NCBI GenBank assembly: GCA_964291415.2
Contig: OZ219917.1
Location: 960,001 to 1,024,000, forward strand
Source of the DNA: Alphaproteobacteria bacterium
GTDB lineage: Bacteria; Pseudomonadota; Alphaproteobacteria; SP197
Length of the DNA stretch: 64,000 nt
Direction: 5' to 3'
Both the position numbers and the translations under genes were made by a program. How positions within the stretch are numbered: the stretch's first letter is position 1; each line of letters starts with the position of its first letter. This document shows positions 1-64,000 of the stretch, in pieces. Below the pieces are notes generated by a model that was given only the letters and a program-made list of their open reading frames with translations, was not told the DNA's origin and did no database searches.

Positions 1-818
1 GCCTCGTGGTCATGTGTCCGGCAACAGAACTCGCTCTGGCCGACCCGCACCCTGCCGCTGTCGACGACGCGGGCGTCGAGCTGGTTCATCTCGCCGATGA
101 AGCCGGCGACGAACAGCGATGCAGGATCGCTGTAGACCGCCGTCGGCGAGCCGATCTGCTCGATGACGCCGTGGTTCATGACGACGATCCGGTCGGCCAT
201 CGAGAGCGCCTCTTCCTGATCGTGGGTCACCATGATCGTGGTCACGCCGAGCCTGCGCTGCAGGTCCTTGATCTCATGCCGCAGACGCACCCGCACCTTG
301 GCATCGAGCGCCGACAGGGGTTCGTCGAGCAGCAACAGACCGGGCGAGGTGGCGATCGCCCGGGCCAGCGCCACCCGTTGCTGCTGTCCGCCGGACAGCT
401 GGGCCGGATACTTGTCGCTCTGGTCGGGAAGCCCCACGGTCTCCAGCAGTTCCGCCACCCGTGTCCGGATCTCGCTCCTGGAGCGCCCCTGGTTCTCGAG
501 CCCGTAGGCAACGTTGCGGTAGACGGTGAGGTTCGGGAAGAGGGCGTAGGACTGGAAGACAATCCCGAAGTCCCGCTGCGAGGGCGGCAGGGCGGACACG
601 TCCCTGCCGTCCTGGATGACGGTGCCCCGTGTCTGCAGGTCGAGTCCGGCGATGGCTCTGAGCAACGTGGTCTTGCCACAGCCCGACGGCCCCAGGAAAC
701 AGACGAACTCGCCATCCATCACCTCGAGCGAGATGTCCTTCAGAGCCACGAAATCCCCGAAGGCCTTCCACAGTCCGGAGATCCTGAGGCTGACATCCGG
801 GGTGAGGGCGGGAGTCAT
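1..818 (-). CDS. ABC transporter ATP-binding protein, putative 2-aminoethylphosphonate importer (runs off the window edge)
   Basis: Manual translation from ATG 818: [21 protein letters not shown]...GPSGCGKT (Walker A)...[10 protein letters not shown]...[14 protein letters not shown]...LLLDEP. Missing from the ORF track because it is truncated at the edge; lies downstream of a PhnS2-like binding protein. Confidence 0.85.
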
Positions 819-843
819 GGGGCTGATCCCCTGCCGGAGCGCA

Positions 844-865
844 CGGGGCGGCTCGCGCCGCCCCG
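844..865 (-). other. Intercistronic stem-loop after the binding-protein gene
   Basis: cggggcggc-tcgc-gccgccccg, perfect 9-bp stem. Confidence 0.55.
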
Positions 866-883
866 CAGAACTTGGATCAAGCC

Positions 884-1906
884 CTAGCTCTTGGGCTCCG
901 ACTTGCCGTCGTACCGCGATTGCCATTCGGCGAGAATCGCGGCGCGATTGTTGGCGGCCCATTCGAAATCATTCTCGATCATGGCGTCGAGCAGACCTTC
1001 CGGGAAATGCTCGACCGGCTTGGCGACGCCGGGCATGGCGACCACCGCATAGCCGACGTTGTACATCTCCATCGCCTTGCGGGTCACGGCCCAGTCCAGC
1101 AGGGTCTGCGCGGCCTCGACATTGGCGGTTCCGGCGATGATGCCACCGGCTTCCATGTCCCAGCCCACGCCTTCGCTCGGAACGATGATCTCGAGCGGTG
1201 CGCCGGCGGCCTTCGACTTGGCGCCGCGGAAGGCGAAGGACACGCCGATCGGGATCTCGCCGGCAGCGGCCAGCTTGCAGGGCTTCGAGCCCGAATGGGT
1301 GTAGCGGGCGATGTTCTCGTGGAGGGCGTCCATGAAGGCCCAGCCCTCTTCCTCGCCGAACATCTGCAGCCAGCTCGAGACGTCGAGAAATCCGGTGCCC
1401 GACGAGTTCGGGTTCGGCATGATCACGTGGCCCTCGTACATCGGGTCCAGCAGGTCCTTCCAGGATCCTGGCGCGGTCAGGCCGTATTTCTCGCCCTCGA
1501 CGGTGTTGAAGCAGATCGACGCGACCCAGGCATCCTGGCCGACCCAGGCCGGCGGATCGTCATTGTCGACGAACTTGGGATCGAGCGCCTCCACGCCCAC
1601 CGGGGCGTAAGCCTCGAGCATGCCCTCGCTCTTGAGCAGCAGCAGCGACGTGGCGGCCAGTCCCCACACGACGTCGGCCTGCGGATTGTTCTTCTCGGCC
1701 AGCAGTTTCGCGGTGACGATTCCCGTGGAATCCCGCACCCAGTTGATGGTGATGTCGGGATGGTCCTCGTTGAAGGTATCGGCATAGCGCTTGAGGTCCT
1801 CGGCCTCGAAGGCGGTGTAGACGGTCAGTTCGGTCTGTGCGTTCGCCGCCGTCCAGAACAGCGCAGCCGCGGCGGCCGCGACTGCCAGTGGTGCTTTACG
1901 TAGCAT
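884..1906 (-). CDS. ABC substrate-binding protein, putative 2-aminoethylphosphonate (PhnS2-like)
   Basis: Signal peptide; LTVYTA...[30 protein letters not shown] and [10 protein letters not shown] motifs; GAGGAG RBS. Confidence 0.8.
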
Positions 1907-2013
1907 GATTGGATCTCCTCAGTGTGACATGAGCCAGAATAGGAGACGGACAAAAAAAAGATAGTACGGGTGATCTTCGTCTCCTCCACCGGAGTGACCT
2001 GTAGACCGGGATT

Positions 2014-2031
2014 GTGACGGCCCGATGACAC
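2014..2031 (-). promoter_or_regulatory. Putative Pho box (PhoB site)
   Basis: Minus strand GTGTCAT-cggg-CCGTCAC, two heptamers at 11-bp period resembling CTGTCAT-N4-CTGTCAC, upstream of a phosphonate-type transporter. Confidence 0.55.
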
Positions 2032-2554
2032 AATGCACAATTCCCGGACCCTCTGCGCCAGCCGGGGCGATCGCGGGATCAGGCGGCCCGGGCGTCACCG
2101 GCAACGCCCGCCGCTTGCTGAGGGCCCCCGCGGCGAGACCACGCCCAACGCGACGTCCTCGTCAGGATGCGTCGCCTTGTCCCGGTTTCTGATGCCGTGG
2201 CAGATTCGGCCGGCAACCCTCTGAATGCCGCGGGCGATCAAGCACGAGGACTGCCTGTTGCGGGAGACGCCGGACCATGTCCCGGCCCTGGCGAGGGGCG
2301 CCGACTACGAAATCGATCCAGAGGATCTGTCCGACATGGACATGGTGCACGCGCCGCGGTCTGGACTGACGCAAAGGGCCTTCGACGAGTGAGTCATCCC
2401 TGCCGACAGCCGCGAGAATCTCCTGCGCGGCCAGGCCTTCGAACCGCTCGTTCCCGATGGAATGGCAGGTTGAGAACGGGCTCTTCAGCACAAAATGACG
2501 TTGAGTCAGGATGTTGGGCCGTGTGTGACCGGTTGTGGCCTGATGAGGTTCCGT

Positions 2555-4225
2555 CTACGGATGGGGGAAGACCCACTGCGGCTCCCTGCCGCTGGAGATG
2601 TCACCGGGAAGCGGTGCTCCCTGGTACAGGGTCACGCGGGTCCAGAGGTCGGACTTGGGATCGAAGCCGTTGGCGCCGAAGAAGGCGAGCTTGAAGCGCA
2701 GGATATCGAGCGGCCGCCGGTCGGCCGCCAGCAGATTGTCGCGAATCTCCGCATAGGGAAGGCGGGCGAGGTGCTGGACGCGGCGCACCGTGCTTCGCCA
2801 TTCCGGCGCCGCGATGAGAAAGTCGGCGACGCATTCCCGGCGATCGTGATCCAGGAGCCTTGCTTTCAGCATGGCGACATCGCGTCCGATGGCCACGGCC
2901 ATTTCCTTGTCGGCGCCGGGCTCGGCGTAGCGATCCCCCACCCGCGGTTCCAGCTTTTCCTGCGAGTAGTACCAGAAGCGCTGGCGGGACTCCCGGGCGG
3001 CATGATCGATGGCGAGAGCCCAGCCGTAGTTCTCGTCGATGAGGTCGATGAGATCCCCGACCGGCATGGCCGGTCTCACGGCCGGCAGGCCGCCGGAACT
3101 CATGGACTCGCACAGCCCGTCGACCAGCGCTCCCTGGTGCTCGAGCAACAGGGCCACCGTCATCTCCTGGCCTTCAAGGGAAAATCGTCGCGACGCAAGG
3201 CGCCAGAGGGCATCCCAGGGCCGTTCGCCGTCGAGCCCATCGTTGCACCAGGAATCGAGGTATGCGAGGTCCTGGCCGAGTCTCGAGATGCGTGCCGACT
3301 GCACCGGATCATCGACAGTCCAGGCAGCAACGTGGCGCCGCGCGTCGTCCAGAAGATCGCGGAACTCCGCGATGACGTCGGGGGTGGCCCGTTCCACCTC
3401 CCGCACGCGCAGGAGGGCGCATTCGCGCGCCGTGACCCAGCTGTTGATCAACAGGGGGTGCTTGACGAGAAAGGGCGCCATGCCGAGGCCCGTGGCATTG
3501 CCGATACCGAGCGTCCTGGCAAGATCCTCCGAGAGTTCCGCAGCCCGGTGCCCTGACCGTTGCCGGGCCATGTGATTGACGAGATCGACACTCATCCAGC
3601 GGATGAGATAGACGGCCAGAAGTTCGGCCTGGAAGGGAGCCTCCAACTCCTCCCGTCCGGCGATCCGGCCGCGGTCGGCGCAGCCGAACTTGCCGCTTCC
3701 GTAGACCGCGGTCGTGCGCATCAGGTAGCCCACGTCCGATATCAGATCGCGACAGGGCTGCCGGCCACCGGCCAGGCTCTCCACAACGTGATCGAAGATC
3801 CTGCCGCTCCTGTTGGCCCGCGCCAGGACCAGTTCACTGGCCCGGAATCGCCCCGCCTCCTGGCGGGGCGTGTTCCTTGCGAGGCGTTCGATGTCTGCTG
3901 TGCCGGGGACACCGTCGAAGAGCGAGAATGTCGTGTCCCAGATGTCGGCGATGACCCGGTCGGTTCTCTCCTGTGGGTCGATGACTCCCGAAAATCCCAC
4001 CAGGCTGTAAGTCCGGCGGGGACCGTGCACAACGTGGAGCGTGCGGCCGACTCCGTTGCGATCAAGATCGAGGCGCACTCTCTCGAAACGCCAGCGTTCC
4101 CGGGTCATGCGGCGGACCAGCTGGCGCATGAAACTCAGCCGCGTGGGAAAGGATGATCCCATGCGTTCAAGGCGCATGACCTCGTCCGGGGGGCGAAGTT
4201 GCGGAGTGTCAACAACCGCCGTCAT
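2555..4225 (-). CDS. Hypothetical protein, 556 aa, unknown function
   Basis: Long ORF with protein-like composition; its ATG overlaps the upstream monooxygenase stop (ATGA); motifs YLMRTTAVYGSGKFG, GIGNATGLGMAPFL, WYYSQEKLEPR. Confidence 0.75.
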   Translation of the reverse strand: MTAVVDTPQLRPPDEVMRLERMGSSFPTRLSFMRQLVRRMTRERWRFERVRLDLDRNGVGRTLHVVHGPRRTYSLVGFSGVIDPQERTDRVIADIWDTTFSLFDGVPGTADIERLARNTPRQEAGRFRASELVLARANRSGRIFDHVVESLAGGRQPCRDLISDVGYLMRTTAVYGSGKFGCADRGRIAGREELEAPFQAELLAVYLIRWMSVDLVNHMARQRSGHRAAELSEDLARTLGIGNATGLGMAPFLVKHPLLINSWVTARECALLRVREVERATPDVIAEFRDLLDDARRHVAAWTVDDPVQSARISRLGQDLAYLDSWCNDGLDGERPWDALWRLASRRFSLEGQEMTVALLLEHQGALVDGLCESMSSGGLPAVRPAMPVGDLIDLIDENYGWALAIDHAARESRQRFWYYSQEKLEPRVGDRYAEPGADKEMAVAIGRDVAMLKARLLDHDRRECVADFLIAAPEWRSTVRRVQHLARLPYAEIRDNLLAADRRPLDILRFKLAFFGANGFDPKSDLWTRVTLYQGAPLPGDISSGREPQWVFPHP

Positions 4226-5697
4226 CGTGTGCCGGTGAGTTCGAGAGCTCCGTCCTCGATGGGCGAGCGTTTCACCAGGCGGACGTCAAGGGCGTAGTCC
4301 TGGGTGTTGCGCCACGGATCGCGGTCCCCCTGCCGGGGCAGGAAGTCGAGGGCGCGGAGAACGTAGCCTGCCGGAAAGTCGTCGATCCACGGGCGGGGCG
4401 TCATGTTCCGGCACTCATCGCCCAGCCGGGGTGTGGCCTGCCGCGCGCCTTTCCTGTCCATGGTGTTGATCAGGCGGCAGACCCATGCGGCCGTCAGATC
4501 GGCGCGCAGGGTCCAGCTGGCATTGATGTAGCCGAATGTCTGGACGAGATTGGGGACGTCCGAGAGCATCATGCCCTTGTAGGACCAGTGTTCCGGGGGA
4601 TGCACGGTTGAGCCGTCAACGGAAAGCCGGATGCCGTTGAGAATCTTCAGCCTCAGGCCCGTGGCAACGACGATGATGTCGGCGTCCACGGTCTCGCCGC
4701 CGGCAAGCTCCAGGCCTTCATGCGTGAACCGCGCGATCGTGTCGGTCCGGACGGATGCCTGTCCGCTGTTGATGGCGTGGTAGAGATCGTCGTCCGGAAT
4801 GAGACACAGACGCTGGTCCCAGGGACCATAGCGGGGAACGAAGTGTTTTCTGACGTCTATGTCCGGCTTGAGTGCCCGGCGTACGAGACCGACGAGTTCG
4901 GCCTTCACCTTGTCCGGCTCGGTCCGGGTCCGGCGATAGAACTCGACATCCCGCCTGACGTTCCGCCACCGCGTGATGGCATAGGCCAGGCGGTCCGGCA
5001 GGAACCTGGCGAGGAGATTGGCGATCCTGTCCTCGCTCGGCCAGGAAACGACGTATGTCGGGGAACGCTGGACCATGACGACGTGCGCGGCCCCGGCCAT
5101 CGCCAGTGCCGGCACCAGGGTCATGGCCGTGGCGCCGGAACCGATGACGGCGAACCGCTTGCCCCGGCAATCCAGGTCTTCGGGCCAGAACTGCGGATGC
5201 ACGATGGTGCCGGAAAACCGGCCCTCGCCTTCCCAGGTCGGCCGGTAGGGGTCCTCGTAGTCGTAGTAGCCACCGCACAGCAGAAGCATGTTGCAGGCCA
5301 GGCGAACCGTCGTGCCCTCATGTTCCGCCTCGACGGTCCAGAGGGCTTCGCTGCTCGACCACGATGCCGCCGTCACGCGATGGCCGAAGCGGACATGGCG
5401 GCGGATATCGAACTCGTCCGCCGTCTCGTTGATGTAGGAGAGGATCGAAGGACCATCAGCGATGGCCCGGGCTTCCAGCCACGGCTTGAAGGCGTAGCCC
5501 AGCGTGTGCATGTCGCTGTCGGAACGCACGCCCGGATAGCGGAAGAGATCCCACGTGCCACCGATGGTCCCACGGCTTTCGAGAATGGTGAAGCTCTTCG
5601 ACGGACAGTGGCGCATGAGGTGCCATGCACTGCCGATTCCGGAAATCCCGGCGCCGACAATGACGACATCGATCTGTTCCATGGATTCGTCCCGCAT
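4222..5697 (-). CDS. Flavin-containing monooxygenase, EthA-like Baeyer-Villiger type
   Basis: GAGISG, GGTWDLFRYPGVRSDSD, FSGTIVHPQFWPED fingerprint, GSGATA, PWDQRLC; start may be 5682. Confidence 0.85.
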   Translation of the reverse strand: MRDESMEQIDVVIVGAGISGIGSAWHLMRHCPSKSFTILESRGTIGGTWDLFRYPGVRSDSDMHTLGYAFKPWLEARAIADGPSILSYINETADEFDIRRHVRFGHRVTAASWSSSEALWTVEAEHEGTTVRLACNMLLLCGGYYDYEDPYRPTWEGEGRFSGTIVHPQFWPEDLDCRGKRFAVIGSGATAMTLVPALAMAGAAHVVMVQRSPTYVVSWPSEDRIANLLARFLPDRLAYAITRWRNVRRDVEFYRRTRTEPDKVKAELVGLVRRALKPDIDVRKHFVPRYGPWDQRLCLIPDDDLYHAINSGQASVRTDTIARFTHEGLELAGGETVDADIIVVATGLRLKILNGIRLSVDGSTVHPPEHWSYKGMMLSDVPNLVQTFGYINASWTLRADLTAAWVCRLINTMDRKGARQATPRLGDECRNMTPRPWIDDFPAGYVLRALDFLPRQGDRDPWRNTQDYALDVRLVKRSPIEDGALELTGTR

Positions 5698-5771
5698 GAT
5701 GCGCCAAGTGTAGAGGGTGCGCCCCAGTGAACAAACACGGGCTGGAACGTATCACCGTCCTCCGGCGGATA

Positions 5772-6698
5772 TCACCGCGTCAGGGCCCGGGAGACAGCGC
5801 GGCCACACGCGGCAAGCGCTGCGTCGGCCTCTTCGCGCACCACTCCGCGCAAGAGAAGAAAGCCGTGGATCATGTCCTCGTATTCGACGAGTTCGACGGG
5901 AACGCCCGCCGCCTCGAGTTTGCCTGCGTAGGCCACTCCTTCGTCGCGCAATGGGTCGAAACCGCAGACCATGATTGTGGCGGGTGGCTGATCCGAAAAG
6001 TCGATGGCCCTCAGAGGAGAGCATAACGGATTGTTGAAGTCTGCTTCGTTACGGGTATAGGACGCGACATAGAATGGCATGAGGTCAAGAAAGAACCCCT
6101 TCGAGTAGAGGCGGGAGGACTCGGTATCGGCCTTCATGTCGACATTGGGATAGAGAAGCAGCTGGTGACGGAAGCAGGGCCCTTGTCGTTTTCTCGCGAG
6201 ACGGATCACGCCGGCGGAGAAATTGCCGCCGGCGCTGTCTCCGCCTATGCCGAGCCTCTCGTCATCGACGCCGAAATCGGCGGAGCGCGAAACGATCCGG
6301 CACGCTGCGGCGTAGCAGTCCTCGAGGGGCTCGGGGAACTTCGCTTCAGGCGAAAGCCGGTATTCGACGGAAAAGACCACCGCGCCGGAGTTTGAGGCCA
6401 GGAGGCGGCAGATTGAATCGTGGGTCCCGATCGACCCTCTGACATAGCCGCCGCCATGAAGAAAGATTAGGGCAGGGCGCTGATCCCCCGGCGCCGGCTC
6501 GTAGACACGGACCGGTATCATCCCGGTTCCGCCTGTCAGGAAGACGTCCGTTGTACGCCAGATGTCGGGCCTGGCGGCATCGAGCGCGGCGAGTTCCCTG
6601 CGTAGCGCTTCGCGCGATGCCGGCAGATCCCCCAGGAGCGAATCGGCCTCGCCGGAAGCTGTTTCGAGAAACTTCGCGAGATTGGGATGCAGCGCCAT
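5772..6698 (-). CDS. Alpha/beta hydrolase, HSL-family esterase
   Basis: HGGG oxyanion motif, GDSAG nucleophile, DPLRDE, HGF. Confidence 0.9.
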   Translation of the reverse strand: MALHPNLAKFLETASGEADSLLGDLPASREALRRELAALDAARPDIWRTTDVFLTGGTGMIPVRVYEPAPGDQRPALIFLHGGGYVRGSIGTHDSICRLLASNSGAVVFSVEYRLSPEAKFPEPLEDCYAAACRIVSRSADFGVDDERLGIGGDSAGGNFSAGVIRLARKRQGPCFRHQLLLYPNVDMKADTESSRLYSKGFFLDLMPFYVASYTRNEADFNNPLCSPLRAIDFSDQPPATIMVCGFDPLRDEGVAYAGKLEAAGVPVELVEYEDMIHGFLLLRGVVREEADAALAACGRAVSRALTR

Positions 6699-6732
6699 GC
6701 GGCCTCCGGTTGCACTCGCTCCAGGGATCCGA

Positions 6733-8385
6733 TCAGCTCAGGCTGAATCCGGTATAGCCGTTCTCCATGACATTGCGGCAGATATCGGAATAGTTCTTGT
6801 GTCCAGCGATGAATGCCAGGAAGCGGCGTGGCTTGCCCGATACATTTGCGCCTATCCACCAGGAATCGGCCTGCGGGTAGAGCGTGTCCTCGACGAGTTC
6901 CGCTACCCCGCTCGTCCAGTTCTCCTGGGCATGCCGGTCGGCCTCGATGCGCCTGTGGTTCCTCTGGCGCATGTAACCGATGCAGTTCGCGATCCATTCG
7001 ACATGCAGTTCGAACGAGACGAACATGTTCGTGAAGACGGAAGGGCTCCCCGGTCCGGTGATGGTGAAGAGATTGGGGAATCCGGACATGGCGAGTCCCA
7101 GGTAGGTAGACGCTCCGTCCCTCCACTCATCTGCCAGTTTCCTTCCGTCGCGGCCGGTGATTCCGGCCGCCAGCAGGGCGCCGGTCATTGCATCGAATCC
7201 GGTGGCGACGATCACGATGTCGAAGGCGTATTCTCTGTCACCTGCAACAAGCCCCTCGTCCGTGAACTCCCTGATAGGAGTCTTCCTGGTGTCCACCAAG
7301 TGGACATTGGGCCGGTTATAGATCTCGTAGTATCCGGTATCCACGCAGGTGCGCTTCGTTCCGATCGGGAAATGCATCGAACACAGTGTGTCGGCCGTCT
7401 CCGGATCCTGTACGATCGAGCGTATCTTGTTCCGGACGAACTCCGCGATCTCGAGATTCGTTTCGGCGCTCAGCGTGGTATCGGAGAACGCCATGTTGAA
7501 GAGAAGGCCGCCGTGGTTCCACCGGGACTCGAGCTGCGCGCGGCGGTCCTCGGCCGAAAGGTTGCAGCCTTTCCGGAAGGTCGCCGGATTGGTGTCGAGG
7601 ATGATGCCCATGAAGGACTGCCTGCACTGCGCCATCAGGTCCTCGAAATTCTCCCTGAACTCGGCACGGTCCGCGTCCGTCAACGGTCTGTTCCACGCCG
7701 GAATGCTGTAGTGCGCGCCACGCTGGAACACGTGGAGGCTCCCGGCCACTGGTGAGACGGCTGTCGCCGCCTGTATTCCCGACGCACCCGAACCGATGAT
7801 GGCGACCCGTTTGCCTTCGAAGGAGACATCGTGATGCGGCCAAAGGCCTGTATGGTACATTTCTCCCCGAAAACGCTCCTCGCCCTTGAAGTGCGGCTTT
7901 TTCGGTACCGAGAGAGGACCGGTCGCCATGACGACGAACTGCGTAAGGACGGTTTCGCCGGTTGCGGTTTCCAGGTGCCAGAGATTGTCGGAATCGATGA
8001 AATCGACGGAATTGATCCTCGAGTTGAAGCGGATGAAGGGGCGCAGTCCATAGCGCTCGCAGACGTGTCGGGCATACTCCAGAATCTCGGGTTGGGCGGC
8101 GTACCGTTCGGTCCAGTCCCAGTCCTCGGCGAGCGTCCGGTCGAAGGAATAGGAGTAGAAGAGGCTTTCGACATCGCACCTGGCGCCCGGGTAACGGTTC
8201 CAGTACCACGTTCCGCCGACATCATCTCCGGTCTCGAACACGACGGCCTCAAGACCCATCCGGCGCGCCCTGTAGAGCATGTAGAGGCCCGAAAATCCGG
8301 CACCGACGATGGCGACATCGAAGGTCTCGAGCGACCCGGCTTTGGTCCCGTTCTTGCGATTCAGGTCACCCTCCCGTCTCGTCAA
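6733..8385 (-). CDS. Type I Baeyer-Villiger monooxygenase (cyclohexanone/phenylacetone monooxygenase family)
   Basis: GAGFSG, GGTWYWNRYPGARCD, FRGEMYHTGLWP (FxGxxxHxxxW), GSGASG, ATGFDA; exact start uncertain. Confidence 0.9.
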   Translation of the reverse strand: MTRREGDLNRKNGTKAGSLETFDVAIVGAGFSGLYMLYRARRMGLEAVVFETGDDVGGTWYWNRYPGARCDVESLFYSYSFDRTLAEDWDWTERYAAQPEILEYARHVCERYGLRPFIRFNSRINSVDFIDSDNLWHLETATGETVLTQFVVMATGPLSVPKKPHFKGEERFRGEMYHTGLWPHHDVSFEGKRVAIIGSGASGIQAATAVSPVAGSLHVFQRGAHYSIPAWNRPLTDADRAEFRENFEDLMAQCRQSFMGIILDTNPATFRKGCNLSAEDRRAQLESRWNHGGLLFNMAFSDTTLSAETNLEIAEFVRNKIRSIVQDPETADTLCSMHFPIGTKRTCVDTGYYEIYNRPNVHLVDTRKTPIREFTDEGLVAGDREYAFDIVIVATGFDAMTGALLAAGITGRDGRKLADEWRDGASTYLGLAMSGFPNLFTITGPGSPSVFTNMFVSFELHVEWIANCIGYMRQRNHRRIEADRHAQENWTSGVAELVEDTLYPQADSWWIGANVSGKPRRFLAFIAGHKNYSDICRNVMENGYTGFSLS

Positions 8386-9421
8386 ACCGGTCGATGATGG
8401 TGATCCCCGAATCCCGGAATGCGCTCATGCGTGGAAGGAACCGCGGCACCTTGTCGAGCGGTATCCTCCGGGCGATGGTCCGTTCGGGTTGCAGCCGGTT
8501 CTGCTCGATCATTCTGATAAGCTTCGGGTAGAGGTGGGGCGGCATGCAATAGCTCCCTACGACCTCGAGTTCGTTCCGGACCACCGCGCCCATTGGGATC
8601 GCGGCATGGTAGTCGTCTTCGAGCATGAGTCCGATCTGGACATGCCTTCCCTGTTTCCTAAGGCAGTTGATGGAATTGCGGCAGGTGAGGGTACTGCCAA
8701 GAGCGTCGACCGAAACGTGTGCGCCTCCCGACGTCAGTTCCCTGATGGCACCGGCAATGTCTGATTCGCTTCTTGCGTTCAGGGTTGCCGATGCGCCCGC
8801 TGATCGCGCAAGGGCCAGTTTCTCGTCAGTGATGTCGACCGCGATGGCGCTCGCGCCGAGTGCATCGGCGATCATGATCGCAGCAAGACCGATGCCACCT
8901 GCTCCATGGACAGCGACCCAGTCGCCCGGCTGCACATTCGCTCGCACGCCGATGGCGCGAAAGGACGTGGAAAACCGACAACCCAGTCCCGCGGCCACCT
9001 CGAACGAAATCGTTTCGGGCACATGGACAAGATTGAAGTCGGCCCGGTCGATGGAAACATACTCCGCATGGCAACCCCACCGGCGAAAGCCCGGCTGAAA
9101 CTGGTCGTCGCAAAGATGGTGGTTGCCGCGGGCGCAGGAAGCGCAGACTCCACAGACCCCCATCGGCGGCATGGTGACGCGATCGCCGGTCTTCCAGTGG
9201 TCGACATCCGCTCCGGTCTCGCAGATGATTCCCGCGAACTCGTGGCCGGGAACATGGGGCAGCCTGACATCGGGATCGTGGCCTGACCAGGCATGCCAGT
9301 CGCTCCGGCACAGCCCGCTTGCCTTGACCTTCACGATCACGCCGTCCCGCGCAGGTTCGGGATCGGGAACGTTCCTGACCGTGAGCGGTCCGCCGAAGGT
9401 CTCGTATACCGCCGCACGCAT
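8366..9421 (-). CDS. Zinc-dependent alcohol dehydrogenase (MDR family)
   Basis: CRSD, GHE, CGVCASC-x7-C structural Zn site, GAGGIG. Confidence 0.9.
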   Translation of the reverse strand: MRAAVYETFGGPLTVRNVPDPEPARDGVIVKVKASGLCRSDWHAWSGHDPDVRLPHVPGHEFAGIICETGADVDHWKTGDRVTMPPMGVCGVCASCARGNHHLCDDQFQPGFRRWGCHAEYVSIDRADFNLVHVPETISFEVAAGLGCRFSTSFRAIGVRANVQPGDWVAVHGAGGIGLAAIMIADALGASAIAVDITDEKLALARSAGASATLNARSESDIAGAIRELTSGGAHVSVDALGSTLTCRNSINCLRKQGRHVQIGLMLEDDYHAAIPMGAVVRNELEVVGSYCMPPHLYPKLIRMIEQNRLQPERTIARRIPLDKVPRFLPRMSAFRDSGITIIDRFDETGG

Positions 9422-9426
9422 TGTTC

Positions 9427-10719
9427 TCAGAAACTCTCAAGATAGCGTTCGATCTCGATGTCCGTGACAACGTCGGCGACGAAATCCCGTTCCCGTTCAG
9501 CCTGGTTCACGAGAATCTCGAGCCGGTCGGCTCCCAGAAGGTCGAGCAGGAAGTCCGAGCCCCTTGCCTTGACGATGGCGACGTCGATAGTCGTCGGCAA
9601 CAGGTCGTAGCCTGTCGCGACATAGGCGTTCCCGACATGGGGCGGGGTCGGTTCGAGTTCCTGTTCGATCCCGTCGAGTCCCGCAGCAATCTGCGAGGCG
9701 AACAGGTAGTAGGGATTGCAGTCGGCCGATCCGTCACGCACCTCGATCCGAAGGGTCTGCGGAGAATGACCGATGATACGTATCCCGGTTGACCGGTTGT
9801 CGTATCCCCACGAATTGTTGACCGGACTGAAACTCTCGGGACGCCGGCGCCGGTAGGCATTCGGTGTTGTCGAACCGATCAGCGTCGTTTCAGCCATCCT
9901 CCTCTGCATTCCGGCAAGATAGGAGAGCCCGGTTCGGGAGAGCGCCCCGCCCTCGTCGTGGAAGACGGCCCTGCCGTCCTGCCAGAGCGAGTGGTGAAGG
10001 TGGAATCCGCTACCGGACTCGCCGGTGATGGGCTTGGCCATGAAGGTGGCGAGATAGCCTTGCGAATGGGCGATCTGTTTCACCAGACCCCTGAAGGCGA
10101 CGGTCCTGTCGGCCGTTTCCAGGGCTTCGCCGTACTCGATGTTCACCTCGACCTGGCCTGCAGCATACTCCGGATTTGACTGTTCGATCGGGATGCCGAC
10201 TTCGTCGAGATAGCGCCGTATCGGCCCGACGACATGGTCGAGTTCCGCAGCCCGTGTCAGGTTGTAGACCTGAATTCCCCGGTCCCGCGGCCGCCTGGTT
10301 TCCGGATCCATGAGATAGAATTCGAGTTCGCTGCCGATCCTGACCTCGAACCCCATTGACGAAGCTCGATCGAGAACGTCGAGGAGAACACCGCGTGGAT
10401 CGATCGGAATGGGCCTGTGATCCGCATCCTCGACCCGCCCCATGCAGAAGGCGACGCCCTCCTCCCAGGGCAGGCTCCAGACCTTTCCCAAAGGAAACAT
10501 GTGACAGTCGTGATAGCCGGTTTCCATGTTGCAGTAGGGGGTGTCCCAGACGTCGCATGTCATGTCGATCGCGAAGATTGCCGCCGACAGGGCAATGCCG
10601 CTTTCGCGGACGACAGGCCATCGCGATGCCGGAACCCGCTTTCCCCGGAGAATCCCGTTGAGGTCGCCTGCGCCCATGGAGATGGTATGGATGCCTTCAG
10701 GCAGTACGAATTGGCCCAC
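9427..10719 (-). CDS. Glutamine synthetase-like gamma-glutamyl-amine ligase (PuuA/IpuC-like)
   Basis: DLNGILRGK, ELEFYL, EYAAGQVE, SGSGFHLHHS, NAYRR, YDNR, RIEVR; probable GTG start at 10719 after a purine-rich RBS. Confidence 0.8.
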   Translation of the reverse strand: MGQFVLPEGIHTISMGAGDLNGILRGKRVPASRWPVVRESGIALSAAIFAIDMTCDVWDTPYCNMETGYHDCHMFPLGKVWSLPWEEGVAFCMGRVEDADHRPIPIDPRGVLLDVLDRASSMGFEVRIGSELEFYLMDPETRRPRDRGIQVYNLTRAAELDHVVGPIRRYLDEVGIPIEQSNPEYAAGQVEVNIEYGEALETADRTVAFRGLVKQIAHSQGYLATFMAKPITGESGSGFHLHHSLWQDGRAVFHDEGGALSRTGLSYLAGMQRRMAETTLIGSTTPNAYRRRRPESFSPVNNSWGYDNRSTGIRIIGHSPQTLRIEVRDGSADCNPYYLFASQIAAGLDGIEQELEPTPPHVGNAYVATGYDLLPTTIDVAIVKARGSDFLLDLLGADRLEILVNQAERERDFVADVVTDIEIERYLESF

Positions 10720-10760
10720 TTCGCCTTCTCCCTCTTCAAAGGCCCTGTATCGCCGGCCGT

Positions 10761-11621
10761 TCAGCGTGTCCCGGGCTTCCTGGAAAGGATGTAGATCGAT
10801 ATCCCGACGATCAACATCGATGCAAAGATGACGCAGGAACCGATCGCATTGATCTCCGGGGTGATGCCCTGGCGCATCATGGACCAGATGTACATCGGAA
10901 GCGTGTTGGTGTTCCCGTTGATGAAGTAGGTCAGCGCAAGCTCGTCGAAGGACACGATCAGGATGATCATGCACGAGCCGATCAGAGTCGTCCTGATGTT
11001 GGGCAGCGTCACGTACCAGAATGTCTCGAGCGGCGTCGCCCCGAGATCGGCCGACGCCTCCTCGATGCGGCGGTCGAAGTAGGTCAGGCGCGCAAAGAGA
11101 TTCGCGACCACGATCGACGACATGAGCGTTCCATGGCCGATCATGATGGTGTGAAGTCCCAGACTGACGCCCCAGAAAGTGAAGTAGTTGAGAAGGCATA
11201 TGCCCAGTGTCAGGGCCGGCAGGGAAATCGGCATCAGCACGACCCGCTGCAGCGCGACCTTTCCGGGGAAGTCCCAGCGCATCAGCGCGAAGGCTGTGGG
11301 GATGCCCACCGCATTGGCGATGATAACGGCCGCGAAGGCGACGACGATGCTGTTGAAGAGCGCCTCCATCATGAAGGCGTTCTGGAAGGCTTTCTCGTAC
11401 CAGGAGAACGTGAAGCCAGTCAGCGGAAACACGGTCAGGTCGTTCGAGTTGAAACTGAACACCATCAGGACAATCAGGGGAAGGTAGAGGAAGACAAGCG
11501 AACAGCATGCCAGGATCATCACGAAAGAGGTCGTCGCCGATACCGGCTTTTTCCTCCTTTCCGGGAGAAGCGAGCGGCCTCCCGGAACCGAAATCCCCGT
11601 CATTGTCGAATCAAGGGCCAT
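10761..11621 (-). CDS. Polyamine-type ABC permease (PotC-like)
   Basis: FLYLPLIVLMVFSFN, EAA loop IEEASADLGA, SFDE, TLP; ATG 11621 with GGAG RBS. Confidence 0.85.
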   Translation of the reverse strand: MALDSTMTGISVPGGRSLLPERRKKPVSATTSFVMILACCSLVFLYLPLIVLMVFSFNSNDLTVFPLTGFTFSWYEKAFQNAFMMEALFNSIVVAFAAVIIANAVGIPTAFALMRWDFPGKVALQRVVLMPISLPALTLGICLLNYFTFWGVSLGLHTIMIGHGTLMSSIVVANLFARLTYFDRRIEEASADLGATPLETFWYVTLPNIRTTLIGSCMIILIVSFDELALTYFINGNTNTLPMYIWSMMRQGITPEINAIGSCVIFASMLIVGISIYILSRKPGTR

Positions 11622-11629
11622 TTGGTCTC

Positions 11630-12499
11630 CTATTCGATGTTCACCTTGCCAACCCGTTCGGCCTGGTTGGAAGCGCTGAGAAGGATCACGAAGATCACGA
11701 GCAGAACGACGGTGATGGCCGCGCCGAGGGGCCAGTTGAGCGCCATGCCGTACTGGGTCAGCACGACGTTCGCGATCATGTTGGCGGAAGGGCCGCCAAC
11801 CAGGATCGGCGACACGAAGTCTCCCACGGCAAGACAGAACGCCAGGGTCCAACCAGCGATGATGCCGGGAACGGCTAAGCGCAGCGTCACGTTCAGGAAC
11901 GTATGGAACGAGTTGGCGCCAAGGTCGCGGGATGCCTCTATGAGGCTTCTCGGAATCTTGTCCAGGGACGAATAGATGGGCAGCATCATCAACGGCATGC
12001 AGATATAGCCGATGGTGATGACCATGGCGTACTGGTTGTAGAGGAAGAACATGACCGGCTCGTCGACGATGCCAAGCCACAGCAAGGCCGAATTCAGCAC
12101 GCCTTCCGTGCCGAGGATTGTCTTCCAGGTATAGGAACGAAGAACGTAGGAGACCCACAACGGTATCAGCATCCCCATGTAGAGGAGCAGTTTGACGGCC
12201 CTGCTCTCCACCTTGAAGACGATGAAGTAGACCAGCGGGAAGCCGATCAGGAACGAGAACAGACAGCTCATCAACGCGATTCTGACGCTCCGGGCGATCA
12301 CCACGATGTACTGGTTGTTGGTCAGGAGTTCCTCGTAGTTGCCGAAATGAAAATCCGGACGGAAAGTGGGAAACTCCTGGGTCCAGAAACTCATCGAGGC
12401 CATGACACCGAGGGACCCCAGGACGATTCCGCCCCACCATAGAGCCGGAAGCGAGAACACGGCGAAGAAGTCGAGGGCGGTCCTCAGCTGGCGGCTCAT
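11630..12499 (-). CDS. Polyamine-type ABC permease (PotB-like)
   Basis: Transmembrane helices, LIEASRDLGA, GDFVSPILVGG, NWPLGAA. Confidence 0.85.
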   Translation of the reverse strand: MSRQLRTALDFFAVFSLPALWWGGIVLGSLGVMASMSFWTQEFPTFRPDFHFGNYEELLTNNQYIVVIARSVRIALMSCLFSFLIGFPLVYFIVFKVESRAVKLLLYMGMLIPLWVSYVLRSYTWKTILGTEGVLNSALLWLGIVDEPVMFFLYNQYAMVITIGYICMPLMMLPIYSSLDKIPRSLIEASRDLGANSFHTFLNVTLRLAVPGIIAGWTLAFCLAVGDFVSPILVGGPSANMIANVVLTQYGMALNWPLGAAITVVLLVIFVILLSASNQAERVGKVNIE

Positions 12500-12502
12500 C
12501 GA

Positions 12503-13606
12503 TCAGACCTCGCCTGAGGCATCAACGTGACCGTCGAACAGAACGACCGAATCGGGGTCGACATGGAGTTCGATCCGTTCGCCCACCTGGGGAATCTCCC
12601 CCCGTGCGCCTTTCCATGAAAGGGGCGCGATCAGCGACAGCGGGGCCTTTGCTCCGACATCGACCAGGATCTGCATTGCTTCCCCCCGGTAGAAACTCTC
12701 GGTCACGCGGCCGCTGAAACTGCTCGTCGTGACCTCCCGACGATGAAGGCCGATCCGCTCGGGCCTGATGGACATGGTGACGGGTCTGCCGACCTCGGCG
12801 CTTCGGCCGTTTGCCGTCACCTCCAGGCTGGCGTCGCCGAAAGCGATTCGCAGAGTAGCACCGGCTGCCGACTCGATCCTGCCGGGAACAAGGTTTGATG
12901 CGCCAAGGAAACTCGCGACATAGGGTGTAGCGGGATGATTGTAGAGGTCTTCCGGCGACCCCGATTCCACCACGACGCCATCCTTCATCACGATGATCTC
13001 GTCGGACATCACAAGGGCTTCTGCCTGATCGTGTGTCACCATGAGGAAGGTCAGGTCCGCTCTCTGCTGCAGTTCCCGAAGTTCGATCTGCATCGTGGCG
13101 CGAAGCTCGGCGTCGAGCGCGGAAAGCGGCTCATCGAGAAGGAGAACCTTGGGGTGCCGCACAAGGGCCCGCGCCAGGGCCACGCGTTGCCTCTGGCCGA
13201 CGGATAGTTCGTGGGGTTTCGACCGTGCCTTGTGACCCAGCTGGATCATGTCCAGCGCCTTCTTCAGTTCGCTCGCCGCGTCGAGTTTCCTGCCTTCGCC
13301 GAAACGCAGGCCGTAGCCGATGTTCTCCTCGACTGTCATGTGCGGGAACAGCGCGAAGTCCTGGAACATCACGTTGAGCTTGCGGGTGTGGGGCGGGAAG
13401 TCGGTGATGTCCTCGCCGTCCAGGAGAATGCGGCCGCGATCCGGGTACTCGAAACCGCCGATCATGCGCAGGGTCGTCGTCTTGCCGCAACCCGAAGGAC
13501 CCAGCATCGTCACGTACTTGCCGTGCTCGACGCTCAGGCTGAGATTGTCGACTGCGGTCAGATTGCCAAAGGTCTTCGTGACCTGCTGCAGTTCGATGAC
13601 GTCCAT
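12503..13606 (-). CDS. Polyamine-type ABC ATP-binding protein (PotA-like)
   Basis: [30 protein letters not shown]-terminal TOBE-like region. Confidence 0.9.
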   Translation of the reverse strand: MDVIELQQVTKTFGNLTAVDNLSLSVEHGKYVTMLGPSGCGKTTTLRMIGGFEYPDRGRILLDGEDITDFPPHTRKLNVMFQDFALFPHMTVEENIGYGLRFGEGRKLDAASELKKALDMIQLGHKARSKPHELSVGQRQRVALARALVRHPKVLLLDEPLSALDAELRATMQIELRELQQRADLTFLMVTHDQAEALVMSDEIIVMKDGVVVESGSPEDLYNHPATPYVASFLGASNLVPGRIESAAGATLRIAFGDASLEVTANGRSAEVGRPVTMSIRPERIGLHRREVTTSSFSGRVTESFYRGEAMQILVDVGAKAPLSLIAPLSWKGARGEIPQVGERIELHVDPDSVVLFDGHVDASGEV

Positions 13607-13632
13607 GCCTGGATCCCTGGATCGCGTATCCG

Positions 13633-13668
13633 CCCCGGGCAGGAGACCCTTGCGTCACCTGCCCGGGG
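13633..13668 (-). other. Intercistronic stem-loop after the PotD-like gene
   Basis: ccccgggcagg...cctgcccgggg, 11-bp inverted repeat. Confidence 0.55.
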
Positions 13669-13689
13669 TGAAACTCCGGAAACCGCGGA

Positions 13690-14754
13690 CTACTCCGCCG
13701 CCTTCACGGCATTCCAGACTTCAATCATCTTCGCGGGCCGGGCGGGTTCGCGCCACAGCACGAGGCCGTCGAGGTACTCGGGCTGATGTTGATGACGTCC
13801 GGTGAACTCCTCCTCCGTCATGCAGGATTCCACCTGCGGATTGGCTGCTGAGAAACCCGAGAACAGGGACATGCCGCACTGCCCCTCAGGGCTCGCAGCA
13901 AAGTTGAGCCACTGGTAGACGCACTCCATGTCCTGGGCGTCCGTCGTGATCTGCCAGCCGTCCATCCAGCCGTCAGCGAGTTCCTTGGGCAGGTACTCCA
14001 CCATGGGAATTCCCTTGGCCTGCAGTTCGGCAGACTGGTATCCGCCCCACGTGTTCGAAATCCAGATCTCGCCGTTGGCGGCGAGGTTGATGTGATCGCC
14101 GGCCTGTGACCAGTAGGTCCGCAGCAGCTTCTTCTGATCAATGAGTTTCTGCTGGACTTCGGCCAGTTGTTCGTCCGAGAGATCGAAGACATTGACGTCA
14201 GTGCCGAAGAGATAGCGCGCAACGGGATAGATGTTCGACTTGTCATCCCACAGGCTGATCCTGCCTGCATACTTCTCGTCGAAGATCACGGCGATCGAAT
14301 CAAGTTCCTCGTCCACCTTGTCCGTTCGATACATCATCGGGATCGATCCCCACGCGTTGGGCTGCGCAATGACCGTTCCGTCTTCCAGGGTGATGCCCGG
14401 GTTGATCTGAAGATTCTCGTAGAGATCCTGGAAGTGTTCCAGCTTGCTGGTGTCGATGGGCGCGATCTTCCCCAGTTTCCAGAGGATCGTCGTGGTATCG
14501 ACTGACGGCGATACCAGGTCGTACCGGTCGCCAGCAGCGATCTTCGCAATAATCTCGTCATTCGAGCCGACCAGTGTGGGTTTGAGTTCACAGCCTGTTG
14601 CTTCCTGCCAGTCCGATGTGAAGCTCTCGTCAGCGTAGGAGACCCATGTCAGCAAACTGAGTTCGCTGGCATTCGCCTGAACTGCGGCAAGGCTGGTGGC
14701 TGCGCCGAGCGCACATGCTGCAACAAGCCCCTTGAGTTTGGTTTTCCTTGACAT
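13690..14754 (-). CDS. Polyamine-type ABC substrate-binding protein (PotD/PotF-like)
   Basis: Signal peptide, LLTWVSY, YDLVSPS, WG, GWMDGW. Confidence 0.85.
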   Translation of the reverse strand: MSRKTKLKGLVAACALGAATSLAAVQANASELSLLTWVSYADESFTSDWQEATGCELKPTLVGSNDEIIAKIAAGDRYDLVSPSVDTTTILWKLGKIAPIDTSKLEHFQDLYENLQINPGITLEDGTVIAQPNAWGSIPMMYRTDKVDEELDSIAVIFDEKYAGRISLWDDKSNIYPVARYLFGTDVNVFDLSDEQLAEVQQKLIDQKKLLRTYWSQAGDHINLAANGEIWISNTWGGYQSAELQAKGIPMVEYLPKELADGWMDGWQITTDAQDMECVYQWLNFAASPEGQCGMSLFSGFSAANPQVESCMTEEEFTGRHQHQPEYLDGLVLWREPARPAKMIEVWNAVKAAE

Positions 14755-14866
14755 GATCCACCCTGTATTTCGTTGTTGAAGAAGTGCCGTTAGTCACTAC
14801 ACAGCAGGGTGCAGTATCGCTCCCTCCGCGTTTTGAGGTGAAGCCTACTTCGGGAGCACATACCGA

Positions 14867-16177
14867 TCAACTGCACTGCGGGTTCGGCGGGCTTCGCTTT
14901 CGCCGCCAGGCCACGAGGGTCAGGGGCAGAAGCAGAAGATGAAAAACGAACACCATGGCAGCGAGGCCGTGGGGATCCCACAGGTCCATCGCAAGGCCTG
15001 CGAGAGCCGGACCCAGGATGGAACCCGAACAGAACATGATCCCGAACACCGTGGTCGCGGACGGCAGGTCCGCGCCGCGAAAGCGATCGCCCAAGAGCAT
15101 TACAGCGATGCCGTAGTGAGCCGAGCGAATCCCTCCGAAGACCATGAGGTAGGTGATGAAGAGCAGGCCGCCGACATCGTCGATCCAGGGCAATCCGGGA
15201 GTTGGAACACCACGCAGTTCGGGAATCCACGGCAGGACGAGCGAAGCCAGCGCCCCGGCCACGGTAAAGCACGTCAGAAGAAGCGTGCGGTCGATCCGGG
15301 AGGCGAGCCAGGCGAGAAGGAAGGTCACGAGGGCGCCGCCCCATCCTTGCCATCCCAGCATGCGTGCCGAAAGCGCCTCGCCAAGACCGAGCCTCAGGCC
15401 ATAGACCGCCAGGAGCGCCATCAGTGCGCTTCCGACCATGCCGAACATGAGGTTCCCTATCATCGGCACGGGTGCAAGGCGGACATACTGGTGGAGCCGT
15501 GCCGAGGGACGGTCGTCCGGTGCAATTCGCACGCCGAAGGAGAGGAGGAGGGGCATCATGACGAAGGCGACCATGATTGCCGCGGTGACGAACGGCAGCG
15601 TGCCCACCGTCCCTGTCTCGGCCAGCAGGAAGGGACCGGCGGCGAAGCCGGAGGCGATGGAGAACATGAAGATGCTGATGGTCCGGCCACGGTTGCGGTC
15701 GTCGGATTCATGGTTGAGCCACGTTTCCCCGGTGGTCCACATCATCGATTGCGAGGCGCCGAGCGCCAGGCGCAGGGGAAACCAGAGCCAGACGTCGACG
15801 AAGAAGGCCATGAGCGTGATGGCGCCCAGTGCCAGCACGGCGCCGGCCATCATCAGCCGCGCCGGACCCAGACGCCTTATGAGGAACGGCAGGACCGGCA
15901 TGATGATGAAGATGCCGGCCATCTGCACGGCACCGCTCAGACCGATGAGCGATCCGCTGACGTCCCTGTCCTCGAGAACGAACGAGAGGAGCTGTCCGGA
16001 ATAGCTGTAGAACGTTGCCACGGCCGCCATTGCGGCGATGACCGCGGCGAGGCCCGTCCGCTGACGGCGGGGAGTCGGCACAGGCTGTCCTGCGGGCTCG
16101 CTGCCCGCGACGGCGTTCCTGTCCATCCGTTCTCCACTGATAGCGCCCGCGGTCGAGAGGGCGCGGGCGGAGTTCAC
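14867..16177 (-). CDS. MFS transporter
   Basis: About 12 hydrophobic segments, RRLG loop, ETWLN...RG, GPALAGLAMD; start uncertain. Confidence 0.8.
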   Translation of the reverse strand: MNSARALSTAGAISGERMDRNAVAGSEPAGQPVPTPRRQRTGLAAVIAAMAAVATFYSYSGQLLSFVLEDRDVSGSLIGLSGAVQMAGIFIIMPVLPFLIRRLGPARLMMAGAVLALGAITLMAFFVDVWLWFPLRLALGASQSMMWTTGETWLNHESDDRNRGRTISIFMFSIASGFAAGPFLLAETGTVGTLPFVTAAIMVAFVMMPLLLSFGVRIAPDDRPSARLHQYVRLAPVPMIGNLMFGMVGSALMALLAVYGLRLGLGEALSARMLGWQGWGGALVTFLLAWLASRIDRTLLLTCFTVAGALASLVLPWIPELRGVPTPGLPWIDDVGGLLFITYLMVFGGIRSAHYGIAVMLLGDRFRGADLPSATTVFGIMFCSGSILGPALAGLAMDLWDPHGLAAMVFVFHLLLLPLTLVAWRRKRSPPNPQCS

Positions 16178-16317
16178 GCGTCGGAGTGTACGGGAGGAGA
16201 TTTGCGCAAGGGAAGCGGCTTGCTCACGTCTGCCGGTTCCACCCGGGGACTCGCTTTCACACAGTCAGGCGGATCCTCGTGTTCGCCACGACAGCCTTGC
16301 ACTCGGCGGCCGCGATC

Positions 16318-16512
16318 GGTCAGGAAGAAAGTCTCCGTGATCGCGTCGAACGAGAACGAGATCAGCGAGGAACCGATGATGGCCGAGCGGATGCTCGGCA
16401 GCGTGACACGGCGCAAGGTCTGTCACGGCCGGGCGCCGAGATCGTCCAAGGCTTCCTTGATGCACCTGTCGAATCGCCGCAGCCGGACAATGACATTGAT
16501 GACGACGATGGC
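16318..16512 (-). pseudogene. Relic of a PotC-like ABC permease (C-terminal part)
   Basis: [55 protein letters not shown] aligns by eye to the PotC at 10761-11621; internal TGA at 16423-16425; no N-terminal half. Confidence 0.7.
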
Positions 16513-16598
16513 CGTTACCGCTGATCAAGTCGCGCCCCTTGTTCCGTCGCGCGGGCTATGGCACTAGACTTGAATCCGGCGGTGTGCGGATGGGTTTG

Positions 16599-16931
16599 AT
16601 GCCGAGAATGACCTTCATTGTGCGAAGTGGGGAGCGTGTCGAGATCGATGCGCCGGAAGGACTCTCCCTTCTCGAGATCGCACGGCAGTACGATATCGAC
16701 ATCGAGGGCGCCTGCGAGGGTTCCCTTGCCTGTTCCACGTGCCACGTCATTGTCGACGCGGAGGATTTCGAGCGCCTCGAGGACCCGAGCGAGGACGAGG
16801 AGGACATGCTCGATCTTGCTTTCGGCCTGACCCGCACCTCCCGACTGGGATGCCAGATCCTGCTGACTGAGGAGCTCGACGGACTGACGGTGACGCTGCC
16901 CCTTGAAACCCGCAACATGCTCTTCGAGTGA
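16599..16931 (+). CDS. fdx: 2Fe-2S ferredoxin, adrenodoxin/ISC type
   Basis: [14 protein letters not shown]...EEDMLDLA...SRLGCQ. Confidence 0.9.
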
Positions 16932-16941
16932 CAGGTCTGCC

Positions 16942-18081
16942 ATGACACCGGGCCGTTCCACGGGCAGCCGCGCCGTTGTTGCCATGTCCGGAGGGGTCGA
17001 CAGTTCGGTGGTCGCCGCCCTCCTCAAGGCCGAGGGCCACGAGACCATCGGCGTGACGCTGCAACTCTACGATCAGGGCAGGACGGCCTCCCGCCCTGGC
17101 GCCTGCTGTGCCGGAGCTGACATCCGCGATGCCCGCCGCGTGGCCGCGATGCTCGACATTCCGCACTACGTTCTCGACTACCAGGAGCGGTTCCGGTCGT
17201 CCGTGATGGAGGCGTTCGCCGACAGCTACCTTGGCGGAGAAACGCCGGTCCCTTGTGTGCTCTGCAACCAGGGAGTCAAGTTCTCCGACCTGCTGACGAC
17301 GGCGCGGGAACTCGGTGGTGATTGCCTGGCAACCGGACACTACGTCCGGCGCCTGGAGGGGCATGAGGGACCGGAACTCCACTGCGGCGCCGAATCCGGC
17401 CGCGACCAGAGCTACTTTCTCTTCCGGACAACCCGGCGCCAGCTGCAGGACCTGCGGTTTCCGCTCGGCGACATGTCCAAGGACGAGGTACGGGCCTGCG
17501 CCAGGCGGTTCGGACTGCCGGTGTCTGCCAAGCCGGACAGCCAGGACATCTGCTTCGTGCCACAGGGACGCTACACGGAGGTCGTGGACCGCCTGCGCCC
17601 CGGCGCCATGGAGGCTGGCACGATCGTCGATCTTTCCGGCCGCGTTCTGGGACACCATGACGGGATCGCCCACTACACCGTCGGGCAGAGACGGCGGCTC
17701 GGCATTGCGACGGGCGAGCCGCTCTTCGTCGTATCGCTGGATCCGGAACGCCGCCAGGTGGTCGTCGGTCCCCGCGAGGCCCTTGAATCGTCGTCTCTCA
17801 CCATGCGCGACGTCAACTGGATCGGTCAGGGGGCCTTACCTCGGGACGGCGTGACGTGCCACGTCCAGTTGCGCTCCCGCCAGGAGCGCCTGCCGGCGCG
17901 GGTGTTGCCCCTCGGGGACAACCGCGCCAGGGTCGAGCTCGCCCGGCCCGCCGAGGCCATCGCCCCGGGCCAGGCCTGCGTCATGTATGACGGCAGCCGC
18001 CTTCTCGGCGGCGGCTGGATCGAAAGAGAGCGGGGACGGAGTTCCATGCCACGGCACAGGAGCGCCGACTCCTGCTCCTGA
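16942..18081 (+). CDS. mnmA: tRNA 2-thiouridine(34) synthase
   Basis: SGGVDSS PP-loop, PCVLCN, ATGHY, DQSYFL, SQDICF, YTVGQR, PGQ. Confidence 0.95.
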
Positions 18082-18095
18082 CGGGAGGAACGGAC

Positions 18096-18950
18096 ATGGT
18101 GGTCACAGGCAACATCCGGCCCCTGACCGGTCACATCGGCGCGGAGATCTCCGGGATCGATCTCGGACACCTCGACGGTGCCAGGGCCGCCGCCCTGCGC
18201 GAGACATGGCTCGAACACAAGGTCCTGTTCTTTCCACGACAGGACTTGTCGGCCGATGACCTTGTGCGCGTGGCGTCCTGCTTTGGCGAGATCGACCCTC
18301 CGCACTCCGGGCTCGAACGCCACCCCGACAACGCCGCGGTGATGATCGCGGCAAGCCGCAAGGGGGAGGGCGGAGGCAAGTACAACGCCATCTGGCACAG
18401 TGACGTCACGTTCGACGAGACGCCGCCAGCAGCCTCGATTCTGTACGCCAGAACCCTGCCTCCTGTCGGCGGCGACACACTCTTCACGTCGATGGAGGCG
18501 GCCTTCGACGCCCTGTCACAGCGTCTGAAGACGGCCATCGAGGGTCTGGAGGCGTTCCACGACGGGATTCCCAACTTCACCTCCTATCTCCTCGATCCGG
18601 GTACGCCGGACGGGCCCCGGCGTCTGGAGAATCTCAAGCGTGAGCACGCCGGATGCGTTCACCCGGTCGTGGTGCGTCACCCCGAGACAGGCCGCCGGGC
18701 GCTCTTCGTCAACCGTGCCTTCACCCAGCGGATCCTCGGCCTGCCGGATATCGAGAGCCGTGGACTGCTGAACCTCCTGATCGAGCATTGCGAACAGGCC
18801 TCATTCCAGGTGCGGTGGTCCTGGTCGAGAGGCGATGTCGCGATCTGGGACAACCGCTCTACCATGCACTACGCTGCCTTCGACTACGGTCTCCACGACC
18901 GGATCATGCATCGCGTGACCCTGAAGGGCGCCCGTCCCCTGGCGGCATGA
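18096..18950 (+). CDS. TauD/TfdA-family 2-oxoglutarate-dependent dioxygenase, copy 1
   Basis: WHSD (HxD), GGDTLF, HPVVVRHPETGR, WDNRSTMH, RIMHR. Confidence 0.9.
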   Translation: MVVTGNIRPLTGHIGAEISGIDLGHLDGARAAALRETWLEHKVLFFPRQDLSADDLVRVASCFGEIDPPHSGLERHPDNAAVMIAASRKGEGGGKYNAIWHSDVTFDETPPAASILYARTLPPVGGDTLFTSMEAAFDALSQRLKTAIEGLEAFHDGIPNFTSYLLDPGTPDGPRRLENLKREHAGCVHPVVVRHPETGRRALFVNRAFTQRILGLPDIESRGLLNLLIEHCEQASFQVRWSWSRGDVAIWDNRSTMHYAAFDYGLHDRIMHRVTLKGARPLAA

Positions 18951-18995
18951 CGCCGCCTGAGAGGAGGCACCGGGCCACAGAAAAAGGAGCCGGAC

Positions 18996-19850
18996 ATGGT
19001 GGTGGTGGGCAACATCCGTCCCCTGACCGGTCATATCGGCGCGGAGATCTCCGGGGTCGATCTCAGGCGCCTTGACGACGGCACGGTCAACGCCCTGCGC
19101 GAGGCCTGGCTCGAACACAAGGTCCTGTTCTTTCCGCGCCAGGGGTTGTCACCTGACGAACTGGTGCAAGCAGCCTCGCGTTTCGGCGACATCGAGCCGC
19201 TGCACCCCGGGCTTGAACGTCACCCCGACAACCCGGACGTGATGGTCACGGCCACCCGCGACGGAAAGGGTGACGCAATCTTCAACGCCACCTGGCACAG
19301 CGACGTCACGTTCGACGAAACACCGCCGGCCGCCTCGATGCTGCAGGCCGAATCCCTGCCGTTCGTTGGCGGCGACACGCTTTTCATGTCGATGTACGCC
19401 GCATGGGATGCCCTGTCCGAGCGTCTCAAGAGGGCCGTTGACGGCCTTCACGCCTTCCACGACGGTGTCCCGACCTTCACCCCCTACCTCCTCGAATCCG
19501 GCGGCGCGGATGGCCCTGAACGTCTGCGGGCGCTCAAGCGCGACTATCCCGGATGCGTTCATCCCGTGGTGGTGCGCCATCCCGAATCAGGACGCCGCGC
19601 GCTCTACGTCAATCGCGGCTTCACCAGGAAGATTCTCGGATTGCCGGATATCGAGGGCCGCGGACTGCTGAACCTTCTTCTCGAGCATTCGGAGCAGTCA
19701 TCTTTCCAGGTGCGCTGGACCTGGTCGGAGGGTGACGTGGCATTTTGGGACAACCGTTGCACGATGCACTACGCCGCCAGGGACTACGGTGCGCAAGAAC
19801 GGGTCATGTATCGCGTGACGCTGAAAGGATCACGCCCTCTCGCTGCCTGA
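18996..19850 (+). CDS. TauD/TfdA-family 2-oxoglutarate-dependent dioxygenase, copy 2 (tandem paralog)
   Basis: WHSD, GGDTLF, WDNRCTMH, RVMYR; same length as copy 1 and colinear with it. Confidence 0.9.
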   Translation: MVVVGNIRPLTGHIGAEISGVDLRRLDDGTVNALREAWLEHKVLFFPRQGLSPDELVQAASRFGDIEPLHPGLERHPDNPDVMVTATRDGKGDAIFNATWHSDVTFDETPPAASMLQAESLPFVGGDTLFMSMYAAWDALSERLKRAVDGLHAFHDGVPTFTPYLLESGGADGPERLRALKRDYPGCVHPVVVRHPESGRRALYVNRGFTRKILGLPDIEGRGLLNLLLEHSEQSSFQVRWTWSEGDVAFWDNRCTMHYAARDYGAQERVMYRVTLKGSRPLAA

Positions 19851-19856
19851 CTCCTG

Positions 19857-20681
19857 TCAGCCCGGGCCGGGAGGCACCGCATCGCCGCTGGCGGCCAGGG
19901 TGCCATCGGCATCGTGCTGTTCGTCCCCTGTCAGAGCCGGGCAGAAGACGGACAGCAGGTGCAGATCGCTCAGGGCATGCATGCTGTGGCGGTCTTCGGG
20001 ACCGACGCAGTACATCATTCCCGGCTCCATCTGCCAGGTCTCTCCGGAGCCAAGGTTTGTCACCTCTCCTGTGCCCTCGAGAACGTAGTTTGCCTCCCAG
20101 TGGTGCTTGTACCACAGGACATTGCGACTGCTGGCGGCAAGGCGGACGTCGCTGAGGGAGAACCCGACACCATCGGCGCGCAACAGCATGCGGACCGTCG
20201 TTGCGCTGCCGCCGGCAACCACGAGCTGGCGACCCTGGCCAGCGAGTTCGTCGACGGTCCTCACGAACATGCACTCCCTGCCCTCGGGAATGGGTCCGGT
20301 CGGCGGGTAGGCGCCGTCGCTGTCGTGCGCCTCGTCCCCGACAAGGGGCGGATTGAAGACGCTGACAACGTGCAGGTCGTCGTCGGGGTCGACCAGATGA
20401 CGATCGGTTGGTCCAACCGTGTAGAGCGTGCCTGGGGCCAGCGGCCAGCTCCGGTCCCGTTCAAGGTCACGCACCGTGCCCGTGCCGGAAACGATGTAGT
20501 TCGCTTCCCAGTGGTGCCTGTACCACAGGACACTGGACATGCCGCCCGCGACCCGCACGTTCGACAGGGTGAAACCCATGCCGTCGGGGATGGTGAGAAA
20601 GCGTGTCGAGCGGACCCTGCCCTCGGACAGGACCTTTTCGGCGCCGGCACGGCGACGCTCGTCAAGAGTGCGAACAAACAT
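19857..20681 (-). CDS. Ectoine synthase (EctC)-like cupin protein with two tandem domains
   Basis: Two repeats of MFVRT...DG(M/V)GF...LWY(R/K)HHWEANY...PG..Y.VGP.DRH...SVF.P.L.GDE.HD.DG, matching the EctC pattern; ATG 20681 with GGAGG RBS. Confidence 0.8.
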   Translation of the reverse strand: MFVRTLDERRRAGAEKVLSEGRVRSTRFLTIPDGMGFTLSNVRVAGGMSSVLWYRHHWEANYIVSGTGTVRDLERDRSWPLAPGTLYTVGPTDRHLVDPDDDLHVVSVFNPPLVGDEAHDSDGAYPPTGPIPEGRECMFVRTVDELAGQGRQLVVAGGSATTVRMLLRADGVGFSLSDVRLAASSRNVLWYKHHWEANYVLEGTGEVTNLGSGETWQMEPGMMYCVGPEDRHSMHALSDLHLLSVFCPALTGDEQHDADGTLAASGDAVPPGPG

Positions 20682-20682
20682 G

Positions 20683-21855
20683 TCAGCCTCCTCTGAAGGA
20701 ATCGGATCCTTCCGGCAGGGCGTTGCTGCCGGCGATGCGTCGCGCAAGGTACTGGCAGAATTCGAAGTTGGGGCGTTCCAGATAACTCAGGTGTCCAGGG
20801 CGTGCCAGAGAGGCCCTGGTGCCGTCGAACACGGCTTCGGTTCCCACCCGGTCCTCCTCGTTGACGGCATCGAGAATCCTCTTGGCCTCGGCGACGTGCT
20901 CGGCTCCCTTCGGGTCGTTGATGAAGTCGGGCGCCATGCCGCCGCCATAGAGAATCCTCACCCGGCCGGCGCTTTCCGGCTGCAGCGACAGGTACCAGAA
21001 GTATCCCGGGGTCAGGGTGATCATGTGGCTGGGGTAGATGGTGATCAGCGCCGTGGTCCGTCGCCACTCGGCCTCGAGATAGGTGCAGTCGGGATGGGCG
21101 TTGGCGAGCGGAAAGTCGGATTCCTTGGTGATCCAGTGATAGTTGAACACCGCGTCCCCGGCCGGCATGTCCATCTCCTCGATCTTCGACTGGTTGCCGA
21201 TGGTCCCGCGGTGGAGCTGGAAGAGGTGATAGCTCTCCATGAAGTTCTCGGCGAGAATCTTCCAGTTCGTGTCCCAGACATGCTCTTCCCGGAAGGTCTC
21301 GGTGTAGTCGGCGAAGCGGTAGCGGCCCGTGACGATCTCCTCTACCGGTCGAAAGAGGTCCTTGGGAGGCGGAATGTCGGGATCCAGCGTGACGTAGATC
21401 CAGCCGTCCCAGACATCGCAGCGAACGCGGGGCAGGCAGTAGTCGCGCTTGTCGAAGGCCGGGCTCTCCTCCATCCACGGTGCGTGGCGCAGGCGGCCGT
21501 CGAGGCCGTAGGACCACGCATGGTAGGGGCAGGCGATGACCTTGCGGTTGCCGCGTCCGGCAAGGAGCAGGCTCATCCGGTGCCGGCAGACATTCGAGAA
21601 GGCCGAGATTTCCCCGGCGTGGTCGCGCACGATGAAGATCGGCTCATCGACGAGCCTGAAGGTGAGATAGTCGCCCCGTTCGGGAATGGCGTCGGCGCGG
21701 CCGGCACAGATCCATTCACTTGCGAAGACCCGCTCCTTTTCCAGGGCCAGGAACGCCTCGCTGGAATAGATGCCGGGAGGCGCCGCCCGCGCTTCACGGA
21801 AGGGACGTTCCGCGTTGGCCCTCAGGTCACCAAGTAGTGCTTCGATTGTCACCAT
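20683..21855 (-). CDS. Rieske non-heme iron oxygenase alpha subunit (choline monooxygenase/GbcA/CntA-like)
   Basis: CRHR...CPYH Rieske motif; NWK...ENFMESYHLFQLH mononuclear Fe site; C-terminal EED. Confidence 0.85.
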   Translation of the reverse strand: MVTIEALLGDLRANAERPFREARAAPPGIYSSEAFLALEKERVFASEWICAGRADAIPERGDYLTFRLVDEPIFIVRDHAGEISAFSNVCRHRMSLLLAGRGNRKVIACPYHAWSYGLDGRLRHAPWMEESPAFDKRDYCLPRVRCDVWDGWIYVTLDPDIPPPKDLFRPVEEIVTGRYRFADYTETFREEHVWDTNWKILAENFMESYHLFQLHRGTIGNQSKIEEMDMPAGDAVFNYHWITKESDFPLANAHPDCTYLEAEWRRTTALITIYPSHMITLTPGYFWYLSLQPESAGRVRILYGGGMAPDFINDPKGAEHVAEAKRILDAVNEEDRVGTEAVFDGTRASLARPGHLSYLERPNFEFCQYLARRIAGSNALPEGSDSFRGG

Positions 21856-21953
21856 CGATCAAGAAACAGTGCCGCTGCCAACCGGCATCATTGCCAAATC
21901 GCAACGACCCGACAACCACGCGCATCGCGATCGGCGGGCAATCGAGGCGCTCG

Positions 21954-22793
21954 TCAGTCCCAGACCCAGACGTCGAGACCGTTATCGAGTTCGCCCTCGG
22001 GCCCACCCATGATGCGCGATGCGCCGATGCGGTGTCCGTAGCCGAGAATGTCGCCGTGCTTGGCGTAGCCCAGGAGCCGGCGGATGGTCCTGTCGTAACG
22101 CGCCGCGACCTCCGGCGGCACGGCGAGGTACTGGTTCACCTCCTGTCTGAGCCAGCCCAGCGCGTATGTGTTGATGAGACCCATGCGCGATCCGTTCGAC
22201 CGGTTGGCCCCGCCGCCGTGCCACAGGGAACCCATGTAGAAGAGGGCCGATCCCTTGGGCATCGACGCCTGCACGACGGACGAGAGGGCGGGGTCTCCGT
22301 AGTCGGTGAGGCGGTGGCTTCCCAGGGCAACACGGGTGGCGCCGTTCTCCTGGGTGAAGTCGTCGATTGCCCACATCACGCCGATCTGGAACTCCATGCC
22401 CGGAATGCGGACCGGGTAGATCGTGTCGTCGCGGTGGAGAACCTGGTCGCCCTCGCCGGGAAGAATCTCGATCCCCGTCGCGCTGCCGATACGGTAGGCA
22501 AGGCAATGCGGAAGAAGGATGGCATCAGCCACATCCAGCACCAGTGGATGGCCAATCATCCCGGCGGCGGCAGGCGCGTAGCCCAGCACACTCGAGATGC
22601 GCAGGGTGCGGTAACCGTTGAAGTCGTTCTCCTGCTGGCGCCCGCGCTGGTCGAATTCGGGCCGCATTTCCGCTGCACAACGGTCCACGGCTTCGACATC
22701 GAGAAGGCCGGTCACGACCGCCGCGCCGGCGGAGCGCAGGGCGGCCACGACAGCAGGCGCCGGTTCCGCCGCGTCAAGGACTGGAAGCTCCAT
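21954..22793 (-). CDS. Phytanoyl-CoA dioxygenase (PhyH)-family 2OG/Fe(II) oxygenase
   Basis: [33 protein letters not shown]; start 22793 or GTG 22802. Confidence 0.85.
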
Positions 22794-22969
22794 CGCCGTC
22801 ACGAATCCTCCGGCAGTCACATCCCGATCGCGGTGCGATCCTCGGATCGTCCGCATGATAGGGCAGGTCGAAGCAGTCAAACCAGCAGGAAATGACTTTC
22901 TGGCAAGGGACCGATTCACACAATTCTCCGGTGTGTCATGCCGCCACGGTTTGTGCCATGATCCACGTG

Positions 22970-23695
22970 ATGAGCGACCGTCCAGTCTGTGCCATTGTCG
23001 GAGCCGGTGAGGGCCTTGGCCGCTCACTCAGCGCGCGTTTCGCCGCCGGCGGCTGCGACATTGCTCTCGTGTCGCGCACGCGCCACGGGAGCGAGGCTGC
23101 CCTGGAGCACGCACGGGCTGCCAACGGCGCTGTGGACGTGCGCTTCTTCGCCGCAGACGCCACCCGTCCGGTCTCCGTGGAGGACGCCATGGCGCGGGTT
23201 GCAGAGGAGATGGGCGCCATCGAGGTCCTCATCTACAACGCCCGTGGAGACTTCGTCCGTTGCGATCCCCTGGACATGACCTACGCCCAGCTCGAGGAGG
23301 TGTTCCAGGTGGAGGTGATGGGTGCCTTCGCGGCGGCCCGCTCGGTGCTGCCGGCGATGCGCGAGAAGGGGAGCGGCACCATCATGTTTTCCAGCGCCAC
23401 CGCGGCCTTTCGCGGTTCCGCCACCCACCCGCTCTATGCCATCGGCAAGTTCGGCCTGAGGGCCCTGGCGCAGTGCCTGGCGAAGGCCCATGCACGGGAC
23501 GGCGTCCATGTCGTTCACATGAGACTCGACTGCGATCTCGACGTGCCGGTCATGCAAAAGGTCTATGATGATCCGGCCGCCCTGGCCGATCCTGATGGCG
23601 TGGCCGACACATACTGGTGGGTGCATCTCCAGCCGCCTTCGGCATGGAGCAACGAGGTGGAACTGAGACCGTTCAGCGAAGCATGGACAATCTGA
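22970..23695 (+). CDS. Short-chain dehydrogenase/reductase
   Basis: [21 protein letters not shown] (YxxxK), W..E.ELRP..E.W C-terminus. Confidence 0.85.
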
Positions 23696-23711
23696 ATTGG
23701 AGGATGACGAC

Positions 23712-24551
23712 ATGAACTCCGGACGGTGCCTGTGCGGCGGCGTCACCTGGGAACTCGCGGCCGAGCCGTTCCAGGCGTTCAACTGCCACTGCAAGCTGTG
23801 CCGCAAGGCCCATGGCACGGCCTTCGGAACATACTGGTTCCTCCACGCAAGCGAGATTTGCATGACCGGCGGCGAGGACATCACGGTCGCCTACCGTTCG
23901 TCCCACATGCTGGTCCGGAAGTTCTGCGGCGTGTGCGGCTCGGTGGTTCCCTATGCCGGCGAGGCGGACGACCAACACTTCGTGGCTCCCGGTGGCTGCC
24001 ATGACGACGGCAAGCCGTCGGACTGCAACATCTTCGTACCTCATGGCGCGCCCTGGCACGAGGTGACGGGAGATCTGCCCCGTCATGACGACTACCCGCT
24101 GGAGACCGGCTATCCGAGGGTCGAGGAGGATCCGGTGCCGCCACCGCCACCGGGGGTCGTGCGGGGCTGGTGCATGTGCGGCCGCGTCGCCTTCGAGACG
24201 ACCGGTCCCTACAGGTCAGCCTGGCACTGCCATTGCGGCCGCTGTCGGCGGGGACGAGCCGCGGCCCACTCCTCGAACGCCCTGATCGATCCCCGGCACC
24301 TGCAGTTCACGCAAGGCGTCGAACACCTGAAGAGCTTCCGCGTACCAGACGCCCGACGCTACACCCAGGTCTTTTGCGAACTCTGCGGATCAAAGATGCC
24401 CCAGGTCGATGGCGACCGCGCCATCGTGCCTCTCGGCATCCTCGAGGATGATCCCGGTATCAGACCTGAGGCCCATATCTTTGTCGGGTCCAAGGCCGGA
24501 TGGCACGTCATCACCGACGATCTGGAGCAGCACGACGGCGCGGGTGCCTGA
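23712..24551 (+). CDS. GFA (glutathione-dependent formaldehyde-activating/CENP-V)-family protein with two tandem domains
   Basis: Two sets of CxCG...CHCxxC...FCxxCGS Zn motifs joined by a poly-Pro linker. Confidence 0.85.
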   Translation: MNSGRCLCGGVTWELAAEPFQAFNCHCKLCRKAHGTAFGTYWFLHASEICMTGGEDITVAYRSSHMLVRKFCGVCGSVVPYAGEADDQHFVAPGGCHDDGKPSDCNIFVPHGAPWHEVTGDLPRHDDYPLETGYPRVEEDPVPPPPPGVVRGWCMCGRVAFETTGPYRSAWHCHCGRCRRGRAAAHSSNALIDPRHLQFTQGVEHLKSFRVPDARRYTQVFCELCGSKMPQVDGDRAIVPLGILEDDPGIRPEAHIFVGSKAGWHVITDDLEQHDGAGA

Positions 24552-24571
24552 CCGGAGCTCAAGGCACGTGC

Positions 24572-25549
24572 TCAGGTTCGGGAGCGCGCGGTGGGTGTCA
24601 GCCGCTTGTAGTGCAGGTGCTGGTAGATCGAGACCTCGATCGACATGACGCCGTCGAGGGGCCGGATGTCATCGTCGACGACGGCGAGGAGTTCCGCCTC
24701 GTCGCGGCAGGCAATCTCCGTGAAGATATCGAATCGTCCGGCACAGATCGCGACATAGGTGACATGCGAGAGACCTGAGAGGTTGTCGGCGACGTCGCGC
24801 GCCGGAACGCCGCCGCCAACACGCACGGCGACCCAGGCGACGGTTCCGTAGCCCAGGCTCATCGGGTTGACGATGGCAATGACGCTGATGACGCCGTCCG
24901 CTGCCATGGCGTTGAACCTGTTGCGAACCTGGGATTCCGAGATGCCGAGCCTGTCGGCCACGGCCTGCAGCGGCATGCGCCCGTCTTCCGACAGTGCCTT
25001 GACGATGTCGCGGTCCGTTGCGCCGAGGGCGCGCGGGACCACGCCTGCTTCCTGCAGGGACTTGCGCCGCGCCGCGCCGAAGTTTGCCAGCTGATAGTGG
25101 AGCGACAGGTAGGGAAAGCTCTCGATGGCGCGGATCCCGATGATTCTGCCGATCCGGTTCTCGATCACGTCCTGCAGTTCACGGCGGTCGTGGCAGATGA
25201 CTTCGGCGAAGAGGCCGTAGCGGCCCGTGGCCACCACGACGTAGTCGATGACGGCGACGGACAGCAGTTTCCCGGCCGTCCGCGAGGCCGGTACGGCAGG
25301 GTCGAGGACAAGGCCGAGGAGGGCGGAGCTGTGATATCCAAGGGCGCGCGGATCGGTCACGGCGGCGATCTGGATGACTTCGGAATGAAGCAGGTGCCTC
25401 ATCCGACTGCGCACGGTCTTCTCGGTGAGGCCCGTCGCCCTGGCAATCTGTGCGAAGGACCGCCTTCCGTCCTCCTGAAGGTGTTCGACGATGGAGCGGT
25501 CGGCCGGATCGAGTGCCGGTGCCTGCCTGAGAAAGGCGCCCGGCACCAA
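24572..25549 (-). CDS. Lrp/AsnC-family regulator with two complete tandem Lrp units
   Basis: DRSIVEHLQEDGRRSFAQIARATGLTEKTVRSR and DRDIVKALSEDGRMPLQAVADRLGISESQVRNR, each followed by a ligand domain (ATGRYG / CAGRFD); start approximate. Confidence 0.8.
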   Translation of the reverse strand: MVPGAFLRQAPALDPADRSIVEHLQEDGRRSFAQIARATGLTEKTVRSRMRHLLHSEVIQIAAVTDPRALGYHSSALLGLVLDPAVPASRTAGKLLSVAVIDYVVVATGRYGLFAEVICHDRRELQDVIENRIGRIIGIRAIESFPYLSLHYQLANFGAARRKSLQEAGVVPRALGATDRDIVKALSEDGRMPLQAVADRLGISESQVRNRFNAMAADGVISVIAIVNPMSLGYGTVAWVAVRVGGGVPARDVADNLSGLSHVTYVAICAGRFDIFTEIACRDEAELLAVVDDDIRPLDGVMSIEVSIYQHLHYKRLTPTARSRT

Positions 25550-25562
25550 GGGCGTCCCCACC

Positions 25563-26426
25563 CTAGCGATCGACAAGCTTCAGCGAGCGCGAGAACACTT
25601 CGCTCGTGGACTCCGCCAGGCGCTCGAGTTCGCCAAAGTGGTTTTCACCGGGAACGTCGTAACGTTCCATGGTTCGCTGCTCCGTGCGGAACCGGGCGCA
25701 GTAGGCATCCGACTGGCGGGTGAATTCCGGGGTTTCGTCGCCACCGGCGATGACGAGATGGGGCGTGTTGGAGAACATCTCCATGAACAGGGGACTCTCG
25801 CGCCTTGCCTCGGCGACATCCATCCGCGGTCCGGCATTGATCGACGTGTGAACCAGGGGTTCGAGTTCGAAAATCCCCGAGATCGGCAGGGCGGCCCGGA
25901 CGAGGTCACCCGGCAGGGCCGAGTCGAAGCCTGGCCAGTCCGTCGCCATCATCATCGCCGTCAGGTGCCCGCCGGCCGAATGTCCCATGACCGAAAGGCG
26001 CTCGCGATCGAACCCGAGGTCGATGGCATTGTGCCACAGCCAGGCGAGGCACCGCCGCACCTGGGGCGCGATGTCGCCGAGACGGCATGCCGGCGTGAGC
26101 GTGTAGTTGATCATCGCGACATTGACCCCGGCGTCCAGGAACGCCTCGGCGACGAAGCTGTACATGTCCTTGTCGCCGCGCTGCCAGTAGCCGCCGTGGA
26201 TGTAGACGAGGAGCGGGCCGTCCGCGGCGGCACGAAAGAGGTCGAGCTTGTCGCGTTCGCCGCTTCCGTAGGCGAGATCGATCGCCACGTCACGGGAATC
26301 GCGAAGTGCCGCGCTGCGCTCGAGCCAGCGCGCCACGATGGCATCGAAATCGGCCTCCTTGCTGCGCAGCTCGTACTGGTACTCCAGCTCTTCGGCATTC
26401 ATGCCGCGGTAGAGGTCCATCGTCAT
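25563..26426 (-). CDS. Alpha/beta hydrolase, arylformamidase (kynurenine formamidase)-like
   Basis: HGGYWQ, GHSAG, SGIFEL.PL, GxxETPEF.RQS, NHF. Confidence 0.8.
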   Translation of the reverse strand: MTMDLYRGMNAEELEYQYELRSKEADFDAIVARWLERSAALRDSRDVAIDLAYGSGERDKLDLFRAAADGPLLVYIHGGYWQRGDKDMYSFVAEAFLDAGVNVAMINYTLTPACRLGDIAPQVRRCLAWLWHNAIDLGFDRERLSVMGHSAGGHLTAMMMATDWPGFDSALPGDLVRAALPISGIFELEPLVHTSINAGPRMDVAEARRESPLFMEMFSNTPHLVIAGGDETPEFTRQSDAYCARFRTEQRTMERYDVPGENHFGELERLAESTSEVFSRSLKLVDR

Positions 26427-26536
26427 TGCCCTGCCGGTATGGAGGGAACACTTTATGACGAAAATAGACGTTGACGCAAGCCAGATTGACGAATTACGGT
26501 AGTATCGCCCGGAAAAACTGTGAATTGAGGAAATCC

Positions 26537-27613
26537 ATGCTGGTCGGCCTTTTGCAGGAAGCGGAGTTGATGGAGGGTGTCGACGTCGCCCAGCGCTATT
26601 GGGAGATGATCGAGGAGGCGGCGCTCGCCGACAGCCTCGGGTTCTCCTGCTGGGGAACGTCCGAACAGCATTTCTCCCCGCCGCGCTTTGCCGTGGCCGC
26701 GCCCGAGGTTCTCTACGCCGCGGTGGCCCAGCATACGGAGACCATCAGGCTGCGCGTCATGTGCGCGGTGCTGCTGGCGTGGAACCACCCGATCCTGGTC
26801 GCCGAGAGGCTGGCTACCCTCGATATCGTCTCGAGGGGGCGGGCGGAGCTGGCGACGGCGCGGTCGAACAATGTCCATACCCTCGAGGCCTTCGGTGTCG
26901 ACCCCGCCACCACGCGCCAGCAGTGGGCGGACTCCATCGAGGTTGTCGTCAAGGCGTTCTGTGACGACGTCCTGGAACACGACGGTCCCGTGTGGAAGAT
27001 CCCGCCACGGGAAATCGTGCCCAAGCCGGTGCAGAAACCCCACCCCCCGCTGTCGGTGGCGGCCTCCAGCGTGCAGTCCCACGTGGCGGCTGGCGAGCGC
27101 GGTATCGGCGCCCTGTGCTTCGAGAGCTACTTTGGATTCGGATACCTGCAGGACTGTATCGACGGGTATCGCGCCGGCCTTGCGAAGGGGACGGCCATGG
27201 CGCCACGGCGCACGGAGCACATGGGCCTCTATGTCGCGACGGCCTTCTGTGCCGAGACGCGCGAGGAAGCCTGCCGCATTGCCCACGATGTCGCCATGGG
27301 CTACTACCAGTTCCTCGTCGACATCTACGTCCCTCTCGGCAGGCAGCAGTCCTACGAGTATCTCGACGACAAGCTGAAACTGCTCGTCGATCACCGGGAC
27401 GACTTCGACTATCTCCTCACCGAGACGCCGTCGATCATGATCGGCACGCCTGATGACTTCGTCCGGCGCATCGAGCGGCTCGAGGCCATGGGTATCGACG
27501 AGATTCTCATGAGAATCGATGGCGTCGCTCACGAGGACATCATGCGGAGCTTCCGCCTGATCGGCGAGGAGGTCATCCCGCGCGTCTCGAGCCGGGTCCA
27601 GGCGACAACCTGA
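26537..27613 (+). CDS. LLM-class (luciferase-like) flavin-dependent oxidoreductase
   Basis: ADSLGF..W..EQHF, HPILVAERLATLDIVSRGR, PKPVQKPHPP, IGTPD; GAGG RBS. Confidence 0.85.
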   Translation: MLVGLLQEAELMEGVDVAQRYWEMIEEAALADSLGFSCWGTSEQHFSPPRFAVAAPEVLYAAVAQHTETIRLRVMCAVLLAWNHPILVAERLATLDIVSRGRAELATARSNNVHTLEAFGVDPATTRQQWADSIEVVVKAFCDDVLEHDGPVWKIPPREIVPKPVQKPHPPLSVAASSVQSHVAAGERGIGALCFESYFGFGYLQDCIDGYRAGLAKGTAMAPRRTEHMGLYVATAFCAETREEACRIAHDVAMGYYQFLVDIYVPLGRQQSYEYLDDKLKLLVDHRDDFDYLLTETPSIMIGTPDDFVRRIERLEAMGIDEILMRIDGVAHEDIMRSFRLIGEEVIPRVSSRVQATT

Positions 27614-27765
27614 CCGCAAGCGGCGCCCTGGAAGCGCCGTTCTGACACGACCGGCAGACCCTGGAGAAACCGGGGTCCGCAGACGAGGTGACGATGGGCC
27701 CTCCAGGGCCAACAGCGACGCTATTCCTTGCCCGCGCGAGAACGAAGGGGTCATCATCGCCAGTC

Positions 27766-28977
27766 ATGACGGACTCCCTCGACACGATCCAGCTGGCGGA
27801 TCCCCGGTTCTGGAGGCGCCCTGACAGGATGGCGGTGTTCGCCCGGTTCCGCCGCGAACGGCCGGTCGCCCGTCAGACCATGCCGGACGGCAGCGTCTCC
27901 TTCTGGTCGCTCACGCGCCACGCCGAGTGCCGCGACGTGTCACGCCAGACATCGCTCTTCCGGTCGCAGCATGGCACCGGAATGGTGGCGGAGGGGCCGG
28001 AACTGGCCTACGAGATCGGCGGCATGCTGAACCGAGACGCGCCGCTGCATCCGGCTCTCCGGCGCATTCTGGCGAAGGTGTTCACGCCGCGGTTCCTGGA
28101 GGGCATGGAACGGGACATGGATGCCGCGGCCCGCTCCGTGGTTGGCGACGTCAGCGAGCGCGGTTGCTGCGACTTCGCCGTGGACATCGCCAATCGCATG
28201 CCCCTGACGGTGATCTGCGACATGCTGTCGGTGCCGGCCGGGCGCGATCGCGATGAACTCGCACGACTCACCCTGAAGGCGCTCGATCCCGTCGAGGCCG
28301 CGGAGTCGCTGAGGGCATTCCGTCTCCTCAATCTCTACGGTGAGGACCTTGCCCGCCAGCGCCGGCGGGCACCCGGTGACGATCTCGTCAGCCGCCTGGT
28401 CGCGGCGAAGGTCGATGGCGCCAGGCTCGCTGACCGCGACATCGGCATCTACTTTCAGCTTCTCATCACCGCGGGCATCGAAACCACGTCGAGTTCACTG
28501 GCCCAGGGCATGCACCTTCTCGCCTCCCATCCGGCACAGTGGCGCGACTGGCGGGAGAACTACGAGGAACTCGCCGGAACGGCGATCGAGGAGATCGTGC
28601 GCTACGCCAGTCCGGTCGTTCACTTCGGTCGCCGCGTGGAACGCGACGCCGTGATCGCCGGCCAGCCGATCGCTGCCGGTGACCAGGTCGTCTTCTGGTA
28701 CATATCGGCCAACCGGGACGAGACCGTCTTCGCGCAGCCGGAGCGCTTCGACATCCGCCGCTTCCCCAACGATCATGTCGGCTTTGGCGGTGGCGGTCCG
28801 CACCACTGTCTCGGCATTCACCTCGCCCGTCGCGAGATGCACCACCTGTTCAGGGTTCTCTTCGAAACCCTGCCCGATCTCGACGTCGATCTCGATGGCG
28901 CGCGTCCTCATCACGGCCTGTTCATCAACGGCATGCAGCGCTTGCCATGCCGGTTCACGCCGCAGCGCGCGCCTTGA
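27766..28977 (+). CDS. Cytochrome P450
   Basis: I-helix AGIETT, EEIVR (ExxR), SANRDE, heme motif FGGGGPHHCLG. Confidence 0.92.
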   Translation: MTDSLDTIQLADPRFWRRPDRMAVFARFRRERPVARQTMPDGSVSFWSLTRHAECRDVSRQTSLFRSQHGTGMVAEGPELAYEIGGMLNRDAPLHPALRRILAKVFTPRFLEGMERDMDAAARSVVGDVSERGCCDFAVDIANRMPLTVICDMLSVPAGRDRDELARLTLKALDPVEAAESLRAFRLLNLYGEDLARQRRRAPGDDLVSRLVAAKVDGARLADRDIGIYFQLLITAGIETTSSSLAQGMHLLASHPAQWRDWRENYEELAGTAIEEIVRYASPVVHFGRRVERDAVIAGQPIAAGDQVVFWYISANRDETVFAQPERFDIRRFPNDHVGFGGGGPHHCLGIHLARREMHHLFRVLFETLPDLDVDLDGARPHHGLFINGMQRLPCRFTPQRAP

Positions 28978-29002
28978 CTTTGCCGGGTGCGGATTCTATA
29001 TG
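28974..29002 (+). promoter_or_regulatory. Sigma70 promoter of tRNA-Met
   Basis: TTGACT-17 nt-TATATG, 15 nt upstream of the tRNA. Confidence 0.7.
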
Positions 29003-29017
29003 CACCGGGCCTTCCGG

Positions 29018-29093
29018 GGCGGAGTAGCTCAGTTGGTAGAGCAGGGGAATCATAATCCCTGGGTCGGGGGTTCAAGTCCCTCCTCCGCTACCA
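29018..29093 (+). tRNA. tRNA-Met (CAT), probably elongator
   Basis: Cloverleaf: acceptor GGCGGAG/CTCCGCT, D stem GCTC/GAGC, anticodon loop AT-CAT-AA, TTCAAGT T-loop, encoded CCA. Confidence 0.92.
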
Positions 29094-29507
29094 CTTCCCC
29101 GTGTCCGTACCTTATCCCATGCGATGACGGCGCAAGGCGTCCTGTGACGACGTGCCGGGGCACGCATGTCCGGTGGCAGGCCCCGCCGCGGGACATTGCG
29201 TCCAGGCCGATTCAGATCCCCCGCTGTTGGTGGCGGCCTGCAGACTTCGGTGCCGCGTGGATGCCGGCGGGCGCGGCATTGGCGCCCCCTGTGTTTCGGG
29301 GGCTGCTTCGGGTTTCCCTGCCTGCCAGACTGTGGTGACGGGAATTGACCTGGTCTTGCAGCGGGCGACACCACGGCGGAATCCTGTCGTCTGTGACGCT
29401 GACCGGTCACCCGTTGCTTGAAACCCCGTCCACGTTCGCAGCACTATGATGACCGGAACATCTGGCCTCGTGTGGGCAGATACCTCAATTTGACCGGGGA
29501 GGAGAAC

Positions 29508-30629
29508 ATGAAACTCGTACGCACCATCGACCGCATCGCGCAAGGCAAGGCAACCCGACGCGAGATAGGCGAGATTGCCGCCCTTGCCGGAGTTGTTCCC
29601 CTGGCCGTCCCGGTGATTGCGCGCCCCGCTGCCGCGCAGTCGGGCGAGGACCTGATGTACTTCACCTGGGGAGGCTTCGAAGTGCCGGAGCTTTTCCCGG
29701 ACTATGCCGAAAAGTGGGGCGAGCCCTCGACATCCTTCTACGGCGACGAGTACGAAGCCATCGAGAAACTGCGGGCCGGCTTCGAGGCAGATGTCGTGTG
29801 CCCCTGCATTGACGTGATGCCCAACTGGATGCGCGTGGGTCTGCAGCCACTCGACGAGTCGCGTCTGATCTATCTCGAAGACACCTTTGAATCGATCCGC
29901 AACCCTGCGGCCGCCTTCGACAACGGAGAGCGCTACTATACGCCGACCTACTATGGCTTCACGTCCTTCGTCTACCGCACGGACCTGACCGACATCACCC
30001 CGGAAACCGAGTCCTGGGGACTGTTCTTCGACGAGGCCTACTCCGGCCGCATGGCCATCTGGGATTCCACAGACGCCGTGGTGCCGGTCGCTGCGCTTGC
30101 CGCCGGCATCACCGACAATCCCTATACGCCCGATGGCGACGATCTCAAGAAGGTCGAAGACCTGATGCGCAAGCAGCGCGATCTCGTGCGGTTCTACTGG
30201 AACGAGCAGACGTCAGCCCTTCAGGGCATCACGTCGGGCGAGGTCGTGCTTTCCTACGCCTGGTCCGCCGCGATTCCGCCGCTCATGGAGTCGGGCATTC
30301 CGTTCAAGTGGGCCCAGCCCAAGGAAGGCCTGATCTCGTATGTCTGCGGACTCTCGCGCGCCAACCGTCAGGGCACTGACGAAGAACTGGTGTACGACTT
30401 CATCAACGCGAACAGTTCACCCGAAGCCGGTGCCTTCATGATCGAGGCTTACGCTCTGGGCGCGGCCAACAAGAACAGCTACGGCCTTGTCGCTCCGGAA
30501 ACCCTGGCTCGAAACGGGCTCGAAACGCCCGAGGAGTCGCTGGCGGGTTCGCACACCTACCAGTTCGTGCCGGTTGATTTGAAGCAGCGGCACATCGCAC
30601 TCTTCGAGGAGATCCGCGCCGGATTCTGA
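29508..30629 (+). CDS. Orphan polyamine-type ABC substrate-binding protein with twin-arginine-like leader
   Basis: GGAGGAG RBS; TRREIG...AAA leader; FTWGGF, EKLRAG, YRTDL, PKEG. Confidence 0.8.
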   Translation: MKLVRTIDRIAQGKATRREIGEIAALAGVVPLAVPVIARPAAAQSGEDLMYFTWGGFEVPELFPDYAEKWGEPSTSFYGDEYEAIEKLRAGFEADVVCPCIDVMPNWMRVGLQPLDESRLIYLEDTFESIRNPAAAFDNGERYYTPTYYGFTSFVYRTDLTDITPETESWGLFFDEAYSGRMAIWDSTDAVVPVAALAAGITDNPYTPDGDDLKKVEDLMRKQRDLVRFYWNEQTSALQGITSGEVVLSYAWSAAIPPLMESGIPFKWAQPKEGLISYVCGLSRANRQGTDEELVYDFINANSSPEAGAFMIEAYALGAANKNSYGLVAPETLARNGLETPEESLAGSHTYQFVPVDLKQRHIALFEEIRAGF

Positions 30630-30707
30630 GCGCTGGGTCCTGCCGGAATCGCCTCCACTGTCGCGGTCCACAGGAAGGTGGGTTCAAGCGAGTCCGCTGG
30701 CTGACGG

Positions 30708-30783
30708 GGCCGAGTGGTTCAGTCGGCGGAACAGGGGGAACATGGGCCCTTGGTCGGGGGTTCAGGCCCCTTCAGCGCTACCA
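30708..30783 (+). pseudogene. Decayed full-length copy of tRNA-Met
   Basis: Ungapped alignment to 29018-29093, 58/76 identical by hand count; CAT and CCA kept; acceptor stem broken. Confidence 0.8.
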
Positions 30784-31301
30784 CCTTTCAGCTTCTTGCC
30801 TTGTGCGGCGGTGGGCGCGGGTTGCGATGCCATGACGGCGCGTCCCAGATCGAGAAGGGCCTTTCTGAGCGCAGGATCCTGGACGGGAGCGACAAGACGT
30901 TCGAGATGGGCCGTCTCCGCGGCATCCAGGATCCGTTGCGCCCGCCGCCCGGCTGGCTGGGGAGCATTGATGTAGCCCTGCTGCAGCCTGATGCGGTCGA
31001 TGACGGGATCGTTTGCGGTGCCGAGGTAGGTGTTGATGCGATCGAGAATGACCGGCTCCTGCATCTGCATCGTGGGCGCGTGGGACGGTGTGACGGTGAC
31101 GGTGAGGGTGCTGCCCGAGATCCTGGCCGGGCGGCTGTTCTCGGCGGTGTCGTGATCGACGATATCAGCCCAGTCGGTGAAGACGCGGGCGCGGGCAAAG
31201 CCCTTGCGCCTGAAGGCGCGTCCCGCAGCCTGCGGCAGGATCCTTCCCAGATGGACGAACCGTCCCTTTGTACTGCGCGCCCGGTGCCTGCCTTCAGACA
31301 T
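30762..31301 (-). CDS. DUF721/DciA-family protein
   Basis: DWADIV...RPARI...TLTVTV...A..MQMQEPVILDRINTYLG...RIRLQQG, D..LR.AL..LG; divergent from mutY as is usual in Alphaproteobacteria. Confidence 0.75.
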   Translation of the reverse strand: MSEGRHRARSTKGRFVHLGRILPQAAGRAFRRKGFARARVFTDWADIVDHDTAENSRPARISGSTLTVTVTPSHAPTMQMQEPVILDRINTYLGTANDPVIDRIRLQQGYINAPQPAGRRAQRILDAAETAHLERLVAPVQDPALRKALLDLGRAVMASQPAPTAAQGKKLKGGSAEGA

Positions 31302-31329
31302 GCCGTGATGACCGTGTGGACGGCTCGCG

Positions 31330-32388
31330 ATGAACCCCGGTGACCGCCTGCTGGCGTGGTACGACCGCCACGCCAGGAACCTGCCGTGGCGCACCGGGAG
31401 CGTGGGCGATCCCTACCGCGTCTGGCTTGCCGAGATCATGCTGCAGCAGACCACGGTGCCGGCTGTCATTCCCTACTATCTCCGCTTCCTCGAACGCTGG
31501 CCGACGCTTGCCGCCCTGGCCGGGGCGGACCGGGACGACATCCTCGCCATGTGGGCGGGTCTTGGCTACTACGCCCGCGCCGCGAGACTTCACGAGTGTG
31601 CCCGCATGATCGTGCGCGACCACGCCGGGCGGTTTCCCGGGACCGCGGAGGAACTGAAGAGGCTTCCGGGCATAGGAGCCTACACCGCCGGGGCGATCGC
31701 GGCGATCGCCTTCGGCCAGGCGGAGGCCGCGGTCGATGGCAACGTCGAACGGGTGATGGCCCGTTATCTTGCCGTTGACGAGCCCGCCCACCGCCTGAAG
31801 AGAACGGTCGCAAAGGCCGTGTCGGACATGGTGCCGCATGACCGCCCCGGCGACTTCGCTCAGGCCCTCATGGATCTCGGTTCCATGGTGTGCACGCCCC
31901 GCGCCCCGCGCTGCAACGCGTGCCCCCTCGGTGGGGAATGCAGGGCGAGGCAGCGTGGTCTTGTCGACAGCCTGCCGCGCCGGAGTGCCCGCAAGCGGCG
32001 CCCCCGGCGCCAGGCGATCGCCTTCTGGCTGGAAAGTGCCGATGGCCGCGTCATGCTGACCAGGCGCGAAGGGCAATCCCTCCTGCGAGACATGCTGGAG
32101 GTCCCGTCGACACCCTGGCGCGACGATGCCTGGACTTTTCGGGAGGCGCTGGCTCATGCACCCTGGCCGGGCAACTGGTCGCTCCTTGGCGGGACTGTGG
32201 AGCACGCCTTCACTCACCTCACCGTCACCTTCCGCATCGCCGCTCTGCGGGGTGTTGCGGTGTCCGGTGATGACCGCTGGCACGCAAGGGAGGCGCTTTC
32301 CGCGCTGGCGCTGCCCGCCATGACCTGGAAGATCATCGATCACGTCGATGCTGCCGCGCGGGCGACGGGAGAGAACGAGCGGCGGTGA
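31330..32388 (+). CDS. mutY: A/G-specific adenine glycosylase
   Basis: WLAEIMLQQT, WAGLGYYARA, HhH LPGIGAYTA, VDGNVER, C-x6-C-x2-C-x5-C FeS motif. Confidence 0.95.
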   Translation: MNPGDRLLAWYDRHARNLPWRTGSVGDPYRVWLAEIMLQQTTVPAVIPYYLRFLERWPTLAALAGADRDDILAMWAGLGYYARAARLHECARMIVRDHAGRFPGTAEELKRLPGIGAYTAGAIAAIAFGQAEAAVDGNVERVMARYLAVDEPAHRLKRTVAKAVSDMVPHDRPGDFAQALMDLGSMVCTPRAPRCNACPLGGECRARQRGLVDSLPRRSARKRRPRRQAIAFWLESADGRVMLTRREGQSLLRDMLEVPSTPWRDDAWTFREALAHAPWPGNWSLLGGTVEHAFTHLTVTFRIAALRGVAVSGDDRWHAREALSALALPAMTWKIIDHVDAAARATGENERR

Positions 32389-32945
32389 TGGGGCGTGACC
32401 CCGTGGCGTTCGAGTGCTCGGGCGTGCTCGCGCGTTCCGTAACCGGCATTGCGTTGCCAGCCATAGTGCGGAAAGTCGGGCGAGAGACCGGACATGATCC
32501 GGTCCCGTGTCACCTTGGCGACGATCGAAGCCGCCGCGATCGAGAGGCACGTGGCGTCGCCCCTGACAACAGCTGTAGCGGGACAGGCAAGCTTCGGGAT
32601 CCGGTTGCCGTCGATGAGGGTGTGCGCCGGCGCTACCGGCAGCGCGTCCACGGCCCGCGCCATGGCGAGCATGGTGGCTTCAAGAATGTTGAGCCGGTCG
32701 ACCTCCCTGACACTGGCATGGCCGACACCGATCCAGGCCACAGCCAGCAGCCGGGCCATGAGGTCCGTGCGGCGTACGGGCGAGAGTTTCTTCGAATCAT
32801 CGAGGCCATCCGGAATCTTTCGCGGATCGAGGATCACCGCGGCCGCGATCACCGGCCCGGCCCACGACCCGCGGCCGGCTTCGTCGACGCCGGCGACGGG
32901 CTGCGGCAACCGTCCCTCCCGGACAAGATCAGGAACCGGTCCCAT
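32340..32945 (-). CDS. rnhB: Ribonuclease HII
   Basis: GVDEAGRG..AGPV, DDSKKL, DGN, SIAAASIVAKVTRD, GYGT..H, HRRSF. Confidence 0.93.
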   Translation of the reverse strand: MGPVPDLVREGRLPQPVAGVDEAGRGSWAGPVIAAAVILDPRKIPDGLDDSKKLSPVRRTDLMARLLAVAWIGVGHASVREVDRLNILEATMLAMARAVDALPVAPAHTLIDGNRIPKLACPATAVVRGDATCLSIAAASIVAKVTRDRIMSGLSPDFPHYGWQRNAGYGTREHARALERHGVTPHHRRSFSPVARAAAST

Positions 32946-34248
32946 CGGTCCTCCTGTCCTGGAGCGCCGGAGAACGCTTGCGGCGACGGACCGAGGCATG
33001 CGTCCTGCGCACCCACGCGATGCCGCGGTCCGCGCCGACGGCGACAAAGGGATAGAGCCGCGCCACGAGCTCGCGCAGCGTTTCGGCGTTGGAGGCGAGA
33101 GTCTGGATCCTGCGGGCGCTGTTGAGCCACACCGGCGAGATGATGAGGCTGAGCGCGATGACGGCGATGAACAGGCGGTATCCCTCCTGATCGATGGCTC
33201 CCGTCGACAGGCCGAGGGCCACCAGGACGAAGGAGAACTCCCCGATCTGTCCCAGGGCCACACCGCCCAGCCAGGCGCGCGGCCATGGCTCCTTCAGGAG
33301 CCTCAGGATGCCAACGTTCATAGCCGTCTTGCCCAGGGTGACGAGAAGAAGCATGAGGAGGATGGCCTCGAGATTCTCGAGGATGAACGTGAGGTCGATC
33401 AGGAGGCCGATCGACAGGAAGAACACCATGAGCAGAACGCCCTGGAGGGGCAGGGTGACGCGCAGAAGGGTGGCCCGGTCCGTGCTGGCGCCGAGCACCA
33501 GGCCGGCCAGGAAGGCGCCATAGGCCGTCGAAATGCCGAAGAGGCCGCTGATCGCGGCCGCCCCGAAGCACAGGGCCATGACGCCGACGGCGATGAGGTC
33601 CGCCTGCCCGCGGGCCAGGGCCTCGACGGGAAAGTTGATGCCGCGCCTGCGGGCGAGGAACCACAGCAGGACCAGGAGAATCAGGACAGAGCCGATCACC
33701 GGCATGATCGCGTTGAACGTGATGTCCTCTTCCGCACCCATGGCCGACACGAACAGCATCATCGGAATGAACGCCAGGTCCTGGGCGATGAGAATTCCGA
33801 TGGCCCGGCGGCCGGTCTCGCTGTCGACTTCGCCGACATCCTCGAGGAGCTTGATGGTGACGGCCGTCGACGAAAGCGCCACGCCAAATCCCACCAGAAC
33901 ACTCAGCTCCCACGGCCATCCCAGTGGCCAGGAGCAGAGCAGGATGACGGCTGTCGCAATGGCGATCTGCAGGCCGGCGGCGATGAAGGAGAACCTGATG
34001 ACGGACCGGAAATTCGAGATGTCGAGTTCCATGCCGATGCTGAACAGGAGGAGCAGCACGCCGAGTTCGGCAAGGAAATTGATCTGTTCCCGGTCCTCGA
34101 CGAACCCCATCACCGACGGGCCGAGAACGACACCGGCGACGATGTAGCCGACGATGGCCGGTTGGCGGAACCGTCCCAGCAGCAGACCACAGGCGAGTGC
34201 GGCAGTCACGACGATCGTGATGTCGGTCAGCTGGTCACCGTGATCCAT
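32929..34248 (-). CDS. CPA2-family cation:proton antiporter (membrane domain only)
   Basis: GYIVAGVVLGP, AELGVLLLLFSIGMEL, LSSTA, QD, GAFLAG, QIGEFSFV. Confidence 0.88.
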   Translation of the reverse strand: MDHGDQLTDITIVVTAALACGLLLGRFRQPAIVGYIVAGVVLGPSVMGFVEDREQINFLAELGVLLLLFSIGMELDISNFRSVIRFSFIAAGLQIAIATAVILLCSWPLGWPWELSVLVGFGVALSSTAVTIKLLEDVGEVDSETGRRAIGILIAQDLAFIPMMLFVSAMGAEEDITFNAIMPVIGSVLILLVLLWFLARRRGINFPVEALARGQADLIAVGVMALCFGAAAISGLFGISTAYGAFLAGLVLGASTDRATLLRVTLPLQGVLLMVFFLSIGLLIDLTFILENLEAILLMLLLVTLGKTAMNVGILRLLKEPWPRAWLGGVALGQIGEFSFVLVALGLSTGAIDQEGYRLFIAVIALSLIISPVWLNSARRIQTLASNAETLRELVARLYPFVAVGADRGIAWVRRTHASVRRRKRSPALQDRRTDGTGS

Positions 34249-34309
34249 GGGAAAACCTTATCACGGAATGGGCGGGCCATGAGGCAGGGAAGCCACGTTT
34301 CACCCGGTC

Positions 34310-35380
34310 TCACAAGAACGAGGGCTGCCGGGGATCGGCGGGTGGGTGAATGAACTGTGTCGTGTCGAGAGACCACGAACGGCGATCGAGACCATGTCGC
34401 TTGCACGCCATGGAGATCCTGCGTGACACGAGGTCCGCAACCGGACCGGTTCCCGTCATTCGCCGGCCCCATCCGGAATCGTAGTCCCTGCCGCCGCGGC
34501 ATTGTCTGATGAGCGCCATGACCCGTTTCGCCCGGCCCGGCTCGCAGGCAGCCAGCCATTCCTGGAACAGGTCCCTGATCTCGAGCGGCAGACGCAGCAG
34601 GACATGACCGGCGCTTCTTGCACCGGCGGCGGCGGCGTCCCTGATGATGGCCTCGATCTCATGGTCATTCAGTCCCGGAATGACCGGCGCCACCATGACC
34701 CCGGTGGGGATTCCCGCCGCGCTCAGGCTCTCGATGACCCTGAGGCGCACTGAAGGCGTCGGCGCGCGGGGTTCCATGCGTCTCGCAAGGGCGCGATCGA
34801 GCGTCGTGATGGAAATGAAAACACGGACGAGATTCATCTGCGCCATGGGAGCCAGCACGTCGAGATCCCGCTCGATGAGGGCCGACTTGGTGACGATGCC
34901 GCACGGGTGCCGGCATTCGCCGAGAACCTCGAGGATCTGGCGCGTGATGCGGTAACGGCGCTCGATCGGCTGGTAGGGATCGGTGTTGCTGCCAAGGGAG
35001 ATGACCTTCGGCCGGTACGAAGGGCGCGCGAGGTGCCGGCGCAGCAGAAGGGCGGCGTCCGGTTTCATCACGAGCTTCGTCTCGAAATCAAGGCCGGGAG
35101 AAAGACCGAGCCAGGCATGCGATGGCCGCGCATAGCAGTAGATGCACCCATGTTCGCATCCGCGATAGGGATTGATCGAGTGTTCGAAGGGGATATCCGG
35201 CGACGTGTTGCGGGTGATGATGCTGCGGCTCGAATCGACAGCCACTTCGGTCCGCAAGGGGGGAAGGTCCTCCTCGACGGTGCTCCAGCCGTCATCGAAG
35301 GCTTCGCGCTGCAGGACTTCAAAGCGGCCGGTCCGGTTGGTCACGGCTCCACGGCCCTTGTGTTGGCGAATGTCGGACAT
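34310..35380 (-). CDS. PA0069-family radical SAM protein (spore photoproduct lyase-like)
   Basis: KGRGA, SPDIPF..SINPYRGCEHGCIYCYARP, NTDPYQP. Confidence 0.9.
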   Translation of the reverse strand: MSDIRQHKGRGAVTNRTGRFEVLQREAFDDGWSTVEEDLPPLRTEVAVDSSRSIITRNTSPDIPFEHSINPYRGCEHGCIYCYARPSHAWLGLSPGLDFETKLVMKPDAALLLRRHLARPSYRPKVISLGSNTDPYQPIERRYRITRQILEVLGECRHPCGIVTKSALIERDLDVLAPMAQMNLVRVFISITTLDRALARRMEPRAPTPSVRLRVIESLSAAGIPTGVMVAPVIPGLNDHEIEAIIRDAAAAGARSAGHVLLRLPLEIRDLFQEWLAACEPGRAKRVMALIRQCRGGRDYDSGWGRRMTGTGPVADLVSRRISMACKRHGLDRRSWSLDTTQFIHPPADPRQPSFL

Positions 35381-35385
35381 GAAGA

Positions 35386-35400
35386 GAACAATACCAGAAC
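35386..35400 (-). promoter_or_regulatory. Alphaproteobacterial LexA (SOS) box
   Basis: GAAC-aatacca-GAAC (GTTC-N7-GTTC on the minus strand), 5 nt upstream of the radical SAM ATG. Confidence 0.8.
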
Positions 35401-35444
35401 ATGCATGTCTCCGGCAAGAGCCCGAATGCGTTATGATGACGCCG

Positions 35445-36125
35445 ATGAAGAGGCTTTCCGTCATCATTCCCGCTCTCGATGCCGCGGCAGGTCTGGGGAA
35501 CGTCATCGACCGGCTCACCCGCGGTGGCGCTGCTCCGGGCGAGATCATTGTCGTCGATGGAGGGTCGACCGACGGCACAGCCGACGTCGCGCGCTCGAGG
35601 GGTGCGACAGTGATGTCGGCACCGCGCGGCCGCGGCATCCAGATGGCGGCCGGCGCCGCCGCGGCAAGGGGCGACTGGTTGCTGTTTCTTCACGCTGACA
35701 CGGTTCCCGGATCGGCCTGGCGAGAGGCCGTCGCTGATCTGGTGTCCGGTCCCGACGCTGGTCGGCGAGCCGGCGTGTTTCGCCTTCGACTCGACGATCC
35801 GGCGCCATGGGCCCGATGCGTCGAGTGGGGTGCCCGGAGCAGAAGCCGTCTCCTCGGGTTGCCCTATGGAGACCAGGGCCTGCTGATCTCCGTGGACTTC
35901 TACGAGTCACTGGGCGGTTTCAGGCCCATGGCGATCATGGAAGACGTCGACATGGTGCGGCGCATTGGCCGCCGGCGTCTGGTCACCCTGGATTGCGATG
36001 CACGCACCAGCGCCGTCCGCTACCGTCGGACAGGATACGGCATCCGCGTGGTGCGGAACGCCCTCTGCCTGGCCTGTTACTTCTGCGGTGTGCCGCCGTC
36101 GCTGATCGCGAGGATGTACGGATGA
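35445..36125 (+). CDS. GT2 glycosyltransferase, TIGR04283-like
   Basis: SVIIPAL, VVDGGSTDGT, GRG.QM..GA, LFLHADT, PYGDQG, MEDV, TSA.RY. Confidence 0.85.
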   Translation: MKRLSVIIPALDAAAGLGNVIDRLTRGGAAPGEIIVVDGGSTDGTADVARSRGATVMSAPRGRGIQMAAGAAAARGDWLLFLHADTVPGSAWREAVADLVSGPDAGRRAGVFRLRLDDPAPWARCVEWGARSRSRLLGLPYGDQGLLISVDFYESLGGFRPMAIMEDVDMVRRIGRRRLVTLDCDARTSAVRYRRTGYGIRVVRNALCLACYFCGVPPSLIARMYG

Positions 36126-36737
36126 GGGCAACGCGCAGTGTCGTGGTGATGGCCCGACCGGCAGTCGCCGGCGAGGTCAAGACCCGCCTGGCCGAGGCCT
36201 GTGGCGAGCGCCTCGCCCTTGCGGTCTACAGGCTCCTGCTCCGCCGAACGCTCCGGCGCGTGGCCGGAGGACCATGGTCGACCGTGGTTGCGGTCGCTCC
36301 CTCGGCAGGGAAACGGCGCCGGCACCGTTTTCGCGGACTCGCGACGATGGCTCAGTCCGGCCGTGACCTTGGCGAGAGGATGCACAACGTCTTTGCCGCC
36401 ATGCCGCCGGGACCTGTCGTGATGGTCGGTACGGACATTCCCGGGTTGCGTCGCCAGCACATCACGCCGCGCCTTCAGGGCCCTTGAACGCCACGACGCG
36501 GTCTTCGGGCCGGCGCACGACGGCGGTTACTGGCTTGTCGGGCTAGTGCCGGAACTGCGCGACGCCGGAATCTTCTCGGCAATCCGCTGGTCCACGCGCC
36601 ATGCCCTGGCCGACACGCTGGAGAACATCCCGTCGACTTGTCCTGTGGCCCTGATCGCGACCCTGGGGGACGTTGACACGGCGCAGGATGTCGAACGGTG
36701 GTTCCGCGGACTGCATCCCCGGCAAATCCGTAGTTGA
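36122..36737 (+). pseudogene. TIGR04282/DUF2064-like transferase with a +1 frameshift (real lesion or sequencing error)
   Basis: MARP..G.VKTRL, QSGRDLGERM, VGTDIP in one frame; after an extra C near 36467 the next frame reads RAFRALERHDAVFGPAHDGGYWLVG...RWST...DVDT. Confidence 0.75.
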
Positions 36738-36847
36738 GCAACGGCACCCTGTATGCGTAGAGTGACAGTGCCCCTTGGCCAATTGGTACGGGAAGGGGAT
36801 GGTGCATCAAACAACGCTCCGTTTGAGGGCAGACAAGGAGGCTCCAC

Positions 36848-37832
36848 ATGATTCCAGGCAGGATTACAGGCGCCATTGCCGGCGCCACGATGGCCCTTAC
36901 CTTCGCCGCCCCGGCGTTCGCCGATCATGGTGATACGGTAACGGTGGCCTATTTCCTCGAATGGCCGACCGCCAACCAGGTGGCCCAGGTCGAAAAGGAC
37001 CTATGACGAGGCGATGGGCGTCGATGTCGAATGGCGCGCCTTCGGCAACGGCAACGAGATGACCCAGGCCATGGTTTCCGGTGACGTGCAGATCGCCTAC
37101 AGCCAGGGTTTTGTACCGTTCGTGGTCGGTGTCTCCAACGGTGCTCCGCTGAAGCTGGTGGGAATTGCCGTGACCTATGCCGAGAACGATCTGTGCATCA
37201 TTCGCGAGGATGCCGGCATCACCCAGGACAATGCCACCGAACTCGAAGGCATGAAGGTGGCGACACCCATCGGCAATGTCACCCACTACAAGCTGCTGCG
37301 CACCCTTGAACATCTCGGTGTGGACGCATCGAAGGTTGACCTGGTGCAGATGAACCCGGCCGATGCCGCCGTTGCCCTGATTCGTGGCGACGTCGTCATG
37401 GGTTGTGCCTTCGGTGGCGCCATCGACCGCATGAAGGAAGTCGGCTTCCCGCTGATGACCGGAGCCGAACAGGAAGCGGTCGGCATCAACACCTTCGACA
37501 TCGTCACGGTGACCGAGGACTTTGCCAGCGAGCATCCCGACCTGGTGCAGGCCTTCATGGATGTCACCGAGGAGGCCAACAACGCCTACAAGGCTGATCC
37601 GGGCACTGCCCTGGCGACCATCGCCGGTGCCGCGGGCATGGACGAGGATGCCACCGCGTCGATGCTCGCCAACTTCGGTTTCCCGAGCGCCGCCGACCAG
37701 AAGGGAGCCAACTGGCTTGGTGGTGGCGTACAGGCCATGACCAAGGGTGTCGCCGACGTCATGGTCGGGGCGGGCAACATGGAAACGAGTCTCGACGACT
37801 ATTCACCATTCGTCGACGACAGTTTCCTTTGA
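36848..37832 (+). CDS. tauA: Taurine ABC substrate-binding protein with a +1 frameshift near 36997
   Basis: AAGGAGG RBS, signal peptide, VAYFLEWPTANQ; removing one G at 36997/8 joins it to TYDEAMGVDVEWRAF...QGFVPF (ORF 37014-37832). Confidence 0.7.
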
Positions 37833-37839
37833 GAAATCC

Positions 37840-37872
37840 GGGAACCGGGCAGCATGGCGTTGCCTGGTTCCC
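37840..37872 (+). other. Intercistronic stem-loop after tauA
   Basis: gggaaccgggca...tgcctggttccc inverted repeat. Confidence 0.5.
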
Positions 37873-37922
37873 ATCCCGCTACAGGCGGCATGGCCGGTTG
37901 TGGCGGACCTGAGGGGGTCCGG

Positions 37923-38726
37923 ATGGCAGAAACGGCGGAGATTGCGATCGACCGGATCTCCATGGTCTACACCCTGCCCGATTCCGAGGTCGACGCGCTC
38001 AACGACGTGTCTCTTGACATCGCCAAGGGCGAGATCCTGAGCGTTCTCGGACCATCAGGGTGTGGCAAGACAACCCTCCTCAACATCATCGCGGGCTTCC
38101 TTTCCCCCACCAGGGGCGAGGTTCGCATTGCCGGCACGCCGGTGAAGGGGCCAGGCGCCGAGCGTGGCATGGTGTTCCAGCAGGGAGCGCTGTTCGAATG
38201 GCTCTCCGTGGCCCAGAACATCTCCTTCGGACCGAGAATGTGCGGCAGGGACCGCGCGGAGACGGCCGACACCGTAGAGCGCCTGCTGGGTATCGTCGGT
38301 CTCGTGGAGTTTGCCGACAAGCCGGTTTACCAGCTCTCGGGTGGCATGCAGCAGCGTGTGGCGCTGGCCCGCTGCCTTGCCAACGATCCCGACGTCATTC
38401 TCATGGACGAGCCGCTGGGCGCACTCGACGCGCTGACCCGCGAGAAGATGCAGGGCCTGGTGCTCAGACTGTGGAAGGAGACCGGAAAGACCATCCTTCT
38501 CATCACCCACTCGGTGGAGGAGGCCCTCTTTCTCGGCGAGCGCCTGATCGTCATGGCGCCCCGGCCGGGGCGCATCGAGAAGGAGTTTCGCCTGCCGTTC
38601 GCCGACGAGGCGCTCGAGAAGCCGGCGCGGGACGTCAAGGCCGGCGCCGAGTTCGTGTCGGTCCGTGAGGAAGTCCTCTCCATGATCTGGGACATGGAGG
38701 AAGAGATCATGGGCGAGAACGCTTAG
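37923..38726 (+). CDS. tauB: Taurine/sulfonate ABC ATP-binding protein
   Basis: [41 protein letters not shown]. Confidence 0.8.
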   Translation: MAETAEIAIDRISMVYTLPDSEVDALNDVSLDIAKGEILSVLGPSGCGKTTLLNIIAGFLSPTRGEVRIAGTPVKGPGAERGMVFQQGALFEWLSVAQNISFGPRMCGRDRAETADTVERLLGIVGLVEFADKPVYQLSGGMQQRVALARCLANDPDVILMDEPLGALDALTREKMQGLVLRLWKETGKTILLITHSVEEALFLGERLIVMAPRPGRIEKEFRLPFADEALEKPARDVKAGAEFVSVREEVLSMIWDMEEEIMGENA

Positions 38727-38749
38727 GTCCGTCAGAAGGGAGGGGATTC

Positions 38750-39613
38750 ATGTCACGGCAAAAGCCTTCCGGCCTGGCGATCTGGCTCGGCCTGTCGGAC
38801 AATTCGTTCACCCGCCAGAAGACCGTCAAGTTCGGCGACGCCGCAGCCGTCAACTCGGGCCGGTTCTATTCGATGCTGACCCTGGCGGTTCTCATCGTGG
38901 CGTGGGTGATTGCATCCGTCTTCGACCTCGTCGAGCCCTTCTACTGGCCGTCGATTTCCGGGACCTGGGAACGCCTGATCAAGATCGTTGGCGAGGGATT
39001 CCGCAACACGGCTCTGCTCGACCATGTGGGAATCAGCGTCTACCGGGTGTTGTCCGGGGTGTTCTACGGAGCGCTGGTCGGCATTCCTCTCGGGTTCGCC
39101 ATGGGACTTTCCTCCATCGGCAGGGGCCTCTTCGATCCCGTGGTCGAGTTCATGCGCCCGATCCCGCCCCTGGCGCTGATTCCGCTCATCATCCTGTGGT
39201 TCGGCATCGACGAGTTCGCGAAGATCTTCCTGCTGTTCCTCGCCTCGCTCTTCATTATGACGATCGCCGCACGCTCCGGCGTGTCAAGCGTGCGCATCAC
39301 CAAGGTCCACGCGGCCTACTCGCTGGGCGCCTCGAAGCTGCAGATCCTGCGCCACGTGATCCTCCCCAACGCCCTGCCGGAGATCTTCACCGGGCTGAGA
39401 ACATCCATGGGGGTGTGCTGGGGCACGGTCGTTGCCGCCGAACTGGTGGCCGCCGACAAGGGGCTTGGCTCGATGATCATGATTGCCAAGAACTTCCTGC
39501 AAACCGACACCGTGGTGATCGGCATCATCCTGATCGGCATTATCGGCTACATCATCGAGCTCATCATGCGCCGCCTGGAGCAGTGGCTCATCCCGTGGCG
39601 CGGCAAGGGCTGA
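38750..39613 (+). CDS. tauC: Taurine/sulfonate ABC permease
   Basis: RPIPPLALIPL, AAYSLGAS, VAAELVAA. Confidence 0.8.
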   Translation: MSRQKPSGLAIWLGLSDNSFTRQKTVKFGDAAAVNSGRFYSMLTLAVLIVAWVIASVFDLVEPFYWPSISGTWERLIKIVGEGFRNTALLDHVGISVYRVLSGVFYGALVGIPLGFAMGLSSIGRGLFDPVVEFMRPIPPLALIPLIILWFGIDEFAKIFLLFLASLFIMTIAARSGVSSVRITKVHAAYSLGASKLQILRHVILPNALPEIFTGLRTSMGVCWGTVVAAELVAADKGLGSMIMIAKNFLQTDTVVIGIILIGIIGYIIELIMRRLEQWLIPWRGKG

Positions 39614-39679
39614 TCACCGGGATCACCCCTGCTGCCGGTGCATTCAGTCGCCGGCGGCACTCCTGGTCCCGAAGGGACC

Positions 39680-41107
39680 TCATGCAGGGCGATCCGGCGT
39701 GATCACCTTTCCGGGATTGAGCGTGTTGGCAGGATCGAGGGCCCGCTTGAGCGTCGCCATGAGGGCAAGTTCGGTGGCATCCTTGTAGGTATCCAGCTGA
39801 CGCATGCGCAGCCGGCCGATCCCGTGTTCGGCGCTGAACGAGCCACCGCAGGCGACGGCGAGCGATTCAACGATGTCGTTGACGTCTTCGGCGCGCGAGA
39901 GGAGTGCGTCGCCGTCATCGGGGTTCGCGGCACAGAGGTTGACATGCATGTTGCCGTCACCGAGATGCCCGTAGGGGACGAGCCGGGCCTCGGGCACCCT
40001 GGCGGCAATCTCATCGCTGACCTGTTCGAGATAGTCGGCAATGGAACCTGCGGGAACGGCGACATCGTGACTGATGCTGCCGCTCATCATCGTCTGGGCC
40101 TGCGGCATGTCCTCGCGTATCTGCCAGAATGCCCGGGCCTGTGCTGTCGACTCCGCGATGATGGCATCGGCCAGCAGCCCCTCGTCGATTCCCCTGGCCA
40201 GTTCGTCCTCGACCACCCTCCGCAAGTCGCCATCCGGCGCGCCCGAAGCGGCTTCCATGAGGACGCAGGCGGGGTACTCGGTCGGGAACGGTGACCGGTT
40301 GACGGGAAGTTGCGAGAAGGTCATCTCAAGGGCGCTTGCCGACATGTACTCGAACCCCGTCACCTGGCCACCGGTGCCGTCCTGGAGGCGCTGAAGCATG
40401 GCCAGGGCCTCGCGGGGACCGGCCAGCCCGAGCCATGCGGTGACTTCGTCGCGCGGCAGCGGCCAGAGCTTCAGGACCGCGGCGGTGATGATGCCGAGGG
40501 TTCCCTCGGTACCGAGGAAGAGCTGCTTGAGGTCGTACCCTGTGTTGTCCTTGCGCAGGCCCTTGAGACCGTTCCAGATGCGCCCGTCGGCGAGCACGAC
40601 TTCGAGACCGAGAACATGGTCCCTGGCATTGCCGTAGCGCAGGACGTTGGTGCCGCCGGCATTGGTCGAAAGCGTGCCGCCCACGCGGCAGCTTCCCTCG
40701 GCGGCAAGGCTGAGCGGGTAGAGCCGGTCAGCGTCGCGCGCCGCCTGCTGGACGTCCTGGAGAATGCAGCCCGCGTCGACCGTGATGGTGTTGTTCTGCG
40801 GATCGATGCCACGCACCCTCGTCATGCGATTGACGCTGAGAATGACCTCCTGGCCGCTGTTGTCGGGGATGCCGCCCCCCACCAGGCCCGTGTTGCCTGC
40901 CTGCGGCACGATTCCGATGCCGGCGTCGGCGCAGGTGCTGACGATTGCCGAGACTTCTTCCACGCTGGCCGGGCGCATGACGATCGGCGCGGCGCCCGAC
41001 CACTTCTTGCGCCAGTCGCGGAGATAGGGCGCGATGTCGTGCGCCTCGGCAAGCCAGCCGGCCGGCCCGGTGATCGCCTTGAGTTGTTCCAGGACGGCGA
41101 GATTCAT
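39680..41107 (-). CDS. FAD-binding oxidoreductase, GlcD/D-2-hydroxyacid dehydrogenase family
   Basis: GNTGLVGG, STNAGG..VLRYG, LRKDNTGYDL, GHLGDGNMH, SAEHGIG, LNPGK; ATG overlaps the cysQ stop. Confidence 0.88.
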   Translation of the reverse strand: MNLAVLEQLKAITGPAGWLAEAHDIAPYLRDWRKKWSGAAPIVMRPASVEEVSAIVSTCADAGIGIVPQAGNTGLVGGGIPDNSGQEVILSVNRMTRVRGIDPQNNTITVDAGCILQDVQQAARDADRLYPLSLAAEGSCRVGGTLSTNAGGTNVLRYGNARDHVLGLEVVLADGRIWNGLKGLRKDNTGYDLKQLFLGTEGTLGIITAAVLKLWPLPRDEVTAWLGLAGPREALAMLQRLQDGTGGQVTGFEYMSASALEMTFSQLPVNRSPFPTEYPACVLMEAASGAPDGDLRRVVEDELARGIDEGLLADAIIAESTAQARAFWQIREDMPQAQTMMSGSISHDVAVPAGSIADYLEQVSDEIAARVPEARLVPYGHLGDGNMHVNLCAANPDDGDALLSRAEDVNDIVESLAVACGGSFSAEHGIGRLRMRQLDTYKDATELALMATLKRALDPANTLNPGKVITPDRPA

Positions 41108-41865
41108 GACGGCGCGCTGCCCCACGCCACGAAGGGCGGGTTGACGAACCCCGGCTTGCCATAGAGGAACGCGCTTCCATCCGGTTCCGTCACCGCACCT
41201 CCGGCGGCCTCGAGGATGCCGTGGCCGGCCGCGGTATCCCACTCCATGGTGCGGCCGAAGCGCGGGTAGACATCGGCCCTGCCTTCGGCCAGGAGGCAGA
41301 ACTTGAGCGAACTGCCGCCGATGATCTCGTCGGTGACGGGCAGGGATTCCAGAAAGGCCTCGGAGGCCCTGTCCCTGTGCGAGCGACTCATGGCTGCGGT
41401 CATGCCTCCTTCGGGTGGTTGTCTGCTGTGAATGGCGACCATTTCTCCGCCGGTCCGTCGACACCAGGACCGCGTGCCGTCGCTGGCATAGATGAGGTCC
41501 CTTGCGGGAGCGCCGACAACGGCCAGCGTCACCCGGCGTTTCTCGACGAGCGCGATGTTGACGGTGAATTCGCCGTTGCCGCCAAGAAACTCCTTCGTTC
41601 CGTCCAGAGGATCGACGAGCCAGAATTGCGTCCCCGCCTCCCCGGCCGGCGTCCGGCCGGCCATCATCTCCTCGGCGATCACCGGAATGCCCGGCGTGAG
41701 CCGGTTGAGGGCCGCGACGATCAGGGCCTCGGCAGCCTCGTCGGCGTCCGTGACCGGGGATCGGTCCGCCTTCAGCCGCGCGCCGGCGCGGCCATGGTGA
41801 TCCATGATGACGGAGCCGGCTCTCTCTGCGACGGCCACCAGTTCGTCAAGAACGCCCGTCGACAT
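41104..41865 (-). CDS. cysQ: 3'(2'),5'-bisphosphate nucleotidase
   Basis: K.DRSPVT.AD, VDPLDGTKEF...EFTVNIAL, SRSH, GSSLKFC, EWDTAAG. Confidence 0.9.
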   Translation of the reverse strand: MSTGVLDELVAVAERAGSVIMDHHGRAGARLKADRSPVTDADEAAEALIVAALNRLTPGIPVIAEEMMAGRTPAGEAGTQFWLVDPLDGTKEFLGGNGEFTVNIALVEKRRVTLAVVGAPARDLIYASDGTRSWCRRTGGEMVAIHSRQPPEGGMTAAMSRSHRDRASEAFLESLPVTDEIIGGSSLKFCLLAEGRADVYPRFGRTMEWDTAAGHGILEAAGGAVTEPDGSAFLYGKPGFVNPPFVAWGSAPS

Positions 41866-42461
41866 CAGGAGGCATTCCGTTCGCCTGGATCATCGGGCGG
41901 AAGCCAGCCGAATCCGGCACCGGGTTCGGCCAGATAGGCCTCCTCGTCGGCTGTCGAGACCCGTCCCAGCATCCTGTTGCGGTGAGGGAAACGGCCGTAT
42001 CGCCTGATGACGTCGCGATGGGCTTCCGCGAAATGCAGCGAACGAGGATCATCCAGGGTGGCGAAGAGACGGACGCTCCGGTCCTGGACGGCGGGATCCT
42101 CGGAATGTTCGAACGGAAGGTAGACAAACTTGCGTTCAACGGCTTCAAGCCCGTCGGCATGTCCGCCGTCGACCGTTTCCGTCGCCAGTGCCAGAGCCGC
42201 GTCATCCGTCGAGAAGGCGGCGGCCTTGCCGCGGTAGATGTTCCGCGGAAACTGGTCGAGCACGATGATGGCGGCAAGCCGTCCGCGCGGCGTGGCGCGC
42301 CATGATGGCGGGACACCCTCCCGTCCCAGGCGGGCGTGCAATCCGCCGAACCTCCGGGCAATGGTCTCATCGAGGTCATCGCCGGGTTGGAACCACTCCT
42401 CCGGCGTCAACTGGTTGAACCAGAAATCGAGAACCTCTCCAGCTTCATCGGGAAGTGACAT
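41865..42461 (-). CDS. DUF924-family protein
   Basis: VLDFWF, IIVLDQFPRNIYR, YLPFEHSED, RYGRFPHRN..LGR. Confidence 0.88.
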   Translation of the reverse strand: MSLPDEAGEVLDFWFNQLTPEEWFQPGDDLDETIARRFGGLHARLGREGVPPSWRATPRGRLAAIIVLDQFPRNIYRGKAAAFSTDDAALALATETVDGGHADGLEAVERKFVYLPFEHSEDPAVQDRSVRLFATLDDPRSLHFAEAHRDVIRRYGRFPHRNRMLGRVSTADEEAYLAEPGAGFGWLPPDDPGERNAS

Positions 42462-42464
42462 CGC

Positions 42465-44426
42465 TCAGATCTCCGCAGCTGCCTTGAGCCCCTCGAGAAC
42501 AGCCTCCTCGGCGGTTCTGGGGGCAAGGCAATCCCCGACAAGGTGAAGCTCTCCCGTCCAGTCCTCCAGCTCATCGGCAAGGTCGGTCACGGAATGATGG
42601 CCGAGAGCTGTGACGAGCGTGTCGACGTCCTCGACGATCATCGCCTCACCACTGGTGGCGTGTTGCAGGTAGACACTGTCGGCATCGGCGCCGAAGAGGC
42701 GGGCATAGGGAATGACCTTCACTCCCAGTTTCTGGAGGATGCCGGCCCAGTGGTCGCGGACGTACATCTGGATCGTCTGGCCGGGCATGTACCCGTCGAC
42801 CGCCAGGGTGACGTTGCAGCCGTTGCGCGCGAGGTGTTCGGCAAGGCCGAGGCCGATCCAGTCGCACCGCCAGTCGGCGATCACCACGTTGCCGCCTACA
42901 TTCGCCTCGCCCTTGACTACGGACCAGGCCTCGACGACATGGGCCTCGTCGCCTCCCTCGACGTCGACCGGCGCCGGCACGGCTCCGGTGGCGACGACGA
43001 CCACGTCGGGAGCCTCCTTGTCCACCAGTTCGCGTGTCACCTTGCGGTTCCGGATGACCTCGACGCCGGCCAGCTCCATTTCCCTGGAGAGATTGGTGAC
43101 GATGCCGCCGAATTCGGCGCGGCCGGGCAATGACTGCGCCAGCAGCGTCTGTCCGCCCAGGCGGTCTGTTGCTTCAAAGAGTGTCACCCGATGGCCGCGC
43201 TCCGCGGCCACCGCTGCCGCCTTCATGCCACCGGGTCCGCCTCCCGCCACCAGGACCTTCTTCACGCCGGCGGCCGGCTTGCGTTCGCCGTAGACGAGCT
43301 CGCGGCCTGATTCGGGATGCTGGATGCACGAGATGCCGACCCCCATGTGCATGTGACCGATGCAGGCCTGGTTGCACGCAATGCAGGCGCGGATGTCGTC
43401 GACACGGCCCTCCCGGGCCTTGTTGGCCAGCTGCGGGTCACAGATCTGTGCCCGCGTCATGCCCACCATGTCGGCCTGACCGCTGGCGACAACTTCCTCG
43501 GCCTGGTGAGGCTGGTTGATCCTGCCGGCCACGAACACCGGAACCGACACCTTCTGGCGGATGGTGGCGGCATAGGGCGCCACGTAGGCATTGTCGATGA
43601 ACATCGGCGGTACGATGTGAACGGAACCGCCGAGCGACGACGACGAACCGGCGATGACATTGAAGTAGTCGAGGCCGCCGCCTGAATCGAGCATGCCGAT
43701 GGCTGCGGTCACCGTCTCCACGTCGGGACCGTCATGGGAATGCTCGTCGCCGGTGATCCTCAGGCCCACGACATAGTCGCTGCCCACCTTGGCGCGGATG
43801 TTGGCGACGACGTCCCTCAGAAAACGCACGCGGTTCTCCAGGGTTCCGCCGTACTCGTCCTCGCGCACGTTGACCCGGGGATTGAGAAACTGCGCCGGCA
43901 GATATCCGTGGCTGGCGACAATCTCGACGCCGTCGAGTCCGCCTTCCCGGAGCCGGACGGCGGCGTCGCCATAGCCGTCGATCACGTCGTGGATCATGGC
44001 GCGCGGCATGGCTCGGGGCATGATGTGAAAGCGTTCGTTGGGCACCGAGGACGGCGCCCAGGCGACCGGCGCACTGCCATCGATCGAATCGAATATCTCG
44101 CGGCCCGGATGAAAGAGCTGCCCGAAGACACGGCAGTCATGACGGTGCACGCGGCGTGCAATGTTCCGGTAGCCGGGGATGCAGTCATCGGTGTGGGCCG
44201 TGATGGTGTGGGATGTGTAGACCGCCGAGCCGTGGATCAGCGCCACCTCGATGATCACCAGCCCGGCCCCGCCCCTGGCGCGGGACTCGTGGTAGGCCGC
44301 AAGTTCCTCGTTGGGCTTGTAGCCGGTGACGAGCGTCGTCATGTGACCGGTGGAAAAGATCCGGTTCCTGAAGGTCACATCCCTGATGGAAAGCGGCGAA
44401 AAGAGATTCGGGAACATGGTGGACAT
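42465..44426 (-). CDS. NADH:flavin oxidoreductase (old yellow enzyme barrel + 4Fe-4S + FAD domain; DgcA/TMADH-like architecture)
   Basis: PNLFSPL, RARGGAGL, HGYLPAQF, N.R.DEYGG..ENR, CIACNQAC...C, GGGPGG. Confidence 0.85.
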   Translation of the reverse strand: MSTMFPNLFSPLSIRDVTFRNRIFSTGHMTTLVTGYKPNEELAAYHESRARGGAGLVIIEVALIHGSAVYTSHTITAHTDDCIPGYRNIARRVHRHDCRVFGQLFHPGREIFDSIDGSAPVAWAPSSVPNERFHIMPRAMPRAMIHDVIDGYGDAAVRLREGGLDGVEIVASHGYLPAQFLNPRVNVREDEYGGTLENRVRFLRDVVANIRAKVGSDYVVGLRITGDEHSHDGPDVETVTAAIGMLDSGGGLDYFNVIAGSSSSLGGSVHIVPPMFIDNAYVAPYAATIRQKVSVPVFVAGRINQPHQAEEVVASGQADMVGMTRAQICDPQLANKAREGRVDDIRACIACNQACIGHMHMGVGISCIQHPESGRELVYGERKPAAGVKKVLVAGGGPGGMKAAAVAAERGHRVTLFEATDRLGGQTLLAQSLPGRAEFGGIVTNLSREMELAGVEVIRNRKVTRELVDKEAPDVVVVATGAVPAPVDVEGGDEAHVVEAWSVVKGEANVGGNVVIADWRCDWIGLGLAEHLARNGCNVTLAVDGYMPGQTIQMYVRDHWAGILQKLGVKVIPYARLFGADADSVYLQHATSGEAMIVEDVDTLVTALGHHSVTDLADELEDWTGELHLVGDCLAPRTAEEAVLEGLKAAAEI

Positions 44427-44667
44427 GGGGATCTCCGGCGAGCCAGCGGATACATAGCAAACATCAAGGGCTTCGGCGAGACGCACTCCGCCTGGGGGGA
44501 TTGGTCCCGACAGGCGAGCAGGAGGCAACTCCTTTTCCGGTGCCTCGCCGGCGCTCTTGCCAAAATGGCCGAACGGGGGCTGCAAGCCACCACAGCGACC
44601 AGCAGGTTTGCATCCGCCTCATTTCTCACATGACACGAACAGGAACTGCCCGTCCGGGTGATCTGGA

Positions 44668-45334
44668 TCAGCTGGAATGGACGATGACTCCGTTCATCAT
44701 CACCGGCCTGGAGCAGGACTGACGGTTCGCCGGCAAGTACATCGCGGTCGAGCACGACGAGATCGGCGGCCAGACCGGATTTCGGCATACCGGTGCGGTT
44801 CTACAGCCACGCCGCCCAGGCCGATTCGCGCGTTCCGTGCACGATGGTCTGTTCCACCGGCAGTGCCCAGTCGGGCCTGAGTGCCGGGAGGGTGTCGTCG
44901 GAGGGCGACTTTCGCGTGGATGCCAGGTACATGTTCGGCAGCGCTTCATGGGGTGCGGTAGGCGCGTCGGTGCCAAAGGCAAGAGCGGCTCCGGCAGCGA
45001 GATACAACGGCCAGGCGAAGCCGCGACTGGCGCGCTCGGGGCCCAACACCTCGAGCCAGTGATCGAGTATCGCGGGGTCCAGGTGGACCGGCTGCATCGA
45101 TGCGGTGACGCCTGCCCGTCGTGCGGTTCAAGCGCACGATCTTTCCACCAACCGGGTCCGGTGTGTTGTTGTCGATTCCGACTTCGGCAAGGGCCGCGGA
45201 GTTCACCCATGACGAGTGAAAGTCGCACGCATCGAGGTAGACCGGCCGGTCCGGCACGAACCTGTCCAGCATCTGCCTGGTGGGCGTTGCGTCGGGGACG
45301 TCCGGCCCCCGGTGATCAGCCTTCTCCTGGTCAT
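44668..45334 (-). pseudogene. Heavily deleted amidohydrolase (YtcJ/Amidohydro_3-like) relic
   Basis: Fragments in order: MTRRRLITGGR / RQMLDRFVPDRPVYL..DFHSSWVNSAAL...PDPVGGKIVR / MQPVH...FGTDAP..P / stop / G..ADLVVLDRD / VMMNGVIV; only ~670 bp in total. Confidence 0.75.
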
Positions 45335-45503
45335 CTTCTTTCGCTCCGCTGCAGGACCACCCGGTCCCGGCAACCTGCCGTAGCCGTCACGATTCGCCGC
45401 GCTCCGCTCCCGTCTCGTCGAAAGGTGGTGAGGATGGATTGAGGCTGTGCCAGTGTAGACAGATCCACATCAGTCTGCCGAAAGAGGCCGGAGGAGGGAC
45501 GCC

Positions 45504-46829
45504 ATGGTGACACGCAGCAACACGGCCCGGAAAGCCGATCTCGAAAAGGCGGTTGCGGACTCCTTTTCCAGGTATGCCGCGCGCAATCCGCGAAGCCGGG
45601 AAGAAGACCTGAAGGCCGCCGACTACATGCCGGGCGGCAACACCCGCACTTCAATTTTCCATCCTCCCTTCCCGCTGACCATCGCCAGGGGTGAAGGCCA
45701 GTATGTCGAGGACATCGACCAGAACAGATACACGAACTTTGTCGGCGAGTTCGGCGCCGGACTCTTCGGACATTCCAATCCCGACATCGCCGCCGCCATA
45801 GGACGTGCGGTCTCGGACGGCTGGGTGCTCGGCGGTCCCAACCGCTACGAGCGCATTCTTGCCGCCGAACTGGTCAATCGCTTCCCGTCCATCGACAGGA
45901 TCCGGTTCACCAACTCGGGCACCGAGGCCAACATGATGGCCATCAGCATCTCCCGGGTGGTCTCCGGACGATCGAAGGTGATGGTGTTCGAGGGCGCCTA
46001 TCACGGCGGCGTCTTCCTGTTCAGTCACGGCGGGTCCCCCATCAACGCGCCCTTCGACTATGTCATGGCACCCTTCAACAACACGCAGGCGACCGTCGAC
46101 CTTGTCGAACGTCATGCCGATGACCTCGCCTGCGTCGTCATCGAGCCGATACAGGGATCGGGCGGCATGATCCCGGCAGACAGGGATTTCCTCGAGGCCT
46201 TGCGGGACGTCACCCACCGTCACGGCGTGATCCTCATCTTCGACGAGGTCGTGACAAGCCGGCTCTCGGGCGGCGGGCTCCAGGAAGTTCTCGGCGTGAC
46301 ACCCGACATGACGACCCTGGGCAAGTACATCGGCGGTGGCGCCGCCTTCGGCGCCTTTGGTGGACGCGCCGACATCATGGCGCATTTCGATCCCAGATCG
46401 CCTGAGGCAGTGGCCCATGCCGGCACCTTCAACAACAACGTCATCACCCACGCCGCCGGAGCGACGGCGATGACGCGGATCTACACGCCGGAGATCGCCG
46501 GGACGTTCAATGCCCGGGGCGACGCATTCCGGGAGGATCTGAACGCCATCATTCGCCGCCATCGCCTGCCCATGGTGGTGACCGGCCTTGGCTCCATCAT
46601 GCAGATCCACTGTTGCGAAGGACCGTTGAGAAACGAGCACGACGCCGAAAGAGACGACGACCTCAAGTCACAACTCCTCTTCCACGAACTCCTCGCACGG
46701 GGTCAGCGCATGACCTGGCGCAACTCACTGCTTCTGTGCCTGCCCATGACCGACAGCGATCTCCGGGGTTTCTGCGAGGCCTTCACTGACGTTCTCGGTG
46801 AACACAGCCATCTCTTCGCCATGGACTGA
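45504..46829 (+). CDS. Class III PLP aminotransferase (GSA-aminomutase-like, probably a beta/omega-amino acid transaminase)
   Basis: MPGGNTR, FTNSGTEA, GAYHG, LIFDEV, LGKYIGGG, HAGTFNNN. Confidence 0.8.
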   Translation: MVTRSNTARKADLEKAVADSFSRYAARNPRSREEDLKAADYMPGGNTRTSIFHPPFPLTIARGEGQYVEDIDQNRYTNFVGEFGAGLFGHSNPDIAAAIGRAVSDGWVLGGPNRYERILAAELVNRFPSIDRIRFTNSGTEANMMAISISRVVSGRSKVMVFEGAYHGGVFLFSHGGSPINAPFDYVMAPFNNTQATVDLVERHADDLACVVIEPIQGSGGMIPADRDFLEALRDVTHRHGVILIFDEVVTSRLSGGGLQEVLGVTPDMTTLGKYIGGGAAFGAFGGRADIMAHFDPRSPEAVAHAGTFNNNVITHAAGATAMTRIYTPEIAGTFNARGDAFREDLNAIIRRHRLPMVVTGLGSIMQIHCCEGPLRNEHDAERDDDLKSQLLFHELLARGQRMTWRNSLLLCLPMTDSDLRGFCEAFTDVLGEHSHLFAMD

Positions 46830-46837
46830 AGCGCGGG

Positions 46838-48094
46838 TCACGAACGCGCGCCGTCGAGGTAATCGAAAGCGGAGAGGGCGTGGCTGCGTATGACGTGGAA
46901 GAAATCGTCGAGGGGGACGTGTTCGTCACGCTGGCCCATGCCCGTGGGGAAGGGACCGTAGACATAGGCGTTGATCCCCCGGTAGCGCCACAGCCTCGCA
47001 TCGGTTCCTCCGAGGCTGACGATGGGCTGGGGCCGATGCCCCGCCAGGGCCTCGACGTTGTCCTGGAGAATGCCGACCATGTCTCCATGGGGATCGCACC
47101 AGGAGGGACCCATGTAGTTCTGTTCCTCCATCGTGACCTGGGGCCAGCGTGCCAGAACCCCCTCCACGACACGCTGCACGGTCTCCTTGTCGCACCCGAC
47201 AGGAAGGCGGAAGTCGGCCTCGATCGTCGCGGAACCGGGAATCACGTTGACCTTGAGACCGGATTCGATGACGCCGATGTTGCAGGTGACCTTCTGGATG
47301 ATGGCATGGGCTCCCTCTCCCATGGCCCGGTCGAGCGTGTCGCGCGCATCGTCGATGGCACGGCCGATGTTGTGGGGAGGATCGACGCGGATGGCATCGA
47401 TCGCCGCCTGAAGATCCCGGCAGAAGTCCATCGCCACCAGGCTGGCGCTGTCGCCGGCATGGGTGTAGGCGCCGTGGGCACCCCTGGTCGTGACATGGAA
47501 TGTCACCCACCACGGTCCCTTCTCGGCAAAGCGGATTGAGTAGGGACTCGATGGTTCGCCGTTGAGGCAACAGTCACCGTGGACTTCCGGGTGATGTTCC
47601 ATCAGATAGCGCGCACCCCAGGGACCGAATGTCTCCTCGTCGGAGACGCACGTCAGGGTCAGGCGGCCGCCCAGATGTTCGCGGAGTCTGGAGAGGTACA
47701 TGTAGGTGAAGATCGATGCAGACGTGCCGCACTTCATGTCTGCCGAGCCGCGGCCCCACACGGCGCCGTCCTTGACGGCGCCCGACCACGGCGACCCGTG
47801 GGTCCATGGCTCGGGCGTGGCCGGAAACACGTCGATGTGACCGTTGAGCACGAGGTGGCGTCCCTCGCCGGAGCCATCGAAACTGGCGACGACATTCGGA
47901 AACATCGGTTCGGGGTCGATCACCCGGTGCGCCAGACCGTGTTCATCCAGAAACCGGCGGATGTGCGCCACCGCCTTGCGTGTATCGCCGGGTGGATTGG
48001 GCGTCGGCGTGGCGACGAAGTCGCTGAAGAAACCCTCCAGTGTCCGGCGGTCTTCCTCGATCCAGTCGAGTAGTTGCTGCTTGAGATCGGCCAT
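46838..48094 (-). CDS. M20-family metallo-amidohydrolase (ArgE/DapE-like)
   Basis: LNGHIDV, GRGSADMK, DEE, GEP, AHGA, GGTDAR, DEH. Confidence 0.85.
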   Translation of the reverse strand: MADLKQQLLDWIEEDRRTLEGFFSDFVATPTPNPPGDTRKAVAHIRRFLDEHGLAHRVIDPEPMFPNVVASFDGSGEGRHLVLNGHIDVFPATPEPWTHGSPWSGAVKDGAVWGRGSADMKCGTSASIFTYMYLSRLREHLGGRLTLTCVSDEETFGPWGARYLMEHHPEVHGDCCLNGEPSSPYSIRFAEKGPWWVTFHVTTRGAHGAYTHAGDSASLVAMDFCRDLQAAIDAIRVDPPHNIGRAIDDARDTLDRAMGEGAHAIIQKVTCNIGVIESGLKVNVIPGSATIEADFRLPVGCDKETVQRVVEGVLARWPQVTMEEQNYMGPSWCDPHGDMVGILQDNVEALAGHRPQPIVSLGGTDARLWRYRGINAYVYGPFPTGMGQRDEHVPLDDFFHVIRSHALSAFDYLDGARS

Positions 48095-49131
48095 CAGTGT
48101 CTCCGTGATGCGCTCCCGGCCGCCACTCTGGCGATGTCGAACAGCGTCCGCCGGCAGATGGTGGCGTCAGGCATGCCGGTCAGGCGGCATCGCGCCTCGG
48201 CATCGAAGAGGTGGTCGCGGGCGCGTTGAACAAGAGGCGCATTCCATCGCCGCCCCGCATCTTTCAAGGCGTCCTCGGCGCGGAAGTGGCGCACTCCCGC
48301 CGACTTCATCGCCTGGGCCTCGTTGACGCCTCGCCCCTTCAGTCCGAGGAAGAGTTCGAGCTGGGTGAGGTGGCGGCGCACGGCGCCAAGGATGGTGTCG
48401 GGCGATTCCCGGTTGGCCAGCGCCCTCTCGAGACTGCGGTCGAGGTCGTCAAGATTCCCTGACGAGACACTATGCGCAATGCGGTCAAGGGAGAGAAAGG
48501 AACTGTCGGCCACGGTGTTCTCGACGTCCCTTGCCGTCGCCCTTTGGCCAGGACCGACGTAGAGAGCAAGCTTGGCGATCTCGTTGCGGGTCTGCATCCG
48601 GTCGCCGCCAAGGCAGGATGCGAGAAGGCGTCGTGCATCGCCGTCGGCGGTGATGCCCTGCCTGGAGAGTTCGTCGGCGATAACGGCCTCGAGATCCCGC
48701 CCCTCGTCGCGATAACATGCCAGGGCGGCGGCGTCCTTCGCCTTCTCGAAGGCCGCGCGCAGCTTGGAGCGGGCGGCGAGTTCGCCGGCCTCGACAAGGA
48801 TCAGGGTATCGCCCGTCGGCAGCTTCAGCACTTCTGCCATGGTCGGGGCGAAACTGTCCGCCACACCGCGCACCCTCACGACCCTGCGGCCACCGGTCAT
48901 GGAGAGGGACACGGCTTCCTCCATGAGGCGTGCCGGGTCCTTTGCCGCCTCTTCTCCGGTGAGGTCGCAGACCCGGAAGGGGTCGCGGGGATCGTCAACC
49001 ACGCCGCCAAGCAGGAGATTGCTGCGCTCGCGGACAAGCCCCTGGTCCGGTCCGTAGATCAGCACCGCCCGGATGACATTGCCGGGAGCGCGGCAGAAAC
49101 TGTCAATCTCTCGCTTCGGAATCTTCACCAT
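48094..49131 (-). CDS. holA: DNA polymerase III delta subunit
   Basis: LIYGPDQGLVRER, DPARL..E, GGRRVVRV, SKLR..FE, CY.D, LGGDR..TRNEI.KL; follows leuS-lptE. Confidence 0.9.
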   Translation of the reverse strand: MVKIPKREIDSFCRAPGNVIRAVLIYGPDQGLVRERSNLLLGGVVDDPRDPFRVCDLTGEEAAKDPARLMEEAVSLSMTGGRRVVRVRGVADSFAPTMAEVLKLPTGDTLILVEAGELAARSKLRAAFEKAKDAAALACYRDEGRDLEAVIADELSRQGITADGDARRLLASCLGGDRMQTRNEIAKLALYVGPGQRATARDVENTVADSSFLSLDRIAHSVSSGNLDDLDRSLERALANRESPDTILGAVRRHLTQLELFLGLKGRGVNEAQAMKSAGVRHFRAEDALKDAGRRWNAPLVQRARDHLFDAEARCRLTGMPDATICRRTLFDIARVAAGSASRRH

Positions 49132-49200
49132 GGTTCAGGTGTCCGCCACCAGAGACCGACGAGTCCATCGCAAGGAGGACTGATTCACGTCGGTCATGGG

Positions 49201-49737
49201 TCAGGATCCGGCAGCCTGGTGATCACGGTCAAAGTGGAATGACAGGAGATAGGTGATGGTGTTGGCAAGGTCCCTTACCGCCTTGCGTGACGTATCTTGC
49301 CGTGCCACCTGGGAAGAATACTCGGAAACGACCACGTCGTGACTGCCGGTGGACCGTGCCGTCGACTGGTAGAGCACCTCTCCGCTCTCGAGGTCGCGCA
49401 GCGAGAACACCGCCGTCATGACAAGGTTCGACCGGGTCACGGTGTTCGAACTCTCGATGATCAGCGGCGAGAAGCGCTGGGTAAGGGTGACATCGAGAAC
49501 GAAGAGCGGGGGTTGCAGGCCGCCGCTCGTGGAGAACCGGTCAATGAGTTCGTTGCGCATGATCTGCCCGAGACGACGGTCCCGGCCATCACCGATGCGA
49601 TTGACCTGGATCGCCGCCAGCATCGCCTGGATCGATGGCGAGTCCTCACGTTCGGCCATGAGTGGCTTGAAGCCACAGGCCGGGACGAGGGCCGCCAACG
49701 GCATGCACGCGAGAAATCTGCGGCGTGAGGGATCCAT
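49201..49737 (-). CDS. lptE: LPS assembly lipoprotein
   Basis: Lipobox-like ACGFKPL; lies between leuS and holA. Confidence 0.8.
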   Translation of the reverse strand: MDPSRRRFLACMPLAALVPACGFKPLMAEREDSPSIQAMLAAIQVNRIGDGRDRRLGQIMRNELIDRFSTSGGLQPPLFVLDVTLTQRFSPLIIESSNTVTRSNLVMTAVFSLRDLESGEVLYQSTARSTGSHDVVVSEYSSQVARQDTSRKAVRDLANTITYLLSFHFDRDHQAAGS

Positions 49738-49741
49738 CCTC

Positions 49742-52300
49742 TCAGACCACGATGTTGACGACGCGGTTGGGGACCACGATCACCTTGCGGATGGGCCGGT
49801 CGCCAATGGCGCGCCTGACGTTTTCCTCGCCGAGCGCCGCCGATTCGACATTGTCATTGGCCGCATCCCGGGGCATGTCGAGCCGCGCCCTCAGCCTGCC
49901 GTTGACCTGGACGGGGATGGTCACCGTTTCCGTGGTGGCGAGATCCGGATCGGCCTCGGGCCAGGGCGTGTCGGCGATCAGAGTGTCGTGGCCAAGGCGA
50001 TTCCACATCTCCTCGGCAAGGTGGGGCATCATCGGCCCGATCAGGCGCGCGAGCATCTCGAGAGCCTCGCGCAAGGCCGCCGACTCACCCGGCTGCGTCA
50101 CCTGGACGCCGGCAATGGCGTTGGCCAACTCGTGAATCCGCGCCACTGCCCGATTGAAGTGGAACTTTTCGATATCGCCGGTGATGCCGGCAATCGTCCT
50201 GTGGACGGCACGGCGCAGTTCGAGGACTTCCCCCTCGACCGCCGGCACCGGTGTTCCCGGTGGTGGCAGTCCGTCCAGCATCTCGCTCGTCATGCGGGCA
50301 ATGCGCTGAACGAACCGGTGGGCTCCGGCGATGCCGCTGTCTGTCCATTCGAGGCCACGGTCCGGCGGCGAATCCGACAGCATGAACCAGCGGGCCGTAT
50401 CGGCGCCGTAGTCGCGAATGATGCTCTCCGGGTCGACCACGTTCTTGCGGGACTTGGACATCTTTTCCGAACGCCCGACGGTGACGGCCTCGCCGGTCTC
50501 GCGGGAGCGCACGGCACCATCATCATCCCTGATGACTTCCCGCGGTTCGAGATACAAGCCATCCGCCAGCCGGTAGGTCTCGTGCCCCACCATGCCTTGC
50601 GTGAAGAGACCGGTGAACGGCTCGTCGAAGTCGAGATAGCCGCAGCGCCTGAGAGCACGTGTGAAGAAGCGCGAGTAGAGGAGATGCAGCACGGCATGCT
50701 CGATGCCGCCGATGTACTGGTCGACCGGCATCCAGTAGTCGATTGCGGTGCGTGAGGCCGGTGTAGCGGCATGGGGCGAGCAGAAACGCAGAAAGTACCA
50801 GCTCGAATCGACAAAGGTATCAAGGGTGTCGGTGTCGCGCATCGCCCGGGCGTGGCAGCGTGGACAGGTGACGTACTTCCAGGTGGGGTGGTGATCGAGC
50901 GGATTGCCCGGACGTCCGAGTTCGATGTCGTCGGGAAGCCGGACCGGCAGGTCGCCCTTGGGTACCGGGATCATGCCGCAGGCAGGGCAGTGGATCACCG
51001 GAATGGGACACCCCCAGTAACGCTGGCGCGACACGCCCCAGTCCCGCAGCCTGTAGTTGATCTCGCGGCGTCCGGTGCCATCCGCTTCCATTCTCGAGGC
51101 AACCGCCTCCTTGGCTTCGGCGACGGAAAGACCGTCAAGAAACGCCGAATTGGCGAGCATGCCATCGCCGATGAAGGCCTCGGACGTGACCTGGAAACCG
51201 GCGGCATCACACTCCCGGGGCACGACCACGGGGATCACGTCCAGACCATAGGCATTGGCGAACTCGAGATCGCGCTGGTCATGGGCAGGACAACCGAAAA
51301 TCGCACCCGAACCATAGTCCATCAGCACGAAATTCGCGACGAAGACGGGGAGTTCCCGGCCATCGAAGGGGTGGATTGCGACGAGGCCGGTGTCGATGCC
51401 CTGCTTGTCGGCCCGTTCAATGGCTTCCTCGCCGGTTGCCGTGCGTCGGCACTCCTCGATGAAGTCCTCCAGCCCGGGTACCGAGTGGACAAGGTCCGCA
51501 TTCCACGGGTGTTCCGGGGAAATGGCCATGAAACTGGCGCCGAAGATGGTGTCATGGCGGGTCGTGAAGACCTCAAGCCTGTCGTCGCGTCCCTTGACGG
51601 AGAACAGCATTCTGAGGCCCTCGGAGCGGCCGATCCAGTTGGACTGCATGATGCGGACCTTGTCCGGCCAGCGTTCCAGTCCCTCCAGGGCATCCGTCAG
51701 CTCGTCGGCAAACTCCGTGATTCTCAGTACCCACTGGTTGCGGCGGCGCTTTTCAACGAGGGCGCCGGATCGCCATCCCCTGCCGTCGATCACCTGCTCG
51801 TTGGCGAGAACGGTGAGATCGACCGGATCCCAGTTGACCATGGTGTCCCGGCGGTCGACGAGTCCGGCTTCGAGAAAGTCGAGAAAGAGTTCCTGCTGGT
51901 GCCGGTAGTACTCAGGGAGGCAGGTGGTGATTTCACGCGACCAGTCCAGGGACAGACCCATGGACTGAAGCTGCCGGCGCATGGTGGCGATGTTGGCAAG
52001 GGTCCACTCGCGCGGATGGACGCCTTTCTCCATGGCGGCATTTTCCGCCGGCAGGCCAAAGGCGTCCCAACCCATGGGATGCAGGACGTTGAATCCCCGG
52101 GCCCGCTTGTAGCGGGCGACGAGATCTCCCATGGCGTAGTTGCGCACATGCCCCATGTGAATGCGGCCGCTGGGATAGGGAAACATCTCGAGGACATAGG
52201 CCTTGGGACGCTCGTCATCCTCGACGGCGACAAAGGTCTGCCTTTGCTCCCAGACCTGTCGCCAGCGGGTTTCGGCCTCCTGGAAGTCGTAGATCTCCAT
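49742..52300 (-). CDS. leuS: Leucine--tRNA ligase
   Basis: [48 protein letters not shown]. Confidence 0.97.
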
Positions 52301-52335
52301 CCCTGGCGCCCCCGGAGGGATCGTCCGTGATCCGC

Positions 52336-52893
52336 TCACTCGCCAAGCCAGGCAATGCGCAACAGCCGTGCCTGCGTCAGTATGGCGTTTTCGAGTGCTG
52401 TGGCCGTGTCTTCGGAGGTGACTGCATCCTGCCATCCGTCGGCACCCTGGACCTGCCGGTTGACGGCAACACGCAGGGCCGAGGCTGTCAGTCTGGTGTC
52501 AAGTATGTAGACCGCCACCTTGAGCCGCTCTTGCGGCGATTCGGGCGGCCTGTACCAGTCGTAGATGATGACACCGCCGAAGGGATCAGCAGAAATTGGT
52601 GGCAGGAAAGCCAGTGTGTCGAGCGAGGCGCGCCACAGGAAGGCGTTGACCCCGAGTCCCCCGCCCGGACTCTCGCTTGCGCTGCCGGACAACAGGGAAT
52701 TGAGGCCGCCGCTGCCGAAGATGGTCTCGCGATCGGGATCGTCGATGTCCGGTTCGAAGCGGCCCTGGGGCGTCGTAATGGTGTCCTCGACACCTTCGTG
52801 AGAAATGTCCGCTCCGCCGCAGGCGGCAAGGAATCCCGCCAGCAGGACAGCGCCGGCTGCAGGCAAAATGAGGCGTGTTCGGAATGTGTGCAA
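52336..52893 (-). CDS. DUF3576-family lipoprotein
   Basis: LAAC lipobox; [16 protein letters not shown]...[11 protein letters not shown]; upstream of leuS; TTG start inferred. Confidence 0.8.
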
Positions 52894-52984
52894 GGTCAGG
52901 ACTGCCCTGTCGGGATGGCTGATCAGACCCTCACAGTCTGGTACGGGTACAGCTGGCGGGCAAGCAGATTCTCGTATCCGCCGG

Positions 52985-53311
52985 CTACCGCGCGCGCCAC
53001 CTGTTGGCCGCGCCCGGGTCGACCAGGTGAGCGAGATCGTCTTCCTTCTCCAGCCAGGTATCCACCGCTTGGGCGACTTGGTCGAAGCGTTCTCCCGCCC
53101 CGAGTTCCCGCGTGCGGTATTCCTCGAGACTGGAGAGGATGAGAATCTCGCGCATCGCCCGCCGCAGGACCGCCACCGGCACCGCCTCGCGTGCCGTCGC
53201 CTTCCTGATGAGGAAGCGGCTGACGGATTCACCGGCGAGGCGGGCCAGTTCCGTCACCCTTTCCCATTCCGTGTCTGACGCCTCGATGAAGCGCTGTCTG
53301 GTACCTGGCAT
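52985..53311 (-). CDS. Small ribbon-helix-helix (MobC/CopG-like) protein
   Basis: RQRFIEAS-DTEWERVTELARLAGESVSRFL fits an RHH strand-helix-G-S-S-helix pattern; helical C-terminus. Confidence 0.55.
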   Translation of the reverse strand: MPGTRQRFIEASDTEWERVTELARLAGESVSRFLIRKATAREAVPVAVLRRAMREILILSSLEEYRTRELGAGERFDQVAQAVDTWLEKEDDLAHLVDPGAANRWRAR

Positions 53312-53329
53312 CACAGGGGACCGCCTTCG

Positions 53330-53344
53330 GAACATTACCGGAAC
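53330..53344 (-). promoter_or_regulatory. Alphaproteobacterial LexA (SOS) box
   Basis: GAAC-attaccg-GAAC, 18 nt upstream of the RHH gene ATG. Confidence 0.65.
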
Positions 53345-53370
53345 AAAACATGGTGTGTCCGGCCCCAGGT

Positions 53371-54372
53371 TCAACCGTCAGAACTCTCCCGCCGTCCCAC
53401 GCGATCAGACATGAGGCAGAGCAGCTCCCACATCATCTGTGCGCCGTTGAGTGAGGTGATGGATGCGCTGTCGAAGGGGGGCGAGACCTCGACGACGTCA
53501 GCGCCGATGATGTTGATGCCCATCAGCCCGCGCAACATCTGCTGGGCTTCCCTTGTCGTGTAGCCGCCGACCTCGGGCGTGCCCGTCCCCGGTGCGTAGA
53601 CGGGGTCGAGTCCGTCGACATCGAAACTCACATAGACCGGGCCATCGCCGACAACCTCGCGCGCCCGGGCGATGACGGCCTCGATTCCCATCGCATAGAG
53701 CTCCTCGATATGAATGACCGTCATGCCACTCTCGTAGCTGAAGTCCCAAAGGACCTCCGCAGGCCCGCGGATGCCGATCTGGATGGTCCGCTTCGGGTCA
53801 AGGGCGCCGTCCTCCACGGCAACCCTGAAGGGACCGCCGTGGTGGTGCTTGTGACCGAACAGTTCAGGGCCGGTGTCACAGTGGGCGTCAAAGTGGACCA
53901 GCCCCACCGGTTGCCCGAGGGAGTGCTTCAGCGCCCGCATGATCGGCAGGGTGATGGAATGGTCTCCGCCGGCAGAGAGCGGCATCACGCCGGCCGCCGC
54001 CACGCGGTCGTAGAACGCTTCGATGTCACCCATGGCGCGTTCGAGTGCATAGACTCCCTCGATCATGACATCGCCGATATCGGCAACCCGTGCCGTGTCG
54101 TAGGGACGCACGCCGGTCTCGTGGTTGATGCGGCCCATGAGGGTGGACTGTTCACGCAGGGCCCGCGGGCCGTGGCGGGCTCCGGGACGGTTTGTCACCG
54201 CCCCGTCGAAGGGAACGCCGGCGATGCCGATGTCGATGTCGCCCCAGGTTTCGGGATCTTCCCGCAACTCCTGGCGCATGAATGTCGCCACACCGGCATA
54301 GCGGTGGCGGAAAACCGCTCCCCAGGCGAGCTTGCGAGCCTCGGGGACCCCGTCATCCGTGGTGTCACTCAT
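53371..54372 (-). CDS. speB: Agmatinase-family ureohydrolase
   Basis: GVPFD..NRPGARHGP, GGDHS, DAHCD, SFDVD.LDP..APGTGTP, VEVSP; exact substrate uncertain. Confidence 0.75.
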   Translation of the reverse strand: MSDTTDDGVPEARKLAWGAVFRHRYAGVATFMRQELREDPETWGDIDIGIAGVPFDGAVTNRPGARHGPRALREQSTLMGRINHETGVRPYDTARVADIGDVMIEGVYALERAMGDIEAFYDRVAAAGVMPLSAGGDHSITLPIMRALKHSLGQPVGLVHFDAHCDTGPELFGHKHHHGGPFRVAVEDGALDPKRTIQIGIRGPAEVLWDFSYESGMTVIHIEELYAMGIEAVIARAREVVGDGPVYVSFDVDGLDPVYAPGTGTPEVGGYTTREAQQMLRGLMGINIIGADVVEVSPPFDSASITSLNGAQMMWELLCLMSDRVGRRESSDG

Positions 54373-54457
54373 GACATTCTTCCAGTTCCACAGTCACAGC
54401 CATACTATTGACGTGGATCGGGCCTGTCGCAATCGATCAATCGCCAAGGTGATCCTC

Positions 54458-54919
54458 ATGTCGCACACCACCGCCATACCCCAGATGGGAACCTGCCTGC
54501 CTGGCATCGCCTACGAGGAACGGGCGAGCGTATACGGGCTGGCAACGGATCACGAAGGACGAATCCTCGCCTGCCGGCGGGATGGTGACCGGGTGGTGCT
54601 TCCCGGTGGCGGCCTTGAGGAGGAAGAGGGCGAGGAGGATGCGCTCTGCCGGGAAGTTGCCGAGGAAACGGGCTACCGTGTTCTCGCCGCCCGTTCGCTG
54701 TGCCGGGCATGGCAGTATCACAATCACCGCTTTGCCAAGCCGCCGGTCAACAAGCATTGCCATTTCTTCGTCATGGATGTCGCCAGCAGGCCATCGTCTC
54801 CGGCAGAAGCCGATCATGTGCCGGACTGGATTGAGCCCCGGGAACTGACTTCGTCGCTCACCTACGAGAGCCATCGCTGGGCCGTCACGGTGCTCCGCGG
54901 CATGATCACACCGCCCTGA
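54458..54919 (+). CDS. NUDIX hydrolase
   Basis: Nudix box PGGGLEEEEGEEDALCREVAEETG. Confidence 0.85.
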   Translation: MSHTTAIPQMGTCLPGIAYEERASVYGLATDHEGRILACRRDGDRVVLPGGGLEEEEGEEDALCREVAEETGYRVLAARSLCRAWQYHNHRFAKPPVNKHCHFFVMDVASRPSSPAEADHVPDWIEPRELTSSLTYESHRWAVTVLRGMITPP

Positions 54920-54962
54920 AGGCCTCCGGGATCTGATTGGCGGAACCGGTCCAGGCACGAGT

Positions 54963-55039
54963 TGGCGCACCCGGCAGGACTCGAACCTGCGACCCCAGGA
55001 TTAGGAATCCTGTGCTCTATCCAGCTGAGCTACGGGTGC
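54963..55039 (-). tRNA. tRNA-Arg (CCT)
   Basis: Reverse complement GCACCCG-TAGCTCAGCTGGATAGAGC-A-CAGGA-TT-CCT-AA-TCCTG...GTTCGAGT...CGGGTGC-G-CCA. Confidence 0.93.
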
Positions 55040-55142
55040 CGATGCCGACGTGATCTGTCTACCAGAGTGTTCGACAGCGTGCCACCGTCCGTGATTTGCT
55101 GTGACGGCGCGGGCTGATAGGCTGGCAACGAAGGGGGTCATC

Positions 55143-58100
55143 ATGCAACTGCGGGATCACCACCAGTTGACCGAACGTATTGACGAGGTGGTCCGCCTGG
55201 TCCGGAACGGTTTCGCGGAAGAAGCCGATCACGCAGCCCGATTCGCCGAGATCTTCCTGGGCGGCGTCATCTACGAAGACGTCGAAGGCATATCGACTGA
55301 GAACCTCTACGGGGAGGTCGCGTCCCTGTGGCAGTTCTTCCGCCACCGCCGCGCCGGCGGGGCGAAGGTCCGCGTGTTCGATCCGGATCCGGAGGAAGAT
55401 GGTTGGCAGTCGACTCACACGGTGATCGAGATTGTCAACGACGACATGCCCTTTCTCGTGGATTCCGTTGTCGCCGCACTCAATGTGCTCGGGATCCCGG
55501 TACTCCTGCTCATACACCCGGTGGTGCACGTCACCCGCGACGATGACGGCGTCCAGACAGGGATTGGAGACGGTCCGAGCGAATCGGTCCTGCACGTCGA
55601 AATCACCCAGCAGCCTGAGGAACGCCACCGGGAGATTGTCGAACGACTGCACCACGTCCTTGGTCAGGTGCGTGCCGCGGTCGAGGACTGGCGTCCCATG
55701 GTCGCCTGTCTGGAACGGCACATGGCGGCACTCGAGACGGCGCCCCCGTCCGTGCCTGCGGGCGAGCTCGAGGAAGGACTTGCCTTTCTGAAATGGCTGC
55801 TCGACGACCATTTCACCTTCCTTGGCTACCGGGAATACCGTTTCGATCGGCGTGACGGCAAGGTCTTTGCCCGCATCGTCGAGGGGGAGAATCGCGGTAT
55901 CCTGCGCGAGGTCACCGAGGAAAGCCGCAAGCGTCACGAACAGGCACTGCCCGAACACTTCGTGCAGTACCTGGAAAGCCCGGAGCTCTTCATCATTTCC
56001 AAGGCATGGACGCGCTCGGACGTCCACCGGCCGGTCTTCATGGACTACATCGGCCTGCGCCGCTTCGACGACTCGGGCGAGGTCGTCGGTGAGTACCGCT
56101 TCCTCGGTCTGCTGACGTCGACTGCCTACAACACGTCGCCAACCCAGATCCCCCTGTTGCGCCGGAAGGTTGCGATGGTGATGGAGCGCTCGGGAGCGAC
56201 TCCGGGCAGCCACAACGCCAAGGCCCTGGAACATATCCTCGATACGTTTCCGCGTGACGAACTGTTCCAGATCGATGTCGACGCCCTGGAGTCCTTCTCC
56301 CGGGGCATCCTCCACCTCGAGCATCGCCAGCGCATCCGTCTCTTCCTGAGACGGGATTCCTACGGCCAGTTTGTCTCCTGCCTCGTCTACATTCCCCGTG
56401 AACGCTATTCCACCGATCTGCGCCGCAGGATGGAGGCCATCCTCCTCGAGGAGCTCAACGGCAGTTCGGTGGACGTTCAGACGCAGGTCTCCGATGCACC
56501 GATGGCCCGGGCGCAGTTCATCGTCCACACCCCGGACAAGGACAGGGTGGAAGGTGAACCGGATGCCATCGAGAGGCGCCTTACCGCGGCGTCACGGACC
56601 TGGGACGACGACCTCCACGATGCGCTGACCGAGGAGTTTGGCGAGGGCCGGGGGACCGTGCTCTTCCACCGCTATCGTCCGGGAATCCCGGGCGGCTACA
56701 AGGAGATGTTCAGCACCCGCCTTGCGGTCGCCGACATCCAGCGCATGGAGGCCATGGGCGACGACGACATCGCGATGAACCTCTATCGCCGCGTCGACGC
56801 CGCCGAAGGCGATCTCCACTTCAAGGTCTATCACGGCGGGACGGCGGTGCCGCTGTCGGGGATCATGCCCATGCTCGAGCACATGGGCCTGGTGGTCATC
56901 GAGGAAGCGCCCTACGAGATTCGCCCGGACGACGGGACAGTCATCTGGATTCACGATTTCCGGGTCCAGCTCGAACACGGTTGGCGGGTCGACGTGGCGG
57001 AGGTGCGCCAGCGCTTCCACGAGACCTTTGCGCGGGTGTGGACCGGCGAGATCGAGGACGACGACTTCAACAATCTCGTGCTCGTCGGCCTCGACTGGCG
57101 GCAGGTGGTCATCCTTCGCGCCTACGCCAAGTTCCTCATGCAGATCAACGCGCCCTTCAGTCAGGCCTACGTCGAGCAGACCATGGCGGCCAATCCGGCC
57201 ATCGCGAGCCTTCTCGTTGATTTCTTCGAAACGCGATTCGACCCCGACAGGCAGGCACGGGCCCACGTGCGCGGCATCACCCTGCGCGAGCGCATTCTCG
57301 AAGCGCTCGATGGCGTCGTGTCGCTGGACCAGGACCGCATTCTGCGCCGCTATCTCAATCTGATCGAAGCCACGCTGCGCACCAACTTCTACCAGACGGA
57401 TGGCGCCGGCGCCGTCAGGTCGTGTGTTTCCTTCAAGTTCGACAGTCAGGCAATTCACGGTCTGCCGGAACCCCGGCCCTGGCGGGAGATCTTTGTCTAT
57501 TCGACCAGGGTCGAGGCGGTTCACCTGCGCGGCGGACCGGTGGCGAGAGGCGGCATTCGCTGGTCCGACCGGTTCGAGGACTTCCGCACCGAGGTCCTGG
57601 GCCTGGTGAAGGCGCAGGTGGTGAAGAATGCGGTGATCGTGCCGGTCGGGTCCAAGGGAGGCTTTGTCGTCAAGAGGCCGCCCCCCGCCAGCGCGGGTCG
57701 TGACGCCATGCAGGCCGAGGGTGTCGCCTGCTACCGGATGTTCATGGCCGCCATGCTTGATATCACCGACAACATTTCCGGTGGCCATGTTGTCACGAGG
57801 GAGCGCCTGGTCCGGCGCGACGACGATGACCCCTACCTGGTGGTTGCCGCCGACAAGGGCACGGCAACCTTCTCGGATATCGCCAATGATGTGGCCGCCG
57901 GCTATGGCCACTGGCTCGGTGACGCCTTTGCATCGGGAGGATCGGCGGGCTACGACCACAAGGCGATGGCGATCACGGCCAAGGGAGCCTGGGAGGCTGT
58001 CCGCCGGCACTTCCGCGAGATCGGCAAGGATGTCGAGTGCGAGGATTTCACGGTGATCGGCGTCGGCGACATGATGGGTGACGTGTTCGGCAACGGCATG

Positions 58101-59936
58101 CTGCTGTCCCGTCACATTCGCCTCATCGGCGCTTTCAATCACATGCACATCTTCATCGATCCGGACCCGGACGCCGAGACGAGCTGGGAGGAACGCAAAC
58201 GCCTGTTCGACCTTCCCCGGTCGACCTGGGCCGACTACGACACGGCCTGCCTGAGCGAAGGCGGCGCCATCTATGAGCGCAGCGCCAAGTCGGTCAGCCT
58301 GTCGCCCCAGAGTCGCAAGGCGCTCGGTATCACCGAGGAGACGCTGACGCCCGCGGAACTCATCCACGCCATGCTGAAAGCCGATGTCGAACTGTTGTGG
58401 AACGGAGGTATCGGCACCTACATCAAGGCGGCCCAGGAAAGCCATGCCAGTGTCGGCGACCGGGCCAACGACGGTGTGCGCGTCAACGGCCGACAGGTAG
58501 GAGCCCGGGTGGTGGGCGAGGGCGGCAATCTCGGCGCCACCCAGGCGGGCCGCATCGAGTACGCGCTCGCCGGTGGCCGTATCAACACGGATGCCATCGA
58601 CAATTCCGGCGGTGTCGACTGTTCGGACCACGAGGTCAACATCAAGATCCTGCTGGGCGATGTCGTCGAGGCGGGCGACATGACGGTCAAGCAGCGTGAC
58701 CGCCTCCTCGAACGGATGACCGGCGAGGTGGCCGGCCTCGTGCTGCGCAGCAACTACCTGCAGACCCAGGCGTTGTCGGTCGCCGAGACCCAGGGGCCGG
58801 CGCTGACCGAGGAACTGGTGCGCCTGATGCGGGTGCTTGAGCACAAGGGGCTTCTGGACCGCAGGGTCGAAGGCCTGCCCGACGATGAGGAACTGGGCGA
58901 ATGGCGTTCCAGGGGTCGCCAATTCACCCGCCCGGAGCTGTCGGTGCTGCTGGCCTGGGCCAAGATGGACCTCTATGCGGAACTCCTCGGTTCGGATCTG
59001 CCCGACGACCCGGACCTGCAGGATGATCTGGTCACCTACTTCCCGGTTCCGCTGAGAAGATCGCACCGCGAGCGAATCCTCGATCACAGGCTGCGCCGCG
59101 AGATTGTCGCCACGGTCACCACCAATTCCATCATCAATCGCGCCGGCATCACCTTCGTGCGCCGCCTGGCGGAGGAAACGGGCCACGATCTTGCCGATAT
59201 CGCCCGCGCCTACAGGGTGGTCCGCGATTCCTTCTCGCTGCGCGATATCTGGATCGGCATCGAGACTCTCGACAACCAGGTTCCCGCCCATGTCCAGTCG
59301 GCAATGCTGAACGAGACCATTCTCCTCATCGAGCGGGTCACGGTGTGGATGCTCCATCACCGCCAGCACCCGATGGCGATCGGAGAAACGACCCGCGCCT
59401 TCCGCCCACAGGTCATGGCGCTGAAGGACAATCTTCCCGATCTGGTCAGCAAGCGGCGCCGGAAGTCGATCAGCCGGGCCTACAGGCGCTTCGTCAAGGA
59501 AGGAGTGCCCGACGACATTGCCGCGCCGGTGGCGAACCTGCGTACGCTCGCATCGGCATGCGACGTCATCGAGACGGCCAATGTCAGGGAGATCGACGTG
59601 ATCGATGCCGCCACGGTCTTCTTCGAGGTCGGGGAGACCTTCGGCGCCGACTGGATGCGCGATGCGCTGGCGCGCCTGCCGGTGGACAATCGCTGGGATC
59701 GCCTTGCTCAGCAGGCTCTCGTCGAGGACAGCTACCTCAAGCAGCGCCGCATCAGCCTCGCTGTCCTGGCCACAGGCGAGCCCGCAGCTTCGGCGACGAC
59801 CCGCTGGATCAGGGACAACCAGGCCCGCGTCGCCCGGGCGAACGCGATCATGAACGATCTGAAGGGCGCCGACTCTCCCGGCAGCTTCGCCATGGCCTCG
59901 GTCGCTGCCCGGGCTCTCGCCTCCCTAGCGGAATGA
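55143..59936 (+). CDS. gdhB: Large NAD-specific glutamate dehydrogenase (~1600 aa)
   Basis: DDMPFLVDSV, HLRGG.VARGGIRWSDR.EDFRTE, VKNAVIVP.GSKGGF, VAADKGTATFSD, GEGGNLG, DNSGGVDCSDHEVNIK. Confidence 0.93.
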   Translation: MQLRDHHQLTERIDEVVRLVRNGFAEEADHAARFAEIFLGGVIYEDVEGISTENLYGEVASLWQFFRHRRAGGAKVRVFDPDPEEDGWQSTHTVIEIVNDDMPFLVDSVVAALNVLGIPVLLLIHPVVHVTRDDDGVQTGIGDGPSESVLHVEITQQPEERHREIVERLHHVLGQVRAAVEDWRPMVACLERHMAALETAPPSVPAGELEEGLAFLKWLLDDHFTFLGYREYRFDRRDGKVFARIVEGENRGILREVTEESRKRHEQALPEHFVQYLESPELFIISKAWTRSDVHRPVFMDYIGLRRFDDSGEVVGEYRFLGLLTSTAYNTSPTQIPLLRRKVAMVMERSGATPGSHNAKALEHILDTFPRDELFQIDVDALESFSRGILHLEHRQRIRLFLRRDSYGQFVSCLVYIPRERYSTDLRRRMEAILLEELNGSSVDVQTQVSDAPMARAQFIVHTPDKDRVEGEPDAIERRLTAASRTWDDDLHDALTEEFGEGRGTVLFHRYRPGIPGGYKEMFSTRLAVADIQRMEAMGDDDIAMNLYRRVDAAEGDLHFKVYHGGTAVPLSGIMPMLEHMGLVVIEEAPYEIRPDDGTVIWIHDFRVQLEHGWRVDVAEVRQRFHETFARVWTGEIEDDDFNNLVLVGLDWRQVVILRAYAKFLMQINAPFSQAYVEQTMAANPAIASLLVDFFETRFDPDRQARAHVRGITLRERILEALDGVVSLDQDRILRRYLNLIEATLRTNFYQTDGAGAVRSCVSFKFDSQAIHGLPEPRPWREIFVYSTRVEAVHLRGGPVARGGIRWSDRFEDFRTEVLGLVKAQVVKNAVIVPVGSKGGFVVKRPPPASAGRDAMQAEGVACYRMFMAAMLDITDNISGGHVVTRERLVRRDDDDPYLVVAADKGTATFSDIANDVAAGYGHWLGDAFASGGSAGYDHKAMAITAKGAWEAVRRHFREIGKDVECEDFTVIGVGDMMGDVFGNGMLLSRHIRLIGAFNHMHIFIDPDPDAETSWEERKRLFDLPRSTWADYDTACLSEGGAIYERSAKSVSLSPQSRKALGITEETLTPAELIHAMLKADVELLWNGGIGTYIKAAQESHASVGDRANDGVRVNGRQVGARVVGEGGNLGATQAGRIEYALAGGRINTDAIDNSGGVDCSDHEVNIKILLGDVVEAGDMTVKQRDRLLERMTGEVAGLVLRSNYLQTQALSVAETQGPALTEELVRLMRVLEHKGLLDRRVEGLPDDEELGEWRSRGRQFTRPELSVLLAWAKMDLYAELLGSDLPDDPDLQDDLVTYFPVPLRRSHRERILDHRLRREIVATVTTNSIINRAGITFVRRLAEETGHDLADIARAYRVVRDSFSLRDIWIGIETLDNQVPAHVQSAMLNETILLIERVTVWMLHHRQHPMAIGETTRAFRPQVMALKDNLPDLVSKRRRKSISRAYRRFVKEGVPDDIAAPVANLRTLASACDVIETANVREIDVIDAATVFFEVGETFGADWMRDALARLPVDNRWDRLAQQALVEDSYLKQRRISLAVLATGEPAASATTRWIRDNQARVARANAIMNDLKGADSPGSFAMASVAARALASLAE

Positions 59937-60871
59937 GCCGGGCCTTCCTTCTTGTCAGCCGGTACGAGGATGCCGTCGCATGGCGCCAGGAGCTTCTCGC
60001 CCTGGTGCCGGGCATGGACTTTCGCGTCTGGCCCGATTGCGCCGATCCGGGTGACGTGACGATGATCGCCATCGACTACGACGACATCTCCGGCGAGCTC
60101 CTGGGTTCCTTTCCCAATCTTCGCTGCATCGTCTATCTCGGTCACGGAGCCGGCGACCTGCTCGATCATCCGGCCATGCCTGCAGGCGTCGACGTCGTCC
60201 GCCTGAAGGATCCAGGCCTGATCGGCGCCATGGTGGAATACGTCATCCTCCACATCCTGCGCGACCTCAGGATGGAGCCGCTCTACCGCGAGCAGCAGAG
60301 AACGCGCGTGTGGCGCCAGCACCTTCCCCGTCTCGCGAGGGACGTGCATGTCGGTGTCATGGGCCTCGGCTCGACTGGCAGCGCCATCGCCCGGGCCCTC
60401 GCCGGTCTCCGTTTCAGGGTGTCGGGCTGGGCGAAGAGCGCCCATGTCCTTGAAGGCGTGACGTGCCTCAACGGCCGGGACACTCTTGCCAGGTTCCTGG
60501 GCGATCTCGACTACTGCGTCTCGACGCTCCCGCTGACCCGGGAAACGAGAGACCTCGTCGACGCCACCACCATCGCTGCCATGAAGACGGGTGCTCATTT
60601 CATCAACATCGGCCGTGGCGCCACCGTCGTCGAAGAGGACCTCCTCGCCGCCATCGAGAGCGGCCACCTGTCGGGCGCCACTCTCGACGTCTTCCGCACC
60701 GAGCCGTTGCCCCGGGACCACCCCTTCTGGTCCCATCCGAAGGTCACGGTCACACCCCACGAGTCCGCCGGCCGTCTTGACGGCTCGCTCCCGGCCATTG
60801 CCGAGAACTGGCAACGCCTCCTCCAGGGCCGCCCTCTCATCAATCTCGCCGATCCCCAGAAGGGCTACTGA
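59933..60871 (+). CDS. ghrA: D-2-hydroxyacid dehydrogenase, glyoxylate/hydroxypyruvate reductase A-like
   Basis: VRLKD..M.EYV, GVMGLG, LPLT.ET, INIGRG, LDVF..EPLP..HP, TPH; ATGA overlap with the gdh stop. Confidence 0.75.
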   Translation: MSRAFLLVSRYEDAVAWRQELLALVPGMDFRVWPDCADPGDVTMIAIDYDDISGELLGSFPNLRCIVYLGHGAGDLLDHPAMPAGVDVVRLKDPGLIGAMVEYVILHILRDLRMEPLYREQQRTRVWRQHLPRLARDVHVGVMGLGSTGSAIARALAGLRFRVSGWAKSAHVLEGVTCLNGRDTLARFLGDLDYCVSTLPLTRETRDLVDATTIAAMKTGAHFINIGRGATVVEEDLLAAIESGHLSGATLDVFRTEPLPRDHPFWSHPKVTVTPHESAGRLDGSLPAIAENWQRLLQGRPLINLADPQKGY

Positions 60872-60919
60872 GACCGCCGCACGCAGACGACGAACGGTCC
60901 TGCACGACAGGAGGACGAC

Positions 60920-62152
60920 ATGCCGAGGGATTCTCACCATGCACAGGAAGAACCGCGCTGGCAGGTTTTCGAAGCGGCTGCGGGTGTAAGCCGGCGGGGC
61001 TTCGTCGCCGGCGCCGGGCTGTTCGGCATGACGATCCCCTTTCATTCCGTCATGCCGACCGCCCTTGCCAGCGACGACGCTCTGGCCGGCAAGAACGGGC
61101 TCACGCTCTTGAATGACCTGCCGCTCAATGCCGAGACGCCGGCGCATCTGCTCGACGATGCGATCACTCCCACCAGCCGGCACTTCATCCGCAATAACGG
61201 CCTGCCTCCGGAAGATGTCGATGCCGCCGGCTGGACGCTCGCCGTGGAAGGGCTGGTGAACAGCCCCGCAGTGTTTTCGATCGACGAGCTTCGCGGACGG
61301 TTCGAAGTGGTGACCATGGCGCTTACCATCGAATGCGGCGGCAACGGCCGGGCCTTCTTCGACCCTCCGGTGGGGGGCGAACAGTGGACCACGGGCGCCG
61401 TCGCCTGCTCGGAATGGACCGGCGTCAGGCTCGCCGACGTGCTGAAGAAGGTCGGTGTGCGGCCAGGTGCCGTCTACACCGCGCACTACAGCGCGGACAC
61501 GCTTGTTTCCGGCGACGAGGGCAAGCTGCCGATCTCTCGCGGTGTGCCGATCGCCAAGGCCATGACGGGCAATGTACTCATTGCCTTTGCCATGAACGGC
61601 GGACCGCTGCACAGGCACAATGGCGCACCGCTCCGCCTCGTGGTGCCGGGCTGGCCGGGTGCCTGTTCCCAGAAGTGGCTGCGCCGCGTCGAGATCCGCG
61701 ACCAGGTGCATGACGGACCGAAGATGACCGGCACCTCCTACCGGGTGCCGCGCTACCCGGTCGCTCCGGGCGAAAGGGTGCCGGAAGAGGATTTCGACAT
61801 CATCGAGCGCATGCCGGTCAAATCCCTGGTGACGTCACCGCAACATGGCGCAACAGTCACCCGCGAGATCGACGTGCGCGGACACGCCTGGTCGGGCGAC
61901 CGGACCGTTTCCGCAGTCCACATCTCCATCGATCTCGGCAGGACCTGGATGACGGCCGAACTCGACGCGCCGGTCAACCCGGGCGCCTGGCAGAACTGGC
62001 GCCGCAGGATCGCCTTTCCCCAGGCCGGGTACTACGAGGTCTGGTCACGGGCGAGCGACAGTGAGGGCGACGTGCAGCCGTTCGCCATCGACTGGAACCC
62101 GAAAGGCTATCTCAACAACTCCGTGCACCGGATCGCACTGCGCGTGACCTGA
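60920..62152 (+). CDS. Tat-exported molybdopterin sulfite oxidase/dehydrogenase (SorT/SorA-like)
   Basis: SRRGFV Tat motif, PLNAETP, FIRNNG, ECGGNGR (Mo-binding Cys), NGAPLRL..PGW.G..SQKW, WNPKGY.NN. Confidence 0.88.
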   Translation: MPRDSHHAQEEPRWQVFEAAAGVSRRGFVAGAGLFGMTIPFHSVMPTALASDDALAGKNGLTLLNDLPLNAETPAHLLDDAITPTSRHFIRNNGLPPEDVDAAGWTLAVEGLVNSPAVFSIDELRGRFEVVTMALTIECGGNGRAFFDPPVGGEQWTTGAVACSEWTGVRLADVLKKVGVRPGAVYTAHYSADTLVSGDEGKLPISRGVPIAKAMTGNVLIAFAMNGGPLHRHNGAPLRLVVPGWPGACSQKWLRRVEIRDQVHDGPKMTGTSYRVPRYPVAPGERVPEEDFDIIERMPVKSLVTSPQHGATVTREIDVRGHAWSGDRTVSAVHISIDLGRTWMTAELDAPVNPGAWQNWRRRIAFPQAGYYEVWSRASDSEGDVQPFAIDWNPKGYLNNSVHRIALRVT

Positions 62153-62164
62153 TCACGGGGCGCG

Positions 62165-62323
62165 TGCTGCGCTATCGATGCCGACGACGTTTCCATTGGT
62201 CTGCCGCCTTGCAATGGCGGTCTGTTCGATCGGCGTCGCGCGCCACCGTTGGGGCGTGTCCGGCTCGCCGATGCGGTGATGGTTGATGTGATTGACGCAT
62301 TGTCGTTTGAGCAGACACCGCAT
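62165..62323 (+). pseudogene. Internal fragment resembling a type IIG (Eco57I-like) restriction-modification enzyme
   Basis: CAIDADDVSIGLPPCNGGLFDRRRAPPLGRVRLADAVMVDVIDALSFEQTP; P.(Y)NGGLF is the motif preceding the MTase domain in type IIG enzymes; no start or remainder. Confidence 0.55.
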
Positions 62324-62520
62324 CCCGCACACCAGAATTGGTCCAATTCTCCCCAATGTTGGGGACGCGCGGAAGCCCGCAGCTGCACTATTCTCACCAA
62401 GGCAACGAGGGTCTTCCGGAAGGTGAATTAGCTCATAGCCAGCGAGCAATGTCGCTCCCCCGAAGGAAAGCGGCATTCGAAGTGGAACGTCCTCGAACCA
62501 GCAAACAGGAGTGGTGACCG

Positions 62521-63516
62521 ATGAAAACAACTCCCACCCGGCGCACAGGCTTGGCCGTCCTCGCCGCGGCCGTGATCGCGGCCAGTTCGTGGGTACCCGC
62601 ACAGGGCGCCGACAAAGTACTCGACAGTATTCACTTCCTGATACCGGGCGGTGCCGGCGGCGGCTGGGACGGTACGGCCCGCGGCACCGGAGAGGCCCTC
62701 ACGAAGTCCGGCATCATCGGCAACGCATCCTATGAAAACTTGTCGGGCGGTGGTGGCGGCAAGGCCATCGGCTACCTGATCGAGAACGCCGAATCGAACC
62801 ACGGCACTCTGATGGTCAACTCGACGCCGATCATCATACGATCGCTGATCGGGCGTTTCCCGCACAATTTTCGCGACCTGACCATGATTGCCAGCACGAT
62901 CGGCGACTACGCGGCGTTCGTCACCGGCAAGAACAGCGCCTACGAAGATTTTCCTGCGCTCGTCGCGGCGTTCAAGGAAGATCCGCGCAGCGTATCGATC
63001 GGCGGCGGCTCCGTACCGGGCGGCTTGGACCACCTGGTTGCCGCCCTGGCCTTCGACGCCGCCGGCGCTGATCCGACCAGGATGAAGTACATTCCCTATG
63101 ACGCCGGCGGCAAGTTGAATGCGGCGATCCTGTCCGGCGAGGTCCAGGCGGGTTCGACCGGATTCTCCGAAGCTGTCGAGCTTGTCAAGGCCGGCGAGAT
63201 GCGAATTCTTGCGGTGACCTCCAGCGAGCGCGTGGCGGCGTTCGCGGATGCGCCGACGCTCAGGGAACAGGGCGTCGATGCAACCTTCGTCAACTGGCGC
63301 GGCTTCTTCGGCGCACCGGGATTGCCGGAAGACATGGCGGCGCTGTACCGCAAGGCCATCGCCGCCATGTACGGCACCCCGGAATGGGAGGCCGTGCGCG
63401 ACCGCAACGGTTGGGTGGACATCCACAATTCCGGCGAGGACTTCACGGCCTTCCTCGAGAACCAGGAGAAGGTGATCAAGGAACTGATGCAGAGGCTCGG
63501 TTTCCTGGGGAACTAG
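62521..63516 (+). CDS. tctC: Tripartite tricarboxylate transporter substrate-binding protein
   Basis: IPGGAGGGWDGTAR, N.SGGGG, GGGS..GGLDH, PTLREQG, NWRG; AGGAG RBS. Confidence 0.88.
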   Translation: MKTTPTRRTGLAVLAAAVIAASSWVPAQGADKVLDSIHFLIPGGAGGGWDGTARGTGEALTKSGIIGNASYENLSGGGGGKAIGYLIENAESNHGTLMVNSTPIIIRSLIGRFPHNFRDLTMIASTIGDYAAFVTGKNSAYEDFPALVAAFKEDPRSVSIGGGSVPGGLDHLVAALAFDAAGADPTRMKYIPYDAGGKLNAAILSGEVQAGSTGFSEAVELVKAGEMRILAVTSSERVAAFADAPTLREQGVDATFVNWRGFFGAPGLPEDMAALYRKAIAAMYGTPEWEAVRDRNGWVDIHNSGEDFTAFLENQEKVIKELMQRLGFLGN

Positions 63517-63595
63517 GCCAGCCTGCCGGGAGCGCCGTCCCGGAACGCCCGGTCGGCCGTTTCCTCCCGGCGTACGGAAAGGATCGGACGGCGCC

Positions 63596-64000
63596 ATGAC
63601 ATTGGAACGCGCTATTGCCGGGATATTCGTCGTGGTTTGCCTGGCTTACGGATACACCGCCTTCGTGACCATGGAAGAGGCACTCTTGCCCTTCGAGCGT
63701 AACATGGTGTTCCTGCCCAACACCCTGCCCAAATGGCTGAGCGTGATCGGTGTCCTGACGGGGCTGGTCGTGGCCATCCAGTCCGGGCCGGCTTCCCGGC
63801 CAGAGGTGGATCCCGATGATATCGACGTACGGAACATCCGGCAGTACAAGCTCGGCCAGGCGGTTTCCCTGCTGGCCCTGATGGCGGCGTATGCACTGTT
63901 GCTGCGGCCCATCGGGTTTGTCGCCGCGACGACGCTGTTCCTCGCCGCGGGCGCCACGGTCCTGGGCGAACGGCGGTATCTCGTCCTGGTTCCCGTGTCG
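63596..64000 (+). CDS. tctB: Tripartite tricarboxylate transporter small membrane subunit (partial)
   Basis: Manual translation MTLERAIAGIFVVVCLAYGY...LPFE...PNTLPK...MAAYALLLRPIGFVAAT..FL; follows tctC and runs off the window. Confidence 0.75.
   Translation, partial: MTLERAIAGIFVVVCLAYGYTAFVTMEEALLPFERNMVFLPNTLPKWLSVIGVLTGLVVAIQSGPASRPEVDPDDIDVRNIRQYKLGQAVSLLALMAAYALLLRPIGFVAATTLFLAAGATVLGERRYLVLVPVS

Follow-up and report, generated by a model that had tools for sequence, protein, structure and literature searches.

A fused two-domain EctC-like cupin encoded beside a Rieske oxygenase: a candidate non-ectoine enzyme acting on C–N bonds

A gene found in a window of 64,000 nucleotides, the whole stretch of DNA that was analyzed, is predicted to encode two diverged EctC-type cupins fused into a pseudo-dimer, which we label dEctC (for two-domain EctC-like cupin). 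With about even confidence, we propose that dEctC is a metal-dependent enzyme for a non-ectoine reaction, the opening or closing of a C–N bond, and that it works beside amine-oxidizing enzymes in catabolism. The evidence comes from its domain architecture, the residues kept and lost relative to EctC, its position in a per-domain tree, the lack of ectA and ectB, and the genes that surround it and its relatives.

Results

Domain architecture and predicted structure of dEctC

The genes of the locus are listed in Table 1. The preliminary description had read the dEctC protein as two full EctC-like domains, and profile searches agreed with this: PF06339 (EctC) matched the protein in two stretches with 237 bits in all, and the NCBIfam model NF009806 "ectoine synthase", for which two matches had been expected, scored 243 bits, again in two stretches. 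Residues 1–137 and 138–274 are 48% identical (65/135), and the translation carries the HHWEANY, PG..Y, and DRH motifs in each half, as had been described. The ATG start is backed by an invariant M1 among 53 aligned relatives, and an aggagg sequence lies upstream of it. Both the N and C halves aligned over the whole cupin of 5ONM (E 6e-25 and 8e-23, respectively).

Table 1. Genes at and around the dEctC locus (positions in the window)
Feature	Coordinates	Strand	Basis and remarks
Plant-type [2Fe-2S] ferredoxin	16539–16931	+	PF00111, 52 bits; 3 kb away
TauD/TfdA-family dioxygenase, first of two tandem paralogs	18096–18950	+	PF02668, 217 bits; convergent with dEctC
TauD/TfdA-family dioxygenase, second paralog	18996–19850	+	PF02668, 220 bits
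dEctC, two-domain EctC-like cupin	19857–20681	−	274 aa plus stop; PF06339 twice, NF009806 twice
dEctC, N half	20271–20681	−	
dEctC, C half	19860–20270	−	
Rieske non-heme iron oxygenase alpha subunit	20683–21855	−	390 aa; PF00355, 71 bits; PF00848, 69 bits
PhyH-family Fe/2-oxoglutarate dioxygenase	21954–22793	−	279 aa from ATG at 22793; PF05721, 95 bits
Short-chain dehydrogenase	22892–23695	+	PF00106, 111 bits; divergent from PhyH
Two-GFA-domain protein (glutathione-dependent formaldehyde-activating family)	23697–24551	+	PF04828, 138 bits in 2 stretches
Duplicated AsnC/Lrp-type protein, candidate regulator	24572–25576	−	PF13404 and PF01037, 2 stretches each

The AlphaFold2 model of dEctC (pLDDT 95.2, pTM 0.93) consists of two beta-barrels, such that one chain holds the two sets of beta-strands of a bicupin fold. 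In the structure search, the model resembled YxaG with a Z of 23.0 over 240 residues, quercetinases with Z of about 22, ureidoglycine aminohydrolase with Z of 21.5, and oxalate decarboxylase with Z of about 20.6. Two-domain cupins lead among the matches listed by Foldseek and VIA, and single-domain EctC chains are absent among them; this absence is no argument against kinship with EctC, because the kinship rests on sequence.

Active-site residues of the two halves

The roles of the EctC residues were drawn from passages of PMC6344544, according to which Trp21 and Thr40 contact N-gamma-ADABA in the P. lautus EctC structures and are proposed to participate in catalysis. In dEctC, the iron ligands correspond to E59, Y87, and H95 of the N half and to E196, Y224, and H232 of the C half. 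Among 119 two-domain relatives, Glu57 is kept in 119 N halves and 118 C halves, Tyr84 in 113 and 115, and His92 in all 119 of both; Tyr52 (117 and 119), Phe106 (118 and 119), and Arg25 (107 and 119) are similarly kept. Each barrel most likely binds a metal through this EctC-type Glu/Tyr/His triad.

The remaining substrate contacts are different. Trp21 is found in none of the 119 N halves and none of the 119 C halves, Thr40 is found in two N halves and no C half, and Asn38 is mostly Ser or Cys in these relatives. In dEctC itself, both halves retain Arg25, Tyr52, and Phe106, with Trp21 replaced by Val/Ala, Asn38 by Ser, and Thr40 by Val. Thus, only Arg25 and Tyr52 are left of the N-gamma-ADABA contact set Trp21/Arg25/Asn38/Thr40/Tyr52. 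Two gains are specific to the clade, namely Trp at position 56 (118 N and 114 C halves) and Asn at position 59 (119 and 119). As a reference, 31 canonical EctCs, chosen as high-scoring single-domain proteins from genomes, showed W21, T40, and V59 in 31/31 each, with the motifs W-x-S-x-R and (I/L/F)-E-x-V. Against this reference, the absence of the N-terminal Trp of the W-x-S-x-R strand from both domains and the presence of WEANY in place of the usual EctC motif, which had both been noticed beforehand, were borne out. The loss of Trp21 and Thr40 could mean a different reaction, beyond a mere change of substrate.

Position and extent of the family

In the per-domain tree, the halves of two-domain proteins and the HHWEANY single-domain proteins formed one group of 96 rows (SH-aLRT 98) with no canonical EctC sequence in it, so that both halves of dEctC fall outside the canonical clade. 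The canonical rows were picked by a high PF06339 score plus the W-x-S-x-R motif and not by adjacency to ectAB. The group was also separate from the sampled Trp-bearing "DWGNGTSHR" orphan EctCs, which carry the Trp two residues upstream and made up a clade of their own (8 rows, SH-aLRT 97). The two domains of dEctC scored 118–122 bits, lower than any other complete PF06339 match across 401 sampled genomes, where most matches scored 170–205 bits.

The word "orphan" in the preliminary description overstated the rarity of this protein, as two-domain-sized relatives amount to 635 clusters at 90% identity and single-domain HHWEANY relatives of ~137 aa are many. Hundreds of HHWEANY-clade clusters occur in metagenomes. 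The naming sources call clusters of two-domain-sized relatives "ectoine synthase" or "L-ectoine synthase", and this label is probably wrong for the HHWEANY/two-domain family. Within the genus, 20 of the 22 genomes retain dEctC; tandem dEctC arrays reach five genes, in which some copies have stops inside a match. A plasmid search with dEctC returned 121 records, all below 60% identity. In the plasmid matches listed, both dEctC halves aligned to the same stretch of ~400–540 nt, mostly annotated as a single ectoine synthase gene, and none had the two-domain form. Our literature searches found no paper on the two-domain EctC form; work on EctC-like or orphan proteins consisted of PMC5924519 and PMC6344544 plus incidental mentions.

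Ectoine and electron-transfer genes in the genome

The genome (4.44 Mb in 5 contigs, completeness 100, contamination 9) was then considered as a whole. PF06339 matched only the two dEctC domains genome-wide, that is, there was no other EctC. EctA had zero matches, and the best match to the EctB model, at 172 bits, stayed far below its cut-off of 552. The preliminary description had noted that ectA, ectB, and a Rieske reductase are missing from the window, which proved correct, and for ectA and ectB the statement extends to above-cut-off matches in the entire genome. Its further claim that dEctC does not serve ectoine synthesis agreed with this absence, with the non-canonical clade, and with the loss of Trp21 and Thr40. 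Genes for ectoine breakdown were likewise not found above cut-off genome-wide: the best matches were 413 bits against 613 for the EutD model (DoeA/EutD) and 246 against 403 for the EutE/DoeB model, both on other contigs.

No FNR-type reductase was found within the window, and the single PF00175 match in the genome (22.7 bits, cut-off 22) lies on another contig. The plant-type ferredoxin gene overlaps mnmA in all lineage relatives, as observed by synteny, and its product is a possible electron donor for Rieske or P450 enzymes.

The Rieske partner and its coupling to dEctC

As had been described, the dEctC ATG begins one nucleotide past the stop of a Rieske alpha subunit; the junction reads as the Rieske stop TGA, one base, and then the ATG. 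The Rieske protein contains the C-x-H...C-x-x-H motif, the catalytic domain, and the iron-binding histidines of alpha subunits, and 52 relatives show no variation at C90, H92, C109, H112, H210, and H215. We infer that the carboxylate ligand of its iron site is D329 or D335. The nearest curated model was GbcA and the nearest structure was CntA (E 6e-30). Assignment as GbcA or CntA at the equivalog level was rejected, as the GbcA score was 133 bits against a cut-off of 670 and the alignment with CntA covers only the N-terminal part (residues 24–218). The genome holds 39 matches to this Rieske protein, itself included.

The conservation of the pair, which had been proposed as a check, gave a divided answer. 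On the one hand, 12 of 34 genome loci have a Rieske ortholog immediately upstream of dEctC, and of 10 additional regions from relatives, 5 have it next to different dEctC paralogs (35–65% identity), indicating that the link survives paralog turnover within the genus. On the other hand, three same-genus regions with dEctC at 64–65% identity have no Rieske gene within 8 kb, and the link is present in only 20 of the 124 loci surveyed. By Rieske identity of at least 70%, these 20 loci look like one alphaproteobacterial lineage. Shared descent can therefore explain part of the linkage, and since the link is not family-wide, the idea that dEctC acts on the Rieske product is weakened. Loci of other EctC types, 9 of the "orphan W" kind and 30 canonical ones, had no Rieske gene beside EctC, and no EctC-like gene was found near Burkholderiaceae Rieske homologs (56–58% identity) in two annotated loci. 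The lineage with the Rieske–dEctC pair was found in sponge metagenomes. The junction of the Rieske stop and the dEctC start is covered, with 1 mismatch, by a contig of 201 nt assembled from a metatranscriptome library of a sponge. The locus is thus real and its junction present in an RNA library, which is a weak hint of transcription, as DNA carry-over is possible.

PhyH and the other neighboring genes

The PhyH dioxygenase gene, reported earlier as lying just upstream on the same strand, was recognized there by PF05721 and is 98 nt upstream of the Rieske start. Homologs occupy the same locus in 9 relatives from the lineage and in a single Hyphomicrobiales locus (L035). The nearest solved structure was SwnH1 (E 4e-20). 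No NCBIfam family matched the protein at E up to 0.01, and EctD was absent among its 45 PDB sequence matches; it was thus rejected as EctD. On the opposite strand, the stop of the second TauD/TfdA paralog is 6 nt from the dEctC stop. The taurine dioxygenase model scored 266 and 281 bits on the first and second paralogs, respectively, both below the cut-off of 313. A promoter and terminator scan of positions 19500–23300 gave 0 promoter-like sites; the one terminator-like stem, which separates PhyH from the Rieske gene, is no more than shuffled sequences yield.

Neighborhoods of dEctC relatives

The neighbor survey covered 124 loci. Since 29 of them had less than 1.2 kb of flank, the counts are minimums. 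Genes in these loci were called by a crude GC3-based ORF picker, with which 12 of the 124 loci had no called dEctC, and the tallies were cross-checked by tblastn. Outside the lineage, 9 loci have a DAO-family FAD oxidoreductase as a tight neighbor on the same strand (gaps of −3 to 34 nt), and one of these neighbors is a DAO+GcvT fusion, the end of which overlaps the beginning of dEctC. DHDPS-like enzymes were also among the tight neighbors outside the Rieske lineage. AstE/AspA-family deacylases were found in 7 loci, with DoeB (26–42 bits) as the sole NCBIfam match, and an amidase with an ABC transporter was found in 2 loci. In locus L086, a GcvT-like protein is encoded between the Rieske and dEctC genes. 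Recurrent partners of dEctC thus act on C–N bonds. Other neighborhoods look biosynthetic, namely those with a TylF methyltransferase and a glycosyltransferase (3 loci) and those with an AMP-binding enzyme, an NAD-epimerase/dehydratase, and a P450 (7–11 loci).

Discussion

We propose that dEctC would perform EctC-like chemistry, in which a metal helps to add water to, or remove it from, the carbon of an amide, amidine, or imine, and that the outcome would be ring opening or ring closure at a C–N bond in a substrate different from both N-gamma-acetyl-diaminobutyrate and ectoine. The preliminary description had suggested a cyclase or ring hydrolase, with stachydrine and homarine among the candidate substrates. 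In this lineage, dEctC appears to be co-expressed with the GbcA/CntA-like Rieske monooxygenase, and probably with PhyH too, in a putative catabolic island. Given this co-expression, it most likely handles the substrate or product of an oxidation beside a nitrogen atom while an N-containing small molecule is being degraded. From the locus and its relatives we infer that a metal is bound, what type of reaction takes place, that the direction is catabolic, and in which order the steps follow. The mixed neighborhoods count against the catabolic C–N reading, as do arrays of up to five paralogs, which are unusual for a single-step enzyme.

A possible but improbable alternative is that dEctC catalyzes another cupin reaction (dioxygenase, isomerase/epimerase, or decarboxylase) on the oxygenase's product, without mechanistic kinship to EctC. 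The structural neighbors of the whole model are indeed bicupin dioxygenases and decarboxylases such as YxaG, two residues proposed for EctC catalysis are lost, and contexts with DHDPS, DAO, and OoxA-like proteins resemble hydroxyproline/opine-type clusters, in which we take an epimerase step to be common. However, the sequence similarity is specifically to EctC (5ONM and PF06339, as above), the bicupin likeness is at the fold level only, with 10–17% identity, and the residues that touch the substrate nitrogen and the product (Tyr52, Glu57, and Phe106) are kept.

EctC is reversible in vitro, and dEctC might accordingly be pictured as a catabolic ring hydrolase of ectoine or hydroxyectoine, working as EctC in reverse, replacing DoeA/EutD and feeding a DoeB-like deacetylase. 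The AstE/AspA-family deacylases that flank Rieske–dEctC loci in relatives, whose only curated match is DoeB, would suit this, and a replacement would be needed in a genome where bona fide DoeA and DoeB were not found above cut-off. We nevertheless regard it as unlikely: Trp21, which stacks on ectoine, is missing, the carboxylate-binding Asn38 is replaced, the Rieske, PhyH, and DAO enzymes are not needed for ectoine breakdown, the DoeB scores are far under the cut-off of 403, and the window genes scanned include no AstE-like gene.

A genuine ectoine synthase using imported N-gamma-ADABA in salvage, a route also considered for the solitary EctC of Pseudomonas syringae, is very unlikely. Although the database names, the above-cut-off HMM scores, the kept Fe ligands, and the P. 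syringae precedent (PMC5924519) speak for it, the P. syringae data are called inconclusive by that same review, and salvage synthesis fits poorly with the catabolic context of the gene, its separate clade, the lowest per-domain PF06339 scores in 401 genomes, and the presence of W21 in 0/119 and T40 in at most 2/119 relatives. A non-catalytic or degenerating cupin, which might bind a ligand, serve as a scaffold, or be a duplicate in decay, is the least credible, since the multi-copy arrays with occasional interrupted copies are outweighed by putative metal and pocket residues that are near-invariant in both halves of 119 proteins, retention across the genus, the intact frame, the tight coupling, and the confident model.

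Beyond the single gene, we tentatively raise the broader possibility, though we consider it rather doubtful, that the HHWEANY clade (single, fused double, and triple forms, often in tandem) is a new family that opens or closes cyclic amidine, imine, or lactam rings or acts on N-acyl-diamino acids. Its members would work beside Rieske, DAO, DAO-GcvT, and DoeB-like deacylase enzymes in so far undescribed pathways that degrade ectoine-like or other N-heterocyclic solutes, with the Rieske–dEctC pair as the core of the route in this lineage. EctC serves as a diagnostic marker for ectoine producers; if the non-ectoine reading is true, metagenome counts of such producers are inflated, and a new C–N hydro-lyase family would be at hand, together with a few candidate partner enzymes. 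The passages of PMC5924519 and PMC6344544 present the role of EctC-type proteins without ectAB as an open question since the first report.

Compared with known systems, dEctC belongs to the same Pfam family as EctC (EC 4.2.1.108; P. lautus 5ONM/5ONN/5ONO and S. alaskensis 5BXX) but contains it twice, as two fused diverged domains, whereas EctC is a homodimer of ~130-aa chains. The Glu57/Tyr84/His92 ligands, Arg25, Tyr52, and Phe106 are common to both, whereas dEctC is without Trp21 and Thr40, has Asn38 replaced, and has gained Trp56 and Asn59. The solitary EctC-type proteins treated in passages of PMC5924519 and PMC6344544 are, like dEctC, encoded without ectAB, and are mostly from Alphaproteobacteria and other Pseudomonadota (PMC5924519). 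Those passages describe the Trp as a conserved feature of the 145 orphans, in some cases displaced by two positions, whereas the dEctC halves have no Trp at position 21 or two residues from it; the HHWEANY clade also includes fused forms, which the same passages do not mention. The partner Rieske protein, like GbcA, CntA, and Stc2, is alpha-only and of ~390 aa, but it aligns with them over the N-terminal ~210 residues only, and no dedicated reductase gene is nearby. With the bicupins YxaG quercetinase, oxalate decarboxylase, and (S)-ureidoglycine aminohydrolase, dEctC shares two barrels per chain (Z 20.6–23 over 220–241 residues). The metal sites of these bicupins are His-rich, whereas the ligand set of dEctC is the Glu/Tyr/His of EctC, and its domains derive from EctC-type cupins.

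Two EctC-like domains encoded directly behind a Rieske oxygenase gene

The double EctC-like protein (dEctC) is translated from a minus-strand open reading frame as a chain of 274 residues. A Pfam search found Ectoine_synth (PF06339) in two stretches with 237 bits in total, and the NCBIfam "ectoine synthase" subfamily model, with 243 bits, also matched in two stretches. Residues 1–137 (N half) and 138–274 (C half) are 48% identical (65/135), and HHWEANY, PG..Y, and DRH are present in each. A single base separates the Rieske TGA from the dEctC ATG, with aggagg just upstream; this ATG is likely the start, as all 53 aligned relatives share M1. A stem resembling a terminator between the PhyH and Rieske genes was weak and not above chance level. 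The preliminary observation of two EctC domains, their motifs, the coupling to the Rieske gene, and the PhyH gene upstream was borne out on every point.

The source genome was searched whole (4.44 Mb, five contigs, completeness 100, contamination 9). Its only PF06339 matches were the two dEctC domains; the EctA model had zero matches across the genome, and the best EctB-model match, at 172 bits, was below the cut-off (552).

Features of the window and of related loci (locus names precede a colon)
Feature	Coordinates	Orientation or position	Assignment or remark
556-aa ORF	2555-4225		without any Pfam family
[2Fe-2S] ferredoxin gene	16539-16931	overlaps mnmA	
Two TauD-family dioxygenase paralogs, tandem	18096-18950, 18996-19850	convergent with dEctC	Pfam
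dEctC	19857-20681	minus	PF06339
201-nt metatranscriptome contig	20583-20783	Rieske-stop/dEctC-start junction	1 mismatch
Rieske oxygenase alpha subunit	20683-21855	minus, upstream of dEctC	PF00355 + PF00848
PhyH-family dioxygenase	21954-22793	minus, 98 nt upstream of Rieske gene	Pfam
SDR gene and two-GFA-domain gene	22892-24551	SDR divergent	Pfam
Two-GFA-domain protein	23697-24551		internally duplicated
Duplicated AsnC-type regulator, alpha/beta hydrolase, luciferase-like monooxygenase, P450	24572-28977		Pfam
Two-module AsnC-type regulator	24572-25576		internally duplicated
tRNA-Met	29018-29093	near end of putative catabolic island	
Rieske paralog, source genome	C4:1167714-1168820		48% identity
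Tandem arrays of 3-5 two-domain EctC-like genes	L082:1331-5333, L110:4252-9759, L017:2-3379, L024:8034-11390, L126:6968-9514		29-65% identity to window dEctC
115-aa ORF, two relatives	L083:5611-5958, L085:5837-6184	after Rieske ortholog	without Pfam family
dEctC-PhyH locus, Hyphomicrobiales MAG	L035:7359-11208		
Caballeronia sp. NK8 pNK83 (L093), Paraburkholderia sprentiae pl1WSM5005 (L094)		LysR | Rieske-ABC transporter unit	conserved

Genomic surroundings and expression

Further upstream lie genes for a Pot-like ABC transporter, an MFS transporter, a glutamine-synthetase-like protein (693 aa), an alcohol dehydrogenase, two FMO/Baeyer-Villiger-type monooxygenases, and another hydrolase. Given this content of oxygenases, hydrolases, and transporters around dEctC, ~1–29 kb of the window (to ~29100) therefore looks like a catabolic island that ends near the tRNA-Met gene. 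The TauD-family pair scored 266 and 281 bits with the taurine dioxygenase model, both under its cut-off of 313, and had cross-matches of ~72–75% identity in relatives' loci. Two internally duplicated proteins, the GFA and AsnC-type ones, also stand beside the double EctC.

The Rieske alpha subunit had 39 matches in the 4.4-Mb genome, the query gene counted, against a single borderline match to the FNR-type reductase domain (22.7 bits, cut-off 22). Therefore, the absence of a reductase from the window is the rule in this organism and not peculiar to the dEctC locus; alpha-only Rieske oxygenases are greatly expanded in the genome and must share electron donors.

The stretch or its relatives were found in sponge and coral-reef metagenome runs, and one sponge run contributed eight pieces among those listed, with 0–2 mismatches (none in six). 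Two sponge metatranscriptome libraries yielded short contigs on the dEctC locus, one of them covering the Rieske–dEctC junction. This gives a weak hint of expression, as the contigs show neither level nor strand and DNA carry-over is possible.

The Rieske link persists within what looks like one lineage

The Rieske gene lies directly upstream of dEctC in 12 of 34 species-representative loci (L006–L016 and L018; dEctC at least 72% identical), and none was detected beside dEctC in the remaining 22, even at E 0.001. Further regions from relatives had it in 5/10 (70–77% identical, within ~1.5 kb). A metagenome scan, with 80 of 272 relatives kept, gave three at 70–89% identity and one distant Rieske (29%). 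When all sets were pooled, a Rieske at least 70% identical stood beside dEctC in 20/124 loci; in 95 of the 124, flanking sequence of 1.2 kb or more was present on one side. Judged by this level of Rieske identity, the 20 loci with the pair look like a single lineage. Three regions of the same genus (dEctC 64–65% identical) had no Rieske within 8 kb.

Within this lineage, the pairing persists despite paralog turnover. L015 and L016 have a second dEctC paralog intervening between Rieske and the dEctC ortholog; in five relatives' regions, the dEctC genes adjoining the Rieske ortholog are different paralogs (35–65% identity), and L082 carries a five-gene dEctC array. This persistence argues for a functional tie between Rieske and dEctC in the lineage, not for a family-wide feature.

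Rieske homologs of 56–58% identity also occur on Paraburkholderia and Caballeronia replicons. Downstream of the Rieske gene there is an ABC transporter, and divergent genes encode an FAD oxidoreductase, RidA, DUF1028, and a deacylase (ArgE or M14); an EctC-like gene is absent from both annotated loci. The arrangement suggests a catabolic module, as yet uncharacterised, in cultured strains in which the Rieske oxygenase could be studied.

Neighbours across the family

Rieske monooxygenases of the GbcA/CntA type, DAO-family dehydrogenases, and DAO-GcvT fusions are classical oxidisers of carbon next to amine nitrogen, and such enzymes are known from betaine, sarcosine, and imino-acid catabolism. 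In the lineage, the Rieske gene is flanked by AstE/AspA-family deacylases, for which DoeB was the sole curated family matched (26–42 bits, cut-off 403). Between Rieske and dEctC, L086 has a gene for a GcvT-like, folate-type aminomethyltransferase. In L083, a 390-aa ORF without Pfam or NCBIfam family precedes the Rieske ortholog.

Outside the lineage, tight same-strand neighbours were DAO-family FAD oxidoreductases at nine loci (separated by −3 to 34 nt; in one case the enzyme is a DAO+FAO_M+GcvT fusion, and its end runs into the start of dEctC), NAD-epimerase/dehydratases at six, and DHDPS-like proteins at five. Other contexts were an AMP-binding enzyme with P450 (seven loci), the order ABM-unknown-dEctC-TylF methyltransferase-glycosyltransferase (three), and an amidase with an ABC transporter (two). 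The Hyphomicrobiales locus encodes a ChaC-like gamma-glutamyl cyclotransferase, dEctC, a 131-aa ORF, PhyH (41% identical to that of the window), and an EamA transporter, which makes it a second lineage with dEctC and PhyH together.

Size and history of the family

A search limited to 150–480 aa (E up to 0.001, clustering at 90% identity) returned 635 clusters of relatives. Domains were counted in the query plus the best 120 of these (n = 121): 119 had two EctC domains and two had three. The three-domain chains are P0011 (414 aa, on a 1.4-kb contig) and P0014 (374 aa). Shorter, single-domain relatives numbered 233 in a separate search, many of them ~137 aa long and carrying HHWEANY; clustered at 50%, the whole EctC superfamily came to 556 representatives (E up to 0.001). 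In a protein atlas, PF06339 + PF07883, the family set of the top row, was common to 25 of 30 feature matches; among those listed, its rows were ~275-aa clusters with names such as "putative ectoine synthase". An even phylum sample gave a PF06339 match in 63/401 genomes, and only the source genome among them had two within one open frame; the dEctC domains, at 118–122 bits, were the lowest of the complete matches, most others reaching 170–205. Matches were found in 20/22 other genomes of the genus and 22/24 in the family.

A per-domain tree of 129 rows (IQ-TREE quick, LG+G4) included 27 N and 27 C halves (every second row of the 53-row alignment), 50 single-domain proteins of 128–147 aa (one in two taken), 16 of 31 canonical sequences, and nine orphan EctCs. 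All dEctC halves and HHWEANY singles formed one 96-row group (SH-aLRT 98), and Trp-bearing orphans formed their own group of eight rows (97). Canonical EctC lay across the root, a split that is itself weakly supported (9). N and C halves fell into at least three different sub-clade pairs, interspersed with single-domain proteins. Forcing all N halves together was 149 log-likelihood units worse (AU p 0.012, indicative only because the group was chosen post hoc). Some "single" proteins, from contigs of ~1 kb, may be fragments; the contigs of others are Mb-size. Fusion, or fission, probably occurred more than once, as far as the tree indicates. One 14,652-bp contig encodes an N-like protein (P0221), a C-like protein (P0123), and a Rieske (P0264, 70% identity) separately, which could be a split version of the fused gene or a frameshift.

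Active-site residues and proposed function

For P. lautus EctC, the structural descriptions in PMC6344544 name Glu57, Tyr84, and His92 as iron ligands; Trp21, Arg25, Asn38, Thr40, Tyr52, and Glu57 as contacts to N-gamma-ADABA; and Ser23, Asn38, Tyr52, Glu57, and Phe106 as contacts to ectoine. Positions were transferred through a HMMER alignment to 5ONM and tallied over 119 two-domain proteins (N half, C half). E57 (119, 118), Y84 (113, 115), H92 (119, 119), Y52 (117, 119), F106 (118, 119), and R25 (107, 119) were found in most, W21 in none (0, 0), and T40 rarely (2, 0). Position 56 was Trp (118, 114), position 59 Asn (119, 119), and position 38 mostly Ser, Asn, or Cys. W21, T40, and V59 occurred in 31/31 canonical sequences. 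These tallies therefore indicate that a putative metal site and the residues predicted to contact the reacting nitrogen are retained in both halves, and that both carry substitutions at the positions expected to hold the amino-acid head of N-gamma-ADABA and stack on ectoine.

We propose that dEctC would be an EctC-derived, metal-dependent hydro-lyase acting catabolically at the C–N bond of some nitrogen-containing compound, a reading with about an even chance of being right. Its C–N chemistry is suggested by the recurrence of amine-oxidising partners and deacylases. Where relatives are named in the sources, the names are "ectoine synthase", "L-ectoine synthase", and "quercetin dioxygenase-like cupin". 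Some other cupin chemistry, on the same retained putative metal site, is rather unlikely. An ectoine ring hydrolase is improbable with the stacking residues replaced. A true ectoine synthase working by salvage is highly improbable given the altered putative N-gamma-ADABA pocket. A non-catalytic protein is the least credible, the putative ligands being retained in nearly every chain.

The preliminary description had proposed a fused cyclase or ring hydrolase acting on the Rieske product rather than in ectoine synthesis. Its departure from ectoine synthesis stands, as does the tie to the Rieske gene within this lineage; the tie does not extend further. dEctC belongs to a large family that is usually partnered by other C–N-oxidising enzymes. 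Full-text literature searches turned up no article describing a two-domain EctC.

Comparison with known proteins

The AlphaFold2 model of dEctC (53-row alignment) has two beta-barrels, with pLDDT 95.2 and pTM 0.93. It aligned with the bicupin YxaG over 240 residues (Z 23.0, 17% identity) and with the (S)-ureidoglycine aminohydrolase bicupin over 220 residues (Z 21.5); in the predicted model, this full-length resemblance to solved bicupins is a likeness of fold only. Among orphan EctCs, encoded without ectAB, PMC6344544 describes a Trp conserved in 145 sequences, at times displaced by two. The sampled orphans, which read DWGNGTSHR, match that description, whereas the HHWEANY clade departs from it.
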